Below are positions 1-64,000 of a stretch of 64,000 nucleotides of DNA, piece after piece. The stretch lies in contig CBDFJF010000002.1 in the NCBI GenBank assembly GCA_965248265.1, positions 672,001 to 736,000 of the forward strand, read 5' to 3'. Within the stretch, counting starts at the first letter, position 1. Every line of letters begins with the position of its first letter. This DNA comes from Candidatus Latescibacterota bacterium. GTDB lineage: Bacteria; Latescibacterota; UBA2968; UBA8231. The position numbers and the translations under genes were made by a program. The notes under the pieces were generated by a model. That model saw only the letters and a program-made list of their open reading frames with translations, was not told the origin of the DNA and did no database searches.

Positions 1-118
1 CGGACTCAACGGCTTGAGCTTTTCCGCGGAACATGAGAACGAGCGCGCGGCGGACACTGCACACGTTCATCGGCTCGTAGTTTTGATTCAGGACCAATAC
101 GGTTTCGTTGAGAACCAA
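1..118 (-). CDS. HNH endonuclease family protein, N-terminal part (runs off the window)
   Basis: Minus strand reads (M)[38 protein letters not shown], the typical VLVLNxxYEP...RA N-terminus of small HNH proteins. TTG start with GAGGA upstream. Confidence 0.7.
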
Positions 119-198
119 GTTGCTTCCTCTCCAGTATCACATGGTCGTGGAAGGGCAAAAATCGCCCCGCAGTAGGTAACAGCAACGACCAATCAAAG

Positions 199-600
199 TC
201 AAGCGTCCGCTATGAGCTCCTCGTAGTCTTTGGCGCTGAGCAAGTTTTGCAGCTCGGCCGTCGACTCGACGCGCATCTTGATCATCCAGCCGTCCCCGTA
301 GGGGTCTGCATTCACGCGCTCGGCCGCTCCATCCAACGATTCATTGATCTCGACGACTTCGCCGGAAACAGCGGCGTAGAGCTCTTCGACCGCCTTGACC
401 GCCTCGATGGTACCGAAAATCTGACCGCGCTGCAGGTATTCTCCCACCTCGGGCAACTCGACGAAAACAATGTCACCGAGCTGCGACTGGGCATAGTCGG
501 TGACGCCGATGGTGGCCACGTCGCTGTCCAGGGTAATCCACTCGTGGCTGTCTGTGTACTGCAGCTCTGTTGGAACGCTGGACTCTTTTCCATCTGCCAT
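199..600 (-). CDS. gcvH: Glycine cleavage system H protein
   Basis: YTDSHEW, GVTDYAQSQLGDIVFVELP, lipoyl-Lys motif EAVKA, NADPYGDGW. Confidence 0.97.
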   Translation of the reverse strand: MADGKESSVPTELQYTDSHEWITLDSDVATIGVTDYAQSQLGDIVFVELPEVGEYLQRGQIFGTIEAVKAVEELYAAVSGEVVEINESLDGAAERVNADPYGDGWMIKMRVESTAELQNLLSAKDYEELIADA

Positions 601-680
601 CTACGGAATCTCCCTCAATCTACGCCTCCCAACCGGAAGCGACTATACCATTTGCTTTGGTTATTGCCCCGATACGTGCA

Positions 681-2039
681 CTATACCACCACAGCCTCAG
701 AAAACAGTTCAGTCACATAGTGAATGTCGAAATCACCAGCGACAAACTTGGGGTCGACGAGTAAGGACAGGTGGAAGGGTATGGTCGTCGCAATGCCCTC
801 CACGGTAAACTCCTCCAGCGCCCGCTTCATCCGCGCGATCGATTCGTCCCGGTTTTCACCCCAGGCGATGACCTTGGCCAGCAGGGAATCGTAGTATGGA
901 GGCATGGCATAACCCTGGTAAATATGGCTATCTACCCTGATAGAGGGCCCACCCGGCAGATGCAATGCTGTGATGGTCCCTGCCGATGGCATGAAGTTCC
1001 GATCGGGGTCCTCGGCGTTGATCCGACACTCCAGGGCGTGTCCCCGGAAGTCGATATCGCTCTGCTCGAACCCCAACTGTTCGCCCCCAGCTACCCGGAT
1101 TTGCTCCGCGATCAAATCCATGCTGGTGATCATTTCGGTCACCGGGTGTTCCACCTGGATACGCTTGTTCATCTCCAGGAAGTAGAAGTCTTCACCATTG
1201 CCATCCACGAGGAATTCCACGGTGCCAGCACCAGAGTAGGAGATGCTCTTGGCCCCCGCCACGGCCGCCGCTCCCAGGCGCTCGCGCAAAGAGGCATCCA
1301 CGACTGGTGATGGACTCTCCTCCAGCAGCTTCTGATGACGTCGCTGAATCGAGCACTCCCGCTCCCCCAGGTGGACGACGTTGCCGTGTTGGTCGCCGAT
1401 AACCTGGATTTCGATATGCCGGGCGCTTTCCAGTGAGCGTTCCATGTAAAGGACATCGCTGGTGAACGCGGTACGGGCCTCCAGACGAGCCAGGTCCCAG
1501 GCTTCAGCGAGCTGATCCTGCGCCTGCACGACCCGCATCCCCCGGCCGCCACCCCCAGCGGCTGCTTTGAGTCGTACCGGGTACCCGATCTGCTCGGCCA
1601 GCTCTTCCGCTTCCTTCAGATTGGGGACTGGTCCGGGGCTTCCCGGAATAGTCGGTACACCAGCGTTTTCCATCGCTGACCTGCCGGCCGCCTTGTCGCC
1701 CATTTTCTCGAACACCTCAATGCCCGGACCGATAAAGCAGATGCCGCAGGACCGGCACAATTCAGCGAATTCTCCGTTCTCGGCAAGGGGGCCATACCCA
1801 GGGTGGATGGCGTCGGCATTCGTCAGCTCAGCGGCGCTGATGATGTTGGCGTAGTTGCGATAGCTGGATTCACCCGGCGGTGGTCCAATGCAGACATCCT
1901 CGTCAGCGAACAGTACATGTGATGAGTGGGCGTCAGCCTCTGAGTAAACGGCCACCGTCTTGATGCCGAGTTCCTTACAGGTGCGGATGACGCGCAGGGC
2001 GATCTCACCCCGGTCTGCCACGAGCAGTTTGTCAAACAC
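681..2039 (-). CDS. accC: Acetyl-CoA carboxylase biotin carboxylase subunit
   Basis: RGEIALRVIR, IHPGYG, GGGGRGMR, ERECSIQRRHQK, RIQVEHPVTE, YYDSLLAK. Confidence 0.96.
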   Translation of the reverse strand: MFDKLLVADRGEIALRVIRTCKELGIKTVAVYSEADAHSSHVLFADEDVCIGPPPGESSYRNYANIISAAELTNADAIHPGYGPLAENGEFAELCRSCGICFIGPGIEVFEKMGDKAAGRSAMENAGVPTIPGSPGPVPNLKEAEELAEQIGYPVRLKAAAGGGGRGMRVVQAQDQLAEAWDLARLEARTAFTSDVLYMERSLESARHIEIQVIGDQHGNVVHLGERECSIQRRHQKLLEESPSPVVDASLRERLGAAAVAGAKSISYSGAGTVEFLVDGNGEDFYFLEMNKRIQVEHPVTEMITSMDLIAEQIRVAGGEQLGFEQSDIDFRGHALECRINAEDPDRNFMPSAGTITALHLPGGPSIRVDSHIYQGYAMPPYYDSLLAKVIAWGENRDESIARMKRALEEFTVEGIATTIPFHLSLLVDPKFVAGDFDIHYVTELFSEAVVV

Positions 2040-2082
2040 TTCGAGGACCTGTCCCTTAAGAGTCTACGGGGAGAGAATTCGG

Positions 2083-2556
2083 TTACGGGGCCCGCAGCCG
2101 GATGAGCGGTTGGTTGTACTCAACTGGATCACCGTTCTGAACAAGAATCTCGGCGATTTCACCGGCCGCATCGGCCTCTATTTCGTTCATAATCTTCATC
2201 GCCTCGATGATGCACAATGTCTGGCCGACGGTCACCGTATCACCGGTGCTGGCGAAAGGCTCGGCTTCGGGTGACGAGGACCGGTAGAATGTACCTACCA
2301 TTGGCGACATGATGGTATGAGCATCCTCCGAACCGGCCACCGTGCTCTCCGAATCTTCCGCCGTCGTGGTACTTTGCACCGGGGCTTCCCGAGTCACCTG
2401 GGGGTGGTTCTGTGCGGGAGCGGTCAGGGTCACAGCCTGCCTGGTACGTCCTAGACGTACGCGCACACCCCGCCAGAAACTCTCCTGGTATTCCAGCTCT
2501 TCGACGCCACTTTCTTGAAAAATCGCAATCAATTTGCGGAGTTTTTCTTCGTCCAC
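2083..2556 (-). CDS. accB: Biotin carboxyl carrier protein
   Basis: SPMVGTFYR and EAMKIMNEI biotinylation motif; adjacent to accC. Confidence 0.96.
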   Translation of the reverse strand: MDEEKLRKLIAIFQESGVEELEYQESFWRGVRVRLGRTRQAVTLTAPAQNHPQVTREAPVQSTTTAEDSESTVAGSEDAHTIMSPMVGTFYRSSSPEAEPFASTGDTVTVGQTLCIIEAMKIMNEIEADAAGEIAEILVQNGDPVEYNQPLIRLRAP

Positions 2557-2614
2557 TCTGTCAGTACCTCGATTTCGACTGAGTGCCCATTCGAGCGTCA
2601 GCCATGTTTCTCGA

Positions 2615-3175
2615 TCACACGCGCTCGACGTACTGCGCTGTGCGGGTATCGATCTTCAATTTATCCCCCTGATTGACGAACAGAGGCACCGAGACCACGG
2701 CACCGGTCTCGAGGGTTGCCGGCTTGACCGCGTTGGTGGCCGTATCGCCCTTGACTCCCGGTTCCGTCGCGGCAACCGTCAACTCCACGAAGTTGGGCAG
2801 CTCGACACCGATGGGTTTGTCGTCCGTGACCAGGACAAAGGCTGTCTCGTTCTCCAACAGAAAATCGGTGGCATCGCCCATCAACGCTTTGCTGATGGCG
2901 GTCTGCTCGTAGGTTTCGGAGTCCATGAAGTAGTACGTATCCGGCGCCTCTGCATAGAGATATTGCATTTCGCGTTTCTCAATCCGGACCTCCTCGACTT
3001 TATCGCCTGACCTGAAGGTGCGTTCAATCACTCCGCCGCTATCCATGTTTTTCAACTTGGTACGGGTAAAACCGCCCCCTTTGCCGGGTTTGACATGCTG
3101 AAATTCGACGATGGTGTAGATATCGCCGTCCAATCGCATGGTGTATCCATTCCTGAAATTCGTTGTGTCAGCCAT
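2615..3175 (-). CDS. efp: Translation elongation factor P
   Basis: HVKPGKGG loop, PGVKGDT, KPATLETG, VPLFV. Confidence 0.98.
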   Translation of the reverse strand: MADTTNFRNGYTMRLDGDIYTIVEFQHVKPGKGGGFTRTKLKNMDSGGVIERTFRSGDKVEEVRIEKREMQYLYAEAPDTYYFMDSETYEQTAISKALMGDATDFLLENETAFVLVTDDKPIGVELPNFVELTVAATEPGVKGDTATNAVKPATLETGAVVSVPLFVNQGDKLKIDTRTAQYVERV

Positions 3176-3189
3176 AACCCTGTCGGTAT

Positions 3190-4671
3190 TTAGTCCTTGC
3201 GCTCCAGCGCCGTCAATCGTGTTTTCGCCTCTTCGTTATCTGGCTGCGCCGTCAGCACCTGACGGTAGGTCTCGATGGCTCGGTCGACGAACCCCTGCAC
3301 CGAGTACAACTCAGCCAGTGTCGTGGTCGGAATCGGTCCTGGCAAGTCTGATTCCGCATGTCGCTCATCCTCCCCATCCCCGTCGATCTGGCGCAAAAGA
3401 TCGGTCATCTCTGAATCCCCGCGTCTCGAGAACTGAGCTACGGCATGGTCGTCGTCGACGGTTGCCTCATCAGCGAAGTTCGAAGGCGTTGCCGCTTCCG
3501 CCGTTGCCGGTTCGGGTTCGGGTTCCGGTTCGGGCTCCACCCTGGGGGGTATTGGCCGCTGGAGCTTGCTCGCCCCGCTATTGCCGCTCTTGTCCCGGCT
3601 CGCTTCTCGTGAGCCTGCTTCAACATCCTCCACCGTATCACTGGACACCGAATCCGCATTCCCTGTTGGGGTCACTGTCGGTTCGGGCAATGATGGCTTT
3701 GCCGGTTCCTCCGGTGCAGCCGGCAACTCGTCGCCAAAAAGCTCGGCTCCCAAGGCTGCTACCTCGTCGCTGGCATCCGGCTCAGGGGTGGTCGGCGGGA
3801 CCGGGTCAACGACCGCCTCGGCCGGTTGTGGTTGCGGTACTTCTGTCTCCCATTCTGGTAAATCCTGCAGCACCCCAAACGGCTCGTCAGCGGATGCAGG
3901 CTCTGTCGATTCGGGCTCGGGTTCAGGGTCTAATTGAGTTTCCGCAACCTCGGGGACCTGTGTCGCCTCTACCTCGCTCTCGGAGTATTGTAGCTCAGAT
4001 CGCTCAGCTTCATGACCATCGTCACTGACTCCATGACCATCGTCGTCGTCACCTGCCGCTACCTCTGCCCTGGTTGCGATGTCCGCGTCGATGCCCGGTC
4101 CAACGCCATCGTGATCGGGCACCTGCTCTTCGTTTTCAGTTTCCTTCTCTTCACTTGGCGCCGGCACCTCGTCAATGGTATAGGCTGCTTCAAAGCTCTC
4201 GCCCGAAGCTTCATCGCGCGATGCGGTCGCCGTCCCGACCTCAATCGGTTCGGTCGCGCCGGGTACCGCTGGTTCCTGAGCGGACAACTGCTCCACCTGG
4301 AGCCTGATGGTCTCGTCGAAGGGATCGAGCCGGGCTGCTTCCTCCATGCACTTCAACGCCAACGTCGGGATTCCGAGGGCTGCGTAGATCTGTGCCAGGA
4401 GTTCGAATCCGCGCGGGTTCTCGGCGTCGAGACGCAGTGATGTATCGAGTGCGGCGCGAGCTTCTTCGAGGTCGCCTCGGGCCTGATAGCACCGGCCCAA
4501 CAGATAGAACCCAGTCGGGTAGTCCGGGAACCGCTCACAGCCTTCCAGGCAAACGGCCAACGCCCGCTCGATGTCACCCTGGCTCAAACACGTCTCAGCA
4601 AAACGCGCAAACAAAGGAGCCGACGGGTAACGGCGGTACGCTCTCTCTATTTTGGAAAGTCTGCCGAACAA
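3190..4671 (-). CDS. TPR protein with long acidic low-complexity linker and a C-terminal TPR
   Basis: N-terminal TPRs (PLFARFAE...GFYLLGRCY), E/P/D/A-rich middle with EPEPEP runs, C-terminal TTTLAELYSVQG...AIETYRQVL. Confidence 0.8.
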   Translation of the reverse strand: MFGRLSKIERAYRRYPSAPLFARFAETCLSQGDIERALAVCLEGCERFPDYPTGFYLLGRCYQARGDLEEARAALDTSLRLDAENPRGFELLAQIYAALGIPTLALKCMEEAARLDPFDETIRLQVEQLSAQEPAVPGATEPIEVGTATASRDEASGESFEAAYTIDEVPAPSEEKETENEEQVPDHDGVGPGIDADIATRAEVAAGDDDDGHGVSDDGHEAERSELQYSESEVEATQVPEVAETQLDPEPEPESTEPASADEPFGVLQDLPEWETEVPQPQPAEAVVDPVPPTTPEPDASDEVAALGAELFGDELPAAPEEPAKPSLPEPTVTPTGNADSVSSDTVEDVEAGSREASRDKSGNSGASKLQRPIPPRVEPEPEPEPEPATAEAATPSNFADEATVDDDHAVAQFSRRGDSEMTDLLRQIDGDGEDERHAESDLPGPIPTTTLAELYSVQGFVDRAIETYRQVLTAQPDNEEAKTRLTALERKD

Positions 4672-4822
4672 GGCGCTGGCAGAGCCTCATTATCGGAACG
4701 GTACAAGCGGGCCACAGCGCGGATACTCATGCCGGAAGTTAAGCCACAAACCGCCGCTGGTGCAAGAGGGTTGGAAGGGAGCGGCAAGTCATGCCCTCAG
4801 TTGAGGTTATGGGCACGAATTC

Positions 4823-4851
4823 TTGACACTCATGTTGGTCCCGCGTACCTT
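4823..4851 (+). promoter_or_regulatory. Sigma70-type promoter for tRNA-Lys
   Basis: TTGACA-17 bp-TACCTT just upstream of the tRNA. Confidence 0.7.
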
Positions 4852-4867
4852 CGACGCCCTTTGGCGT

Positions 4868-4943
4868 GCGCCTATAGCTCAGTTGGTAGAGCGGCTGACT
4901 CTTAATCAGCGGGTCCGGGGTTCGAGTCCCTGTGGGCGCACCA
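4868..4943 (+). tRNA. tRNA-Lys(CTT)
   Basis: 76-nt cloverleaf GCGCCTA...TGGGCGC-A-CCA; anticodon arm GCTGA-CT-CTT-AA-TCAGC; GTTCGAGTCC T-arm. Confidence 0.97.
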
Positions 4944-4946
4944 ATT

Positions 4947-5020
4947 ATATGTACATGAAGACCGGTCTCCTTCATATATGCATCAAGACCTGTCTCCTTA
5001 GATATCAAGACCTAATCCTC
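4947..5020. repeat. Imperfect 27-bp tandem repeat (two full units plus a partial one)
   Basis: ATATGTACATGAAGACCGGTCTCCTTC / ATATATGCATCAAGACCTGTCTCCTTA / GATATCAAGACCTAATCCTC. Confidence 0.7.
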
Positions 5021-5037
5021 GACCACCCGGTGACGGC

Positions 5038-7585
5038 GTGGATATCACCCCTTCTTCAACGCGTCAAACTCAGATCCTCGTTGTCGAGGACGAGCCGATC
5101 GTGTCGCTGGACCTCCAGCAACGGTTGGAGAAAATGGGGTACCGCGTACCGGTGGTTGTGGCTTCCGGCGAAGCGGCCATCGAGTCTACGCAGGATTCGA
5201 CGCCAGATCTCGTACTCATGGATATCAATCTCCATGGCGAGATGGACGGTGTCGAGGCCGCCGAGCAGATCCGTGCTCGTCACCAGGTTCCCGTCGTCTA
5301 CCTCACCGCCTACTCCAACGATCAGACCCTGTCCCGAGCCAAGATAACCGAGCCTTTCGGGTACCTGCTCAAACCATTCGAAGAGCGCGAGCTGCAGACG
5401 ACGATTGAGATCGCCCTCCACAAACATCAAGCTGAACAGGCTTTGCGACGGGCTCACGACGACCTGGAGCGCCGTGTTTCCGAACGCACCATCGAACTGC
5501 GCAACTCCAACCTCGCTCTGCAACAGGAAATCGAGGAGCGCCGCCGTCGCGAAGAACGCCAACTAGCTCTCCAGCGCGTGCGCGAAGAAGTGTGGCGTAT
5601 GCGCAATCGCGGCGACATCCAGCACGTCCTCGACGCCATCCGCGACGGCCTCACCTCACTGGCCGTGCCGTTTCGCTCCTGCCGCATGTACGTCGTCGAA
5701 GCCAGGTTGGGCACCGAGAACGTGCGACTGTATACCCGTGGCGACGTCGAGTCCTGGTCCAGCATCCCTCTCGAGGATCAGAGCTGGAGGGACGTGATTC
5801 TTCGCGTATGGCGCGATGGCGAGTCTGCTTACCGGGCGGACATCGAAGAGACTGACATCGTCACCTCCGCAGATGATGCCGTCGCAGATGTGGTTCACCA
5901 ACAGGCCACGATACGCTCGGTTCTTGATGTCCCTTTCTCACATGGTACGCTTTCCATCGACAGCAGTCGTCCGCAGGCTTTTTCAGACTCCGACATCGCC
6001 GTCCTGCAGGAGATGGCCGTTGCCCTGTCGGAGGGGTTCCACCGGCTCGAAGACCTGCAACAGCTCGCTGAAGAGCGACAGCGCCTCGCGGTGACGCTAC
6101 GCAGCATCGGAGACTGTGTCATCGCGACAGATGCCGATGGCAGGATCGTCCTGCTCAATCGCGTTGCTGAAGCGTTGACGGGTTGGACCCAGGATGAGGC
6201 ACGCGGAAGGGAGTACGGCGAAGTCTTCACGCTCGAGCAAATCCTGTCTCACGACGATCCGGTTGCTCATGTGCTGGAGACTGGCACTGCCCTCACTGTC
6301 GTTCCAGCCGCCACACTGATCGCGCGCGACAGCACCGAGCGGCTGGTCTCGACGAGCAGCGCACCGATTCGAGACGATGAAGGCAAGACGATCGGCGCCG
6401 TTTTGGTGTCCAGAGACGTCAGTGAGCAGCGCAAGATTGAGGAAGAACAGCTCAAGTCAGCGAAACTGGAGTCTCTGGGGGTTTTGGCCGGTGGCATCGC
6501 ACATGATTTTAACAACATCTTGACCACCATCATCGGATATCTGTCTCTGTCGAAATTGGACTTGAGTCCAGAGGGTGAACTCTACGCCAACCTGACTGAA
6601 GTGGAAGATGCTTCCCAACGAGCGACGGATTTGACGCATCAACTGCTGGCGTTCTCGAAGGGGGGCGCACCCGTCAAGAAGGCGGCTTCGATCGCCGAGT
6701 TGATCACGGACTCGGCGACGTTCACGACCCGCGGCTCCAACGTCCTCTGCAGGTTTGAAATCGAAGAGCCCCTGTGGGCCGCGGAGGTGGATGTTGGCCA
6801 GATAAGCCAGGTGATCCAGAATCTGGTGTTGAATGCCGACCAGTCCATGCCGGCCGGGGGAACGATAACGATCACGGCGAGCAACACCGTCATTGACCGA
6901 GGCCTGAATCTGCCACTGGATCCGGGGGAGTACATCAGCGTGAGCGTAATCGACCATGGCGCCGGCATATCCAGCAATCATCTGCCGCAGATATTTGATC
7001 CGTACTTCACCACCAAGGAGGAGGGAAGCGGTCTCGGTCTGGCCACAGCGTACGCCATAGTCAAGAATCACGACGGTCACATTACCGTGGACTCGTCGCC
7101 GGATGGCACTTCCTTCACCTTTTACGTTCCGGCAACCTCAACCCCCGCCGCTGCCGCGCCGCCAGACACTGGAGAGATTGTTCCCGGTCAGGGCAGGGTG
7201 CTCGTCCTCGACGACGAGGCGCCGATCCGCAGGCTGGTGGGGGACCTGCTGGAAAAGCTGGGGTATGGAGGCGGAACTCGTCGAGGATGGCCAGCAGGCC
7301 ATAACCCGCTACGCGGAGGCCCTGGAATCCGGGCGTCGGTTTGACGCCGTAATCATGGATTTGACCATACCTGGGGGGATCGGCGGCCGCGAGGCAATCA
7401 CCGAACTTTTGGAAATCGACTCAGGAGCACGCGTGATTGTGTCGAGCGGGTATTCAGCGGATCCCGTGATGGCACACTACCGGCGCTACGGCTTCGTTGG
7501 CGTCGTGGCCAAGCCGTACGATATCCGTGAATTGAGTCGAGTACTGGGGAAGGTAACCCGCGATCAGCTGGCTCAGGAGAAGTAG
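5038..7585 (+). pseudogene. Hybrid REC-(GAF)-PAS-histidine kinase-REC with a +1 frameshift in the C-terminal receiver (pseudogene or sequencing error)
   Basis: N-terminal REC (LVVEDE, LMDINL, KPF), PAS, H-box GGIAHDFNN, HATPase (FDPYFTTK, GSGLGL). The second REC starts VLVLDDE in the 5038 frame and continues (EAELVEDG...VIMDLTIPGG...KPY) in the next frame. Removing one G at 7267-7268 restores an 848-aa ORF. Confidence 0.85.
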
Positions 7586-7621
7586 TCGAAGCAGTCGATC
7601 GACTACCGTCGAACGATTGCT

Positions 7622-7891
7622 TTAGTTGACCGCTGAGGATTCCTCTTCCAGAAAATCCGGGACCGGTACCGTCTTCAGGTAGTCCTGAAGAGCTCGCCCA
7701 TCAGAGGGCAGGTCGAGGACATCCGAGAAAGGCCACATGTCACCCTGGAGAAACTCTACGGCGCTGACCTTGTCCTGGGAAGCGGGTGCGGAAGACATGT
7801 CCTTGATCGCTTGCAGAATAACGGCGGCAGCGAGACGCCGGTGACCATCAAACTGGGACCGATACGCTGACTTACGTTCTTTTGCCATCAT
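7622..7891 (-). CDS. Small hypothetical protein, phage/ICE-like motif
   Basis: 89-aa ORF with RRLAAAVILQAIKD...AVEFL, behind an AT-rich upstream region. Confidence 0.6.
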   Translation of the reverse strand: MMAKERKSAYRSQFDGHRRLAAAVILQAIKDMSSAPASQDKVSAVEFLQGDMWPFSDVLDLPSDGRALQDYLKTVPVPDFLEEESSAVN

Positions 7892-8011
7892 AGTCTCTAC
7901 AGAGTTTTTATAGTTTTAGCGGCGAATTTGCTCAGCCTTTATGCAGGCATAATGTAACCATTTTTCAGACGTTTCGACAGGCCAATCGATCCCGTATTTG
8001 ACCTCGCGACC

Positions 8012-8051
8012 AAAAAAAAATGAGCAGGTTTCTTCAACTGAAACCAGCTCA
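8012..8051 (-). terminator. Intrinsic terminator downstream of nupC
   Basis: Minus strand TGAGCTGGTTTC-AGTTGAA-GAAACCTGCTCA followed by T9. Confidence 0.8.
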
Positions 8052-8120
8052 GTCAGTTACGGTGATTCACCTGACGCCACGCGTCGGTTTCCCACGCAAC
8101 AAGCCGGATCATCCTCAGAC

Positions 8121-8179
8121 AAACAGACCGATGACCCGCCTGCAGCACTTCGTCTCCTTCAAATAAACAGACCGATGAC
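8121..8179. repeat. 15-bp direct repeat duplicating the nupC 3' end
   Basis: AAACAGACCGATGAC at 8121-8135 and 8165-8179. Confidence 0.75.
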
Positions 8180-9418
8180 ACAGCCGGTCAGCATGGTCGC
8201 CAGCGTACCCGCTACCAGCGAGCGCAGCCCAAGGCGAGCCAGATCGCCCCTGCGGTCGGGCGCGATGGCGCCGATGCCCCCGATCATGATTGCGACCGAA
8301 CCAAAGTTGGCGAAGCCACACAGCGCATAGGTACAGATCAGGAACGACCGGTGGCTGATGGCCGACGCCTGATCCCCCATCAATCGCGTCAGTTCGGCAA
8401 AGGCTACGAATTCGTTGAGAATGGTCTTGACGCCCATGAGCCGGCCAGCTGTTTCCGCTTCTTGCCATGGGATTCCCATCAACCAGACAGGATAGCGCAG
8501 AACATATCCCAGCGCCGCCTGGAGACTCCAGCCGGTTGCCGTGCCATGAAGGAGGCCGTCGATCCAGCCCACGACCGTATTGGCAAGTGCCACCAGGCCG
8601 ACAAAGGCGATCAGCACGGCGATGATGTTGATGAACAGGTGAATGCCCTCCGTGGCTCCGCGAGCAGCCGCGTCGACGCCGTTGTCGGTGTCGTCGGCTT
8701 CAATCTCAATCAGCTGACCCGTGGTGACAGGGCGTTCGGTTTCCGGCATCATCAACTTGGCGATGGCTATGGCGGCGGGAGCGCTAATCAGCGACGCAGT
8801 GAACAGGTGTCCGGCAATGAGCGGGTCTACCGCACTCAGCATCGAGGCGTACACGACCATGACGGTGCCCGCGATCGTGGCCATGCCCGCACACATCAGA
8901 CAGAACAACTCACTCTGGGTGAGGCGACTGACGAAGGGTCTGATCAGCAGCGGCGCTTCCGTCATCCCCAAGAACACGTTGGCTACCACGCCGATGCTTT
9001 CGGCGCCACTGATTCCCATCGAACGCTGCACAACACGGCTGGCCAGGGAGATGACGGCTGGCAAGATTCGATAGTGGTAGAGGATCCGCGACAGGGACGC
9101 CACGAATATCAAGATGGCGGCGATTTCGAGTGCCAGCATGGGCCCGAAGGCCTGCTTGAACTGAGGACTGGAGATCCCGATGAACAGCAGAGACTCGTTG
9201 GCCTTCAGTGCCGTCGCTTGAAGGACATCCGTCAATGATGCAACAACGGCAAACACATATTCGCGGAGCTGGGTCAGCAGGAGCACGGCGGCGAGACCGA
9301 CCTGCAGCAAAGTTCCCACGACCACTGGTCGAAAGGAGATTGGTGTCTGGCGGGTGCCCACAATCCAGGCAACGCCCAGCAGGGTGATGTAGCCACAGGT
9401 TGAGTGGAGTGTTTCCAT
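8159..9418 (-). CDS. nupC: Concentrative nucleoside transporter (CNT/NupC family)
   Basis: SGAES, NVFLGMTEAPL, GMATIAGTV, KTILNEFVA, YALCGFANFGS. Confidence 0.92.
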   Translation of the reverse strand: METLHSTCGYITLLGVAWIVGTRQTPISFRPVVVGTLLQVGLAAVLLLTQLREYVFAVVASLTDVLQATALKANESLLFIGISSPQFKQAFGPMLALEIAAILIFVASLSRILYHYRILPAVISLASRVVQRSMGISGAESIGVVANVFLGMTEAPLLIRPFVSRLTQSELFCLMCAGMATIAGTVMVVYASMLSAVDPLIAGHLFTASLISAPAAIAIAKLMMPETERPVTTGQLIEIEADDTDNGVDAAARGATEGIHLFINIIAVLIAFVGLVALANTVVGWIDGLLHGTATGWSLQAALGYVLRYPVWLMGIPWQEAETAGRLMGVKTILNEFVAFAELTRLMGDQASAISHRSFLICTYALCGFANFGSVAIMIGGIGAIAPDRRGDLARLGLRSLVAGTLATMLTGCVIGLFI

Positions 9419-9428
9419 GGTCGTCTGT

Positions 9429-10088
9429 TCAATCCGGGTAGAGATGCGCGAGCGCCGACTGCACCAGCGCGCTCGGGGTCAGGGTAGCGTCGAGGCGAAT
9501 CGCTTCACCCCACACGTCGAATTGGCACACGGCGGCTGCGAAACGAGAGAAATCAGCATCCCCGCCCAATCGGGTTCCTCGCTGTTCAAGGCGGGCACGC
9601 CACAGGTCCGGGGGGGGTGGGTCCAGATGCAGGACAGTCAATCCGGACGGGGCGATGGACGCGGACAGACCCTCCCACAGCTGTGTCACCGCAAGCTCAG
9701 GCCCCCAACCTCCACTGAGCAGAACGACGCGCCTGCCGACAAGATTGGCGCATGCCACCCGCAATGGTCCGGCATATTCGAGAGGTCGCAACCTGGACCA
9801 GTAGTCAGCTGATCCGTAGGCCTGACTCTCATCGATCCCGGCGTCTTTCGCCGCGTTCAAGATGAATCCGGCGGCCGTGCAGTCCTTGTCCAGGTGCAGC
9901 GATTCCGGGAGCTCCCCCAGCAGGCCTGTGGCCAAAGTCGACTTGCCGGTCCCAGGAGGCCCGGCCAGGATTACCAGGCGCGAAGCCTTCGAACCAGAAC
10001 GCGCGGCATCCAGCAGGGCTGTCACTGTCGGCAGCGGATCCGCAACCGACCCGGCGTAACCGCCACCGAGGCGCGAGACATCCATCAT
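9429..10088 (-). CDS. P-loop kinase (AAA_33/NMP-kinase-like)
   Basis: Walker A GPPGTGKS, HLDKD, RARLEQRG lid-like motif. Confidence 0.7.
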   Translation of the reverse strand: MMDVSRLGGGYAGSVADPLPTVTALLDAARSGSKASRLVILAGPPGTGKSTLATGLLGELPESLHLDKDCTAAGFILNAAKDAGIDESQAYGSADYWSRLRPLEYAGPLRVACANLVGRRVVLLSGGWGPELAVTQLWEGLSASIAPSGLTVLHLDPPPPDLWRARLEQRGTRLGGDADFSRFAAAVCQFDVWGEAIRLDATLTPSALVQSALAHLYPD

Positions 10089-10100
10089 TCTCTTCCTCCT

Positions 10101-11240
10101 TTACTTACACCGGCGGCGAGCCGTTGTGTAGTCGAGGACACCCAGCAGGGCCACGACCCCGGCACCCCCCACCAGCAGCTTCCCGGCGTCGGGAGGCGCC
10201 AATGTCAGCACGCCCAAAGCCAGAATACCCGTGAGAGCTACCATGCCGTAAATGACCAGAACCGCATTTCGTCTCGATAGCCCCAAGGTCACCAGTCGAT
10301 GGCTGACATGGTTGGTGTCTCCGAGCCATGGGGGTGTTCCCCGCCACAGGCGCGAGGCGACGACCGTTAGCTGATCGTATGCGGCCACCGAGAGCACGGA
10401 CAACGGTGCCAACAGACGTGGCCACTCGGAGGCCGCCGAGTCATTTAGGTGATGACTCAACAGGGTGGTCATGCCGGCCGCAGCGAAGCCGAGGAACAAG
10501 CCGCCCGCATCCCCCATGAAAATGCTGGCTCGCGGGAAATTGAAGAGCAGAAACCCGGCCGACGCTCCCGCCAGGGTCAACGACAGCAACATCGTCCCCA
10601 AGTGTGAAGTCCACAGGGCGATCACGCCGATGGAGGCAAACACGATGACGGACATGCCAGCTGCCAGGCCGTCCATGTTGTCGAGGAAGTTGAAGGCATT
10701 CGCCATCGCTACGATCCATACAATCGTTACCAGCGGCGCCAATAGCGGGATCGTCGGCGTCAATGGCAAGGTGAAACCCGGTATGCCCCAGGCAAGTGTA
10801 CTGGCTGCAACCAGCTGCACGATAAGCCGTACCAGCGGAGAGAGTCCGACCCAATCATCCGCGAGGCCAACCAGAAAAACGGCGCTGCCGCACAAGAACA
10901 GTGCCAGTGTCTGGGCGAAATGGGCGCTCTCCAGTCCAGAGACAAGGGCGAAAAAGGTACCGGGTGCCACCTGAGGGTCAGCGACCAGCGCGAGACCGAT
11001 CAGCGCCATGGCCCCCACGGCGGCACCACAATAGATGGCGATTCCGCCGCCGTACGGGACCGGATTCAGATGCGTCTTGTAGGCGCCCGCGTCCGGGTGG
11101 TCAACCAGCCCGAATCGCAGCGCCAAACGGCGCACCGCAGGGGTGGCGACCGCCGTGATCAGGGCGCCGCCGGCAACGATTGCCAGCATGACGTGCAGAG
11201 GGAGGATCAAAGCCTCGCGGTCTGGTAATTTGTCACACAA
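10101..11240 (-). CDS. Undecaprenyl-phosphate sugar-1-phosphate transferase (WecA/MraY, Glycos_transf_4 family)
   Basis: GLVDHP, PYGGG, VGLADD, NAFNFLDNMDGL, IFMGDAG, HVSHRL; polytopic membrane protein. Confidence 0.9.
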   Translation of the reverse strand: MCDKLPDREALILPLHVMLAIVAGGALITAVATPAVRRLALRFGLVDHPDAGAYKTHLNPVPYGGGIAIYCGAAVGAMALIGLALVADPQVAPGTFFALVSGLESAHFAQTLALFLCGSAVFLVGLADDWVGLSPLVRLIVQLVAASTLAWGIPGFTLPLTPTIPLLAPLVTIVWIVAMANAFNFLDNMDGLAAGMSVIVFASIGVIALWTSHLGTMLLSLTLAGASAGFLLFNFPRASIFMGDAGGLFLGFAAAGMTTLLSHHLNDSAASEWPRLLAPLSVLSVAAYDQLTVVASRLWRGTPPWLGDTNHVSHRLVTLGLSRRNAVLVIYGMVALTGILALGVLTLAPPDAGKLLVGGAGVVALLGVLDYTTARRRCK

Positions 11241-11280
11241 TCATCCGCCTTCCTGGGCCTATTTTGAGTAGATGTGTCGA

Positions 11281-11309
11281 TTGACACTCCACTCAAGCCC
11301 AAGTATTTT
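11281..11309 (+). promoter_or_regulatory. Putative sigma70 promoter
   Basis: TTGACA-17 bp-TATTTT upstream of the 1166-aa gene. Confidence 0.5.
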
Positions 11310-11363
11310 CACCACTGTCAAATACCGGTGTAAGCTCAAAGAAATTAGAAAGGTAGGACTTTT

Positions 11364-14300
11364 TTGCAACGACCGTTCAGGGCCCATGCCGCCCGCTTGG
11401 CTGGCATCTTCGGGGCGATTTCGTTCATCGGTATCGGAGCGATTGAAGCCCAGCAGAGCTTCTCCACCGACCACTACGTCATCAATTTCAACCCGGGAAC
11501 CGAGGGTACCGCCCGCCGTGTGGCCGAGGTTGCCGAGGAAGTTTTCCCGCACCTGGCCGCAGCCTACGACTACTACTCCGTCTACGAACCGATTTACATC
11601 AACGTTCTGGACAACACCGATTTCGGCAACGGCTCGGCAAACGAATACACCGGGACCGTGACGATCTGGGCTTCCAACCTGGACTGGGAAATTCGGGGCG
11701 ACCACGACTGGATCAAAAACGTGCTCACTCACGAAATCGCCCACATCATGACCCTGCAGCGGGCACGCAAGAACTGGCCGTTTCGCTATGCCCTGTTCTC
11801 GGTCTCGCGGTTCGACTCCAATCCCGACATCAGCTTTACTTTGCCCGTCTATTATTTGAGTACCCCGACGTGGTGGGTCGAGGGAATCGCCCAGTTTGCT
11901 CCCTATCAGCTGGGCTACGATTCCTGGGACTCCCACCGCGACATGATCCTGCGCATGTCCGTGATCGAGGACGATCTCCATACCTACAATGAAATGGGTA
12001 CTCTGCTCAACCGTCTGGGAGGGTACCGGGCGGAGCAGGTGTACAATCAGGGATTCGCTCTGCTCGTGTACATCGAGTCGCAATACGGAGCGGACAAGGT
12101 CGAGTCGCTGCAGAACCATGTCGGCAGCATCAGCTTCGAGCCAGCCATCCGTCAGGTTCTGGGTATCTCAGCTGAGCAGTTGTACGACGATTGGGTGACC
12201 CACTTGAAGGACTCGTACGCCCAGCAGGTCGCGGAAATTCGCAGAGACGGATTCTACGAGGGACAGGCTCTCGACGAACTCAACGGCGGTGTGTTGGACT
12301 ACCATCCCGCCTATTCACCCGACGGAACCAAGCTGGCCTACATCGGCACCAAGGATCGCGACTTCCGCAGCGCCCAGTTGCAGATCTACGACTTCGAGAC
12401 GGGGGAAGGGAAAGAACTCAAAGGCAGAGTAGATACCCGCATCTCCTGGTCCCCGGATGGTGAAGAGGTGTTGTTTCTGCGCAACAAGCGTGGATTCAAC
12501 GACTTGTACGTGTACAACATCGCCGAAGACGAGGAGCGGCGCATCACCGCCAGATTGCGTGCCCGCGACCCGAGCTACTCACCCGATGGAGATCGCATCG
12601 TCTTCGTCCGCAACGAGGATGGAACGAGCAATCTGTGCACGATCGATCACGATGGTAAGGGGCTGCGGTACCTGACCAACAACAACGATGGGACCCAGAT
12701 CTACGCGCCGCGATGGTCGCCCAACGGTGAGTGGATTCTGTTTTCCATCTTCAAAGGCGACGACCGCGACATCGCCATGATGCGAGCCGATTCGCCGCCT
12801 CGGGCCAAGAAATGGGGCATCCGCGATCGCACCGAGGTGCCGGATTCTCTCAACGTCTTTCCCGACAGTCTGGCTTTTCCGCATCCCGACACCTCCGGCT
12901 TCACCCCGATGCTGGCCTCGGTCAACGACGAGCGCGATCCGTACTGGCTGCCGGACGGCAGCGGCTTTGTCTTCGCGTCCGACCTGGGCGGAGTGTTCAA
13001 CATCCACCGGTATCGTCTGGAGTCCGGCACGGTGGATCGTCTCACCAACGTACTCGGAGGCGCCTTCACGCCGACCGTGTCAGCGGACGGAGACCGACTG
13101 ACGTATTCCAGCTATCACTCGAACAACTGGGAGCTGTTCGAGGTGGATCTGGAATCACGGGGTGACGGTGAACCGGTAACCTGGGATCCGCTGATCGCGC
13201 GCGACTACCAGAGCCGGTATGACGGTCCGCCCCTCTCGAAGGAGTACGACCTGGGGCGCGCCCGGGGCAAGCGGGTAGCGGATGTGATCCCGATCTTCCA
13301 AGCAGGTCCGACCGCAATCGGCAACCGTTTCGGTTTGAATCAAATCAGCGGCGGTTTCCAGGTGTCGGCTCGGCCCATTCTCTCCGGCGGCGATGCCCTT
13401 ACCGCCTGGGGTGTTCTCGGCAAAAACTTTCGCGAGGACACCGATTTGAACTCCGATTTCGGAGCCAGCTATCAGCGTCGTGTGTTCCCCGCAGCAGCCG
13501 GAAACCAGACCTTCCGCCCCTTGTTCTTTGCCGCAGTCCGGCGGCGTGAGATCGACTCGATCCAGAATGCGGTTACCCAGAACATCGCGGATACCTCGGC
13601 CACCGTGACCTTCTACCCGGTCGCCTCCGACACCTCCGACCTGCTCATTCCGGAGAGCACACAGTATTTCTACAGCCGCACAACGCAGAAGGATCTGCTC
13701 AAATCAGTGTTCAACACACTCTCTCTCGGGGTCCAGATGCCGCTGTCGCGCCGGCAGATGTTATTCGCCAGCTACCTGAACCGTGACTACATCGAAGACT
13801 GGTCCGTGCAGCGAGTCCGCCGGCAGACGGATATCTTTCTGGTGCAGGACGGGGTCGACATCACCCAGTCCCTGACATCGTCAGTGGTGCATGAGGACAC
13901 GGTGTTCATAGGTCGCAATGACCCTCTAAAGAGGTACAACGACCTGGAATTCTTTCACTCCCATGACCTGACGCTGGCCTGGCAATACCAGAATGTGAAG
14001 AGTTCGACCGACTTGCTGATAACACCGACAGGCAGGGGCGTCACGTTAATTTACCGCTACATGAAACCGACTCTCGTCGACTCCCTGTTACAGGCGACCC
14101 CGGTTGCCGGGGAAGTGCCCGGCGATGAATTCCTGCCGGTCAAAACGAGTTTCACCATTAACGAATATGTGGGAGCCTACACCGAGAGCATAGGTCTTCC
14201 GTATCACAACAGCATTTATCTCCAGGCCATCGGCGCTTACCGTAACCTTCGCTTGAAGCCGCGCGTTGCCGGCCCTGACGGGGGCATTTTTGAGGGTCGT

Positions 14301-14864
14301 TTCTACTGGCCTCTGCGCTACTGGATAGGAGGATCCAATTTTCTCAGCGGTTACCCCTTCTTCACCGCTAACGGGTCCAAGTTGCTCTATGGACGGGCTG
14401 CGTACCGCTTTCCGATCTTCCAGCGCCTGAACCTCGGATTCTTCAACTTCAACGCGGCCAAGCTCTACACCGAACTGTTCGCGGAAACCGCCGCGGTGGG
14501 CAACTCGAACAAACTCCACCTTGACGACTTCAGTACGGACGACTTTCTCTCCGATATCGGCGGGGAGCTGCGCCTGCAGCTGTTCACCTTCTACAACCTG
14601 CCGATGCAGGCGTTTTTTCAGGTCGCGCATCCGCTCAACCGCCAGCGTGAGCTCAACTGGCGCCAGTCGGATCGCTACCGGCAGTTGGGCTTCGTCAGTG
14701 TCCAGGCGGCACACCGGCGCCAGCAGGAGCTCCAGAGCAACCCTGCGCGGGACGCGACGGAGGAAGACGAACTGGATCGCCTGGACGCGGTCGATAGGTT
14801 TCCCCGCATCGATCGTTTCCGCTACTACTTCGGTCTGGGCTTCGTCAGCCGCGGACTATTTTGA
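11364..14864 (+). CDS. Outer-membrane protein: zinc-peptidase-like domain + TolB/PD40 beta-propeller + Omp85-like beta-barrel
   Basis: Signal peptide; THEIAH (HExxH) and PTWWVEG; repeated SPDG PD40 motifs; C-terminal amphipathic strands ending RYYFGLGF. Confidence 0.8.
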   Translation: MQRPFRAHAARLAGIFGAISFIGIGAIEAQQSFSTDHYVINFNPGTEGTARRVAEVAEEVFPHLAAAYDYYSVYEPIYINVLDNTDFGNGSANEYTGTVTIWASNLDWEIRGDHDWIKNVLTHEIAHIMTLQRARKNWPFRYALFSVSRFDSNPDISFTLPVYYLSTPTWWVEGIAQFAPYQLGYDSWDSHRDMILRMSVIEDDLHTYNEMGTLLNRLGGYRAEQVYNQGFALLVYIESQYGADKVESLQNHVGSISFEPAIRQVLGISAEQLYDDWVTHLKDSYAQQVAEIRRDGFYEGQALDELNGGVLDYHPAYSPDGTKLAYIGTKDRDFRSAQLQIYDFETGEGKELKGRVDTRISWSPDGEEVLFLRNKRGFNDLYVYNIAEDEERRITARLRARDPSYSPDGDRIVFVRNEDGTSNLCTIDHDGKGLRYLTNNNDGTQIYAPRWSPNGEWILFSIFKGDDRDIAMMRADSPPRAKKWGIRDRTEVPDSLNVFPDSLAFPHPDTSGFTPMLASVNDERDPYWLPDGSGFVFASDLGGVFNIHRYRLESGTVDRLTNVLGGAFTPTVSADGDRLTYSSYHSNNWELFEVDLESRGDGEPVTWDPLIARDYQSRYDGPPLSKEYDLGRARGKRVADVIPIFQAGPTAIGNRFGLNQISGGFQVSARPILSGGDALTAWGVLGKNFREDTDLNSDFGASYQRRVFPAAAGNQTFRPLFFAAVRRREIDSIQNAVTQNIADTSATVTFYPVASDTSDLLIPESTQYFYSRTTQKDLLKSVFNTLSLGVQMPLSRRQMLFASYLNRDYIEDWSVQRVRRQTDIFLVQDGVDITQSLTSSVVHEDTVFIGRNDPLKRYNDLEFFHSHDLTLAWQYQNVKSSTDLLITPTGRGVTLIYRYMKPTLVDSLLQATPVAGEVPGDEFLPVKTSFTINEYVGAYTESIGLPYHNSIYLQAIGAYRNLRLKPRVAGPDGGIFEGRFYWPLRYWIGGSNFLSGYPFFTANGSKLLYGRAAYRFPIFQRLNLGFFNFNAAKLYTELFAETAAVGNSNKLHLDDFSTDDFLSDIGGELRLQLFTFYNLPMQAFFQVAHPLNRQRELNWRQSDRYRQLGFVSVQAAHRRQQELQSNPARDATEEDELDRLDAVDRFPRIDRFRYYFGLGFVSRGLF

Positions 14865-14867
14865 CAG

Positions 14868-14996
14868 ATGGCACGAATCGATCTACGAAAACTGGCATTG
14901 CGGTTGAAGATCCTGGAGATGTTGAAGATCTACACCCGCCGCCGGCAACTGGAAGGAGCAACTGAGCATTGGCGCCGCACCGTACGTCCCAATTGA
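14868..14996 (+). CDS. Putative 42-aa basic small protein
   Basis: ATG 3 nt after the upstream stop; MARIDLRKLALRLKILEMLKIYTRRRQLEGATEHWRRTVRPN. Confidence 0.35.
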   Translation: MARIDLRKLALRLKILEMLKIYTRRRQLEGATEHWRRTVRPN

Positions 14997-15661
14997 AGCA
15001 AGCCAGAGTGCGGCGCTCTCCACTGAGCGCCAGACGATTCGTCCGATGGACTCCGTTGTGGCCGTGCGCGTTGTTCGCTGTGTTTTTCGCTATGATGATG
15101 GCCTGTGGCGATGAACCTCCAGCCGACGATTCACCGCCTGCCTCGCCCGACCCTGTTGATGCCGCACTCGCGGCCGGCTTCGCCGTCGACACGGTTGGCG
15201 TGCGCGATCTGGCTGAGGGGGATACCCTCAACCTGGACACGGGGCTGACCATCATCGAGTCAACGGTGAAATTCCCCGAGCGGGGAGAGGTTTTTGCCTG
15301 GGAGTTCAACGCCGAGACCATGAATCCGGTAAAGTTGCTGGTCGTGCGTTGGAAGGATTCCAGAGCCCGGCTGGAGCTCATAGGAGAGAGCCCGACGGTC
15401 ATTCCCGAACGGCTGGGGTTGAACAGGATTCAGCTGCCGGAGCCGATTCCGGTACGGCGGCGGGACATGATGGGAATCTACATGAAGGAGGCTGGCACAG
15501 TACCGTTTCTCAAAAAAACGAGCTGGAAGACCCTGATCATGCCGCGGCCTCTCGAGCGTCCGTACACGCGACGCGAACTCTTCACCATGTACGGCTGGCG
15601 TTACGGGTTCCGCACATTCTGGCGAAAGCCGAATGATTCCACCCAACAATCCATTCCGTAG
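14969..15661 (+). CDS. Hypothetical lipoprotein (start uncertain)
   Basis: Hydrophobic stretch ending MMA-C lipobox, followed by a beta-rich domain; AAGGAG upstream of the TTG. Confidence 0.6.
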   Translation: MAPHRTSQLKQARVRRSPLSARRFVRWTPLWPCALFAVFFAMMMACGDEPPADDSPPASPDPVDAALAAGFAVDTVGVRDLAEGDTLNLDTGLTIIESTVKFPERGEVFAWEFNAETMNPVKLLVVRWKDSRARLELIGESPTVIPERLGLNRIQLPEPIPVRRRDMMGIYMKEAGTVPFLKKTSWKTLIMPRPLERPYTRRELFTMYGWRYGFRTFWRKPNDSTQQSIP

Positions 15662-15685
15662 TAGCCCGTCCGGTCGTCCTGGGGG

Positions 15686-16273
15686 TTAACCGCTGTTTTC
15701 CACCGGGTCGTGGAGTGAGGTTTCCGACGATTCTTCCTCGATCGTACTGGGTTTGAACAGGAGCCACCCATATCCCACCGTCGAAACGATCAGCAATCCC
15801 GTCGTGATCGCGATCATCACCCCTTTGACGGCTTCCTCCTCAACCTGAATGACATGAGTCAACATGGTCAGCGCCATGCTGACGGTCGCGTACTTGCCCA
15901 ACCGAGAAGCCGACACCACGATGTGATGCTTCTTCAGCAATATCGTGCCGGCGGTGACGATGGCCAGGTCCCGCGCCACCTGGATCGCTAGCAACCAAAG
16001 GGGAAATTCCCTCCACCAGACCAACGCCGCACAGACGCCACCGATAAACAGCTTGTCGGCGACGGGATCCAGGATTTTGCCCAGCTGGCTGATTTGGCTC
16101 AGGCGGCGGGCCACGAAGCCGTCGAACAGATCGGTGGCCGCTGCGGCGATCAGCAGAAACAGAGTGAGATTTGAAAAGAAGGCAGAATCCGACGTCCCGG
16201 CGCCGCGGTAGATGCTGTAGATGGTGAGCGGTCCCAACAGGATCCGGAGTATACTCAGCGAGTTGGCAAGCAC
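15686..16273 (-). CDS. CDP-alcohol phosphatidyltransferase (PgsA-like)
   Basis: ANSLSILRI; TDLFDGFVARR...GKILDPVADK signature. GTG start at 16273, just after the recN stop. Confidence 0.9.
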   Translation of the reverse strand: MLANSLSILRILLGPLTIYSIYRGAGTSDSAFFSNLTLFLLIAAAATDLFDGFVARRLSQISQLGKILDPVADKLFIGGVCAALVWWREFPLWLLAIQVARDLAIVTAGTILLKKHHIVVSASRLGKYATVSMALTMLTHVIQVEEEAVKGVMIAITTGLLIVSTVGYGWLLFKPSTIEEESSETSLHDPVENSG

Positions 16274-16277
16274 ACCC

Positions 16278-17972
16278 CTACCTGAGCATTTCTTCGGCGT
16301 GCCGCCGCGCTGCCGGAGACACGGTCTCCCCACCCAGCAGGTGGGCGATTTCGTCGGAGCGCTCGCTCTCGTCTTCCAGCGGCAGAATCTCCGTGATGGT
16401 CCGGTTCTCAACCTGTCGCTTGCGCACGGAGAAGTGACGGTCTGCCCGGCTGGCGATCTGGGGAAGGTGGGTGATGGCGATGACCTGATGAGAGCGCGCA
16501 AGCACCTCGAGACGGCGTGCCACGGCGGCGGCGACCTTGCCGGAAATTCCCGCATCGATCTCGTCGAAGACGAGGATGGACACCTGATCGCGCTCGGCGA
16601 TGATCTGCTTGAGGGCCAGCATGATCCTGGAAATCTCACCGCCCGAGGCAATGCGTGCGAGCGGCCGCGGAGCTTCGCCCATATTGGCGGAGATCAGGAA
16701 CTGGACATCGTCCATGCCACCGGGGCCGGCTTGATAGCGGGCGTCGCCGTCCTCGATGAGGCCTCCGTCGTCGCGTACGCGGTCGATGTCGACGACGAAG
16801 GTGCAATTCTCCATGCCCAACTCGCTCAGCGCTTCCTCCACGGCACCTGTCAGCCCATCTGCCGCTGAGCGTCTCTTGGCTGACAGTGCCTGGCATCGCT
16901 GGGCGAATACGTGCAGCGATTTGTTGCGCCGGCTCTGCGCTTGCTCGAGGTCGGCTTCGAGGTCGTTGGCTCGGGTCTCAGCGTTCTCGAGTTGCTGCGC
17001 CAGGCTCAGCACGTCGTCCACCGTCGGACCGTATTTGCGCAGCAGACGTTGGAGCGTATCCAGCCGCTCGCGGGCATATTCCAGTCGTTGCGGGTCGGCG
17101 GTGAGTCCACTGGAGTAGTCACGCAGTCGCGCCGCCACATCCTCTACCCGAAAGAGCGTTTGCTCCAGTTCGTCGGCTCCTGGCTGCAGCTGGGGGTCCG
17201 TCGCGGCCAGATCGAGCAATTTGCGCCTGGCATTGCCTAGTTGGTCGAATAACGAGGAAGGCCCCTCATACAGAGAATCACACAACTCAGCGGCTCCCTC
17301 AGTCAAGGCGGCAAGGTTCGACAACACTGCGACCTCACGCTCAAGACTCTCCTCTTCTCCAGCTTCGGGAGCGAGTTGACGAATTTCCTGAAGCTGAAAA
17401 CCCCGCAGCTCTTCCTGCTGAAGGAGTGCATCGCGTTCGGTCACCAGGCGCTGGGTCAGGCGCTCCGATTCGTCGTAGTCACTGAAGGCCGCCGCAACCG
17501 TCTCGACTTGTGCAGTGAGCCCGCCGGATTCATCCACGAAACGGCCGTGCAGATCTGGTTGAAGAAGAGATTGGTGTTCATGCTGCCCGTGCAGGTCAGC
17601 CAACACGGTACCGATCTCGCGCAGCCTGCGTTGGGGGACGAGGGCGCCGTTGATGAAGGCGCGAGAACGGCCGGAGCGGATTTCTCGCCGCAAGATGAGT
17701 TGACCGTCCTCGAGATCGATGTCGAGTTGCGTCAGACGCTGTGCTGCCGGCGCGTTTTCATTGAACTCGAACAGGCCTTCGACGACACAACGCTCGGCAC
17801 CCGAGCGGACAGTTTCGGCAGCCACGGGCGCTCCCAATATCGATTGCAGCGCACCGATCAGAATCGATTTTCCAGCTCCAGTTTCGCCCGTGATGATATT
17901 GAGTCCAGTGCCAAGCTCAATGTCGGCGTTCTCGATCAGGGCGAAATTCTCAATGTGAAGACGGACAAGCAT
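16278..17972 (-). CDS. recN: DNA repair protein RecN
   Basis: TGETGAGKS, DLHGQHEHQ, coiled coils, ASGGEISR, FDEIDAGISG, ITHLPQIA. Confidence 0.97.
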   Translation of the reverse strand: MLVRLHIENFALIENADIELGTGLNIITGETGAGKSILIGALQSILGAPVAAETVRSGAERCVVEGLFEFNENAPAAQRLTQLDIDLEDGQLILRREIRSGRSRAFINGALVPQRRLREIGTVLADLHGQHEHQSLLQPDLHGRFVDESGGLTAQVETVAAAFSDYDESERLTQRLVTERDALLQQEELRGFQLQEIRQLAPEAGEEESLEREVAVLSNLAALTEGAAELCDSLYEGPSSLFDQLGNARRKLLDLAATDPQLQPGADELEQTLFRVEDVAARLRDYSSGLTADPQRLEYARERLDTLQRLLRKYGPTVDDVLSLAQQLENAETRANDLEADLEQAQSRRNKSLHVFAQRCQALSAKRRSAADGLTGAVEEALSELGMENCTFVVDIDRVRDDGGLIEDGDARYQAGPGGMDDVQFLISANMGEAPRPLARIASGGEISRIMLALKQIIAERDQVSILVFDEIDAGISGKVAAAVARRLEVLARSHQVIAITHLPQIASRADRHFSVRKRQVENRTITEILPLEDESERSDEIAHLLGGETVSPAARRHAEEMLR

Positions 17973-18272
17973 TTAGTCGTCGTCGGCCAGGTCGTCATCC
18001 TCGAACCCGCCCTGATCCTGGTCCAGGAACTCCAGGTCCATGTCGCCGCCCTGTTTCTTTACCAGAGCCTGCACCCGCTTGCGCGTTTCCTTGAGACGCA
18101 GAGCGCAGGCCCGGGATGCTGTAACCCCTCGCTCGAAAACCTCAAGAGATTCTTCAAGCGTCAGATCACCGGATTCCAGTCGCGTAACGCTGTCCTCCAG
18201 CTGCACCATGGCCTCCTCGAAAGACGGTGCCTGTGCGCCTTTGTCAGCGCCTGGGGATTTATTCCTGGCCAG
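17973..18272 (-). CDS. xseB: Exodeoxyribonuclease VII small subunit (probable CTG start)
   Basis: SFEEAM..LE...LESGDLTLEESL..FERG. The conserved SFEEA lies upstream of the first ATG; there is an in-frame CTG at 18272 with GGAGG 6 nt upstream. Confidence 0.9.
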   Translation of the reverse strand: MARNKSPGADKGAQAPSFEEAMVQLEDSVTRLESGDLTLEESLEVFERGVTASRACALRLKETRKRVQALVKKQGGDMDLEFLDQDQGGFEDDDLADDD

Positions 18273-19521
18273 GATTCACCTCCTCGACATTGCACAGGGC
18301 ATCGCCCTCGCTGAAACGCAACCGGATCTGTTCGCCGGTCTGCAGCTCCGCCGCTTTACGCAGCGGTTTGCCGTCGACGGCACGTTCACAGTAGGCAAAA
18401 CCCCGGCTCAAACCCGCCAGAGGGCTCAGACCCTGCAGTCGCAGGGCCGCTGTGTGAAACGAATGCGTTCTGGTCATGGCCGAACGGTCAAAACCGTCGA
18501 CCAGAGTTTCGCGCCTCTCGTCCAGGTACTGCGCTGCCTGGTCGAGGCGGTCCTTCAGTCGGCGCGCCAGCCAGGCTGGATCGGCATGCTCCAGGCGCAA
18601 CTGGAAATGCGCCAGACGGTTTGTAACGGCAGCCTGAAGGCGTCCGTGGAAGTCCGAAATTCGCTGTCGCAGGGCACCGTACTCCTGGGTGACGATCTCG
18701 GCTGCCGACGAGGGTGTCGGGGCGCGAACATCAGCCACGTAGTCGCAGATCGAAAAATCGATCTCATGGCCAACAGCTGAAACGACCGGAATCTTCGAGG
18801 CGTACACGGAGCGCGCGACAACCTCCTCATTGAAGGGCCAAAGGTCCTCCGCCGACCCACCTCCCCGTCCGACGATCAATATATCAGCCGCCGAGTGCTG
18901 GTTCAATTCCGCGATTGCGCGGGCGATGTCGAGGGCAGCAGTCGGCCCCTGTACCGTGGTTGGGCGGAGGATGATCTGTACACCTGGTGCGCGCCGCTGG
19001 ATGACATTGATGATGTCCCTGATCGCGGCGCCGGTTCGCGAAGTGACGACGCCAACCGTCCGTGGGAACGCAGGTAACGGCCGCTTGCGCTGCGGATCGA
19101 ACAGGCCGTCCTGATCAAGTCGAGCTCTCAGCTTTTCGAATGCCAGGGCTAACTCACCCACCCCGGCCGGCCGCATTTCGTAAACGAGAAACTGGTATCG
19201 CCCACCGCGTTCGTAGACGGAGATGTTGCCGAAGGCGAGGACCTTGGTCCCAGGCTCTGGCGCGAAGGACAACTGCTGCGCGTAGGAGCGGAACATGACC
19301 GCGCTCAGTTGGGAGTCGGGGTCGGTCAGGGTCAGGTAGCAGTGACCGGAAGCGGCACGACTGAAGTCCGAAAGCTCTCCAACCACCCAGCAAGCGGGCA
19401 ATGTCTCCTCCAGCAGGCTTTTCACCTGGGTGGTGATCTCGGAGACGGTGAGCGGGCCGTGGTCGCGGACCCCCTCCTCATCATCAGACGGCGGAGGAGG
19501 AGCAAACAAGTCGAGCGTCAT
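18259..19521 (-). CDS. xseA: Exodeoxyribonuclease VII large subunit
   Basis: SGHCYLTL, TGAAIRDI, VGRGGGSAEDL, AVGHEID, RAPTPSSAAE. Confidence 0.97.
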   Translation of the reverse strand: MTLDLFAPPPPSDDEEGVRDHGPLTVSEITTQVKSLLEETLPACWVVGELSDFSRAASGHCYLTLTDPDSQLSAVMFRSYAQQLSFAPEPGTKVLAFGNISVYERGGRYQFLVYEMRPAGVGELALAFEKLRARLDQDGLFDPQRKRPLPAFPRTVGVVTSRTGAAIRDIINVIQRRAPGVQIILRPTTVQGPTAALDIARAIAELNQHSAADILIVGRGGGSAEDLWPFNEEVVARSVYASKIPVVSAVGHEIDFSICDYVADVRAPTPSSAAEIVTQEYGALRQRISDFHGRLQAAVTNRLAHFQLRLEHADPAWLARRLKDRLDQAAQYLDERRETLVDGFDRSAMTRTHSFHTAALRLQGLSPLAGLSRGFAYCERAVDGKPLRKAAELQTGEQIRLRFSEGDALCNVEEVNPGQE

Positions 19522-20339
19522 TCTTCTGACTCCGAAGTCTCGGAACTCGCGCTCTGTGCGCTCTCGGCCAGTTGCAGGCGTTCGATTGCCGTCGCTCGTC
19601 CACCGGCTTCATCTACATCGACCAGGGCACCGCTGAGCACTCCGATGCCATCGGCGGGCTTGAAACGAGTGGGTACCTGGTTGATGAAACGCTGGACGGC
19701 GATATCCGCGCGGGTGCCTATGACGGAGTCAGGGGTCCCCGTCATGCCGGCGTCCGTCAGGTAGGCCGTTCCACCGGGCAGGATGCGTTCATCAGCGGTC
19801 TGGATATGCGTGTGTGTGCCAATCACAGCGCTTGCCAGGCCGTCGAGGTGCCATCCCATCGAGACCTTCTCAGCCGTTGCTTCTGCGTGAAAATCGACGA
19901 AGACGACGGGAGTCTCCTGGCGCAGTCGCTGCACTTCGGAGCGACCTGCCTTGAACGGGCAATCGGTCGTGGACATGAACGTGCGTCCCTGAAGATTCAC
20001 GACCCCCACATTCGTTCCACCCCGTGAAGGCAGGACGATGGAGCCCTTTCCGGGCGCTTCAGTCGGGTAGTTGAAAGGTCGAAGCACGGGTGCGGCACTG
20101 CGAAGAAAGGGCATGAAATCTGCACGATTCCAGATGTGGTTACCCGAGGTGATCACGTCGGCGCCGTAGCTGAAGATCTTCTTCGCCAGATTATCCGTCA
20201 GGCCGAAACCACCGGCCGCGTTCTCACCGTTGACGATACAAAAATCCACCCCGCGCTCGTTGATCAGTCGCGGAATCATCTCCGAGGCTACCCGTCGACC
20301 AGGCTTGGCGTAGATGTCGGCGACGAAGAGTATGCGCAC
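19518..20339 (-). CDS. ymdB: YmdB/TIGR00282 metallophosphoesterase
   Basis: NGENAAGG, TSGNH, DFHAEATAEK, GTHTHIQTADER, TDAGMTG; follows rny. Confidence 0.93.
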   Translation of the reverse strand: MRILFVADIYAKPGRRVASEMIPRLINERGVDFCIVNGENAAGGFGLTDNLAKKIFSYGADVITSGNHIWNRADFMPFLRSAAPVLRPFNYPTEAPGKGSIVLPSRGGTNVGVVNLQGRTFMSTTDCPFKAGRSEVQRLRQETPVVFVDFHAEATAEKVSMGWHLDGLASAVIGTHTHIQTADERILPGGTAYLTDAGMTGTPDSVIGTRADIAVQRFINQVPTRFKPADGIGVLSGALVDVDEAGGRATAIERLQLAESAQSASSETSESEE

Positions 20340-20363
20340 GGGGAGGAATCCTGGTCGGGGCCC

Positions 20364-21929
20364 TTAGCGGGCGTATTGCACGGCACGGACTTCTCGGATC
20401 ACACAGACCTTGATCTGTCCGGCCTGACCTAGTTCTGCTTCTATCGATTGCGTGATTTCTTCGGCCAGTTGCTCGGCGTAGGCGTCGTCAACGATGGTGC
20501 TGTCGACGAGGATCCGGATTTCCTTGCCGTTTTGCAGCGCGTAGGCCCGGTTGACGCCGGGTAGAGCTGCGGCCATGGCCTCGATTTCATCCATGCGGCG
20601 GATGTACTCCTCCACTTTCTCCTTACGCGCCCCAGGACGCCCTGTGGAGATTTCATCCGCAGCCTTGACCACGGTAGCCAGCGTCGAGCGCACAGGGAGG
20701 TTCAGGTTGTGGGTCTCGATCACATCGACCACTTCCGGGGCCTCGTCGCTCTTGCGGGCAATGGCGGCCCCCATCTGCGCCGTATCGGCTCCGATCTCGT
20801 GATCCAGCGCGCGGCCGATGTCGTGCAGCAGACCGGCACGCCGTGCGAGACCGGCGTCGAGATCCAGCGCTTCGGCGATCATTCCTGCCAGCGACCCGAC
20901 CTCCTTGCTGTGGGTGAGAAGGCTCTGGCCGTAGCTGGTGCGAAATCGAAGTCGGCCGAGCAATTCCAACAGGGGGCCGGCCAGGTCGTGGATGCCCAGG
21001 TCGAAAGCTGCCTTGGAAGCTGATTCTCGGACAATCTCCTCGACATCCTCTTTGGCTTTCTCGTAGACCTCCTCTATCCGACCCGGATGGATGCGGCCAT
21101 CCATGATCAGTTTCTCGAGTGTATTCTTGGCCACCTCGCGACGCAGAGGGTCGAAACTCGAGAGCATGACCATCCCCGGCGAATCGTCGACGATGACCTC
21201 GACGCCCGTGATCATGTCGAAGGATCGAATATTGCGCCCATCGCGGCCGATGATGCGTCCCTTCATTTCATCGTTGGGCAGGCTCACCACGGACACCGTG
21301 CTCTCCAACGTCAGGTCTCCGGCAAAGCGCTCAATACAACTTGAGATGATTTCCTTAGCCTCGCGGTTGGCATTGGCGACGGCGTCATCCTTGATCTCTC
21401 TGACTCTGCGGGCGGCCAATTGCTGGGCGCTTTTTTCTTGCTCCTGCACCAGCATCTTGAGCGCCTCTGTCCTGGTCATTCCCCCAAGCTCTTCCAGGCG
21501 ATCGCGTTGTTCCCGGAGCATCTCGTCGATCCTTGTTTCATCCATCCCGATCTGTTGCTCGCGTCTCGTCAGTTCTTCCTCGTTCTTGACGAGGCCGCGT
21601 TCCTTGCTTTCGAGCACATCAACCTTTCGGTCCAGTTGCTGTTCTCGTTCCTGCAAGCTGGACTCCAGGTCCCGCAACGCGCTCCTCTTGCGCTCGGTCT
21701 CGCGTTCGAGGGGCTCGCGCTCCCGCCGCCACTCATCTCTGGCCTCGAGGCTGGCCGTTTTCTTCAGCGATGCCGCTTCCGTCTGGGCCTGGGCGATGAT
21801 GTCATCAGCGGCGGTGCGGGCGCCGTCTACCTTCTTGCGGCGGACGCGCTCACAGCCGTACCATCCGGCCAGAAAGCCGATACCGACAGCGGCCAGGATC
21901 AGGAGGGAAACAGCGAGGATGATCTGCAC
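20364..21929 (-). CDS. rny: Ribonuclease Y
   Basis: N-terminal TM, coiled coil, KH (MKGRIIGRDGRNIR), GRIHPGRIEE, HD (GLLHDIG), RPGAR. Confidence 0.96.
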   Translation of the reverse strand: MQIILAVSLLILAAVGIGFLAGWYGCERVRRKKVDGARTAADDIIAQAQTEAASLKKTASLEARDEWRREREPLERETERKRSALRDLESSLQEREQQLDRKVDVLESKERGLVKNEEELTRREQQIGMDETRIDEMLREQRDRLEELGGMTRTEALKMLVQEQEKSAQQLAARRVREIKDDAVANANREAKEIISSCIERFAGDLTLESTVSVVSLPNDEMKGRIIGRDGRNIRSFDMITGVEVIVDDSPGMVMLSSFDPLRREVAKNTLEKLIMDGRIHPGRIEEVYEKAKEDVEEIVRESASKAAFDLGIHDLAGPLLELLGRLRFRTSYGQSLLTHSKEVGSLAGMIAEALDLDAGLARRAGLLHDIGRALDHEIGADTAQMGAAIARKSDEAPEVVDVIETHNLNLPVRSTLATVVKAADEISTGRPGARKEKVEEYIRRMDEIEAMAAALPGVNRAYALQNGKEIRILVDSTIVDDAYAEQLAEEITQSIEAELGQAGQIKVCVIREVRAVQYAR

Positions 21930-21934
21930 TGGAA

Positions 21935-22309
21935 CTAACCCTGATTACTCTCGTCGACCGACGTCTGGGCTGGTTCCTCCACCGGCTCGGCACGTCCGGA
22001 CAGCGCGATGCGCTCGTCCACGAGTCGTCCCAATGAGGAGGCCAAACGGGAAGTGCGTCGAGATATGTGGTTTTCCGCGTCGTCGAATTCGGCGCGCAGG
22101 CGCAGCAGTTCGTCCGTCAGGTTGACTCCGGCCAGAACGGCCGTCTGCAGCGCCGGCCGGTCCGGACTTTCCGCTGCCACTTTGCGCATGGCCTCGTTGA
22201 CGAGAGCCGCGACACGTTCGATCTGTTCGGGGGGATGGTCGTCGTCGACGGCGAATACGTAGCGTTTGCCGAAAATCTCCACGGAGACACGGCCTGGTTG
22301 TTCGTCCAT
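21935..22309 (-). CDS. zapA: Cell division protein ZapA
   Basis: VSVEIFGKRY...VAALVNEAM...AVLAGVNLTDEL; conserved position upstream of rny. Confidence 0.88.
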   Translation of the reverse strand: MDEQPGRVSVEIFGKRYVFAVDDDHPPEQIERVAALVNEAMRKVAAESPDRPALQTAVLAGVNLTDELLRLRAEFDDAENHISRRTSRLASSLGRLVDERIALSGRAEPVEEPAQTSVDESNQG

Positions 22310-22343
22310 CGCTTAGTTAGGTGACCTCCTTGAGAAAATCCAG

Positions 22344-22601
22344 TTAGAGCGGAATCTCCTGCAGCCGCGCCAGAATGCGCTCGAGGCGCTTTTTGACCTC
22401 CTGGCGGTCGTCCATCGCCTTCTGGTACTCACCCTCCAGCCGGGCATAACGATCGGTCTCAGCCTGAAACTTGCGATCTCGTGATTGCAGATCCTCGACC
22501 TGTCCCCGCAACGTCTCGTTTTCCCGCCGTTGCTCTTCCAACACCTGTAAGAGCCGGTTCACTTCATCTTCGAGTCGTTCGAAATTGCCGTCGACACCCA
22601 T
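22344..22601 (-). CDS. ZapB-like coiled-coil protein
   Basis: 85-aa pure coiled coil (FERLEDEVNRLL...RLERILARL) between pheT and zapA. Confidence 0.7.
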   Translation of the reverse strand: MGVDGNFERLEDEVNRLLQVLEEQRRENETLRGQVEDLQSRDRKFQAETDRYARLEGEYQKAMDDRQEVKKRLERILARLQEIPL

Positions 22602-22632
22602 TTACTTCGATTTCTCCCTGATTGCCCTGTCC

Positions 22633-22802
22633 CTAGGAGCCTGTCCGAGTATCCCATTTGGGCTGCGGGGACGTCATTGCCGCCGCTGCCAGCGTTCCGT
22701 TTCTCTCTCTGAATTCATCAATTCAGATCGATCACGCGCCTTGCCATCGACGACAATGACGCCCCCTCGCCTATCAAAGCGAATACTCGGACAGGCTCCT
22801 AG
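22633..22802. mobile_element. MITE-like element, 170 bp, with CTAG-ended perfect inverted repeats
   Basis: CTAGGAGCCTGTCCGAGTAT (22633-22652) and ATACTCGGACAGGCTCCTAG (22783-22802); internal stems; no transposase. Confidence 0.7.
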
Positions 22803-22818
22803 TGCCGCGAGGCACTAG
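22799..22818. repeat. Short CTAG-bounded palindrome abutting the MITE
   Basis: CTAGTGCC-GCGA-GGCACTAG. Confidence 0.7.
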
Positions 22819-22836
22819 TCATACAATAGTCACGAT

Positions 22837-25212
22837 TCAGTTATCACGCAGCCGCGCTCCGCAACTACTCTCGACAGCTTTGAGCACCCGCGCAATTATT
22901 TCGTCTGCCTGACGATCTTCAAGTGTCTTTTCCGTGGACTTGAGCACGAGGGTGAAGGCCAGACTCTTGCTGCCGGCTTCGACCTGGTCACCCTGGTAGA
23001 CGTCGAATAGCTCGATCGCCTGAATCAGCTCGCGCTCGACCGTCCTCATCTGCTCGATGAGTTGGGCCGCGGGCACTTGTTCGGGCACGACCAGGGCCAA
23101 ATCCCGTTCAATCGGGGGGAATCTCGACAATTGATGGAACCCGTCGGTAGCTGTCAGGCTCGGAGCAAGTTCCGTGAAATCGAGCTCAAACATAAAAACG
23201 GGACCTGCCAGATCAAATACGGCGCACAGGGCCGTGTCTACCTCACCGAAATAACCGATATCACGCTCTGCGACGCTGATCCGGGCACAATGACCCACTC
23301 GAAACGCATCGCGCGTACCGGCATGAAACTGCGCGCCACAATTCTCCAGTAAAGCCTCGACGATTCCTTTGAGGTCAAGGATATCGGCGGCGACTCGGTC
23401 CGCACGCCACGGCGTTGCCGAGCGGGTACCAGACCACAGTCCTGACAACACCAACCACTCACCCCTACCATCCCTCGAACTGAAACACCTGCCTAGTTCA
23501 AACACGGACACGGTGTCGGCTCGTTGGTTGAAGTTTCGTCGAGCCACGTCCATCAACCCGGGAATCAAGCTGGTGCGCATCAGGGAATGGCCTTCAGCCG
23601 GGGGATTGGCAAGTTCCACAGGGTCGAGGGGGGAAACAAGCTGTTCCCAGCGCTGCTCGACGACGCTGTTGGTGACGACCTCATCCAATCCCAACCCGAC
23701 CAGGCGTCGTCGTACCAGCCGTTGCACGTCGTACAGATCGTCACCAGACTGAACAACGGGCCCGCGGATGACGGGACTGGCTTCGACCTGGTCGTAGCCG
23801 AATATCCGGCCTATCTCTTCGATTAAGTCGGCTTCGCGTGTCAGGTCGGGCCGAAAGCTGGGCGGTTCAACTCGCAAGAGTTCCTCAGTCTGCGTTTCAA
23901 TTCGACAACCCAACAACTTGAGGATGCGGGCACATTGGGGTGAGGACAATTCGGTGGCAAGGAGTGCGTTGAGCCGATCGATGCGCAGGTCGATGAGGGC
24001 GCACTCTGGTGTTGAGGATGGGAACACATCGACGAGCGGTGCGCAAACTTCGCCCCCGGCCAGTTCGGCGATGAGCCCTGCAGCCCGATCGCTGGCCCGT
24101 GCCGGCATGGCCCAGTCGGCACCGCGTTCGAAGCGGGACGAGGCCTCCGTTTGCAGGCCGAGCGTCGCGGCGGTCCGTCGCACTCGCGAGGGGGAGAAAT
24201 ACGCTGCTTCGAGCAGGATGTCGGTGGTCTGCTCCGTAACCTCCGAATTGGCACCCCCCATGATGCCGGCCAGGGCGATAGGCCGGTTGGCATCCGCGAT
24301 CACGAGCGTCTCCGAGTCCAGCGCTCGCTCGGTTCCATCGAGTGTTTCCAGCCCCTCTCCCGATCGAGCACGCCTGACGACGATCCGGCGCCCCTCCACG
24401 TGGTTCATGTCGAAGGCGTGTAGCGGTTGCCCAAGCTCGAGCATGACGTAGTTGGAGATGTCGACGATGTTGTTGATTGGCCGCATACCAAGTGACCGCA
24501 GCCGGTTGGCGAGCCACTCGGGCGACTGCCCAACTCGCACGCCCTTAATGAGACGTCCGACATACCTGGGGCACCCATCGTCATCCTCGATCTCGACCTC
24601 AAAGGCGTCCGCGGTCTCTCGTTCCTCCACCACTGTGTCGGGCAGCTCTAAGGGGATTCCGGTCAGTGCCTGTACTTCCCGGCCGATCCCGACCAGGCTC
24701 AGGCAATCAGGTCTGTTAGGTGTCACCTCGAAGTCGATGACGACATCGTCCAGGCCGGATTGCTCGGCGAATGCCGCGCCTGCTTCGTAGGTTGGCGGCA
24801 AAACGAGAATGCCGGCGTGGTCCGAACCCAACCCGAGTTCCTCCTCGGAACAGATCATTCCGTTGGAGCGTACGCCGCGAATCGACACGCTTTCGATCCT
24901 GCGGCCGTCCGCAAGCTGGTGCCCGGGACTCACCACGGCCACCTTCTGGCCGGCAGCGACATTGGGGGCGCCGCAGACGATCGTCTGCTCGCCGCCGTTC
25001 GCTCCCAGATTCACCTGGCATACTGAGAGCCGGTCCGCGTTGGGATGGCGCTCGCAAGCCGTGACCTCGCCAACCAGAATTCCCTTCAAGCGAGTCGCTA
25101 TGTCGTCGATCCCTTCCAATTCCAAGCCGGCCATGGTCAGGCGTTCGACGAGCTCTGGCCAATCCCATTGGTGGGGGACGTATTCCCTGAGCCAATTGTG
25201 TGAAATTTTCAT
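22837..25212 (-). CDS. pheT: Phenylalanine--tRNA ligase beta subunit
   Basis: HPNADRL, IVCGAPN, TPNRPDCLS, GQPLHAFD, RFERG, DLIEEIGRIFGY, FDVYQG...KSLAF. Confidence 0.98.
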   Translation of the reverse strand: MKISHNWLREYVPHQWDWPELVERLTMAGLELEGIDDIATRLKGILVGEVTACERHPNADRLSVCQVNLGANGGEQTIVCGAPNVAAGQKVAVVSPGHQLADGRRIESVSIRGVRSNGMICSEEELGLGSDHAGILVLPPTYEAGAAFAEQSGLDDVVIDFEVTPNRPDCLSLVGIGREVQALTGIPLELPDTVVEERETADAFEVEIEDDDGCPRYVGRLIKGVRVGQSPEWLANRLRSLGMRPINNIVDISNYVMLELGQPLHAFDMNHVEGRRIVVRRARSGEGLETLDGTERALDSETLVIADANRPIALAGIMGGANSEVTEQTTDILLEAAYFSPSRVRRTAATLGLQTEASSRFERGADWAMPARASDRAAGLIAELAGGEVCAPLVDVFPSSTPECALIDLRIDRLNALLATELSSPQCARILKLLGCRIETQTEELLRVEPPSFRPDLTREADLIEEIGRIFGYDQVEASPVIRGPVVQSGDDLYDVQRLVRRRLVGLGLDEVVTNSVVEQRWEQLVSPLDPVELANPPAEGHSLMRTSLIPGLMDVARRNFNQRADTVSVFELGRCFSSRDGRGEWLVLSGLWSGTRSATPWRADRVAADILDLKGIVEALLENCGAQFHAGTRDAFRVGHCARISVAERDIGYFGEVDTALCAVFDLAGPVFMFELDFTELAPSLTATDGFHQLSRFPPIERDLALVVPEQVPAAQLIEQMRTVERELIQAIELFDVYQGDQVEAGSKSLAFTLVLKSTEKTLEDRQADEIIARVLKAVESSCGARLRDN

Positions 25213-25248
25213 GCTGCTGGTGCGGTTACGGGGGAGACAAGGGAACTG

Positions 25249-26271
25249 TCAGAATTGGCGCGTGAAGCGGAGGTCATTCTCCAGGAACAGGCGTATATCG
25301 TCGATCCCATGACGGATCATCGCCATGCGTTCGACTCCAAGACCGAAAGCAAACCCGGTGTATTCATCCGGATCATAGCCGACACTCTCAAACACAGCCG
25401 GGTCGACCATGCCGGCCCCACCGATCTCTATCCAACCAGTCCCCTTACACACTCGGCATGAGCCAGAGCCTTTGCCGTCATCACCGCAAAGGGTGCAGGA
25501 GAAATCGTACTCCACGCTCGGCTCCGTAAACGGGAAGAAGTGCGGCCTGATGCGTATGCGGGTGCGGTCACCGAGCAAGCTTCGGCCAATGGCCGTCAGG
25601 GTTCCCTTGAGATCCGCTATCGAGACGTCGTGGTCGACGAACAGGCCCTCGATCTGGTGAAAGGTGAAATGATGGGTGGCGTCCACGGTCTCGCGGCGAT
25701 AGCAGCGGCCCTGTGAGATCACTCGGACGGGCGGGGTGGTCGTTTCCATTACGCGGATCTGCACCGTGGAGGTGTGAGTGCGCAACAACTGCCCGTCCGT
25801 GAGGTAGAAGGTGTCGTGGAGGTCGCGGGCAGGGTGATCGGCCGGCGTGTTCAGGGCGTCGAAGTTGTGGTACTCGTCTTCGATTTCGGGACCGTCGGCG
25901 ACGACGAAGCCCATTCCACGCAACACATCGACGACTTCATCAGTCAAGCGGGTCAGTGGATGGAGTTTGCCTTCGAAGTTGCGGCGCCCAGGCAAGGTGA
26001 TGTCGATGCCACTGCCCTCCTCGACTGCAACAGCCAGGTGGCTGTCTCGCTCGTCGAGAGCTGATTCGATCTGTTTCTGCAGGCTCCCTGCTGCCTTGCC
26101 CGCCTCGGGACGCTGATCCGCGGGAAGCGAGCCAATACTGGTCAACAAGCTGCGCATGGCACTCTTGCGTCCGGTGAGGCGCACGCGCAACTCCTCCAAG
26201 GACCCAGGGTCCTCTGCCGCCGCTATGGCTGCAAGGGCCTCCTGACGCAGTTCTTCAATCTGATCAAGCAT
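25249..26271 (-). CDS. pheS: Phenylalanine--tRNA ligase alpha subunit
   Basis: HPARDLHDTFY, LRTHTS, FHQIEGL, FPFTEPS, GFAFGLGVER. Confidence 0.98.
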   Translation of the reverse strand: MLDQIEELRQEALAAIAAAEDPGSLEELRVRLTGRKSAMRSLLTSIGSLPADQRPEAGKAAGSLQKQIESALDERDSHLAVAVEEGSGIDITLPGRRNFEGKLHPLTRLTDEVVDVLRGMGFVVADGPEIEDEYHNFDALNTPADHPARDLHDTFYLTDGQLLRTHTSTVQIRVMETTTPPVRVISQGRCYRRETVDATHHFTFHQIEGLFVDHDVSIADLKGTLTAIGRSLLGDRTRIRIRPHFFPFTEPSVEYDFSCTLCGDDGKGSGSCRVCKGTGWIEIGGAGMVDPAVFESVGYDPDEYTGFAFGLGVERMAMIRHGIDDIRLFLENDLRFTRQF

Positions 26272-26385
26272 CGGAATAGTTACGGCAACGGTGGACGGAT
26301 GAAAACAGGGCGGTCAGACCAAGAAGCCGAAGCCTTCCGCCGGTGCAACGTTAGTGGATAGAAGTTAGTATAACAGTGAGGCGAA

Positions 26386-26739
26386 TTACAGGTGGGACTT
26401 GGCTTGCTCGGCGATCGCCGTAAAGGCGTCCGGATTCCGAACCGCAAGGTCTGCGAGGATCTTGCGGTTGACGGTAATCTCGGCCACGGACAACCCGTGA
26501 ATGAGTTGACTGTAGGAGATTCCGTTGAGACGGGCCGCGGCGTTGATGCGAGCGATCCAGAGTTTGCGGAATTCGCGTTTGCGAACACGCCGGTCGCGGT
26601 AGGCGTACTGCTGGGCGCGATTGACGGCCTCCCGAGCGGTGCGGAAGAGGCGACTCCGAGCCCCGAAATAGCCCTTGGCCAGCTTGAGGACTTTTTTCCT
26701 GCGCCTCCTGGAGGCGACGCTGTTTCTTACTCGGGCCAT
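26386..26739 (-). CDS. rplT: 50S ribosomal protein L20
   Basis: MARVR...AKGYFG...[24 protein letters not shown]...[10 protein letters not shown]. Confidence 0.98.
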
Positions 26740-26763
26740 TATTCTGACTCAGGCTTACTCACT

Positions 26764-26961
26764 CTACTTCATGCCCAGCGAGCGAAGCACGTTCTTCATG
26801 TTCGCGGACGACACGGGCAAACTTTTACGCAGAGCTCGTTTACGTTTGGTGGAACGCTTGCCCAGGATGTGTGTACCAAAGGCTTTTTGGCGCTTGAGGC
26901 CTTTGCCCCCACGTCTCTTGATGCGCTTGGCGGTCGCGCGATGGGTTTTCATTTTGGGCAT
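26764..26961 (-). CDS. rpmI: 50S ribosomal protein L35
   Basis: [13 protein letters not shown]...[15 protein letters not shown]; start set at the ATG at 26961. Confidence 0.95.
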
Positions 26962-27013
26962 TGGCGATTCTCGTTCAGTTTCGGTCCAAGTCTCTCGGGC
27001 AGTAGAGCATCGG

Positions 27014-27042
27014 AATCTATTTGTCCATGCCGATTCTGTCAA
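27014..27042 (-). promoter_or_regulatory. Sigma70-type promoter for rpmI-rplT
   Basis: Minus strand TTGACA-17 bp-TAGATT. Confidence 0.65.
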
Positions 27043-27089
27043 CGATCCCAGGACCTGTCTGTGCAACCGGGCGTCTGTACGCTGGTAGC

Positions 27090-27356
27090 TCACTCCGAGC
27101 GCGCGATCCCACCCTCCAACATTTCGCGGATCTGGGGCCGCACGAAGACATTGTCGAGTGGCAGCGAAGCCATGGCCTCGACCAACACCTCGATGCGCTC
27201 TGCCTGAGTCAGGCGCTCGTTGACGACGAGAAGAAGATTGTCACCGTCGCCAAAACGGCACAGGCCACCCCGGGTTTCGACATCATCGTAGCGGATTTCG
27301 ACTGACAGGGAGCTGGCGACTGTCTCGAGTTCCTGTAGAATTGATGCCGTGTCCAT
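27090..27356 (-). CDS. Conserved-looking small hypothetical protein
   Basis: 88 aa: [15 protein letters not shown]...GGLCR...LLVVN...ERIEVL...[12 protein letters not shown]. Confidence 0.7.
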
Positions 27357-27436
27357 GGACTACAAGTGCGCGCTAAGTGATTAATTAAAAACAACTTGGG
27401 AGTAGATTCCCCAAGATAACCAAATTGCCTTTTGGT

Positions 27437-27464
27437 GAACAGCTCTGGTAGAACAGCTCTGGTA
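27437..27464. repeat. Perfect 14-bp tandem duplication
   Basis: GAACAGCTCTGGTA x2 in the divergent intergenic region upstream of surE. Confidence 0.85.
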
Positions 27465-27553
27465 TTGGTAATATAGCCGCTCCCACGGTCGGGCCGTTTT
27501 TCGGTGCCCGCACCGAAGCCGAGCGACAGCGGTCGAACCAAAGACACCCATTG

Positions 27554-28402
27554 ATGACATCCGACGGCACAGACGAACCGCCCTGGGTCCTGGTAACGAA
27601 CGACGATGGTCCGGATTCACCCGCACTGATCCCACTGTTGACGGAGCTTTCGCGGTCAATGCGGGTCAAAGCCCTGGTGCCGTCGAGGGAATACAGCTGG
27701 TCAGCCAAGACTCTGACGCGTCAGGGCACCCTGCACATCGAACGGGTGACGGTGGAGGGGGATTTCGAGCTCTCCACTCTCAGCGGTTCGCCCGCCGACT
27801 GCGCCAATCTCGGAGTCCATCACCTGGCGGGCAGCAAACCCTCTCTGGTCATCTCCGGAGTGAACATGGGATCCAATGCCGGCCTCTCTTTCCTGATGAG
27901 CTCTGGAACCGTTGGCGCTGCCATCGAAGCCGCCCTGTGTGGCGTGGCCGCGGCCGCGTTCTCGATGCAGTTGAGCGCCCACATCTACAAGCAGTGGCGC
28001 GTCGAACGACAGCTCGATGCGTATGATGGCCTGTGGACGACGGCGGCCACCATTACCACACAAATATGCCGGGAAGTCCTGCGCGCTGGTCTGCCCGAGG
28101 GGGCTTCACTGCTGAGCGTCAACATGCCAGACACTTGCGACGTTTCCACACCCCGTTGTTTCGGCCGGGTCACGCCAACGGAATACGGTTCTTTTTTCAA
28201 ACAACTGGAACCTGGCGCCTTTGACCACAACTACTCCGGGTATCGCATCCTGGGAGGCGACGGCCGCGGGGATGTCGAACTGCTGGAAAACGGCGATGTG
28301 GCCATGACAGCTATCAGGCTGGATCTGAATTCGGGGGAGGCGAGCGCCGTTGACCGCCGCCGCTTCGAGCGTCCCCAGTCCGAGCCGGATCAGGGGTCGT
28401 GA
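27554..28402 (+). CDS. surE: 5'/3'-nucleotidase SurE
   Basis: VLVTNDDG, GSPADC, LVISGVNMGSN, SGTVGAAIEA. Confidence 0.9.
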   Translation: MTSDGTDEPPWVLVTNDDGPDSPALIPLLTELSRSMRVKALVPSREYSWSAKTLTRQGTLHIERVTVEGDFELSTLSGSPADCANLGVHHLAGSKPSLVISGVNMGSNAGLSFLMSSGTVGAAIEAALCGVAAAAFSMQLSAHIYKQWRVERQLDAYDGLWTTAATITTQICREVLRAGLPEGASLLSVNMPDTCDVSTPRCFGRVTPTEYGSFFKQLEPGAFDHNYSGYRILGGDGRGDVELLENGDVAMTAIRLDLNSGEASAVDRRRFERPQSEPDQGS

Positions 28403-29745
28403 TGGCGCGAGGACTCACCCTGGTCTGGTTGCTGCTCCTGACAGTCCTGTGCCTCGGGCGTCCACTTTTCGGCGACGCCACATCCGCTGACACGACGACG
28501 ACGGACAGTACCGCCGCGGAGGAGGAAAAATCCCGGCTGGAAAAGGTCGGCGGACTGCCAGACAGCATCGTCGGGGCCGTGAGCAAGGCCAATCCGGTCG
28601 CCGCGACCAGCCAGACCGTGGACATGGCCAAGTGGATGGCCAGACGCAAGCAGTTGAGCATAGGCGGGCACAACTTCGGCTTTACCGGTCTGCCCATCGT
28701 TTTCTATACGCCGAACAACAAGACCTGGAGCTACGGCGCACGGGTGCAATGGGCGGATTACCAGCGGCCACCCTATCGTTACAAGCTCACCTTCAACTGG
28801 GTGCGCTCCACTGAGGGGCGGTTGAGCCTTTTCGGCCGTCTCAAGGTTCCCCAGATATCCGGCACTGGTTTCGGGGTGCGTCTTTTTGTCGCCACCAACC
28901 GGGACGTCCGAGCCCGCTATTACGGATTGGGCAACGAATCTGAAATAGATACCAATCTGGCGGACTCCGACTACTACTTCTACGTGCTGGAGCGGCCACG
29001 GGCGATCATGAGTCTGCTCCGCCACCTCCACGGTCCGGTTTCGATGTCCGTCGGATTTGGTCTGGAGCGTTCGGAGATAACAGCCCGCGGCGATAGCTCC
29101 TTCTACCAGAACGACGTTGCTCGCGAGGGGGTCGACGACGGGGTAACCGGATTCTTGAGTGCGACGCTGCAGTGGGATTCACGCGATGACCCTACGATTC
29201 CGAAGCGGGGGGCCTTTCACGAGTGGTCCTATGAGACCTCGCGCAATTCACTCATCGGGTTGTTTTTTGAGGAAATCGACTTTGAGCGCTACACCCTGAC
29301 CGATTCTCGCTATTACCCCATTACAGAGCGATTCAATCTGGCCAATCGCGTCATTTTCGAGGCGCTCAAGGGGTCGGTCCCCTTGTACGCCTTCGGTGAG
29401 ATCGGGGGTAGTCGCCGGTCCAAAGGGGTGGGAGGAGGTGACACCCTGCGCGGCTTCGACAGCCAGCGGTTCACTGACAACATCAGGGCGATTACGAACA
29501 CGGAGTTCAGGTACCGTCTGCATAATCAGAGACTGAAGAAGCAGTGGCTGGAGTGGACGGGTGTGTTCTTCGTCGACAGCGGGCAGGTATCACCTGGCGT
29601 TTCCGATCTCAGCCTGGCGGGCAATCACTGGGCCAGTGGTTTCGGGCTGCGGCTCTATTGGAACGCCGACTTCGTGATCCGTCTGGACCTGGCTTTCGGT
29701 AGCGAACAGGGCAACGCCAGCTTCAAGTACCGCAACATCTTCTAA
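28399..29745 (+). CDS. Omp85/BamA-TamA family outer membrane protein without recognisable POTRA domains
   Basis: Signal peptide, GLPIVFY, WDSRD..TIPKRG, LRGF loop-6 motif, FVDSG, GFGLR, C-terminal F. Confidence 0.82.
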   Translation: MMARGLTLVWLLLLTVLCLGRPLFGDATSADTTTTDSTAAEEEKSRLEKVGGLPDSIVGAVSKANPVAATSQTVDMAKWMARRKQLSIGGHNFGFTGLPIVFYTPNNKTWSYGARVQWADYQRPPYRYKLTFNWVRSTEGRLSLFGRLKVPQISGTGFGVRLFVATNRDVRARYYGLGNESEIDTNLADSDYYFYVLERPRAIMSLLRHLHGPVSMSVGFGLERSEITARGDSSFYQNDVAREGVDDGVTGFLSATLQWDSRDDPTIPKRGAFHEWSYETSRNSLIGLFFEEIDFERYTLTDSRYYPITERFNLANRVIFEALKGSVPLYAFGEIGGSRRSKGVGGGDTLRGFDSQRFTDNIRAITNTEFRYRLHNQRLKKQWLEWTGVFFVDSGQVSPGVSDLSLAGNHWASGFGLRLYWNADFVIRLDLAFGSEQGNASFKYRNIF

Positions 29746-29815
29746 GTGCCCTGTCACGGAAGTATCCTTGTATTCGGCGCCCTCAATTCACAAGCCTACT
29801 TCCGCGACAGGGCAC
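29746..29815. mobile_element. 70-bp MITE-like hairpin with 19-bp inverted repeats and flanking TAA
   Basis: TAA-GTGCCCTGTCACGGAAGTA...TACTTCCGCGACAGGGCAC-TAA between convergent stop codons; may also act as a terminator. Confidence 0.6.
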
Positions 29816-30384
29816 TAACGCCCGGCGTCTGGCCGCAGCACCGGTTCCAAAACCCGGGTCATGCGGAAGCCCAGATAAGCAGTCGCGAGGCCGACCACAA
29901 GGTCTTTCGGCAGCGGCAGCAATCCAATTTTCAACGCGGTATGGAGCTCCATTGGAGTTGCCAGTATGAAGGCCATCACCGCGGCGAGGTAGGGCACCCC
30001 CACGATGTAGTCCACGAACAGCGCGGCCAATACACCCAGGGCGCAACGGCCGTAGGTCCGCGATTTCTGGGTTATGAAGCCGGCGACAAACGCCGCCGGG
30101 ACGAATCCGAGCAAGTACCCGAACGAGGGCTCGAGTACGTACTGTGGACCACCGCCCTTGGCGAAGACGGGAAACCCGATCAGGCCGGTGATGAGGTAGA
30201 CCACCTGGCTGGTAGCTCCGCGCCACGGTCCCAGCAACAATCCCGCGAGGCAGACGAAGGGTATTTGCAGGGTGATAGGTATGAACGGCAGAGGAATCTT
30301 GATGAAAGCCCCGACGGCGGTGAGGGCAGCCATCAGAGCGATCGGGGCGACGCTGATGGGGACGATTGAGTAGCTGCGATTCAA
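29815..30384 (-). CDS. bioY: Biotin transporter BioY
   Basis: IPITLQ, AGLLLGP..G, GLIGFPVFA.GGG, PSFGYLLGF. Confidence 0.93.
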   Translation of the reverse strand: MNRSYSIVPISVAPIALMAALTAVGAFIKIPLPFIPITLQIPFVCLAGLLLGPWRGATSQVVYLITGLIGFPVFAKGGGPQYVLEPSFGYLLGFVPAAFVAGFITQKSRTYGRCALGVLAALFVDYIVGVPYLAAVMAFILATPMELHTALKIGLLPLPKDLVVGLATAYLGFRMTRVLEPVLRPDAGR

Positions 30385-31265
30385 GAAGAAGGGGACGCCG
30401 GAACGGCGTCGGTCTCCACCGAAGCTGGTGCCAACAAGGCGATGATTCGCGCCACGGTTGCAGCCAGCTCACTGCGCCTGGCCACCAGGTCCACGAAGCC
30501 GTGGTCCTGGACGTTTTCAGCGATCTGGAAACCCGCGGGAAGCTCCTCCAACCCAAGAAACTGCTTGATGACAGACTGCCCGGCGAAGCCAATGCGCGCC
30601 CCGGGCTCGGCGATGTGGATGTCGCCGAGCATGGCAAAGCTAGCGGTCACACCGCCATAGGTCGGGTCCGTGAGTATGGAGATATAGAGAAGACCGGCAT
30701 CAGAGAGTCTGCGGAGCTTGGCACTGAGCTTGGCCATCTGCATAAGGGAGTAGGTGCTCTCCTGCATGCGGGCGCCACCTGACTGAGACAGCAGCACCAG
30801 ACTACGGCCGTCTGCGATGGCGCGATCGATCAGCCGCGCGATCTTCTCGCCGGTCGCTCCGCCCATGCTACCGAGAATGTAACGGGTGTCCATGATGCCC
30901 AGAGCGACGGGATGCCCGTCGATCCGGCAAACGCCGGTGCAGACAGACTCGTTGAGGCCGCTGGCCCGGCGGCCTTCTCTGATGCGGTCCGGGTAGCGGC
31001 GGTGATCGCGGAACTTTAGAGGGTCGGCAGTGGCAACGCCAGCATCCAGCTCTGAGAAACTGCCGCTATCGGCAAGGATGTCGATGTATCTCTCGTGGCC
31101 GATCGGGAAATGAAAGCCGCAGCGCGAGCAAACCCACAGATCGCGTTCCAGAGCGTTCTGGTAGACGGCTTCGCCGCACTGCTTACACTGGCTCCAGATG
31201 CCTTCCGGGATTTCCCGCTTGATCCGGGTCAGAATCCCGGATTTCATCTTTTCGAACCAGTTCAT
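30381..31265 (-). CDS. accD: Acetyl-CoA carboxylase carboxyltransferase beta subunit
   Basis: C4 zinc finger, DPLKF, GSMG...GEK, SGGARMQE, PTYGGVTASFAMLGD, AEPGARIGFAG. Confidence 0.96.
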   Translation of the reverse strand: MNWFEKMKSGILTRIKREIPEGIWSQCKQCGEAVYQNALERDLWVCSRCGFHFPIGHERYIDILADSGSFSELDAGVATADPLKFRDHRRYPDRIREGRRASGLNESVCTGVCRIDGHPVALGIMDTRYILGSMGGATGEKIARLIDRAIADGRSLVLLSQSGGARMQESTYSLMQMAKLSAKLRRLSDAGLLYISILTDPTYGGVTASFAMLGDIHIAEPGARIGFAGQSVIKQFLGLEELPAGFQIAENVQDHGFVDLVARRSELAATVARIIALLAPASVETDAVPASPSS

Positions 31266-31283
31266 GCCATTGTCTGCTGGCGG

Positions 31284-31679
31284 TTAGACGAGGCCTCGGC
31301 GACGCAGCCCAACTAGGGTGACGCCGGCCGTAACGAGGAGTCCGACCGAAGCCAATACCGCGGCCGACGAGGAGAATCGGCGGGACCGCACTACCCGGAC
31401 GTCCTCGAGTGCTGCGGATGGCTGGCCCAAACGGGCCACCAGCCGGTCGGCGAACGCGTTCGTGTCCGGCAGAGACGGAGGAATCATGGCGGCGTCGGCC
31501 AGCTGTGCCGCGTCTTCCAACAATGCGAGTCGATCGGCGCTGTCGGGTTCCATGACGATGCGTTCCTCGACATTGGCGTTGTCTTCCATCTCCAGTTCGC
31601 CATCCAGATACGCGGAGAAGAGTTCATCCCTTTTCTTGTCTTTCCCGAATGAAAAAAGGTCCATGGTCGCTGACTCCAT
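31284..31679 (-). CDS. Anti-sigma factor (RseA/RsiW-like N-terminus, C-terminal TM)
   Basis: ELFSAYLDGEL motif; one C-terminal hydrophobic helix; overlaps the ECF sigma stop by 1 nt. Confidence 0.75.
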   Translation of the reverse strand: MESATMDLFSFGKDKKRDELFSAYLDGELEMEDNANVEERIVMEPDSADRLALLEDAAQLADAAMIPPSLPDTNAFADRLVARLGQPSAALEDVRVVRSRRFSSSAAVLASVGLLVTAGVTLVGLRRRGLV

Positions 31680-32302
31680 CAGAGTAGTTCGTGCCGTAGC
31701 AGCTTGCCGAGGAGTTTCTTTCTCGCGCTGTGAATACGCGAACTGACGGTGCCCACGGGGACCTGCAGCACCCGGGAGATCTCGTCGTAGGAGAGCTCTT
31801 CGAAACTGTTGAGTACCAGGGCCTCACGTAGCGCCTCAGGGAGTTCGTCCACCAACTTGAGGACGATTCTGCGTGTTTCACTGGAAATGCATTCGGACTC
31901 GGGGTTTGGAGTCATCTCTCTTTCCAGCTGCGGCAGGTACTCAGCTTCCTCGCCGTCAACGCCCTGATGCAGACCCAAGCGGTACCAAGCAGAACGGGAC
32001 CGGTCGCGGCGACGGTTGAGGCTCAGCCGCAGGACGATACGCAGGATCCAGGTCTTGAGCGAGGAATCGCCGCGGAACTGCGGCAGGGCACGATGGATCT
32101 TGATGAATGCATCCTGCACTACCTCCTCGGCATCTCCGCGCTCTCCCAGGACCTTGAACGCCAGGCTATAGGCGAGGGGGTGGAACTCGCCAACCAGGCT
32201 ACGCAAGGCATCGGGGTTGCCAGCGACGACGCGCCGTACGCGTTCCTGTTCGTGCGCGCGCGCATTTTCCGGGTGCAATCTGAGACTTTTGCGAATGCCC
32301 AT
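31679..32302 (-). CDS. ECF RNA polymerase sigma factor
   Basis: DAEEVVQDAFIK, FRGDSSLKTWILRI, LSYDEISRVLQVPVGTVSSRIHSAR. Confidence 0.93.
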   Translation of the reverse strand: MGIRKSLRLHPENARAHEQERVRRVVAGNPDALRSLVGEFHPLAYSLAFKVLGERGDAEEVVQDAFIKIHRALPQFRGDSSLKTWILRIVLRLSLNRRRDRSRSAWYRLGLHQGVDGEEAEYLPQLEREMTPNPESECISSETRRIVLKLVDELPEALREALVLNSFEELSYDEISRVLQVPVGTVSSRIHSARKKLLGKLLRHELL

Positions 32303-32659
32303 TTCTTCGTCCTGCGGTAAACGATCTTGCCGGTCGAGGGCAGGGAGCCCATCCCGCTACAGCGTAGACACTGAAAAAGCCCCTCCGCTTCAGTCCGGTT
32401 GACGAGCATGAAATCTATCGGGAAAAATATAAAGGAAATGCGGCCAATCGCCGCCGGGGTGCCGGCTGACGGATCGAAACCACCGGTAGACTCAGGTGTC
32501 AGCAACGTAGTCATACAGGATGCCTGAGCGCACCGAAACCCTATATTCTGCCGTCATGGAGCCCCTCAACTTGAGCGCTTCACCGAAGCGAAGTCTCGCC
32601 TTGCTGCCGGCGCCCTACAGGGCCGATATTGACGGTTTCCGCAAGCGCTGAAGATTGAT

Positions 32660-33889
32660 ATGCCGATCGCCGATTCACGAATGCACCTGTCCATTATCTC
32701 AATGTTCCCAATTTTTATCTCAATGTTCCCAATTTTGGTCCTCGTCCTCTTCGTTGGCGTCGCCGGTTCTCCGAAAGCCGGCGACGCGGAATCGAAAACG
32801 ACGACTGCACTCACTACGGCCGATTCCACCAGGAAGTACAGGTATCTCGCCAAGACCGCGCGGGAGCGGAAGGAGCACGACAAGGCACTGGAGTACTACC
32901 GACGGCTCCTGCTCTACGATCCCGATTACGCGGCGGCGCATTACTTCCGTGGCAAGATCCTCGTAGAGCAAAAGAACTTTTCCGCCGCCAAGGAGTGTCT
33001 GCTGGCAGCGATCGGTCTCGACTCAACGCTCGTCAACTGCAACGCCCTGTTGTGCCGGCTTTATCTCAAGGAGGACAAACCCGACTCGTCGCAGCTTTAC
33101 GTGAATCGCATCCGCGATCTCAAGGCAGGTCGCTTCAGGCCTTTGCAGCGACGCATCGCCGACGCGCTTCGGCGTGCAGGAATGACCAGAGACGCCATTG
33201 CCCAATACGAAAACCTGGCTGCCGCGGATTCGTCCAATACCGGAGAGCTGTATGCCCTGTTGGCGACGCTGCATCAGGATATCGGCGAGTCGCACGAAGC
33301 ACTGAATTGGCGAACGCGTCTGCTGTCGCACCAGGTACAAATGGTACCCTGCAGTACCGAGGTCAGGATTGAGACGCTGCAGGAAATGGTGCTTCTTCAA
33401 GAACAGACCGGGGCTTACGACGATGCTCTGGCGACCCTGGACGAGTTGGCGAAAGTGGATTCGGGCAATGGTTACCCCTACTACAGCCAGATGGCTGATA
33501 TCGCTGAGAGGGCCAGCAGGCCGGCCATCAAGAGAGCTGCGTTGGAGGGCATGGCCACAGCCAACCCAAAGGACGTGGAGAGCGTTGCCGCTCTGGCAGA
33601 GCTGCTTCTGGCCGAGGACAGGTTCGACGCGGCCGGGGAGTGGATAGCAAGGGGGCTCGCCATCGTGCCGGCCGACGCGCATTTGCAGGTCCTCAAGGGC
33701 GACATCATGTCACGCAAAGGGTTGGAGGAGCAGGCCATCGCTGCCTTTGAAATCGCTTTGGACGATCCGGACTGGCGCGGCGTCGCCCAACAGCGTATCT
33801 GGCAATTGCGCCCTCCGGAAACGGAGGAGGAAAAACTCAAGCGGGCGTTTTTCGGAGAAACCGGCGCGGATGCCAACCCTCCGGAGTAA
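32660..33889 (+). CDS. Exported TPR protein (start uncertain)
   Basis: Hydrophobic N-terminus, then multiple TPRs (ALEYYRRLL..DPDYAAAHYFRG); heads the exbB-exbD-tonB cluster. Confidence 0.8.
   Translation: MPIADSRMHLSIISMFPIFISMFPILVLVLFVGVAGSPKAGDAESKTTTALTTADSTRKYRYLAKTARERKEHDKALEYYRRLLLYDPDYAAAHYFRGKILVEQKNFSAAKECLLAAIGLDSTLVNCNALLCRLYLKEDKPDSSQLYVNRIRDLKAGRFRPLQRRIADALRRAGMTRDAIAQYENLAAADSSNTGELYALLATLHQDIGESHEALNWRTRLLSHQVQMVPCSTEVRIETLQEMVLLQEQTGAYDDALATLDELAKVDSGNGYPYYSQMADIAERASRPAIKRAALEGMATANPKDVESVAALAELLLAEDRFDAAGEWIARGLAIVPADAHLQVLKGDIMSRKGLEEQAIAAFEIALDDPDWRGVAQQRIWQLRPPETEEEKLKRAFFGETGADANPPE
32694..32736. repeat. In-frame 21-bp tandem duplication
   Basis: TTATCTCAATGTTCCCAATTT x2, giving ISMFPIF-ISMFPIL. 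Confidence 0.85.
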
Positions 33890-33949
33890 GTGAGCGTCAT
33901 CGGAAGGTGTTGAAAACGAAAGCAAAGTCACTGATCTGAAGGAGCTGTG

Positions 33950-34573
33950 ATGCTTGGACTAATTCAGGACGGCGGATGGGCGATGTACCCCCTCATAGTC
34001 TTGCTCGTACTCGGAATCGCCATCGCTCTCGAACGCCTGTACAACCTGGGTCGCGCGGCTATCGACGCGGATGTGTTTTTCACCGAACTCGAGGCTGCGC
34101 TCAAGTCCGGGGGACCGGAACGGGCGGCTGAACTGTGCGCCCGGACCAGGGGGCCCGTGGCCTCCGTCATCCACGCCGGACTGTTGCGGATTCACCGGGG
34201 CATCGATCATGTCGAGAAAGCCATCGACAACGCAGGAGCCGTCGAGATGGCCTTCCTCGAGCGTGGCATGGTGTGGTTGTCGACGGTAGCCAATCTGGCG
34301 CCGATGATCGGTTTCCTGGGCACGGTCAGCGGCATGATCAACGCCTTTCAGGCAATCAAGGTGGCCGGCGACGTCGAACCCTCGATGGTGGCCGGCGGTA
34401 TCTCCGAGGCGCTGATCACGACCGCGACCGGGTTGGTGGTCGGCATCATCATCCAATTTTGCCACAACTTTTTTGCCTCCCGAATTGACCGCATCATCGC
34501 CGATATGACCGAGCACGCGGCAGGCTTCATCGATGTGCTGGCGGAACGCGAACTGGCCGGCGGCAACGGCTGA
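33950..34573 (+). CDS. exbB: MotA/TolQ/ExbB proton channel
   Basis: GGWAMYPL, APMIGFLGTVSGMINAF, AGGISEALITTATGL. Confidence 0.9.
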   Translation: MLGLIQDGGWAMYPLIVLLVLGIAIALERLYNLGRAAIDADVFFTELEAALKSGGPERAAELCARTRGPVASVIHAGLLRIHRGIDHVEKAIDNAGAVEMAFLERGMVWLSTVANLAPMIGFLGTVSGMINAFQAIKVAGDVEPSMVAGGISEALITTATGLVVGIIIQFCHNFFASRIDRIIADMTEHAAGFIDVLAERELAGGNG

Positions 34574-34602
34574 TCCTCGATCGGTTGAGGTAGAGAAAAA
34601 GC

Positions 34603-35022
34603 GTGAGAAAGCTCAAACACAAGCGGGTAGTTCCGGAGATACCCACGGCATCGATGGCGGACATCGCTTTCCTGCTGATCATCTTTTTTCTGGTGACGAC
34701 GACGATGTCCCAGGACAAGGGACTGTCTCTGCAATTGCCTCCCGTGGGTGAGACCAAGGAGGTAAAACAGAAGAACATCTGCAACGTCTGGATAAACGAT
34801 TCCGATCAGATAGCCTTCTACGAGCAGAAGCAGTTCACCCCGGTGGCCTTCGACCAGCTCCGCGCCGAGATCGAGCGCCGTCTGGCTGAGAACGAGAAGT
34901 TGATCGTGTCCCTGAAGGCGGAGCGCGGGGCGAACTACAGCCGGTTCGTCGACGTCCTTGACGAGCTCAAGCTCGCCGGGGCCACGCGCATCTCCATCGC
35001 TGAACCGGAGCCGGGTGATTGA
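34603..35022 (+). CDS. exbD: Biopolymer transporter ExbD/TolR
   Basis: IPTASMADIAFLLIIFFLVTT. Confidence 0.9.
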   Translation: MRKLKHKRVVPEIPTASMADIAFLLIIFFLVTTTMSQDKGLSLQLPPVGETKEVKQKNICNVWINDSDQIAFYEQKQFTPVAFDQLRAEIERRLAENEKLIVSLKAERGANYSRFVDVLDELKLAGATRISIAEPEPGD

Positions 35023-35453
35023 TGCGGTTTGCACGCAAATCCACCGTGGGCAGCGTCATTCCGACGGCGTCGATGGCGGACATCTCCTTCCTCCTTCTCG
35101 TCTTCTTCATGGTCAGTACCGTCTTCATCCGCTACCGCGGTATCCCCGTCGCGCTGCCGGAGGCGGAGAAGATCGAGGAGCTGGAGATGCGCCGGCATGT
35201 CACCAGCATATGGGTCAGCAATCAGGGTGTCATCAACATCGACGACGCTCTGGTCGCCTTGGACCAGGTCGGGCCACTCATTCACGCCAAGTTGACCGCC
35301 AATCCGCGTCTCGTGGTTTCGCTCAAAGCAGACGCTGACGCCGAATTCGGGCGCGTGTCCGATGTCCTGCAGGAACTGCGCAAGGTCGAGGCGCTACGAG
35401 TGAATTTCGCTACCCTCAGAGAAAACCGAAAAAAAGAGGACAGCACTCGATGA
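35019..35453 (+). CDS. exbD: Biopolymer transporter ExbD/TolR (second copy)
   Basis: IPTASMADISFLLLVFFMVST; LKAD motif. Confidence 0.9.
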   Translation: MMRFARKSTVGSVIPTASMADISFLLLVFFMVSTVFIRYRGIPVALPEAEKIEELEMRRHVTSIWVSNQGVINIDDALVALDQVGPLIHAKLTANPRLVVSLKADADAEFGRVSDVLQELRKVEALRVNFATLRENRKKEDSTR

Positions 35454-35490
35454 TGTCCGTATGCGATTACCCCTATCCGCCTGAATTATA

Positions 35491-36144
35491 ATGAGGTTGC
35501 GGAAATACCCTGAGGCCGATCTGCGGTTCACTTACCAGAAAGTGATGTGGACATGTGTAGGCATATCCGTCCTCGCTCACCTGATCATCCTGGTGGTGTA
35601 CCCGGCTGTCCAGGTCAGCGCCTACGCCAAGGCACAGGATCCAATCATCATACAACTGGAGCAGATTCCCGAGACCAAGCAGCAACGTCGTCCTCCTCCC
35701 CCTCCACGCCCGGTGGTCCCCATCATCAGCGACAATCCGGATGTGCCGGACGACGCCACGATCGAGACGACGGACTTTGATTTCCTCGCCGATCTGGCGC
35801 CTCCACCCGCGCTGGTGGACATCGACACCCAGGTCGAGGTCGAAGAAGAGGAAGTTGAATACGCAGAACTGTGGATGCTGGAGCAGAAGCCGGTGGTGAC
35901 AAAGGAAGTTTCTCCCGAGTACCCGCGCCGCGCCCGCGAACTCAAGATCGAGGGCACCGTTGTCGTAGAGATGTACCTGAACGAGCGTGGGAAGGTGGAT
36001 TCCGTACGTGTCATATCCGGTAATCCCCTGCTCCACGAGGTGACCAGGGAAGCAGCGGTGCAGTGGGAATTCACCCCTGCCATGCAGAATGATCGTCCCG
36101 TCCGTCTGAAAGTCGCTGTCCCGTTTTCATTTGAAATCCAGTGA
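35491..36144 (+). CDS. tonB: Energy transducer TonB
   Basis: N-terminal TM with SVLAH, Pro-rich spacer, PEYPRRARELKIEGTV, WEFTPAMQ. Confidence 0.9.
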   Translation: MRLRKYPEADLRFTYQKVMWTCVGISVLAHLIILVVYPAVQVSAYAKAQDPIIIQLEQIPETKQQRRPPPPPRPVVPIISDNPDVPDDATIETTDFDFLADLAPPPALVDIDTQVEVEEEEVEYAELWMLEQKPVVTKEVSPEYPRRARELKIEGTVVVEMYLNERGKVDSVRVISGNPLLHEVTREAAVQWEFTPAMQNDRPVRLKVAVPFSFEIQ

Positions 36145-36171
36145 CTTAGGGCCATCCCGACACGACCTCAG

Positions 36172-36200
36172 TTGCCATATCTCGGTGTTTTTATTACTAT
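36172..36200 (+). promoter_or_regulatory. Putative sigma70 promoter for nrdR
   Basis: TTGCCA-17 bp-TACTAT. Confidence 0.55.
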
Positions 36201-36368
36201 AAGGTCATCCTTGGACCCCGCCGGTTGGCTTATTTGTCCCCCTCCACGCGTCCGCAAGCGCTGATCCGGCGACCCCACGCTCCAGGAACAGCACTCCTCT
36301 GAGATCATCGCCGAAGCTCTCTCTCTTCCAGACTGAGGGCGAAGAGCAAGCCCGGGGAGCCACACCGC

Positions 36369-36818
36369 ATGCGTTGTCCATACTGTGACCATCAAGACGA
36401 TCGCGTGGTAGACTCACGGTCCTGCCGTGACGGCCAGGCCATCCGCCGCCGCCGCGAGTGCGTCAACTGCGAACAGCGGTTTACGACCTACGAGTACATC
36501 GAACATGCGCCCCTGACCATCGTCAAGCGGGATGGCAACCGGGAGCCCTTCGACCGCGGCAAACTCCTGGACAAGGTCCAACTCGCCTGCGTCAAGACCT
36601 CGGTCTCAGTCGATCAGATTGAAGAACTGGTCGACCAGGTCGAGAGCGATCTGAGCAACCTGGCCGAGAAGGAAGTGCCGGCCAAGCAGGTGGGCGAGCT
36701 GGTGATGGAGCGCCTCCGCAACCTGAACGATGTGGCCTACGTTCGTTTTGCCTCCGTTTACCGGCAATTCCGCGAAAAAAGCGATTTCGTGCGCGAGTTG
36801 GAGCAACTGGCGCACTAA
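36369..36818 (+). CDS. nrdR: Transcriptional repressor NrdR
   Basis: MRCPYC...VVDSR...IRRRREC..C..RFTTYE, ATP cone, VAYVRFASVYR. Confidence 0.98.
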   Translation: MRCPYCDHQDDRVVDSRSCRDGQAIRRRRECVNCEQRFTTYEYIEHAPLTIVKRDGNREPFDRGKLLDKVQLACVKTSVSVDQIEELVDQVESDLSNLAEKEVPAKQVGELVMERLRNLNDVAYVRFASVYRQFREKSDFVRELEQLAH

Positions 36819-36953
36819 ACCCACCACCCACCTGGACCGGTTATTTTCCGGCAAGATTCGGGTTCACAGCCGCCCTATGCCGGCGTTCGACTGCGTCTTC
36901 TCGTAGATTGTCCCTCGTCCCCCTCAGAGCATTACCGCAACACGCGAAAACGC

Positions 36954-36983
36954 TTGACAACGGCGCGGCGTCACCCATATATT
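36954..36983 (+). promoter_or_regulatory. Sigma70 promoter for nrdJ
   Basis: TTGACA-18 bp-TATATT, directly followed by NrdR boxes. Confidence 0.6.
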
Positions 36984-36995
36984 CGCTCTGTCGTT

Positions 36996-37042
36996 GCACA
37001 AGATCTTGTGTAGGGTTCCGAACTAACCCGGAGATCGTGTGG
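36996..37042. promoter_or_regulatory. Tandem NrdR boxes
   Basis: Palindromic GCACAAGATCTTGTGT (36996-37011) and degenerate CCCGGAGATCGTGTGG (37027-37042), centres 31 bp apart, between nrdR and the reductase. Confidence 0.7.
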
Positions 37043-37187
37043 TCTCGGGGTCTTTTGTTTATCTTTCTCCCCGCTTCCATATTATCGTACGGCCCCACTG
37101 GTTTCTGGCAGACCGCTTGGCGGGAAAGCCGCACTCGGTGTTTGCTCAGAATGAGGGCTGCTTACGCGCACGAATGGGGGAAGTCCA

Positions 37188-39629
37188 ATGCCGTCCGATC
37201 CATCGAAATCCAGTACTTCCGACACCACCCGAGCACCGGTCGGAGTCCACCGGCTTGAAGATCTGCTTGCCCACCTGGAGGGGCACGGTTACAAGCGCAA
37301 TGGTCGCAAGGCGATCATCGAGAAAGCGGCGGACGCCGAGGTCTATTACAAGGACAATGACCTGGCCGTCGACGTACTGCGCAGCAAGTACCTGGCGCCG
37401 GGAGAAACCGGGCCCCTGCAGATGTGGGACCGCATCGCCCGGGCCATGGCCTCGGTGGAGGAAGACAGGGAATACTGGTACGATCGGTTTTTTTCGCTGC
37501 TACTGGATTTCAAGTTCATCCCGGGTGGTCGGGTCATGCACGGCGCCGGCCGCGAGGAGGCGAAGCGCAAGCCGACGCTGTCGAACTGCTACGTGGTGCC
37601 GATCGAGACTGATAGCATCGAGGGCATTTACCGCTGCCTGAGTGAGTCGGCCATGGTCTATCGCACCGGCGGCGGCGTGGGGACCGACCTGTCCATTCTG
37701 CGTCCCAAGGGCGCGGCCGTGAACGCGACCGTCGATCGCTCGCCGGGATGCACCGCATTCATGAACCTGCTGAGCGAGAGCACGAACGCGGTGTCGCAGG
37801 CAGGACGGCGGGGCGCATTGATGCTGACGCTGCGCGTCGATCACCCCGACATCGAGGATTTCATCACGATCAAGAACGACGCAAATCGCACCAAGGTGCA
37901 GCACGCGAATATCAGCGTGTTGATCACCCATGAGTTTATGAATGCGGTTCTGGAAGACACCGACTTCGACCTGCGGTGGGGGGGTGAGGTGTACCAGACG
38001 GTTCGCGCCCGCGAACTGTGGAACAAGATCATCACCAATGCCCACGCCAGCGCCGAGCCCGGGATCATCTTCTGGGATACCATGCGCGAGTATCACAACG
38101 TCGAATACGCCAACCAGCTGACGAGCACGAACCCGTGTGGCGAACAGCCGCTGGCATCCTACACGGCCTGTAATCTCGGCAATCTGAATCTCGTCGCGTT
38201 CGTACGGGATGACGGCAGTTTCGACTATGAGGACCTGGCCGAAAGCGCGGCGGTGGCGACGCGTTTCCTGGACGACGTCATCGACTACAACATGGACAAC
38301 CACGCCATGCCCAAGATCCGGGATGCGGTCGGCTCTGACCGGCGCGTCGGACTGGGCATCACCGGGTTGGCGGATGCGCTGGTGCTGATGTCGCTGCGCT
38401 ACGACACCGACGAGGCGCTGGAGGTGGTGGAGAAGATCATGCAGACGATCTGCTACTACGCCTACGAGACCTCCATCGAGCTGGCGCGTGAGAAGGGCTC
38501 ATTCCCACTGTTCGAGTGGGAAGGCCTGTCCAAGAGCAAGTTCATCCAGGGTCTGCCCGAAGGTATCAGGGAGCGTATCCAGGAGCACGGCTTGCGCAAC
38601 AGCACACTGGTGACGATGCCACCGGTTGGAACCGGATCGATCGTGGCGCAGACCGCTTCCGGCATCGAACCGATCTTCTGCACCAGCTACAAACGGCGGG
38701 TCAAGCAGCATGATGGCGAGAGTTTTCGCGAATACAAGGTTTATCATCCGCTGATCAAGCGAGTGTTCGGGGATGACGAGAGTCTACCGGATCACGTCGT
38801 CACCTCGCATGAGATCGATCCCTATTTTCGGGTCAAGATGCAGGGTGTTATTCAGAAGTACACCGACAGCAGCATTTCGTCGACGATCAATCTGGCTGAG
38901 GAAACGACCGTCGAAACCGTCGCCGATATCTACATCACGGCGTACAAGGAAGGTCTCAAGGGCGTAACCGTGTACCGCGAGGGCAGTCGGCAGGGGATCC
39001 TGCAGACGGACACATCGGAAGCAGGTTCCGATGCGTCTAACGCAAAAGCGGAGGAGGCGCCCGTGGAAGGCGAAGCTGAGACCATCAATGATTCCTCGGG
39101 CTTCCATCCGCGCCTGCGGCCCGCGGTGACTCAAGGGGTCACCGAACGGATCCGCACGGGCGAGGGCAACATCTACGTTACCATCAATGAGGACGAGCAG
39201 GGCCTGTGCGAGGTATTCAGCACCATCGGCAAGGCGGGAGGCAATGCCGCGGCGCAGTCCGAGGCCATCAGTCGGCTGATTTCGCTGGCGTTGAGGTCGA
39301 GCATCAATCCCCAGGAGATCGTCAAGATGCTGAAGGGGATTTCCGGTCCCACCCCGGTGTGGGAAAACGGCGAGTTGATTCTGTCGACTCCCGATGCCAT
39401 CGGGCGGGCTCTGGAACGCTACCTGGAGCGCAGGGGAGATGCGCCTGCCGCTGGTCCGGTCACTCACCAGGCCGCGGCACCCTCGGCCGCAGCGGGTTCG
39501 GCATCAGGAGGCGCGCCGCCCGCGGCTCAGGGGGTGGTCAACTCCGTCACCTGTCCGGAGTGCGGGTCGACGGTCGTACACGAAAGCAACTGTCTCGCCT
39601 GCAAGCATTGTGGCTGGTCGAAGTGTTGA
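37188..39629 (+). CDS. nrdJ: Adenosylcobalamin-dependent (class II) ribonucleotide reductase with TSCPD/zinc-ribbon C-terminus
   Basis: LSNCYV, GGGVG, RRGALM, TNPCGEQPL, CNLG, GLKGVTVYREGSR, C-terminal CPECG...CKHCGWSKC; no nrdB nearby. Confidence 0.9.
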   Translation: MPSDPSKSSTSDTTRAPVGVHRLEDLLAHLEGHGYKRNGRKAIIEKAADAEVYYKDNDLAVDVLRSKYLAPGETGPLQMWDRIARAMASVEEDREYWYDRFFSLLLDFKFIPGGRVMHGAGREEAKRKPTLSNCYVVPIETDSIEGIYRCLSESAMVYRTGGGVGTDLSILRPKGAAVNATVDRSPGCTAFMNLLSESTNAVSQAGRRGALMLTLRVDHPDIEDFITIKNDANRTKVQHANISVLITHEFMNAVLEDTDFDLRWGGEVYQTVRARELWNKIITNAHASAEPGIIFWDTMREYHNVEYANQLTSTNPCGEQPLASYTACNLGNLNLVAFVRDDGSFDYEDLAESAAVATRFLDDVIDYNMDNHAMPKIRDAVGSDRRVGLGITGLADALVLMSLRYDTDEALEVVEKIMQTICYYAYETSIELAREKGSFPLFEWEGLSKSKFIQGLPEGIRERIQEHGLRNSTLVTMPPVGTGSIVAQTASGIEPIFCTSYKRRVKQHDGESFREYKVYHPLIKRVFGDDESLPDHVVTSHEIDPYFRVKMQGVIQKYTDSSISSTINLAEETTVETVADIYITAYKEGLKGVTVYREGSRQGILQTDTSEAGSDASNAKAEEAPVEGEAETINDSSGFHPRLRPAVTQGVTERIRTGEGNIYVTINEDEQGLCEVFSTIGKAGGNAAAQSEAISRLISLALRSSINPQEIVKMLKGISGPTPVWENGELILSTPDAIGRALERYLERRGDAPAAGPVTHQAAAPSAAAGSASGGAPPAAQGVVNSVTCPECGSTVVHESNCLACKHCGWSKC

Positions 39630-39644
39630 CATAGCCTGACGCTA

Positions 39645-39669
39645 AAAGGGTCGCCATCGGCGACCCTTT
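39645..39669. terminator. Probable bidirectional intrinsic terminator
   Basis: AAAGGGTCGCC-ATC-GGCGACCCTTT between convergent genes. Confidence 0.75.
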
Positions 39670-39670
39670 C

Positions 39671-40483
39671 TTATTCCCCTCCGTCCACCTCGAGAATCAA
39701 TCCGTCATAGGCCAGTTCGACGCCAGGCGGGAGACTCTCGTTTGTAAGTCGATGGTCCAGCTCGTGTGCCACATGGGTGAAGAACGTCCTGCGTGGTTTG
39801 ATCTCGGCGACTACATCCAGCGCCTGCGCGACGTTAAAATGGGTCGGGTGTTCCTTGGGCCGCAGAGCGTCCAGGATAAGGGTGTCCAGGTCCCGCAGCT
39901 GATCCATCGAGTTTTCGGGAATGGCGTTGCAGTCGGTGACATAGGCGAAATCACCCATGCGGAAGGCCAAAACCGGCAGCCTGCCGTGCATGACCGTGAT
40001 TGGCTGCACGCGGAGTCCGTGTAAATCGAGCGGCTGGTTTTCAATGTGGCGCAGGTCCAGCTGGGGCAAGGCGTGGGCATAGGGCGAGTCAAAGGCGTAG
40101 TCGAACACCCGTCTGATGCGCTCCAGGGTGCGCTCGTCACCGTAACAAGGAAGGGCGCGGTCAAAGCAGAAGCAGCGCACGTCGTCGAGGCCGTGCAGGT
40201 GATCGGCGTGGCCATGTGTGAACAGGACGGCGTCCAATCGATCGACTCCGTAATGCAATGCCTGAGTGCGCAGGTCAGGGGTGGTGTCGATGAGAACGAC
40301 GGCGCCGTCGGTGCCGGGGGCGGCAGAATCGCCGCTGGTGCTTTCAGCATCGTTTTCATATTCGAGCAGCGCCGAGCAGCGCAAGCGTTTGTTCAGTGGA
40401 TCCTCCGACACACAGACGGGGCAGGTACAGCCGATTCGGGGTACCCCAACCGACGTGCCCGTCCCGAGCAGTGTCACTTTCAT
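39671..40483 (-). CDS. MBL-fold metallo-hydrolase (PhnP-like)
   Basis: LGTGTSVGVP..GCTCPVC, DTTPDLR, THGHADHLHGLDD, AYVTD. Confidence 0.9.
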   Translation of the reverse strand: MKVTLLGTGTSVGVPRIGCTCPVCVSEDPLNKRLRCSALLEYENDAESTSGDSAAPGTDGAVVLIDTTPDLRTQALHYGVDRLDAVLFTHGHADHLHGLDDVRCFCFDRALPCYGDERTLERIRRVFDYAFDSPYAHALPQLDLRHIENQPLDLHGLRVQPITVMHGRLPVLAFRMGDFAYVTDCNAIPENSMDQLRDLDTLILDALRPKEHPTHFNVAQALDVVAEIKPRRTFFTHVAHELDHRLTNESLPPGVELAYDGLILEVDGGE

Positions 40484-41268
40484 GCGGGTTGACAGGCAGG
40501 AGTTGCCGCGGGCAGGTCCGTTTCAATAAGGGTAAGTATTTGCGGGCCATCTTCCGTCAAGGCTACCGTGTGCTCGAAATGGGCGACAGCGGAGCCATCG
40601 CGGGTGCGCGTGGTCCAACCGTCGTCTGCGACGAACACCTCCGGCTTGCCCATGCTGAGGATGGGCTCGATGCAAAAGACGAAACCGGCTTTGAGTCGCG
40701 GTCCCTTCCCCGGTCGCCCGTGGTTGGGGATGTGAGGGTCCTCGTGCAGGGCTCGTCCGATCCCATGACCGCCGAAATCGCGAACGACCGACAAGCCACT
40801 GCCCTCCGCGCGTTGTTGCACCGCGTGGGAGATGTCCGAGAGGCGGCCTCCAAGCTGCGCTGCGTCGATGCCATCCTGCAAGGCCGCCCTGGTGTTGGTC
40901 AACAGGCGCTCCCGATCCTGGCCGATCTCGCCGACGCCCATCGTGAACGCGCCATCCCCGAAAAAACCCTCGAGCTGGACACCGACATCCACGCTGACGA
41001 TATCCCCTTCCACCAAAGGCCTGTCATCTGGAAATCCGTGTACGGCCTGTTCATTCACAGAGGCGCAGATGGAGGCCGGGAATCCATGGTATCCCTTGAA
41101 GGCAGGCAGGGCTCCGCAATCCCGGATCGCTCTCTCCGCCAGGGCGTCCAGATCGGCGGTGCTGACACCGGGACCGAGGGCTGACTCGAGCAGTCGCTGA
41201 ACCTGACTGACAATGCGGCAGCTGCCACGAATTCGCTTGATTTCATCCGGACTTTTGAGTTTGGTCAA
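40480..41268 (-). CDS. map: Methionine aminopeptidase type I
   Basis: ICASVNE..VHG, DVGV...FFGD, GHGIGR.LHEDP, IEP, AHFEHTV. Confidence 0.96.
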   Translation of the reverse strand: MTKLKSPDEIKRIRGSCRIVSQVQRLLESALGPGVSTADLDALAERAIRDCGALPAFKGYHGFPASICASVNEQAVHGFPDDRPLVEGDIVSVDVGVQLEGFFGDGAFTMGVGEIGQDRERLLTNTRAALQDGIDAAQLGGRLSDISHAVQQRAEGSGLSVVRDFGGHGIGRALHEDPHIPNHGRPGKGPRLKAGFVFCIEPILSMGKPEVFVADDGWTTRTRDGSAVAHFEHTVALTEDGPQILTLIETDLPAATPACQPA

Positions 41269-41309
41269 GCCAATAATCCAAGGTAAGAAAACGTTGTTTG
41301 TTGTTGTTT

Positions 41310-41338
41310 ATTAAAAAGATGGACCCATCTGGTGTCAA
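41310..41338 (-). promoter_or_regulatory. Putative map promoter with a palindromic spacer
   Basis: Minus strand TTGACA-17 bp-TTTAAT; the spacer holds AGATGG-AC-CCATCT. Confidence 0.55.
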
Positions 41339-41378
41339 GCGATGCGCCTGCGGGCAGGATAGTTCTGCCGCTTGGTTT

Positions 41379-41403
41379 CGAGAATTCGCGCCGCGAATTC
41401 TCG
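41379..41403. repeat. 12-bp perfect inverted repeat with 1-nt spacer
   Basis: CGAGAATTCGCG-C-CGCGAATTCTCG. Confidence 0.8.
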
Positions 41404-41427
41404 GAAAGACCGCGCCTGCGGTCTTCA

Positions 41428-41456
41428 TTGCCATCCCCAGGGGCCTTTTATATATT
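41428..41456 (+). promoter_or_regulatory. Putative topA promoter
   Basis: TTGCCA-17 bp-TATATT. Confidence 0.55.
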
Positions 41457-41510
41457 TGTAAAACTTATGGCTCTAGAGACCAGATACTCGGCTCTAGGGC
41501 CGTCTCATTA

Positions 41511-41542
41511 TGCACGCCTATCATCGTGCACGCCTATCATCG
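41511..41542. repeat. Perfect 16-bp tandem duplication in the topA leader
   Basis: TGCACGCCTATCATCG x2, followed by the partial TACACCCC. Confidence 0.85.
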
Positions 41543-41616
41543 TACACCCCTGGTTCGAGTAGCATGGGCCAGAACACCCTGACGAACCTCTCAGACAGGG
41601 CCACGAAATCGATTAA

Positions 41617-43851
41617 ATGGCAAAATCGCTTGTAGTAGTCGAGTCGCCGGCCAAGGCGACGACGATCAACAAGATTCTCGGCAAGGATTTTCTCGTCAAA
41701 TCCTGCATGGGACACGTGCGGGATCTGCCGCCCAAGGAATTAGGGGTGGACGTAGAGAACGACTTCCAGCCACGGTACGTGACCATCCGCGGCAAGGGTA
41801 AGATTCTCTCCGAGTTGAAGAAGGCTGCCCAGAGTGCGGATACCGTGTACCTGGCCACTGACCCCGATCGCGAAGGGGAGGCGATCGCCTGGCATGTTGC
41901 TCACGCGATTGCCAAGAAAGATCACACGATCAACCGGATTTTGTTCAATGAGATCACCCCGAGGGCGGTGCGCGAATCAATCACCAAACCTCTCGAACTA
42001 GACCTGGCCAAGGTCAACGCGCAACAGGCGCGGCGCGTCCTGGACCGGCTCGTCGGTTACGAAATCAGTCCGCTGCTGTGGAAGGTCATCCATGCCGGTC
42101 TGTCCGCAGGGCGAGTGCAATCGGTTGCACTGAGGCTGATCTGCGAGCGAGATGGGGAAATCAACGCTTTCGAGCCGGTGGAGTACTGGTCCATCGACGC
42201 CCTGGTGAAGCAGGCGAAGCAAACGGACGAAGCCTTCAAGGCCCATGTCATCCAGTTCGAGGGAGAGAAGATCTCCATCGACAACGAAGACACTGCCAAC
42301 ACGATTACAGCCGCGCTGAGGGTGGCCGAGTTCAAAGTCAAGGACGTCAACAAACGCGAGCAGCAACGCCGTCCGTCACCGCCGTTCATCACCAGCACCC
42401 TACAGCAGGACGCTGCCCGTCGCTTGAGGTTTTCGGTCAAGCGCACGATGGCCGTTGCCCAGCAGCTGTACGAGGGGATTGAGGTCTTGGGCGAGGTCCG
42501 AGGTCTGATAACCTACATGCGTACTGATTCGGTGCGTGTGGCCGACGAAGCCGTGGTTTCGGTGCGGCAAGAGATCGAGAGGATGTTCGGCTCCGAGTAC
42601 GTGCCTGACAAACCCAATCAATACAAAACCAAGCGCAGTGCGCAGGATGCGCATGAGGCCATACGGCCCACGGCCGTCGAACTGCACCCCGAGAAGATCA
42701 AGGACGCGTTGACTGCGGATCAGGCGAAGCTCTACGAGCTGGTGTGGAAGCGTTTCGTGGCCTCGCAGATGAAGCCACACGTGCTCAACGTGACCCGGGT
42801 CGATATTGAGGCCGACGCCTACACCCTGAGGGCAACCGGGTCCTCGACCAAGTTTCCGGGTTTTTCACGTCTGTACACCGAGAGCAAGGAAGAAGAGGAC
42901 GAGGACGAGGCGGGCACTGTCCCGGCGGAGATCGCCGCCGGCGAGGCGCTCGCGCTGAATGATCTGTTTCCCGAACAGCACTTCACCAAACCGCCGCCGC
43001 GGTACTCGGAGGCCTCACTGGTGAAGGAGCTGGAAGCCAAGGGCATCGGCCGTCCGAGCACCTACGCCCAGATTATCAGCACCTTGCAGGATCGCGAGTA
43101 CGTGGACAGATCCAACGGCCGCAATTTCATCGGTACGGAGCGCGGTCACACCGTGAACAAGTTTCTCGTCGACACGTTTCCCAACATCTTTGATGTTCAG
43201 TTTACGGCCAAGATGGAGGACGAACTCGACCGCATCGAGGACGGCGAGGAAAACTGGGTCGAATCCGTGCGTCGGTTTTACGGCTCGTGGAAGGGATTCC
43301 TGGATGAGGCCAATGCCCGTCGCAAGGAGTTGAAGGCAGCCTTCCAGGAAGAAACCACGGTTGAGTGCGAGGAGTGCGGCCGCAACATGGTCGTCAAATG
43401 GGGGCGCAACGGACGGTTTCTAGCCTGTCCCGGATATCCCCAGTGCAAGAACACGAAACCTCTCGAAGAGGATGAAGAGGCGGCTACCACAGACGAAATC
43501 TGCGCCCAGTGCGAATCGCCCATGGTGGTCAAAACCGGCCGCTACGGTCGCTTTCTGGCCTGCAGTGCCTACCCCGAGTGCCGCAATGTCAAACCGTTCG
43601 CGCTCGGCATTGACTGTCCGGAAGAAGGCTGCGAGGGCGAACTCGTTGAGAAACAGTCCCGCAAGGGAAAGGTGTTTTACGGGTGCAACCAGTACCCGAG
43701 CTGCAAGTTCGCCAGTTGGGACAAGCCGGTGAAACAGACCTGCCCTCACTGTGAGGCGGCGTTGCTCTACGAGAAGGGTTCCAAGACCGGGACCCCCGCC
43801 CTCCACTGCAGGGTCTGCGAGACTCGCTTCGAGAACACGCAGGCAGCATAG
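41617..43851 (+). CDS. topA: DNA topoisomerase I
   Basis: VVESPAKA, ATDPDREGEAI, SAGRVQS, LITYMRTDS, GIGRPSTY, C-terminal zinc ribbons. Confidence 0.98.
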   Translation: MAKSLVVVESPAKATTINKILGKDFLVKSCMGHVRDLPPKELGVDVENDFQPRYVTIRGKGKILSELKKAAQSADTVYLATDPDREGEAIAWHVAHAIAKKDHTINRILFNEITPRAVRESITKPLELDLAKVNAQQARRVLDRLVGYEISPLLWKVIHAGLSAGRVQSVALRLICERDGEINAFEPVEYWSIDALVKQAKQTDEAFKAHVIQFEGEKISIDNEDTANTITAALRVAEFKVKDVNKREQQRRPSPPFITSTLQQDAARRLRFSVKRTMAVAQQLYEGIEVLGEVRGLITYMRTDSVRVADEAVVSVRQEIERMFGSEYVPDKPNQYKTKRSAQDAHEAIRPTAVELHPEKIKDALTADQAKLYELVWKRFVASQMKPHVLNVTRVDIEADAYTLRATGSSTKFPGFSRLYTESKEEEDEDEAGTVPAEIAAGEALALNDLFPEQHFTKPPPRYSEASLVKELEAKGIGRPSTYAQIISTLQDREYVDRSNGRNFIGTERGHTVNKFLVDTFPNIFDVQFTAKMEDELDRIEDGEENWVESVRRFYGSWKGFLDEANARRKELKAAFQEETTVECEECGRNMVVKWGRNGRFLACPGYPQCKNTKPLEEDEEAATTDEICAQCESPMVVKTGRYGRFLACSAYPECRNVKPFALGIDCPEEGCEGELVEKQSRKGKVFYGCNQYPSCKFASWDKPVKQTCPHCEAALLYEKGSKTGTPALHCRVCETRFENTQAA

Positions 43852-43862
43852 TACGAGCTTCA

Positions 43863-44894
43863 GTGCGGCATCGAGCAGCTCACCCGCGTGCCAATTCAAA
43901 GACTGACTCCGCTTCGCCGGTAAGCGCCGCCTCGAGCTTGGAGAGTGGGGCCGCGTTGTTTCTGGATGCTCTGGAGGCGCAAGGCTGTGCCCCAGGCACC
44001 GCACGGGCTTATCGCACCGACCTGTCGCAATTCGCTCTTTTCCTACATCCCAGAATGTCCACCCAGCCAGCGTGGGGCCTGCGAGACGTGGGCACCGATC
44101 ATCTTCGGCAGTTCATCGAGGATCTGCGTGAACATGGCTGCAAACCGCGCACGATCGCACGCAAGGTCGCAAGCGTACGCTCGTGCTTCCGGTTTCTGTG
44201 CGCCGAGGGGGTACTCGAGAGTAATCCCGCCATCGCCGTCAATGTTGCTGCGGTTGCCAGGGGATCCGAATCGCTACAGCGGGATGGCCTGGAACATGCC
44301 TTTGGGGAGCGAGCCGAAGGCCCGGATTTTCGCAGCGCCAGGGACAGAGCCATTCTCGAGATTCTGTACGGCTGCGGCTTGAGACTCAGTGAACTTGTCG
44401 GTCTGAACCTGTCTTCGTTGAGTATGGAAGAGGGACACTTGCGGTTGCAGGAACGTGACAACGAGCGCAGCGTGCCGATGGGATCCAGGGCTTCGGCTGC
44501 CATCGCCTCCTACCTGATCTGCAGAGCCGACCAACTGGTCGATCGGGACATCACCCAGATCGATGCGGGAGCGCTATTCGTTAACGAACGCGGCCTGCGT
44601 CTGCACCGCCGCACTGTCCAACGCATCGTAGCCCGCGGCCTGCCGCGCGCTGATGCTGGTGGATTGGCGACCCCACAATTGTTGCGCAACTCTTTCGCTA
44701 CGCATCTTCTCGACGGCGGAGCTCCTGTCGGTAGCGTTCAGGTGATGCTGGGTCAGACCTCACTGCCTGTCGCCGTACGCGAGCCGTCCTCGCTGGAGCA
44801 GCTGCGGGCCATGTACAACCGGGCGCACCCGCGTGCCTACCGTGAGGACGATGGCTTAACTATCGAGGTAGCGGGAGGAGGCACTGGGAAATGA
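43863..44894 (+). CDS. XerC-like tyrosine recombinase-fold protein, apparently catalytically inactive
   Basis: SAM-like N-domain (TARAYRTDL, RTIARKVASVRS), RDRAILEILYGCGLRLSEL, SFATHLLDGG, AHPRA. GKG, HxxRH, LGH and the catalytic Tyr are all substituted. Confidence 0.85.
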   Translation: MRHRAAHPRANSKTDSASPVSAASSLESGAALFLDALEAQGCAPGTARAYRTDLSQFALFLHPRMSTQPAWGLRDVGTDHLRQFIEDLREHGCKPRTIARKVASVRSCFRFLCAEGVLESNPAIAVNVAAVARGSESLQRDGLEHAFGERAEGPDFRSARDRAILEILYGCGLRLSELVGLNLSSLSMEEGHLRLQERDNERSVPMGSRASAAIASYLICRADQLVDRDITQIDAGALFVNERGLRLHRRTVQRIVARGLPRADAGGLATPQLLRNSFATHLLDGGAPVGSVQVMLGQTSLPVAVREPSSLEQLRAMYNRAHPRAYREDDGLTIEVAGGGTGK

Positions 44895-45424
44895 AGAAGA
44901 CGAGGGCGACGACGATTCTGGGTGTGCGCCACAAGGGCAAGGTGGTGATGGGAGGTGATGGGCAGATCACCTTCGGTGAGATGGTGCTCAAACACAGGAC
45001 ATCGAAGATCCGCAAGCTCTACAACGATTCCATCCTGGTGGGCTTTGCCGGCGGCACGTCGGATGCTCTGGCGCTGTTGGATCACTTCGAGTCCCGCTTG
45101 GAGGAACACAACGGACAGCTGGAGCGGGCCGCTCACGAGCTGGCGAGAGACTGGCGTACCGATCGCATGCTGCGACGTCTGGAAGCCATGATCGTCGCCA
45201 TGGACGCACAGCGCTCGCTGCTGATCTCGGGCGAGGGGGATCTGTTGACGCCTGATGATGACGTCATCAGTATCGGTTCAGGCTCGGCATACGCCACGGC
45301 CGCCGCCCGGGCTTACGTCGATGCTTCCAAACTCGGCGCCGCTCAGATCGTCAAACGCTCTCTGTTGATTGCCGCCGACATGTGCATCTATACCAATACA
45401 GACATCCAAATCCTCGAACTATAA
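44891..45424 (+). CDS. hslV: ATP-dependent protease subunit HslV
   Basis: ATTILGV, GDGQIT, GFAG, WRTDR.LRRLEA, IGSG, CIYTN. Confidence 0.97.
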   Translation: MKKTRATTILGVRHKGKVVMGGDGQITFGEMVLKHRTSKIRKLYNDSILVGFAGGTSDALALLDHFESRLEEHNGQLERAAHELARDWRTDRMLRRLEAMIVAMDAQRSLLISGEGDLLTPDDDVISIGSGSAYATAAARAYVDASKLGAAQIVKRSLLIAADMCIYTNTDIQILEL

Positions 45425-45426
45425 CT

Positions 45427-46929
45427 ATGCAACAGTTGACACCGGCCGAGATCGTGCAGGAGCTGGATCGACACATCGTCGGCCAGAGCAGGGCTAAACG
45501 CTCGGTCGCAATCGCTCTGCGTAACCGCTGGCGCCGGCAGCAGGTAGCCGACACGCTGCGGGAGGAGATTATCCCCAACAACATAATCATGATCGGCCCT
45601 ACCGGGGTGGGCAAGACGGAGATAGCTCGCCGGCTCGCCGATCTGGCCCACGCGCCTTTCCTCAAGGTCGAGGCCTCGAAGTTTACGGAAGTGGGCTACG
45701 TAGGGCGTGACGTCGAGTCGATCATTCGCGATCTGACCGACCTGGCCATCAACATGGTCAAGCAGGAACACGCCAAAGCGGTAGAGGAAAGGGCGCAGGC
45801 GCAGGTTCAGGAGCGGATTGTGCAGCTGTTGCTGGCAACCCGTCAGTCCCCGCAAGAGCCCGCTGACGGCGAGTCCAGGCCTGTCGCAGAGAGCGAGCCT
45901 CCGGCGTCGGAGGCTCTGGAGCCGGCACTCGAGACCACCGAACCGGTGTTGCGGCCGATTTCATCGGAGGCGATACAGGAGGCCATGAGAATCTCCGTCG
46001 ACGTGGAGTTGCCGGACGCTGAGCAAACCGGGGGCAGCGCCGAGGATGATCAGGAGATGGAGCGACTGCGGCAACAGCTGGTGGAGGGTGAATTGGAGGA
46101 AGAGCACGTCGAGCTGGAGCTGCCCAAGGAACGATCGCCCATCATCGAGGTATTCTCGCCGTTGACGAACATCGAAGAGATGAGCATCAACATCCAGGAA
46201 GTCGTGGCGGGAATGGCACAGCAGACAACCCAACCGAAGAAGCTGTCTGTCAGCGAAGCCCGCGATATTCTGCTGCAGGAGGAGACGCAGAGGCTCATCG
46301 ATCACGACCGCGCCGTGGCCGAAGCGATCGACCGCGTTGAGGAATCGGGGATCGTATTTCTGGACGAGATCGACAAGGTTGCCACCTCTCAGGCCAAGGC
46401 CGGTCCGGACATATCTCGCGAGGGGGTACAGCGCGATCTCCTGCCCATCATCGAGGGTTCAACGGTGACGACGAAGTACGGCATCGTCCACACTCATCAC
46501 ATCCTTTTCATCGCCGCGGGCGCCTTCCACATCTCCAAACCCGCTGACTTGATTCCGGAGTTGCAGGGCCGGTTTCCCATACGGGTCGAGCTCGACAGTC
46601 TTGGGGCCTCGGAGTTCGTTGAGATTCTGACGCGCCCCAAGAGCGCGTTGATCAAGCAGTACACGGCCATGCTGGCCAGCGAGGAGGTAGAGCTCTCCTT
46701 CACGCCAGAGGCCATCCGCGAGTGTGCCCGCATCGCCGACGAGGTCAATCAGAGTTCGGAGAATATTGGCGCGCGTAGGCTCCACACCGTCATGTCGACG
46801 CTTCTCGACGAAGTACTGTTCGATGCGCCTGGCCTGGAAGAGAAAAAGGTCCGGATTACCAAGCAGTACGTGCGGGACAAGATTCAGGGGATAATCGAAG
46901 ACGAGGATTTGAGTCGGTACGTGTTGTGA
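45427..46929 (+). CDS. hslU: ATP-dependent protease ATPase subunit HslU
   Basis: LTPAEIV.ELDRHIVGQ, GPTGVGKTEIARRLA, FLDEIDK, GVQRDLLP, ENIGARRLHT, DLSRYVL; start at ATG 45427. Confidence 0.97.
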   Translation: MQQLTPAEIVQELDRHIVGQSRAKRSVAIALRNRWRRQQVADTLREEIIPNNIIMIGPTGVGKTEIARRLADLAHAPFLKVEASKFTEVGYVGRDVESIIRDLTDLAINMVKQEHAKAVEERAQAQVQERIVQLLLATRQSPQEPADGESRPVAESEPPASEALEPALETTEPVLRPISSEAIQEAMRISVDVELPDAEQTGGSAEDDQEMERLRQQLVEGELEEEHVELELPKERSPIIEVFSPLTNIEEMSINIQEVVAGMAQQTTQPKKLSVSEARDILLQEETQRLIDHDRAVAEAIDRVEESGIVFLDEIDKVATSQAKAGPDISREGVQRDLLPIIEGSTVTTKYGIVHTHHILFIAAGAFHISKPADLIPELQGRFPIRVELDSLGASEFVEILTRPKSALIKQYTAMLASEEVELSFTPEAIRECARIADEVNQSSENIGARRLHTVMSTLLDEVLFDAPGLEEKKVRITKQYVRDKIQGIIEDEDLSRYVL

Positions 46930-47087
46930 GGCTGGGCGTGATGTCTGGAGAACGGGGGCCACTGATTGATGGGGGCACCAGTCGGTGAGTGCTTTCTGAC
47001 AATACAGGGCGCCAACTGACGGGGGCAGGCTACCGGTGGTGAGATCGTCTGTTGTCTTCCGACGTGCTATGCACGCGCAAGACAGCT

Positions 47088-47161
47088 ATCAACACCCAAC
47101 ACCAACACCCAAACACCAACATCAAACCCTACCACCAACATCAACACCAACGATACCATCC
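47088..47161 (+). repeat. C/A-rich low-complexity tract
   Basis: CAACACCCAACACCAACACCCAAACACCAACATCAAACCCTACCACCAACATCAACACCAAC..., almost G-free. Confidence 0.85.
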
Positions 47162-48805
47162 ATGGTTTGTGTGAATTCCTATTGTAGGCTGCTTGTGTAT
47201 TCGTCAGCGGCACTCATGCTGTCGTGTGCGAAGGTTGGCAGGCCGCCGGGTGGGGTCGTGGACAAGCTGGCACCGACAATTGTGGGGACGCAGCCTCGGG
47301 GGGATGAGATTGGGGTGGGGCTTGAACGCTCGATCGAGGTCGAGTTCAGTGAGGGTATGGATGGTCGACGCACTCGTGATGCTGTGTTCGTGTCGCCGGG
47401 CATTGAGATGCGCCTAGAGTGGCGTGGGCGAACGTTGGAAATCCGGCCGCTGGGGGGTTTGCAGCCGGAGAGGACTTACGTCATCACGGTTGGCACGGAC
47501 GCGAGGGATCTTCGTGGGAACAAGCTGGATCAATCGTTCACCTTTGCCTTTGCGACTGGCGGGCAACTCGATCGGGGGAGTATTGGTGGTCGTGTGTTGA
47601 GGGCCGGAAAGGCCGCCGCCTCTGCGAAGGTATGGGCCTATCACATGAGTGGGGGATTTGATGGCCACCTGGGTGTGGATCCGCCGGCCTACGAGACGCA
47701 GTCGGGTCGTGATGGCGGCTATGCGTTTCAGCGACTGGCACCAGGGGTCTACCGGGTAATGGCTTTCAATGACACTGATGGTGATGCTGAGTATGACGAC
47801 GGTGAGATGCTGGGACTACCCTCGGGTGACATAACGCTGGCTGAGAATGACGAGGTCCAGATGGGAGACCTGAATCTTGTCGCACACGGTCCGGCAAAGG
47901 CGTCGGAGTTGAAGCGTGTCCAGGCACTCCACGACCGCGTCATCATGCTTTCGTTCGCGGAGCCGATCGAGGATACCCAGGAGTTGGCGGTGACGATCGA
48001 GGGACTGCCTCTGGAAGGCAAACAGCGCTCGGTCACGGATCCATCTCGTTGGTACCTGCTGACACCCGAGCAGGAAGCAGGTACGCCTTATGAGTTGAGG
48101 GTGACGGTGGATGGCGAGCCTGTGACGTGGGACGAACCGGTCCGGGGAAGCAGTCGCGTCGATCGAAAATCCCCAGCACTCGAGGTCAGCTATCCCACGG
48201 GGGAATTGGCTGCCAGTGTCGACACTGTGCGACTGTCATTCAGCGAAGCCATGGATACGGCGTACCCGTCTCCGGGTGACGATCTGTGGGTCAGGAGTGA
48301 TTCCACGGAATCCCCGGATGGCGCTTGGCATTGGGATAGTCCGGCAACGCTCGTTTTCTTCCCTCCCGAGCCGTTGGGCCCCGGGGTGCACCGGCTGCAG
48401 GTGAGTTTGATCAGATTGCGGGATCGCGCAGGCCTGGGCCCGGCTGACAGCAGCGCCACCCTGGACTTTGAAGTGTTACGGGAGGAAGATCTCAGCAGCA
48501 TTGGCGGGGTCGTCGTCGATGCCGCAGATTCGAGCGCCGTGCGCGCCCGTGTGGTGGTTCAGCGGGTAGCGGACGCCAGCGTCATCGCCTGGGACTACAG
48601 TGATGCGGACGGAAGTTATAGGATTGATGGGTTGGCCCTCGGCCAGTACAACGTGCACTGCATCGACGACGTCGACGGGGATGGTATTGCCGACGGCGGC
48701 CAACTTCATCCTTACCAACCGGCGGAACGACACCAGTCGTATGAACGTTCGATCTCACTCAGTCGCGGCGAACAGATTGACGGCATAGATTTCGAGCTCA
48801 GATGA
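47162..48805 (+). CDS. Ig-like (Big_5) domain lipoprotein
   Basis: Lipobox MLS-C then AKVGRPPGGVVD..AP; two FSExMD Ig-like repeats; FNDTDGD and DDVDGDG Ca-binding-like loops. Confidence 0.8.
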   Translation: MVCVNSYCRLLVYSSAALMLSCAKVGRPPGGVVDKLAPTIVGTQPRGDEIGVGLERSIEVEFSEGMDGRRTRDAVFVSPGIEMRLEWRGRTLEIRPLGGLQPERTYVITVGTDARDLRGNKLDQSFTFAFATGGQLDRGSIGGRVLRAGKAAASAKVWAYHMSGGFDGHLGVDPPAYETQSGRDGGYAFQRLAPGVYRVMAFNDTDGDAEYDDGEMLGLPSGDITLAENDEVQMGDLNLVAHGPAKASELKRVQALHDRVIMLSFAEPIEDTQELAVTIEGLPLEGKQRSVTDPSRWYLLTPEQEAGTPYELRVTVDGEPVTWDEPVRGSSRVDRKSPALEVSYPTGELAASVDTVRLSFSEAMDTAYPSPGDDLWVRSDSTESPDGAWHWDSPATLVFFPPEPLGPGVHRLQVSLIRLRDRAGLGPADSSATLDFEVLREEDLSSIGGVVVDAADSSAVRARVVVQRVADASVIAWDYSDADGSYRIDGLALGQYNVHCIDDVDGDGIADGGQLHPYQPAERHQSYERSISLSRGEQIDGIDFELR

Positions 48806-49188
48806 TACAAGCCAACCGCTCGCGCTTCTGGTACCGTTACGCAGATGTAGTTGTAATCCTGGGCGTTCTCCTGGCCATGGGTGCGGTCAAATTCTCCCAC
48901 GTTTCGGCCGATCAACGGCGTGAGATCGAACTTGAATCCCGGCTTGAGCAGGTTTACGAATTTGAGATGGAGTTCTACGCCAAGCACAAGCGCTACTACG
49001 ATCCACGCTCGGCTCAGTACAAATCCTATCTCGGTTGGCTGCGGGATTGCGACTGTGACGTGCGGTTGGGGAGTGGTGGGAAGGAATTCGCCGTCGTCGC
49101 CAAAGCGGATTTCGATGGGGACGGCCAGGCTGGTGTCTGGCGCATCGACCAAACCAGTCCGATGGCCAGGCAAGTGGTCGAAGACTGA
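48802..49188 (+). CDS. Type IV pilin-like protein with atypical N-terminus
   Basis: N-terminal hydrophobic helix; LEQVYEFEMEFYAKHKRY; C-terminal AKADFDGDG..GVWRIDQ. Confidence 0.55.
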   Translation: MIQANRSRFWYRYADVVVILGVLLAMGAVKFSHVSADQRREIELESRLEQVYEFEMEFYAKHKRYYDPRSAQYKSYLGWLRDCDCDVRLGSGGKEFAVVAKADFDGDGQAGVWRIDQTSPMARQVVED

Positions 49189-49190
49189 GT

Positions 49191-50042
49191 TTAGCGGTCG
49201 ATTACCGGAGGTTCGGCCCTTGTTCCGCACCGGTAGGAACCGATCACCCACATTTCAAGCACTCGCTTCCTCATCTCTTCCAGTGCGTCCGCAGTCTGCG
49301 GGTCCTCGAGCGGACCGCGGATCTCGAGATAGCACAAGTACTCCCAGGCCTGACCAACCAGTTTACGCGACTCGACCTTCTCGAGCTCGATACCACGCTC
49401 CGTGATCACGTTGAGTGCAGCAGCAAGAGCACGCGCACTGTCCCCGAGTCTGACGACGATGCAGCTCTTCTGCTCGCCACCCACAGTCGAGATCCCTTCA
49501 CGGCTGAGCACGAGAAAACGGGTGTAGTTCTCATCATCGGACTGGATGTCTTCGGCCAGGATCTGCATGCCGTGATCGCGAGCGGCCTGAGCGGGTGCGA
49601 TGGCGGCATCCGAATCGTCGCCCTCGTTCTTAACCATGGCCACGGCGCCGGCGGTGTCGTAGACGATCTCACTCTGGGCGCCGTTCAAGTTCCCGAGGAA
49701 GGTCTCGCACTGGGCCAGGGCCTGTTCGTGTGAATAGATGCGGCGAATTTCGTCCAGGCGCGCGCCGGGCCGGGCAATCAGGTAGTGTCTGACGTGCAGG
49801 TAGATTTCACCGGCGATCGGCAACGGGTCCGAGATCAGCAGGTCCCAGACTTCGTGTATGCTGCCGGCCAGGGAGTTATCGACGGGGGCTATGCCGTAGT
49901 CGGCGTCGCCGTCGCGAACAGCGCGGAAGAGCTCGTCAAATTTGCGGCATGGAAGGATAGACGGCCGATCGTGGAAGTAGGCGTACGCGGCCAGTTCGCT
50001 GTTGCTGCCCAATTCTCCCTGGACGGCGACGGTGCGGCTCAA
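49191..50042 (-). CDS. pheA: Prephenate dehydratase (PDT + ACT)
   Basis: [42 protein letters not shown]. Confidence 0.92.
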
Positions 50043-50833
50043 ACTGCGATCGCCATTGGGATGGAGGGGTGTGGCCGGTAGTTGACGAGTTTGAAGTCCT
50101 CGAACTGAAATCCGAAGATGTCCTGGTCGCGGTTGGCGATGACCATGCGCGGCAACGGCCGAGGCTCGCGCGTCAACTGCTCGCGCAGCGGCTCGATGTG
50201 GTTCTCGTAGACGTGGACGTCACCTCCCGTCCACACGAACTCACCCAGGTCCAGCTCGCAGACCTGTGCCAGCATCATCGTCAGCAGACTGTAGCTGGCG
50301 ATGTTGAAGGGCACGCCGAGGCCGACATCGCAGCTGCGCTGGTAGAGTTGGCAGCTGAGGCGGCCGTCGCCGACGAAAAACTGGAACAGACAGTGACACG
50401 GGGGAAGTGCCATCTTCTCGAGCTCACCCACATTCCACGAACACACTAGCATGCGGCGGCTGTTGGGGTCACGCTGAATCAGCTCAACCAATCCCTGAAT
50501 CTGGTCGACGGCGTCGCCGTCCGCTGTCGGCCATGCCCGCCACTGCTTGCCGTACACCGGGCCGAGCTCGCCGTTCTCATCCGCCCATTCGTTCCAGATA
50601 CGCACGCCGTTTTCCTGCAGGTACTTGACGTTGGTACTGCCCTGCAGGAACCACAGCAACTCGTGGATGATGGACTTCAGATGCAATTTCTTCGTGGTCA
50701 GACAGGGGAAGCCGTCCATCAGGTCAAAGCGCATCTGCTGCCCGAAGGTAGCGAGCGTTCCGGTGCCGGTGCGGTCTTTCTTCTCCACACCCTGCTCCAG
50801 CACATGCTCCACCAGATCCAAGTACTGTTTCAC
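50039..50833 (-). CDS. thyA: Thymidylate synthase
   Basis: [47 protein letters not shown]; GTG start gives 264 aa. Confidence 0.98.
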
Positions 50834-51040
50834 CTTATTTCTCCACAACCGGGGAAGGCTACGGGGAGGACACGACGACGGCCAACAGGAAGTCGCCCGG
50901 GGCATTGGGGAAACCGGCATGGGGGTGCCGGCACGATCCTAATATAGAGAACTGGGCCGAAGCGAAAAGGAGGGATTCAGCGAGGAAATTGGAGTCTCGA
51001 ACAGACCGTCTGCAGGCTGTTTGGCTGTCCTGGGACTTCG

Positions 51041-51069
51041 TTGACAGTCTCGGGGAGGCCCAGTACCTT
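51041..51069 (+). promoter_or_regulatory. Sigma70-type promoter for tRNA-Cys
   Basis: TTGACA-17 bp-TACCTT. Confidence 0.65.
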
Positions 51070-51146
51070 CTCAAGTTTCGATGGACCCGCGTGACCTGGA
51101 AAATCGATTCCCCTCCCGGGTCGGCGCGACGGCAAACAGCTTTTGA

Positions 51147-51221
51147 GGCGGCGTAGCCAAGTGGTAAGGCAAGGGCCTGCAAAGCCCCTATTCCCCGGTT
51201 CGATTCCGGGCGCCGCCTCCA
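51147..51221 (+). tRNA. tRNA-Cys(GCA)
   Basis: GGCGGCG...CGCCGCC-T-CCA acceptor; anticodon loop CT-GCA-AA; GGTTCGATTCC. Confidence 0.97.
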
Positions 51222-51307
51222 ATTGTATTTACCCCTTCCTTGCCTTTCCGACGCACTTTCCGTTTTTCCGGCCGACTTCCAGCGACAGGACGACGAGACC
51301 GCGACGT

Positions 51308-52054
51308 CTAGCGCGTGTAGATCATTCCGGTTACATAGTCAGCGGCGTCGGAGGCGAGTAAGGCCAGGACTTTGGCGACGCCGTCGGGGTGTCCGAGCTT
51401 GGGCTCCCACTCCGCCAGCGCCTCCTGCTCGGTGATACCCTCCTGTTTGCCGATGTCGCGGATGGCCTGCAACTTGAGTGGTGTGGCGATCTGGTCGGGA
51501 CATATTACGTTGACGCGGATACCCGCCGGTTTCAGCTGTGCTTCCAGGGTATAGGCAAGCCCCTGAATCCCGCCCTTGCTGGCACCGTAGGCGACGGAGC
51601 CGCTGGGGACCCGGGTGCCGGCCGTGGAGCCCATGAAGAGGATGACGCCACCACCGCTCTTCTCCATCAAGGGGACGACGTGATGGGCGCACAAGAACGA
51701 CCCCTTCAAGTTGACATTGAGGAGCTTGTCCCACACCGCCTCCTCGTAGTCGTCGACTCGCACATTCGGGCTGGCGTAGACGCCGGCGCAACTGATAAGG
51801 ACATCCAGACGACCGAACTGGTTGTCGACGAACTCTACCAGGGCGGCGACGCTATCCGATGAGGTGACATTCGTTTCGACGAAATGGGCCTGATCGCCAG
51901 CGGACTTGATCGCAGATACTGTGGCACGACCTTCGTCGGCATTCATGTCGGCGACGACGATGGATGCACCCTCCGCGGCGACAACCTGAGCAGTGGCCTC
52001 ACCGATGCCGGTCGCTCCGCCGGTGAGCAGAATGACTTTGTCCTGAAGGAGCAT
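51308..52054 (-). CDS. SDR family oxidoreductase
   Basis: TGGATGIG, LDVLISCAG, YGASK, GIRVNVICP; start at MLLQDK. Confidence 0.9.
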   Translation of the reverse strand: MLLQDKVILLTGGATGIGEATAQVVAAEGASIVVADMNADEGRATVSAIKSAGDQAHFVETNVTSSDSVAALVEFVDNQFGRLDVLISCAGVYASPNVRVDDYEEAVWDKLLNVNLKGSFLCAHHVVPLMEKSGGGVILFMGSTAGTRVPSGSVAYGASKGGIQGLAYTLEAQLKPAGIRVNVICPDQIATPLKLQAIRDIGKQEGITEQEALAEWEPKLGHPDGVAKVLALLASDAADYVTGMIYTR

Positions 52055-52216
52055 GTAGTTTTTCCCGTTTAACACGACCGGCGGTCTTTGAACCCCGTCC
52101 TCATCGCTGTGATGTTGTGATCGAATATCCTGCGCGGAGAAGCTAGGACAGCGTCGGAGAGAAATCAAAACGAGCCAAATGGTCGCCGTGCGTCTGTCAC
52201 GTCAGACGGAACATGT

Positions 52217-52245
52217 TTGACCTTCTACAGACCGCCCGCTATCTT
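52217..52245 (+). promoter_or_regulatory. Sigma70-type promoter for tRNA-Leu
   Basis: TTGACC-17 bp-TATCTT. Confidence 0.6.
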
Positions 52246-52268
52246 CCGCCGCTCGATGAATCCATAGT

Positions 52269-52357
52269 GCCGGGATGGCGAAACTGGTATACGCGACGGA
52301 CTTAAAATCCGTTGGGCGTAACAGCCCGTGCCGGTTCGAGTCCGGCTCCCGGCACCA
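52269..52357 (+). tRNA. tRNA-Leu(TAA)
   Basis: 89-nt class II tRNA: GCCGGGA...TCCCGGC-A-CCA, ACGGA-CT-TAA-AA-TCCGT, long variable arm. Confidence 0.97.
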
Positions 52358-52382
52358 ATGAAAACAGCAGGTTAGAGCGACT

Positions 52383-52410
52383 AAGGGCCTTCAGCGCGGA
52401 GGCCCTTTTT
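52383..52410 (+). terminator. Intrinsic terminator after tRNA-Leu
   Basis: AAGGGCCT...AGGCCCTTTTT. Confidence 0.8.
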
Positions 52411-52647
52411 CTATGCAGAGATGGGGCGATTGTGCCAATCACGGCCGAAGCTCCTGCTTGCCAAGCAGAAATGAACACATCCGGTTCTTTTCGAGCCAGT
52501 TCGCAAGAGCGATCGCATCGTCGCCTGAGAGCCGAAGTCGAATTGACCTGGTTCCTCTGACAGGTCGAATCGGTGTGGATCGCCATCGCCTGTCGACAGC
52601 TTGCACACCAGCCTGCAAGGGCTGAATTTGAACTCTCAGAATCCACC

Positions 52648-53850
52648 ATGAAAATTACCGACATACACACTCTGTGCCTCTCTCGGCCACACGAGCCCGA
52701 GCTTGAGTGGTTCAGCCACCGCTTTCGCGTGTACAAGGCGGACTGTCCTATCATCGTCATCGACACCGATGCCGGCATTCAGGGGATCAGCGAGCCGTCG
52801 ACCTACGGGAAGCCGCCTCTCATACGTGAGCGAATCGAATCGCTGAAACCGACTCTGGTCGGCCGCGAGGTGGATGCCCCGTCTCTGGTCCAGGCCAATG
52901 TCGGAAACAGAGAGACCGACATCGTCAACGCCGGCATCGATCTGGCGCTATGGGACATTCGCGCAAAGGCAGCCGGCAAACGTGTCGCTGACCTGCTCGT
53001 CGATCAGATACAGGGCGGGATTCCCGGGCCGCTGCGCCAACCGACCGAGCGCCTGCGCTTGTACGCATCAGCCGGGGTGCAATATGATTGGGATAATCAC
53101 CCCGAGTCCGTCATCGACGAGGCGGTCAGCCTGGCCGAGCGCGGCTACACGGCCTACAAGATGCGCATCGGTACCGAGTGGGAGTGGTCGGGTGTTACCG
53201 TCGACCGGTTGTTGACGTTGACCGGCAAGGTGATGGAGGCCGTCGGCGACCGCATGGAACTGATGCTGGAGGGGAACTGCCGTTTCACCGAAGCTCAAGC
53301 CCTGGAGGTCGGCCGCTGGCTCGGCGCCAATGGGTGGGCTTGGTTCGAGGAGCCGGTCCCGGTTGAGAGCGCCGAGGATGGCATGCCGAGGGCCAGTGAT
53401 GTCGACGCCTATGCCCGATTGAACGCGGCGCTGGATATTCCGATAACGGGTGGTGAGTCGAAATCGATGCTGGCGATGTTCGAGCCGTTCTTCGACAAGA
53501 AGGCCTACGCCAAAGGCCAGCTCGACGTCGGGGTCTGCAGTCTGACCGAGGCAATCCGCATCTGGAAAGGGGGGCACGAGTGCGGCATTCCCGTGTTCAC
53601 ACAAAACTGGCACAACGGCCTGCTCACGGTCTCCAACGCCCACTTTCTGGCGGCCTTGCCGGAGCCGGTCGTCTTGGAGCAATTCGTCGGACAGGGGCCG
53701 CTGCAGTGGGACATTCTCAAGGAGCGGCCGATCGAAGATGGCTACTTCTATCTACCTGAAGGACCGGGATGGGGGGTCGAGCTTGCCGACGATCTGGAAG
53801 AGCGCTTCCCATGGGTCGATGGTCCCTGGGGAGTGGAAGTCACGCGCTGA
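52648..53850 (+). CDS. Mandelate racemase/muconate lactonizing enzyme (enolase superfamily)
   Basis: MKITDI, DTDAGIQG, AGIDLALWDIRAK, LYAS, KMRIG, WFEEP, GPGWGVE. Confidence 0.9.
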   Translation: MKITDIHTLCLSRPHEPELEWFSHRFRVYKADCPIIVIDTDAGIQGISEPSTYGKPPLIRERIESLKPTLVGREVDAPSLVQANVGNRETDIVNAGIDLALWDIRAKAAGKRVADLLVDQIQGGIPGPLRQPTERLRLYASAGVQYDWDNHPESVIDEAVSLAERGYTAYKMRIGTEWEWSGVTVDRLLTLTGKVMEAVGDRMELMLEGNCRFTEAQALEVGRWLGANGWAWFEEPVPVESAEDGMPRASDVDAYARLNAALDIPITGGESKSMLAMFEPFFDKKAYAKGQLDVGVCSLTEAIRIWKGGHECGIPVFTQNWHNGLLTVSNAHFLAALPEPVVLEQFVGQGPLQWDILKERPIEDGYFYLPEGPGWGVELADDLEERFPWVDGPWGVEVTR

Positions 53851-53862
53851 AGGAGTGGACGC

Positions 53863-54113
53863 ATGACCCCTGAAGGCCGGCGACGTCGTCATCTTCTCCG
53901 AGCTGACGACTCATGGGGTGATTTCGTGGCGTCCGCAGGATCGGCAGCGACGGATGGTCAACTACCGCTACAAGGTCCAGCATCGCGGCTACGAGCATCG
54001 GTACACATCCGGATTGAAAGCTGCTGCTACCCGAACTCGTCGAACTGGTCAGCGACGAGGATTACATGAGCCACAAACAGATCGGCAAATCGGACAGAGT
54101 CGAGCTGACGTGA
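53863..54113 (+). pseudogene. Phytanoyl-CoA dioxygenase (PhyH)-family gene remnant
   Basis: One frame reads PLKAGDVVIFSELTTHGVISWRPQDRQRRMVNYRY (distal His and 2-oxoglutarate Arg region), then shifts to LLPELVELVSDEDYMSHKQIGKSDRVELT-stop. The N-terminal HxD part is absent and the SD+ATG is out of frame. Confidence 0.65.
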
Positions 54114-54141
54114 AGAGGCTCTTCGCCCGCGACTCAAACGC

Positions 54142-56088
54142 TTGGCTGTGACGCCATCGTCGTCGCCCTTCACTGCCAAGGGTTTTCTGGTCGGTGCGAT
54201 CGGCTCGCTGCTGGTAAGCATGTGCGCGCCCTACGTCGTGTTCATGCTCCAGGCTTCGTCCATGGGCATCAACAGCTCCTCCCCGGGCGCCATCTTCTTC
54301 TTTTTCATCCTCGTATTCGTAGTCAATACCCTGCTCGGCCTGATCAAGCGGCGTTTCGCTCTGGGTCGAGGCGACCTCGTCCTCGTCTACGCCATGCTGA
54401 TGATGGCGGTGACGGTGCCGACGTACAATTTTGTCAACTACTTGCTGGCGATGGTCACGGGACCGTACTACCTGGCCAGTGCCGAGAACGAGTTCGAGCA
54501 GGTCTATCACCCACACATCGCCGACTGGATGGTGCCGCAGGATCATCAGGCGATCGTCGGTTTGTTCGAGGGGTTGCCGCGGGGGCAGTCGATCCCGTGG
54601 GGTGCCTGGGTCGAGCCACTCGGGTACTGGTTCGCCTTCTTCCTGGCGCTCAGCTTCATGATGATCTGCATGGGCACGATCCTGCACCGGCAGTGGTCGC
54701 AGCACGAGCGCCTGAGCTATCCGATGGTGCAGCTGCCGACCAAGATGATCGAAGGCAGCGATTCAACCTCTGCCCGCATACTGCCGTTCTTCAAGAGCAA
54801 GGCCATGTGGGTGGGGTTTGCCGTCCCCTTCACCCTGTTCAGTTTCACCGGGTTGCACCACTACTATCCCGGTGTGCCCGATTTCCCCTTCTACCTGGGA
54901 TGGGTGCACTGGTTTCGCGGTCTGGATGCCTGGGGCGAGGGGATCGCGCTGAGCTACGCCTGGGTCGGATTTTTCTACCTCGTCGATCTCGATATCTCTT
55001 TCAGCATCTGGTTTTTCTACCTGATGCTGAAACTGCAGGGTGGATTGTTCCGCCATCTGGGCATCGCCAGTACCGAAAAACTGAGCCAGTACGAGTACTC
55101 GCAGACAGCGGATTTCTCCCATCAGGCGGCTGGAGCCGTCATCGTCTTCGTCCTCTACGGCTTGTGGATGGCTCGTGGCCACCTGCGCGATGTCATCATC
55201 AAGGCCTGGCGTCCGTCGCAAGGCGTCGACGACAGTGAGGAGCTGATGCCCTACCGCCTGGCCTTCTTCGGCGGTATCGCTTCAGCCCTGTTCGTGTGTG
55301 TGTGGTTGTGGCGCTCGGGCATTCCGCTGATCGTCGTTCCCGTGTTCTTCGCCATCTGCATCATCTATTACATCTTCATCACCCGCGTCGTCGCCGCCAG
55401 CGGGGTGCCGACGGCCCGTCCACCTCTGGTCGCTCCGTACTTCGTGATCTCGGGCATGGGAACATCGATTCTGGGAGCCAAGGGCCTGGTGGCGATGGGG
55501 TTTACGATGGTATGGCAGGCGGAGATGCGCCTGTTTCCGATGCTGGCCTGTGCCAATGCGCTCAAGCTGGCGGAGACCGTTCGCGGTCCCAAGAGGCGGC
55601 TGCTGTGGGGCATGCTGCTGGCATTGGTCTGCGGACTGGTGGGTTCCACCTGGGTGAACATGCACATCGGTTACGGCTATGGTGGCAATAACCTGGGAAG
55701 CTATCCCGGATTCGCCTATAACTGGGATTACATGCTATCGTGGATGCACAACCCGACGGAAGCCAATGTCAGAGGATGGTTCTTCACCGGCATCGGCGGT
55801 ACCATCGAGGGATTGCTGCTGCTGGCACAAAAGCGCTGGTTCTGGTGGCCGCTGCATCCGCTCGGGTTCACGGTAGCCGTCGGCTGGTTGACCAGCGAAA
55901 TCTGGTTCCCCGCCTTCGTGGCCTGGATTCTCAAGCTCGCCATCGTCGGCTACGGCGGTGTCCGTCTGTATCAGTTGTTCAAGCCATTCTTTCTGGGAAT
56001 GATTCTGGGTGAGGTGACGGTGGCCGGGTTCTGGGCCTTCGTCGATTCGATTACGGGTGCCACGGGAAATGTCATCACCTATATGTGA
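54142..56088 (+). CDS. DUF6785/DUF6784-type polytopic membrane protein (putative OPT-like transporter)
   Basis: Many TM helices; IPWGAW..PL, RQW...ERLSYP, WWPLHPLG, PFFLGMILGE. Confidence 0.7.
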   Translation: MAVTPSSSPFTAKGFLVGAIGSLLVSMCAPYVVFMLQASSMGINSSSPGAIFFFFILVFVVNTLLGLIKRRFALGRGDLVLVYAMLMMAVTVPTYNFVNYLLAMVTGPYYLASAENEFEQVYHPHIADWMVPQDHQAIVGLFEGLPRGQSIPWGAWVEPLGYWFAFFLALSFMMICMGTILHRQWSQHERLSYPMVQLPTKMIEGSDSTSARILPFFKSKAMWVGFAVPFTLFSFTGLHHYYPGVPDFPFYLGWVHWFRGLDAWGEGIALSYAWVGFFYLVDLDISFSIWFFYLMLKLQGGLFRHLGIASTEKLSQYEYSQTADFSHQAAGAVIVFVLYGLWMARGHLRDVIIKAWRPSQGVDDSEELMPYRLAFFGGIASALFVCVWLWRSGIPLIVVPVFFAICIIYYIFITRVVAASGVPTARPPLVAPYFVISGMGTSILGAKGLVAMGFTMVWQAEMRLFPMLACANALKLAETVRGPKRRLLWGMLLALVCGLVGSTWVNMHIGYGYGGNNLGSYPGFAYNWDYMLSWMHNPTEANVRGWFFTGIGGTIEGLLLLAQKRWFWWPLHPLGFTVAVGWLTSEIWFPAFVAWILKLAIVGYGGVRLYQLFKPFFLGMILGEVTVAGFWAFVDSITGATGNVITYM

Positions 56089-56845
56089 GCGGTCGGTCTC
56101 GATCGTCGTCATTCTGCTGGCAGGGTTAGTCGCAGCCGGATTAACCCACTGCGCACCGGATGAGAATGGCGCGGCTGACGGACAACGAGTGCGCTCGAGT
56201 GCTCCTGACTCAGCCGGTTTCTATCTGCGACGTGGCCGCCTTTACATGAAGGAGCACGTCTACTCACGAGCGATCGATCAGCTCACACAGGCCGTACGGC
56301 TGGACCCCGAATCCGCCCAAGCTCAGAGTCTGCTCGGCCTGGCGTACGCTCTCAGATTGAAGCCAGGCATTGCTATTCAGCATATCGACAAAGCCATCGC
56401 CCTCGACCCCGACAACGGCACTTATCACATGCACCTGGGTAAGGCTTATATGTTATTAACTGACTACGACCGAGCGAAGGGGGCTTACACACGCGCCATC
56501 GAGTTGGGGCTGAAGCGCGCCAAACCCTTTTACGATCTCGGTGTCATCAGTGAGCGCGAGGGTCAGCTACAAGAGGCCCGGACGTTCTACGAGAAAGCGA
56601 TCGAGATGGTTCCCGAGATGGCTGCTCCATGCAACCTGCGGCTGGGGATCATCGCTGAAAAACGGGGTGATCCCGCACGAGCCATCCATCTGCTGGCAGC
56701 AGCACTCGAAGCAGATCCTGATCTGACGGCGGCCCACTATCGCATCGCGCAGCTGTACCTGAAAACCGGAAGCCATGCACTGGCTGATCACCACCTGCAA
56801 CAGTTTCGCCACTTGAAGACAGCTGAAGGACGTGCTGGTGGCTGA
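56057..56845 (+). CDS. TPR lipoprotein (start uncertain)
   Basis: Hydrophobic stretch ending LTH-C, then about six TPRs. Confidence 0.8.
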   Translation: MPREMSSPICERSVSIVVILLAGLVAAGLTHCAPDENGAADGQRVRSSAPDSAGFYLRRGRLYMKEHVYSRAIDQLTQAVRLDPESAQAQSLLGLAYALRLKPGIAIQHIDKAIALDPDNGTYHMHLGKAYMLLTDYDRAKGAYTRAIELGLKRAKPFYDLGVISEREGQLQEARTFYEKAIEMVPEMAAPCNLRLGIIAEKRGDPARAIHLLAAALEADPDLTAAHYRIAQLYLKTGSHALADHHLQQFRHLKTAEGRAGG

Positions 56846-56922
56846 CCGACTTGACGCGCGGTCTTCGAGTTTGATATCGTCAGGAACCTACACAGACAAC
56901 CAGACAAAAGGAGAGTCTTCAA

Positions 56923-57723
56923 ATGGCCGCATACGACGGCAAGGTCGTCATCGTTACAGGTGGAGCCAAGGGTATCGGGGCCGGCATCTGCCGGGCTTTC
57001 GCCCGGGAGGGGGCACACGTCGCCTCCGTCGACATCGATATTACCGCAGGTGAGGCGATTGCTGTAGAGGGGAAAGCACTGGCTGGCGAGATCCGCTTCT
57101 TCGACGCGGATGTGTCGGAGGGCGATGTCTGCCGGAGCCTGGTAGCAGACGTAATCAATGCGTTCGGTGGTGGAGCAGACGTCCTGTGCAATAACGTCGG
57201 TATTCAACCAACGAACAGCTATCTGCTGGCTCACGAAACCCCGGATGATCTCTGGGATCGCATCATAGACGTCAACCTGAAGAGCCACTTCCTGATGACG
57301 AAACATTGTGTCCCGCACATGATGGAGAAGGGCAAGGGGGTCATCATTAACACCGCCAGCGTCCAGGGCCTGCAGTCAGCGAACCTCATAGCGGCGTACG
57401 CGGCCAGCAAGGGCGGTATCCTGTCCCTGACGCGGCAGCTGGCTCTGGATTACGCCCAGCACGGGATTCGCGTGGTGGCGGTGAATCCTGGTGGCATCGA
57501 GACGCCCCTCGTCGACGAGGCGGTCGCGGCTTTCGGCGTGGACCGCGACAAGTTCATGGTCGACTACGACAAGATTCACCCGATCGGCCGGCGCGGACAG
57601 CCGAGTGACATCGCCGCCGCCATGCTCTTTCTGGCCAGCGACCAGGCGTCCTTCATCACCGGTGAATACCTGTCCGTCGACGGTGGCCTGATGGCGAAAG
57701 GGGCGTGGGCGGATCTGGGGTAA
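56923..57723 (+). CDS. SDR family oxidoreductase
   Basis: TGGAKGIG, NNVG, NTASVQG, YAASK, ASFITGEYLSVDGG. Confidence 0.93.
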   Translation: MAAYDGKVVIVTGGAKGIGAGICRAFAREGAHVASVDIDITAGEAIAVEGKALAGEIRFFDADVSEGDVCRSLVADVINAFGGGADVLCNNVGIQPTNSYLLAHETPDDLWDRIIDVNLKSHFLMTKHCVPHMMEKGKGVIINTASVQGLQSANLIAAYAASKGGILSLTRQLALDYAQHGIRVVAVNPGGIETPLVDEAVAAFGVDRDKFMVDYDKIHPIGRRGQPSDIAAAMLFLASDQASFITGEYLSVDGGLMAKGAWADLG

Positions 57724-57831
57724 GCACCGTCAGCCGTGGCGACAAACTCATCATGACAGCACTATGGTTGACGACATGACGCGGAAGCCCTTCGGCGCTG
57801 CGGTTGCGTCGCCGTCGAGGGCATCGACTTC

Positions 57832-58689
57832 GTGATCTGGTTACTCCTCGCAGTACTCACCTCATTCAGTTTTGGCCAACTGTTCAAGTGGTCCCAACGC
57901 CGCGGCTTCTATGCGCCAGTTGTGGTGACGACGAACTACTTTGTCGTGGCCCTGATGCTGAGCGCCGTCCTGATTCTAGGCCGTGGCTTCAACCTCGATC
58001 TACAGGTTCTCCTGGTCGGCTCGGTAACTGGCGTGGCCTTCATCACTTCCATGCTGCTGTGGACGTGGGCATTGACCGTTTCGAACGTGACTACTGCGCT
58101 CATGGCATTCCGCTTGTCCATGCTCGTGCCCATCGTTGCCGGCGCCGTGGTGTGGCAAGAGGAGGTGTCCCGGGTGCAACTGCTCGGGATTTTTGTAGCG
58201 CTGTGCTCGTTGTTGTTGATGAGCATGGGGGGACGCGCCAGTGTCCAGCGCATCTCTCGTGTTCAGCAAGTCCTGATTGCCTTCGGCATATTCGTGATGC
58301 AGGGAATCTCGCAGCTGTGCAATCGTTGGGTGCGGCCAGCCGGTCTGGACGACCAGCATCTCGAGGTGATCGTGATCACGGCCACTACCGCCGCTGTGAT
58401 CGGGTCGGCGGCCGTGTTGCTGCTACCCCGGCACCCGGACAGTGCGCCGCGCGTGAGTCTGCCAGCTCTGCGTATGGGGGCGGGAATCGGCCTCTTCAAC
58501 GGCATCGCACTGGTTATCATGTTGATCGCCCTGAGCCGTTTCGACGGGGCTCAGTACTACCCGATCAACGGCTGCGCCGTCGTCATCATGGACTGCCTGT
58601 TCGCACATTTTCTGTGGAAAGAGCGCCTGTCAGCTCTTACCATCGCGGGAGCGGCATTGGGTGGCTGTTCGATGTTTCTGGTTTTTTGA
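57832..58689 (+). CDS. DMT/EamA family transporter
   Basis: About 10 TM helices in two repeats; VVWQEEV..QLLGI, FLWKERL. Confidence 0.8.
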   Translation: MIWLLLAVLTSFSFGQLFKWSQRRGFYAPVVVTTNYFVVALMLSAVLILGRGFNLDLQVLLVGSVTGVAFITSMLLWTWALTVSNVTTALMAFRLSMLVPIVAGAVVWQEEVSRVQLLGIFVALCSLLLMSMGGRASVQRISRVQQVLIAFGIFVMQGISQLCNRWVRPAGLDDQHLEVIVITATTAAVIGSAAVLLLPRHPDSAPRVSLPALRMGAGIGLFNGIALVIMLIALSRFDGAQYYPINGCAVVIMDCLFAHFLWKERLSALTIAGAALGGCSMFLVF

Positions 58690-58708
58690 AATCCGCTCTT
58701 CCCCTTTC

Positions 58709-59557
58709 CTACAGGTTCCAGCGGTCCTCGAAGGCCTCTTCCACGCTGAGCTTGACCATGCTGAAGCGCTTGGCCGAGGGGATGTGGCGGGCGGTCCATT
58801 TGACGGCGAACTCGATGTCGGCATCCGTGTAGCCGTCGTTTTTCAGGTCGGAATACTGGTCGAGGTCCTGCTCGAGGTGATCATCGGGCGGCATCTCGTG
58901 CACCAGCTCGTAGAACATCATCACCAGCACCGACTCCTGATCTGCGGTCAGCGAATCGGCAGGGGCCGGCGTTGTTTCCTCGACGGCGTCATCGCCGTCT
59001 GCTGAGGTCTGCAACTCCTGGGTGCCGGCATCCACCGCGTCTTCCTCCGTACCGGCAACGGCGGAAGCAGCTTCTTGGGTAGTGCTGTCATCGGGTACCC
59101 CTCCAGACTCGTAGAGTTTCTTGTAACGCGTGATCATATCATTGGCGTCGTTCAGCCGGTCTGCCAACACACGAATCAGATTCCGGTAGACCTTGATCCG
59201 CAGGTCCACGTGCCGATCGAGGAGGGATTCGAAATCGTGGTGCTCGATTCGGAGCAAGCGGGATGGCTCACTGGTGATGACGGTTGCCGACCGAGGCTTG
59301 CGATTCACGAATCCCATTTCGCCGACCGTCGTCACCGGACGTACGTCCGCAAGAGCGGTGCCATCACGGCTGACGATTTTGAGTGCGCCTTCAAGCAGGA
59401 TGAAGAAGCGACGACTCGCCGTTCCGTACTCGCAGATGACCTCGTCCACGGGGCATTTGGTCGTTTTGCAGATCTCCATGAAGAGCTTGACGTCGCGTGG
59501 TTTGAGGCCGAAAAACAGCGGCACCTTCTGCGTCAATTGCTGCGCCAGACTGGGCAC
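58709..59557 (-). CDS. Cyclic nucleotide-binding protein with an unknown C-terminal domain
   Basis: VPLFFGL, FFILLEG, VGEMGF..RKPRSATV phosphate-binding cassette; acidic linker; helical C-domain. Confidence 0.85.
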   Translation of the reverse strand: MPSLAQQLTQKVPLFFGLKPRDVKLFMEICKTTKCPVDEVICEYGTASRRFFILLEGALKIVSRDGTALADVRPVTTVGEMGFVNRKPRSATVITSEPSRLLRIEHHDFESLLDRHVDLRIKVYRNLIRVLADRLNDANDMITRYKKLYESGGVPDDSTTQEAASAVAGTEEDAVDAGTQELQTSADGDDAVEETTPAPADSLTADQESVLVMMFYELVHEMPPDDHLEQDLDQYSDLKNDGYTDADIEFAVKWTARHIPSAKRFSMVKLSVEEAFEDRWNL

Positions 59558-59560
59558 GGA

Positions 59561-59935
59561 TCAGGCCTCCCCTTCCATGACCTTGGAGATCTCGCCGGCA
59601 ATACGCTGTACCTTGAAAGGCTTGGCGACTACCTTCCTGACCTCGTGCTCCAGCAGAACCTCAAGGACTTTGGGTGTCAAGTATCCGGAGATGACGATGA
59701 TGGGAACCTGAGTGCCTTTCTTGCGTATGTAGCGGACGAAGTCGTCACCGTGAATGGCCGGCATCTTGATGTCGAGCAGCATGAGGGAGATGCTCTCTCG
59801 CTGCAGGATCGCCCAAGCCTCGGTCGCACGATCTGCTGTTGACGTTTCGTACCCCATGGCGAGGCTGATGTCGCGCAGCAGGTCGCGATATTCCTGGGAG
59901 TTATCGACGATCAAGATGCGCTTGGGCATCATCAC
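59561..59935 (-). CDS. Single-domain response regulator
   Basis: ILIVDN, LMLLDIKMP..HG, IIVISG, AKPF. Confidence 0.9.
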   Translation of the reverse strand: MMMPKRILIVDNSQEYRDLLRDISLAMGYETSTADRATEAWAILQRESISLMLLDIKMPAIHGDDFVRYIRKKGTQVPIIVISGYLTPKVLEVLLEHEVRKVVAKPFKVQRIAGEISKVMEGEA

Positions 59936-61178
59936 CCTCGTCGGTCACGGGTGCAGCATCCAAGATCGGCAGGGTCACCGTGAAGGTAGCGCCCTTTCCC
60001 TCCTGACTGTGTACGGCAATGGAGGCTCCATGATCCTCCAGAATTCTGAAGACGATGCTGAGGCCCAAGCCGGCACCGGTCTCCTCCTTGGTGGTGTAAA
60101 ACGGATCGAAGATGTGCTCCTTCACTTGATCAGACATCCCCAAACCCGAATCACACACCCGCACTTCTATGCAATCTCCTGACACCGCCGATGTGATGTC
60201 GATTTCTCCACCCTCAGGCATGGCCTCCGCGGCGTTCAGCATCAGATTCGTGAAAACTTCCTTTACATCAGCTGGATTGACGAAGGTTACAGGCAAGGTG
60301 GCCAATTCCGTTTTCCAGGTAATCTCTCCATGTCCCGCTCGCGATTGTTCGGCCAGCGCTCCGGCATCCGCCGCCGCCGCGGTCACCAACTCATTGATAT
60401 TCTCGGCGGTGCGGCTGCGCCCGACGCCCAACCGAGTGGCACGATGAATCCGATTGATGAGCTCTTGTCCTTCTTCCGCCGACGCCAGGATGGCAGACAT
60501 CGCCTGCTCAGGCTCCTTGCCAAAGTTGAGGAACAGATCGGCTCTTCCAATGATGAGTCCCAGGATATGGCGCACGGTATGAGTGACGTCCGCGGCCAGA
60601 TCGCCGAGAGCGCGCAACTGCTCGAGTTGCGCGATTTTGTTTTGTGCCGCTTTGAGCTCCCGGTAGGCCTGAGACAGGTTCGTGTGTAACCGTGCGTTGT
60701 GTAGGGCGGCTGCTGCCTGGAGGGCGAACGAATGCAACAGGGACTCGTCATTGTCGTCGAACGGCCCGACTTCGCCTTCGCGTCCTTCCCGGTCAGCTAC
60801 GAGCAGCAGGCCAGACATGACATCGCGGCACTCGAGTGGGACGATGCAGACGAAGCGGAAGCCGTCGACGCTGCTCTCGCACTGGACCATCTCGCGCGTT
60901 TGCCAAGCCTGCTCGAGTTGAGGAATCGTGGTTGCCGAAGCGGCATCTTGCCCGAGCCCTGCACTGCCCATAACCTCGAACGACGCCCCATCCTGTTCGC
61001 GCATCAGTAGCAGAGCCGAACGAGCATCGACCATCATCACCGCTCGCTGCAACAACTGCTCGGCGACGCGAAGTGGGTCGAGGGATTCGCTCAATGCGAG
61101 GCCGACTTCATACAGCATCTCCATCTGCATGAGCCGCCTGCGGCCCTCGAATCCAGTCGCTTCACTATCCGTGTTCAT
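59901..61178 (-). CDS. GAF-domain histidine kinase
   Basis: GAF ending AALHNARLH; H-box ADVTHTVRH; NLMLNAAEAM; DSGLGM; IFDPFYTTK; GAGLGL; start set at MNTDSE. Confidence 0.9.
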   Translation of the reverse strand: MNTDSEATGFEGRRRLMQMEMLYEVGLALSESLDPLRVAEQLLQRAVMMVDARSALLLMREQDGASFEVMGSAGLGQDAASATTIPQLEQAWQTREMVQCESSVDGFRFVCIVPLECRDVMSGLLLVADREGREGEVGPFDDNDESLLHSFALQAAAALHNARLHTNLSQAYRELKAAQNKIAQLEQLRALGDLAADVTHTVRHILGLIIGRADLFLNFGKEPEQAMSAILASAEEGQELINRIHRATRLGVGRSRTAENINELVTAAAADAGALAEQSRAGHGEITWKTELATLPVTFVNPADVKEVFTNLMLNAAEAMPEGGEIDITSAVSGDCIEVRVCDSGLGMSDQVKEHIFDPFYTTKEETGAGLGLSIVFRILEDHGASIAVHSQEGKGATFTVTLPILDAAPVTDEGDDAQAHLDRR

Positions 61179-61372
61179 TGCGCTCTCTTCCGCCCCGGTT
61201 AGGTTTGCCCTAAGATATTGCAAAAGCAGACGATTAACCCAAAAAAAGTCGGCAGCGCCGTGGACCAATCTCGGCGCTCGGGCAACAACAGTACGCACTC
61301 GAGCCATCGTGAAGCCGTATATTGTAGCATGATCTAAACGGGGCCCAGGCGAACAGGAACGGAGATATTGCT

Positions 61373-61783
61373 GTGGAAGACAAACGCAACGATGTCGATC
61401 TGATCATTCCCATGATACCGGACATGGAGCTGACGGCCAGTAAGACCGCCGAGGCCGTGGGCGAGTTCATGGAGTTGGATAAGGACAAGATTGACGAAAT
61501 CAAGCTAGCCCTTATCGAAGCTTGCATCAACGCGATAGAGCACAGCAAGAGCGAAGATCGACGAGTCAGCATCAATTTCGAGATCGGTGAAGAAGAGTTG
61601 ACCCTTTACATATCTGACCGCGGAAAGGGCTTCGATCTCGTCAAGGTCCATGAGGAGCTCGGTCGAGGAGCTCGCGCAGATCGTCGTGGGTGGGGGCTCA
61701 AGATCATGGAAGAATTGATGGACCGGGTTGAGGTCAACTCCGACGAGAGCGGCACCATGATTACGATGATCAAGCGCCGCTGA
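61373..61783 (+). CDS. RsbW/SpoIIAB-like anti-sigma factor Ser kinase
   Basis: IKLALIEACINAIEH, ISDRGKGFD, RGWGLKIMEELMD. Confidence 0.9.
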   Translation: MEDKRNDVDLIIPMIPDMELTASKTAEAVGEFMELDKDKIDEIKLALIEACINAIEHSKSEDRRVSINFEIGEEELTLYISDRGKGFDLVKVHEELGRGARADRRGWGLKIMEELMDRVEVNSDESGTMITMIKRR

Positions 61784-61794
61784 AAAGGGAAGGA

Positions 61795-63780
61795 ATGGCA
61801 GCTGACGGTCACTCTGAGCGCCTGACGCAGGAGCTTCAAGACGCGAACTTTCAGCTCAACCGAAAGCTGGCGCAGATGGAGACCCTGCACGAAGCGGGTT
61901 TGAATCTCAGTGCGTCGTTGCAGGTCCAGGAAGTAATCGAGGAGTTTCTGCGCAATGCTGTCGCCGTCGTAGACGCGGGCAGCGGTTTTCTATTCCTCAA
62001 GAACGAAAAGACGAGACACTTCGGCGTGGCTGCGCATGCGAACATGAGCGAGACACAACAAGAGATGCTCAAGGATCCCGCATTCCGAAAGCATATGCAG
62101 CGTGTGCTGAAGGGTCGCTCGTTTATGATGCTCGGCGAAGGAGATTTCCCCACGGGGTTCTCAGGGCGTCACGTACTGGTGGTTCCAGCCCCTCCTGTGG
62201 GTTTCATAGGCGTGATTGACAAAGAAAGTCGCGAGGGGGTGCAGCCCTTCGAGGATGAGGACGGCCAGCTGCTGGGATTGATGGGGCAGCATGCCGGGAT
62301 GGCTCTCGCCAACGCGCGCCTCTACCGGCAGATGGTCGAAGAGAAGAACCTGGCCTTGAATATCTTCGACAGCGTCGCAGACGGTGTGATCTCGGTGGAT
62401 TTGCAGGGGACGATCATTCGCGTTAACCACGCTGTGAAACGGATGTTCAGCGATGAGAAGGTGTTCTTCGGCAAATCCTGTATCAATCTTTTCAAGCGCC
62501 TGGGGTGCATGAATATCGCTCAGGCCGTCCTGTTTTCGCTCGAAGACGGACACCCCCGTGCTGTGACGAATGACGAGCCCCGGGTCGAAGGTCGGGGTCC
62601 GGACGTCAACCTGAATGCGAAGATCACCCCCCTACGTGGCCAACAGGGCGAAATGGAGGGACTCGTCCTGGCGTTGGAGGATCTCACAGAAGAAACCCGC
62701 GTGCGCGACATGTTCAAGCAGTTCGCCAGCGACCAGGTGGTCGAGTTGCTCTTGAAAGATGGCTCGGCACCGGCCCTGGGTGGACAGACGCTCCAGGCGA
62801 CGATGTTGTTCATGGATATTGCGGGCTACACCGAGCTGCTGGGCAACATTGGCAGCGAAGAGATGGTGCGCCTGATGAACGACTGTTACACCCGCATGGT
62901 GGACATTGTCTTCAAGCACAACGGCACGCTCGACAAATACACGGGAGACGGATTCTTCGTCGTTTTCGGAGCGCCGCTCAGCCTGGACAACGACAGCCAC
63001 AGGGCTGTTCAATGTGCCTTGGAGATTGTGCAGGAACTGGATCGATTCAACACTGCGCACAAGCTCTCCTTTGGCGTCCGCCTGGGCATCAGTCGAGGCA
63101 CCGTGGTGGCCGGCAACATCGGTTCACCACGTAGAATGGAATACAGCGTAATCGGGCCAGACGTCAATCTGGCCCAGCGGTTGTGTGACCAGGCTCTGTC
63201 CGGAGAGATTCTGATCGGAGAAAGCGTTTTCGCGGAAGTTGCTGAGCAGTTCGAGCTCGCTACCATCGGCAGGCTGCGTTTCAAGGGGATTCGCGAACCG
63301 CTGGACGTGTATCAGGTCGTGGGTCCCACCGGCGTCCGCCTCTTGCCGGAGCGGGCAGGCCGGGCGCGAAAGGATGGGGCGACTGTCGATCTGAACATCC
63401 CGATGGAGTCATCCATGGAGCTCACGGCAAGCAACACGGCCGCGTCCGTGGCTGGACTCATGGGGCTCGATCCCATCAAGACCGACGAAGTCAAGCTTGC
63501 CGTGATCGAAGCCTGCATCAACGCCTTCGAACACAGTCAAAGCAAGGACCAGCGTCTCAACGTGGGTTTTTCGATCGGCGAGAAAGAGTTCACCGTGGTG
63601 ATGACCGACCGCGGGCATGGCTTCGATGTGTCGGAGGCCGCCTCCAAAGTCAAGAAGCGAAGAGCTCGTGGCGACCAGCGCCGTGGCTGGGGCCTGGAGC
63701 TCATCGACACCTACATGGACGAGGTTGAGATTGAATCCGGTCAGGACGGCACGATCCTGACGCTGGTCAAATATCGGTAA
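61795..63780 (+). CDS. GAF-PAS-class III adenylate cyclase fused to a C-terminal RsbW-like kinase domain
   Basis: GAF; PAS (VADGVISVD); cyclase LFMDIAGYT, LDKYTGDG, GNIGS, EYSVIG.DVNLAQRL; then VIEACINAFEH, TDRGHGFD, RGWGLELI. Confidence 0.9.
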   Translation: MAADGHSERLTQELQDANFQLNRKLAQMETLHEAGLNLSASLQVQEVIEEFLRNAVAVVDAGSGFLFLKNEKTRHFGVAAHANMSETQQEMLKDPAFRKHMQRVLKGRSFMMLGEGDFPTGFSGRHVLVVPAPPVGFIGVIDKESREGVQPFEDEDGQLLGLMGQHAGMALANARLYRQMVEEKNLALNIFDSVADGVISVDLQGTIIRVNHAVKRMFSDEKVFFGKSCINLFKRLGCMNIAQAVLFSLEDGHPRAVTNDEPRVEGRGPDVNLNAKITPLRGQQGEMEGLVLALEDLTEETRVRDMFKQFASDQVVELLLKDGSAPALGGQTLQATMLFMDIAGYTELLGNIGSEEMVRLMNDCYTRMVDIVFKHNGTLDKYTGDGFFVVFGAPLSLDNDSHRAVQCALEIVQELDRFNTAHKLSFGVRLGISRGTVVAGNIGSPRRMEYSVIGPDVNLAQRLCDQALSGEILIGESVFAEVAEQFELATIGRLRFKGIREPLDVYQVVGPTGVRLLPERAGRARKDGATVDLNIPMESSMELTASNTAASVAGLMGLDPIKTDEVKLAVIEACINAFEHSQSKDQRLNVGFSIGEKEFTVVMTDRGHGFDVSEAASKVKKRRARGDQRRGWGLELIDTYMDEVEIESGQDGTILTLVKYR

Positions 63781-63819
63781 TTGAAATCAAAAACGCCTTT
63801 GCGAACGGAGATCGAAGCG

Positions 63820-64000
63820 ATGGCAGATGATGCACAAACACGAGTACGAAGAGTGGATTCAGCCGCTGTGGTAGAGGCCCCCGAATACATAAACAACATC
63901 GGCGGAGAGAGTCTGGCGGAGGCCTGCAAGGGCCTGATGGATGGCAATGTTTTGGGGATCGTCCTGAACCTGGAAAGCTGTAACATAGCCAACAGTGTGG
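63820..64000 (+). CDS. STAS-domain anti-sigma factor antagonist (RsbV-like), truncated by the window end
   Basis: MADDAQTRVRRVDSAAVVEAPEYINNIGGESLAEACKGLMDGNVLGIVLNLESCNIANSV...; NS falls at the DSxG phosphoacceptor position; GGAG upstream. Confidence 0.75.
   Translation, partial: MADDAQTRVRRVDSAAVVEAPEYINNIGGESLAEACKGLMDGNVLGIVLNLESCNIANSV

Follow-up and report, generated by a model that had tools for sequence, protein, structure and literature searches.

The locus described here raises the question of what an RsbW-type kinase regulates when it is fused to a class III nucleotide cyclase. We studied it in a window of 64,000 nt from a genome of Latescibacterota, an uncultured phylum, to which all coordinates below refer. 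At roughly even odds (a probability of about 0.5), we read its + strand operon as a partner switch with a second-messenger cyclase, not a sigma factor, as the regulated output. That this rare, conserved fusion adjoins the small protein with which such kinases usually partner suggests that a phosphorylation switch normally used for sigma factors might here control cAMP production. The operon runs from a stand-alone RsbW through the fusion and a STAS gene to a PilZ-like gene; past position 64,000, the PilZ-like ORF is accompanied by an oxidoreductase, a receiver and an Ldh_2 gene.

The fusion protein (61795..63780, + strand) is a single 661-aa ORF with an N-terminal helix, GAF, PAS, class III cyclase, a flexible linker and an RsbW-type kinase. 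The order GAF-PAS-cyclase-RsbW was first proposed in the initial annotation of this DNA and is borne out by Pfam and NCBIfam domains. In its sensor part (61924..62697, + strand), the GAF domain (residues ~44–173) gives only a weak match to GAF_3, under the Pfam cut-off (E = 0.004), and the PAS domain (~189–301) matches PAS_4 (E = 1e-8); the AF2 model shows both as folded. The catalytic domain of the cyclase (62794..63318, + strand; residues 334–508; Guanylate_cyc, E = 3.1e-28, 99.1 bits) has all six canonical residues (D341, K381, D385, S451, N458 and R462), and the motifs previously read from it are all at the residues given for them: FMD (D341), DKY (K381), TGD (D385) and NLAQR (N458, R462). 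Alignment to its best solved matches, Synechocystis Cya2 (2W01) and the engineered adenylate cyclase IlaC (6FHT), places both metal-binding Asp residues, the Lys, the Asn and the Arg in register. In the best reading, the protein would be a soluble, homodimeric class III nucleotide cyclase, and its most likely product would be cAMP because of the Lys/Ser substrate pair, with the caveat for nucleotide specificity that Ser takes the second substrate position, where the studied adenylate cyclases have Asp or Thr.

The kinase domain (63382..63777, + strand; residues 530–661; HATPase_c_2, E = 1.4e-21, 77.3 bits) retains intact N, G1 and G2 boxes (E572/N576/H580, D605-G607-G609 and R630-G631-G633), and the motifs named for it earlier are likewise present: EACIN (E572, N576), DRGHGFD (D605, G607, G609) and RGWG (R630–G633). 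It recovers the structures of RsbW (6M36, E = 3.8e-10) and SpoIIAB (1TH8, E = 4.9e-5). The linker that joins it to the cyclase (63328..63381, + strand; residues ~512–529) is of low confidence and variable in sequence and length: pLDDT falls below 50 at residues 517–527 of the AF2 model, the segment equivalent to 510–533 spans 20–31 residues across 75 relatives, and its alignment columns are weakly conserved. Judging from model and alignment, it is a flexible tether of ~25 residues.

The two genes that flank the fusion supply the further parts of a partner switch. The gene ahead of it (61373..61783, + strand; 136 aa), described before as rsbW-like, is indeed a stand-alone RsbW/SpoIIAB-type Ser kinase (HATPase_c_2, 85.7 bits, the cut-off being 27.4; best PDB match RsbW 6M36, E = 1.1e-14) and a paralogue of the fused domain, with 52.7% identity to it. 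In a scan of the genome, these two are the only strong HATPase_c_2 matches (85 and 81 bits), the next best reaching 41 bits. The STAS gene directly behind the fusion (63781..64170, + strand, in the window to 64000) codes for 129 aa from a TTG, with an ATG at codon 14; its assignment stands for the full ORF (Pfam STAS, E = 6.6e-11), though not for the 73 aa inside the window, which give no Pfam match. Its Ser72 aligns with the phospho-acceptor of SpoIIAA (opposite the DSSG serine) and lies within an N-S-x-G-I-S motif, of which N71, S72 and G74 are invariant in five orthologues. The genome holds only two small STAS ORFs.

The proposed functional tie between fusion and STAS is backed by both synteny and co-occurrence. 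STAS is directly downstream of the fusion in 6 of 12 loci (the window, G113, G041, G039, G042 and G044) and less than 2 kb away in a seventh, IS-disrupted locus (G071); the other five (G099, G098, G131, G094 and G101) have no STAS near the fusion. Of 168 genomes, 13 have the fusion, and 12 of these give a STAS match at E ≤ 1e-15, versus 5 of the 155 others; each of the nine matches at E ≤ 1e-30 belongs to a genome with the fusion. Since these genomes are kin, we claim no statistic on this pattern. Complex prediction weakly supports binding of STAS by the cyclase–kinase part of the fusion, with a score of 0.60 against 0.00 for the best of three controls. Of 157 solved complexes, 116 attained the pass mark, as did 2 of 215 mismatched pairs, and scores of 0.60 or less comprise only 18 of those 157 solved complexes and both passing mismatches. 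The runs share at least 92% of contacts, with a partner pLDDT of at least 83, but yielded no interface, so that the domain touched by STAS is not indicated. As similar complexes (SpoIIAB–SpoIIAA, RsbW–RsbV) have been solved, the pass may reflect likeness only. In two of the loci without STAS near the fusion, G099 and G094, the orthologous STAS gene instead forms a pair with an orthologue of the stand-alone RsbW, and the stand-alone kinase might thus be the only partner of STAS.

RsbW/SpoIIAB-type kinases are known to bind sigma factors of the SigB/F/G class. The fused domain might instead be a true anti-sigma factor sequestering an RpoS/RpoD-like sigma that STAS frees in the classical manner, with cAMP as a parallel output under GAF–PAS control. 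RsbW and SpoIIAB are its closest solved relatives, the genome has ~10 sigma-70 paralogues of 280–340 aa, and in 3 of 12 loci (G099, G098 and G131, from two genera) the fusion ends a co-directional run of PAS-histidine kinase, NtrC, EIIA-Ntr, a sigma-70-family gene (RpoS/RpoD-like, ~250 bits) and LOG. We nonetheless consider this unlikely: none of the 13 sigma matches in the genome reaches the SigB/F/G cut-off, the fused domain scores far under the RsbW and SpoIIAB equivalog cut-offs (56.7 versus 145 bits), and neither the window locus nor the type-A loci have a sigma gene. The initial annotation advised looking past position 64,000 for a sigma factor or SpoIIE; neither is present within ~8 kb. 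Its suggestion that the cyclase takes the place of a PP2C phosphatase needs amending: three relatives encode a β-propeller–SpoIIE PP2C phosphatase right behind STAS, in convergent orientation to it, and the genome of the window itself has five strong and one weak SpoIIE domains elsewhere. At the window locus there is no PP2C gene, the nearest being ~174 kb off.

A candidate reader of the cyclic nucleotide is found in the divergent operon on the − strand, which is made up of a GAF-HisKA-HATPase_c histidine kinase by Pfam (59901..61178), a stand-alone receiver (59561..59935; 124 aa; Response_reg, E = 4.2e-22) and a cNMP-binding protein (58709..59557; 282 aa; cNMP_binding, E = 3.2e-17). The gap of about 190 bp described between the operons holds only if translation of the histidine kinase begins at codon 44 of the ORF (61178), which makes the protein 425 aa long and the intergenic region 194 bp (61179..61372). 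The ORF is open to 61307, and the earliest start available would leave a gap of 65 bp; the shorter form is likely, as it agrees with the lengths of the orthologues (422–425 aa; E = 1e-133 and 1e-137). This region holds no inverted repeat, and its promoter-like sites are not above chance. The receiver is packed tightly between the genes for the histidine kinase and the cNMP-binding protein, and its orthologues in G113 and G099 are placed likewise. The cNMP-binding protein has an N-terminal cyclic-nucleotide-binding domain with a GE...RSA phosphate-binding motif, a disordered acidic linker (~154–203) and a C-terminal four-helix module (~201–281) that is conserved in the alignment. We found no HTH domain in the protein in Pfam or NCBIfam, and no Pfam family for the module, which occurs in only three other clusters; its four helices are modeled with pLDDT of 76–88 (AF2), and its best fold match, a tentative one, is to a DnaD-like domain (Z = 6.3).

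The link to a cNMP-binding protein drawn in the initial annotation gains support from other genomes, in which such genes recur beside RsbW–STAS genes: G099 has RsbW, STAS, cNMP-REC and GAF-histidine kinase; in G098 the cNMP gene starts 32 bp past the STAS gene; and G094 has a cNMP-like ORF, RsbW and STAS. In G113, the GAF-histidine kinase, receiver, cNMP-binding protein, fusion and the start of STAS are all co-directional. The full set of these five forms one operon in one other genus. Conservation of the six-gene neighborhood is seen in only 1 of 11 other loci (G113), its modules being dispersed elsewhere.

The fusion itself belongs to a conserved family, which disposes of an assembly artefact: ~75 relatives have been sequenced, but 1.84 billion representatives include only ~12 full-length clusters at 50% identity, and it is present in 13 of 168 Latescibacterota genomes. 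Consistent with the earlier statement that no characterized cyclase–RsbW fusion was known, our literature search found no description of one. N-terminal inputs swap across the family (none, GAF, GAF-PAS, GAF-GAF-PAS or REC), and the cyclase–kinase pair behaves as a single unit that stays constant while they vary.

Conservation within this unit is uneven. In the kinase, N576, H580, D605, G607, G609, R630, G631 and G633 are kept in 75 of 75 relatives and E572 in 74, whereas in the cyclase 25 of 75 have V, S, I, C or G in place of the transition-state Asn, 10 of 75 have R, Q or H in place of the substrate Lys, and the full canonical hexad is retained in only 42. Selection may thus be stronger on the kinase than on cyclase catalysis. 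In a rival reading, the fusion could be mainly a GAF–PAS-regulated STAS kinase, with the cyclase fold as a dimerization or nucleotide-sensing transducer that makes little or no cAMP and the output passing from STAS to some other target. This seems improbable to us, in that the metal Asp pair and Arg (D341, D385 and R462; 75/75) and S/T451 (74/75) are hard to explain without catalysis, the protein of the window has the complete hexad, and the recurrent cNMP-binding neighbors fit a cyclic-nucleotide product. Least probable is that the fused kinase targets something other than STAS (its own cyclase/PAS region in cis, or the cNMP-binding or receiver protein) and leaves STAS to the stand-alone RsbW: G099 and G094 do have RsbW–STAS pairs at a distance from the fusion, the window has two kinases for one STAS, and the stand-alone copy pairs with another such copy in a supported tree group inside the fused-domain clade (95/93), but G113, G041, G042 and G044 have no close stand-alone RsbW between or beside fusion and STAS, the neighboring 282–318-aa kinases belong to a distant clade (100/100) and have a STAS of their own upstream, and the phyletic tie links STAS to the fusion.

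A partner switch with a cyclase output, as we favor, would combine features of several known systems. Soluble class III cyclases regulated by GAF/PAS likewise carry GAF and PAS sensors on the N-terminal side of a homodimeric cyclase, as in the cyanobacterial CyaB1 (GAF-GAF-PAS-cyclase), and a Lys with Thr/Ser substrate pair, the pair of class IIIb enzymes; unlike the fusion, Cya2, IlaC and CyaB1 are not known to have a kinase domain after the cyclase and are regulated by ligand or light via the N-terminal sensor only. The Bacillus pairs RsbW–RsbV and SpoIIAB–SpoIIAA (6M36/6M37, 1TH8, 1TID) share the kinase fold, the N/G1/G2 boxes, a single-domain STAS with a phospho-acceptor Ser and adjoining kinase and STAS genes. 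They differ in that this genome is without a SigB/F/G-class sigma, the kinase here sits at the C-terminus of a cyclase, and the genes run from kinase to STAS rather than from antagonist through kinase to sigma. RsbW-type kinases fused to other signaling modules of their pathway are known from Mycobacterium tuberculosis Rv1364c (PP2C-kinase-STAS). Another such protein is HsbR (REC-PP2C-kinase; PMC8457831). In these fusions the kinase is joined to parts of the switch (phosphatase or STAS), whereas here the partner is the output enzyme.

The same source describes partner switches that control diguanylate cyclases via STAS-type proteins (HsbA–HsbD, BgrV–BgrR and SiaC–SiaD), namely HptB-HsbR-HsbA/HsbD and SiaABC/SiaD of Pseudomonas aeruginosa and BgrSTUWV/BgrR of Sinorhizobium meliloti (PMC8457831). 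In these systems a kinase, a PP2C and a STAS-type protein control the activity of a second-messenger cyclase, in place of a sigma factor or in addition to one, and the outcome depends on whether the STAS-type protein is phosphorylated, as we propose for the fusion. Their cyclases are GGDEF enzymes making c-di-GMP and separate from the kinase, whereas here the cyclase is of class III (cAMP/cGMP-type) and covalently joined to it, and any direct STAS–cyclase contact would be hypothetical.

The architecture, the conservation of residues and of the family, the gene order and the phyletic co-occurrence are shown by the sequences; we infer STAS binding and phosphorylation, an effect on the cyclase and its sign, a cAMP product and its reader, along the following lines. 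Unphosphorylated STAS would be bound by the fused kinase domain and then phosphorylated at Ser72, and SpoIIE-type PP2C phosphatases encoded elsewhere in the genome would strip the phosphate on their own signals. STAS on the tethered kinase domain would alter cyclase activity, our guess at the sign being activation, with an inhibitory docking or an inhibitory dimer geometry relieved. The stand-alone RsbW might compete for and phosphorylate the same STAS, setting a threshold, and the cAMP could be read by the cNMP-binding proteins that recur beside RsbW–STAS, here the 282-aa protein of the divergent operon. The two operons may also share an input: the histidine kinase aligns with the N-terminus of the fusion at 31% identity over 223 aa (E = 1e-17), its N-terminal helix and GAF are, on this similarity, paralogues of those of the fusion, and one ligand could thus feed both the two-component and the cAMP branches.

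The last 5.3 kb of the window consists of two divergent, tightly packed gene sets, as judged by ORF calling. On the forward strand, a stand-alone RsbW-type kinase with a HATPase_c_2 domain (136 aa, 61373-61783) precedes a 661-aa GAF-PAS-cyclase-kinase fusion that begins 11 bases past it (61795-63780). Directly 3' of the fusion's stop codon lies a STAS gene (E = 6.6e-11), which the window end cuts at 64000 and which codes for 129 aa in full. The reverse strand carries a histidine kinase with a GAF-HisKA-HATPase_c architecture, a 124-aa receiver overlapping the end of the histidine-kinase gene and, 3 bases past the receiver, a 282-aa cNMP-binding protein (58709-59557). In the fusion, Pfam detects the PAS (1e-8), class III cyclase (3.1e-28) and HATPase_c_2 (1.4e-21) domains; the GAF domain is a weak match (E = 0.004), although the AF2 model gives it a GAF fold. 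An N-terminal helix plus GAF paralogous to that of the fusion is also present in the histidine kinase (31% identity across 223 aa, E = 1e-17). Pfam and NCBIfam thus confirm every domain named in the initial annotation, and its observation of the locus as a whole holds. We judge the fusion to be a rare, conserved protein that is undescribed in the literature searched: a class III cyclase that ends in an unusual module and is best read as part of a partner switch with a second-messenger output.

Neither a sigma factor nor a PP2C phosphatase is found at the window locus, and profile searches recovered no PP2C/SpoIIE gene in about 8 kb downstream or in the last 10 kb of the window. The initial annotation had pointed beyond position 64000 for a sigma factor or SpoIIE: neither occurs within about 8 kb. 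The extended sequence completed the STAS gene and revealed a 128-aa PilZ-like ORF 14 bases 3' of it; the genes beyond (oxidoreductase, receiver, Ldh_2 and ABC-transporter) are unrelated. Some 9 kb downstream, an ECF-type sigma gene precedes an ORF of 279 aa (about 72767-74097, forward strand; L001:16767-18097 in the extended contig stretch), probably an unrelated sigma/anti-sigma pair. We rejected this sigma factor (~72767) as the target, since the next ORF is its putative partner and unrelated oxidoreductase and ABC-transporter genes lie between it and the locus. No inverted repeat was found in the intergenic region (61100-61400), and across 58500-64000 promoter-like and terminator-like sites numbered one and six, where 1.8 and 4.6, respectively, were expected, which gives no usable signal.

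When residues 330-661 were used in a word-indexed search, 67 clusters (at 90% identity) aligned along the entire query, at 39-81% identity, and had both PF00211 and PF13581, with several relatives sitting on contigs of 1-8 Mb. Among 1.84 billion representatives at 50% identity, searched exhaustively with HMMER, both domains were found in only 12 full-length and 5 fragmentary clusters; two clusters were stand-alone RsbW paralogues and the remainder ordinary cyclases. By these counts, the architecture is genuine and conserved, yet rare. The initial annotation had allowed for an assembly artefact; this, like a recent chimera, is ruled out by full-length relatives at such identities on independent contigs of up to 8 Mb. 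The fusion is present in 13 of 168 Latescibacterota genomes (12 of 49 genera), and all relatives with a named source come from Latescibacterota or Latescibacteria, one (the contig stretch L002) from a genome of the same class as that of the window. Scans of genome and metagenome contigs gave two (L002 and L003) and zero true fusions, respectively, among the 80 matches listed in each; these were mostly ordinary cyclases, so that the context statistics are drawn from the 12 phylum-search loci. A candidate divergent fusion, L126 (tblastn range residues 295-654), was discarded when Pfam resolved it as Cache-HAMP-cyclase followed by a polysaccharide deacetylase.

Across the family, the N-terminal inputs vary between none, GAF, GAF-PAS, GAF-GAF-PAS and receiver, while the cyclase-kinase pair is constant, which is what one would expect were these two domains the functional unit. 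In three genomes, the fusion is read in split or shortened form. In G071 (contig C1), the GAF-PAS half and the cyclase-kinase half lie about 700 kb apart (L103 and L106, at about 2.17 Mb and 1.47 Mb), each bordered by transposase genes (ISL3, DDE_Tnp_1_4 and Mutator), which looks like an IS-mediated disruption or rearrangement. In G098, two overlapping ORFs (L104:8971-10053 and 10047-10973, spanning 8971-10973) jointly cover the whole protein, the product of a frameshift or sequencing error. The G101 variant (L105:8935-10692) ends at about residue 570, just ahead of the kinase N-box; its stored protein (P0069) matches PF00211 only, and this variant might be used as a naturally kinase-less control.

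The gene neighbourhoods of the 12 loci show three arrangements. A STAS start lies directly 3' of the fusion in six of them (the window, G113, G041, G039, G042 and G044), the STAS gene being cut by a contig end in two of the six; in G071, where the fusion is split by IS elements, a STAS gene lies within 2 kb. Type A loci, from other families, comprise a STAS gene, a gene for a protein of 282-318 aa with HATPase_c_2 at its C-terminal end, the fusion, another STAS gene and a convergent beta-propeller-SpoIIE phosphatase, which is a complete partner-switch gene set; a phosphatase gene adjoins the switch in three relatives. Type C comprises the window and G113, where the orthologues of the GAF-kinase (1e-133) and the cNMP protein (1e-76) are co-directional with the intervening receiver, the fusion and a STAS start. 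The conservation of the six-gene neighbourhood, which the initial annotation proposed to test, is thus borne out only in part: the whole set recurs once, since G113 alone among the 12 loci matches the window, and parts of it are more widespread. G099 retains the GAF-kinase, receiver and cNMP operon away from the fusion, and has in a separate operon a stand-alone RsbW (2.5e-55 to that of the window), a STAS gene, a cNMP-receiver fusion protein and another GAF kinase. In G098, a cNMP gene lies 32 bp 3' of STAS, and G094 has a cNMP-like ORF, RsbW and STAS in order.

Type B loci (L098, L101 and L104, from three genomes, G098 for L104 and G099 and G131 for the other two) have a different setting, with a PAS-kinase, an NtrC-type activator, EIIA-Ntr, an RpoS/RpoD-like sigma factor and a LOG (lysine-decarboxylase-like) protein preceding the fusion; no STAS gene was found near the fusion in these three genomes. 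Past the fusion lie genes for a UVR-motif protein, a GAF-sigma54 activator and an ammonium transporter. The neighbourhood suggests nitrogen-related regulation in these genera. It also lends itself to another account of the fused kinase domain, which may act on an RpoS-like sigma as a genuine anti-sigma factor, given the adjacency of such a gene in type B loci. In the window genome (a non-pathogenic environmental MAG of 7.3 Mb in two contigs), none of the 13 sigma matches exceeds the cut-off for the SigB/F/G class. The only strong HATPase_c_2 matches in this genome are the two kinases of the locus (85 and 81 bits; the next scores 41), and of its four STAS matches only two are small ORFs. Hence, the only canonical kinase-STAS pair of the genome is attached to a cyclase, and a sigma client of the classical type is lacking. 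Outside the locus, the genome encodes SpoIIE domains (five strong matches and a weak one), the nearest about 174 kb away.

The phyletic pattern of STAS follows that of the fusion. At E <= 1e-15, STAS matches occur in 17 of the 168 genomes, including 12 of the 13 with the fusion (the exception, G096, is 85% complete and in 980 contigs), and the nine matches that reach E <= 1e-30 come exclusively from fusion genomes; as the genomes are related, this co-occurrence is a pattern rather than a test. The cNMP protein has full-length orthologues in seven genomes (five with and two without the fusion), plus one cut by a contig end, and its phyletic tie to the fusion is looser than that of STAS.

The cyclase domain (PF00211; residues 334-508; 99.1 bits against a cut-off of 21.9) has Synechocystis Cya2 and the adenylate-cyclase derivative IlaC as its nearest solved matches. 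The residues to which the initial annotation drew attention are present: the metal-binding D341 and D385, the transition-state N458 and R462 align to their counterparts in Cya2 and IlaC, and the substrate lysine is Lys381. Among 75 relatives, D341, D385 and R462 are retained in all, Asn458 in 50 and the lysine in 65. The second substrate position is Ser451 in the fusion and Ser or Thr in 74 of 75 relatives (Ser in 20, Thr in 54); we assume that this Ser is equivalent to Thr in ATP selection. The losses of Asn and Lys in a third of the family point to a less likely alternative, in which the cyclase fold would be largely non-catalytic and the protein would function as a sensor kinase; the invariance of the metal-binding aspartates and the arginine argues for a catalytic domain. 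The AF2 model of the whole fusion (mean pLDDT 76.9, pTM 0.45) has well-folded domains with low-confidence joints at 184-194 and 517-527, the latter being the cyclase-kinase linker, which spans 20-31 residues across relatives.

The fused kinase domain and the stand-alone kinase score 77.3 and 85.7 bits, respectively, with PF13581 (cut-off 27.4). The N, G1 and G2 ATP-binding boxes are intact in the fusion, as initially noted, and are invariant in 74-75 of the 75 relatives. The closest solved relatives of the domain are RsbW (6M36) and SpoIIAB (1TH8); its scores fall short of both NCBIfam equivalog cut-offs (RsbW, 56.7 of 145 bits; SpoIIAB, 45.8 of 135 bits), so that orthology to either is not supported, and the stand-alone kinase likewise falls below the RsbW cut-off (68.4 against 145). 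Phylogenetic analysis of 17 kinase domains pairs the window's stand-alone copy with that of G039 (support 95/93) inside the clade of fused domains, and the type A 282-318-aa kinases form their own clade (100/100). The window's stand-alone kinase is 52.7% identical to its fused neighbour, and STAS may be served solely by it.

STAS is a single-domain protein (129 aa; PF01740, 42.4 bits against a cut-off of 22.6). Its Ser72 aligns to the first Ser of the SpoIIAA DSSG motif, which we take to be the phospho-acceptor in SpoIIAA, and five orthologues show no change at this residue or its flanks. Folded together with residues 320-661 of the fusion, STAS obtained a score of 0.60 (runs of 0.60, 0.59 and 0.66), compared to 0.00 for the best of three controls, with at least 92% contact agreement between runs and a partner pLDDT of at least 83. 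Of 157 solved complexes, 116 reach the pass mark, as do 2 of 215 mismatched pairs; only 18 of the 157 solved complexes and both passing mismatches score 0.60 or less. The prediction weakly suggests that STAS binds this part of the fusion, which was scored whole with no domain singled out, and the pass may reflect likeness only, because kinase-STAS complexes of this kind have already been solved.

Sigma factors and, as found more recently, diguanylate cyclases are known targets of partner switching, and class III adenylate cyclases are known with many N-terminal sensors. The initial annotation proposed that STAS gates cAMP synthesis and that the neighbouring cNMP-binding protein reads the output. 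This interpretation is partly supported: the evidence fits a partner switch with the cyclase as its client, whereas the gating by STAS, its sign and the product nucleotide are all three points that we infer. In such a switch, PP2C phosphatases and RsbW-type kinases would set the phosphorylation state of STAS, occupancy of the tethered kinase domain by STAS would modulate cAMP synthesis, and cNMP-binding proteins would read the cyclase product. In a more specific and tentative form, to which we give a probability of roughly 15%, the tethered RsbW would dock on its own cyclase as it would on a sigma factor and keep it inactive; unphosphorylated STAS would displace RsbW, which would then phosphorylate STAS and so reset the switch, and the cAMP would be read by cNMP-binding proteins fused or coupled to receivers that feed back on the kinase-STAS pair. 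If true, this would be the first partner switch with an adenylate cyclase client and, with PP2C inputs, a self-resetting cAMP pulse generator, a new logic of bacterial cAMP control.

Partner switches controlling diguanylate cyclases include HsbA-HsbD, BgrV-BgrR and SiaC-SiaD (PMC8457831). The output enzyme of the HsbD, BgrR and SiaD systems is a GGDEF diguanylate cyclase; in contrast, the window locus has no GGDEF domain, and its candidate output is the class III cyclase. In line with the initial annotation, which knew of no characterized cyclase-RsbW fusion, neither a description of one nor a precedent for an adenylate-cyclase client was found in the openly accessible literature searched. The passages matched were unrelated or mentioned 'adenylate cyclase' only in two-hybrid assays, as in the methods of PMC9127174. 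A partner-switch kinase behind a cyclase would directly join two signalling systems, with STAS Ser phosphorylation controlling cAMP, in a little-studied uncultured phylum whose cAMP network would be built from RsbW, STAS, PP2C, cNMP-binding and receiver modules. The pair is compact, and E. coli cya strains allow the fusion and its single 129-aa partner to be assayed although the source organism is uncultured; the natural variants of the family, with swapped inputs, a truncated kinase or a replaced Asn or Lys, offer ready-made controls.

In the 282-aa cNMP protein, Pfam finds only cNMP_binding and no CRP-type C-terminal HTH, and the NCBIfam CRP match is confined to residues 21-143 (26.8 bits against 266). 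Its C-terminus (residues about 201-281) is predicted to form a conserved four-helix bundle, which is very rare, with three other clusters in a word search of 5.8 billion. The best fold matches (DnaD-like 2ZC2, Z 6.3, rmsd 2.8 over 67 aligned residues, and the G39P helicase-loader, Z 5.9) give no function, as such Z values are within the range common for helical bundles.

The PilZ-like ORF beyond STAS (64185-64571, forward strand; L001:8185-8571) scores 17.9 bits against a PilZ cut-off of 22.5 (E = 0.004). Its translation contains RQSPR and DISSFG, 25 residues apart, presumably the RxxxR and D/NxSxxG c-di-GMP-binding motifs of PilZ, and its position hints at possible cAMP/c-di-GMP cross-talk; no homologue was found beside the fusion in the other loci examined. 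On the other side of the locus, a large DUF6785/DUF6784 membrane protein is encoded at 54142-56088 on the forward strand, about 2.6 kb from the cNMP gene. Its orthologue in G131 (L191:1835-3997; 2.9e-117) adjoins a STAS orthologue and a GFO/IDH oxidoreductase, which suggests remnant synteny around the locus.
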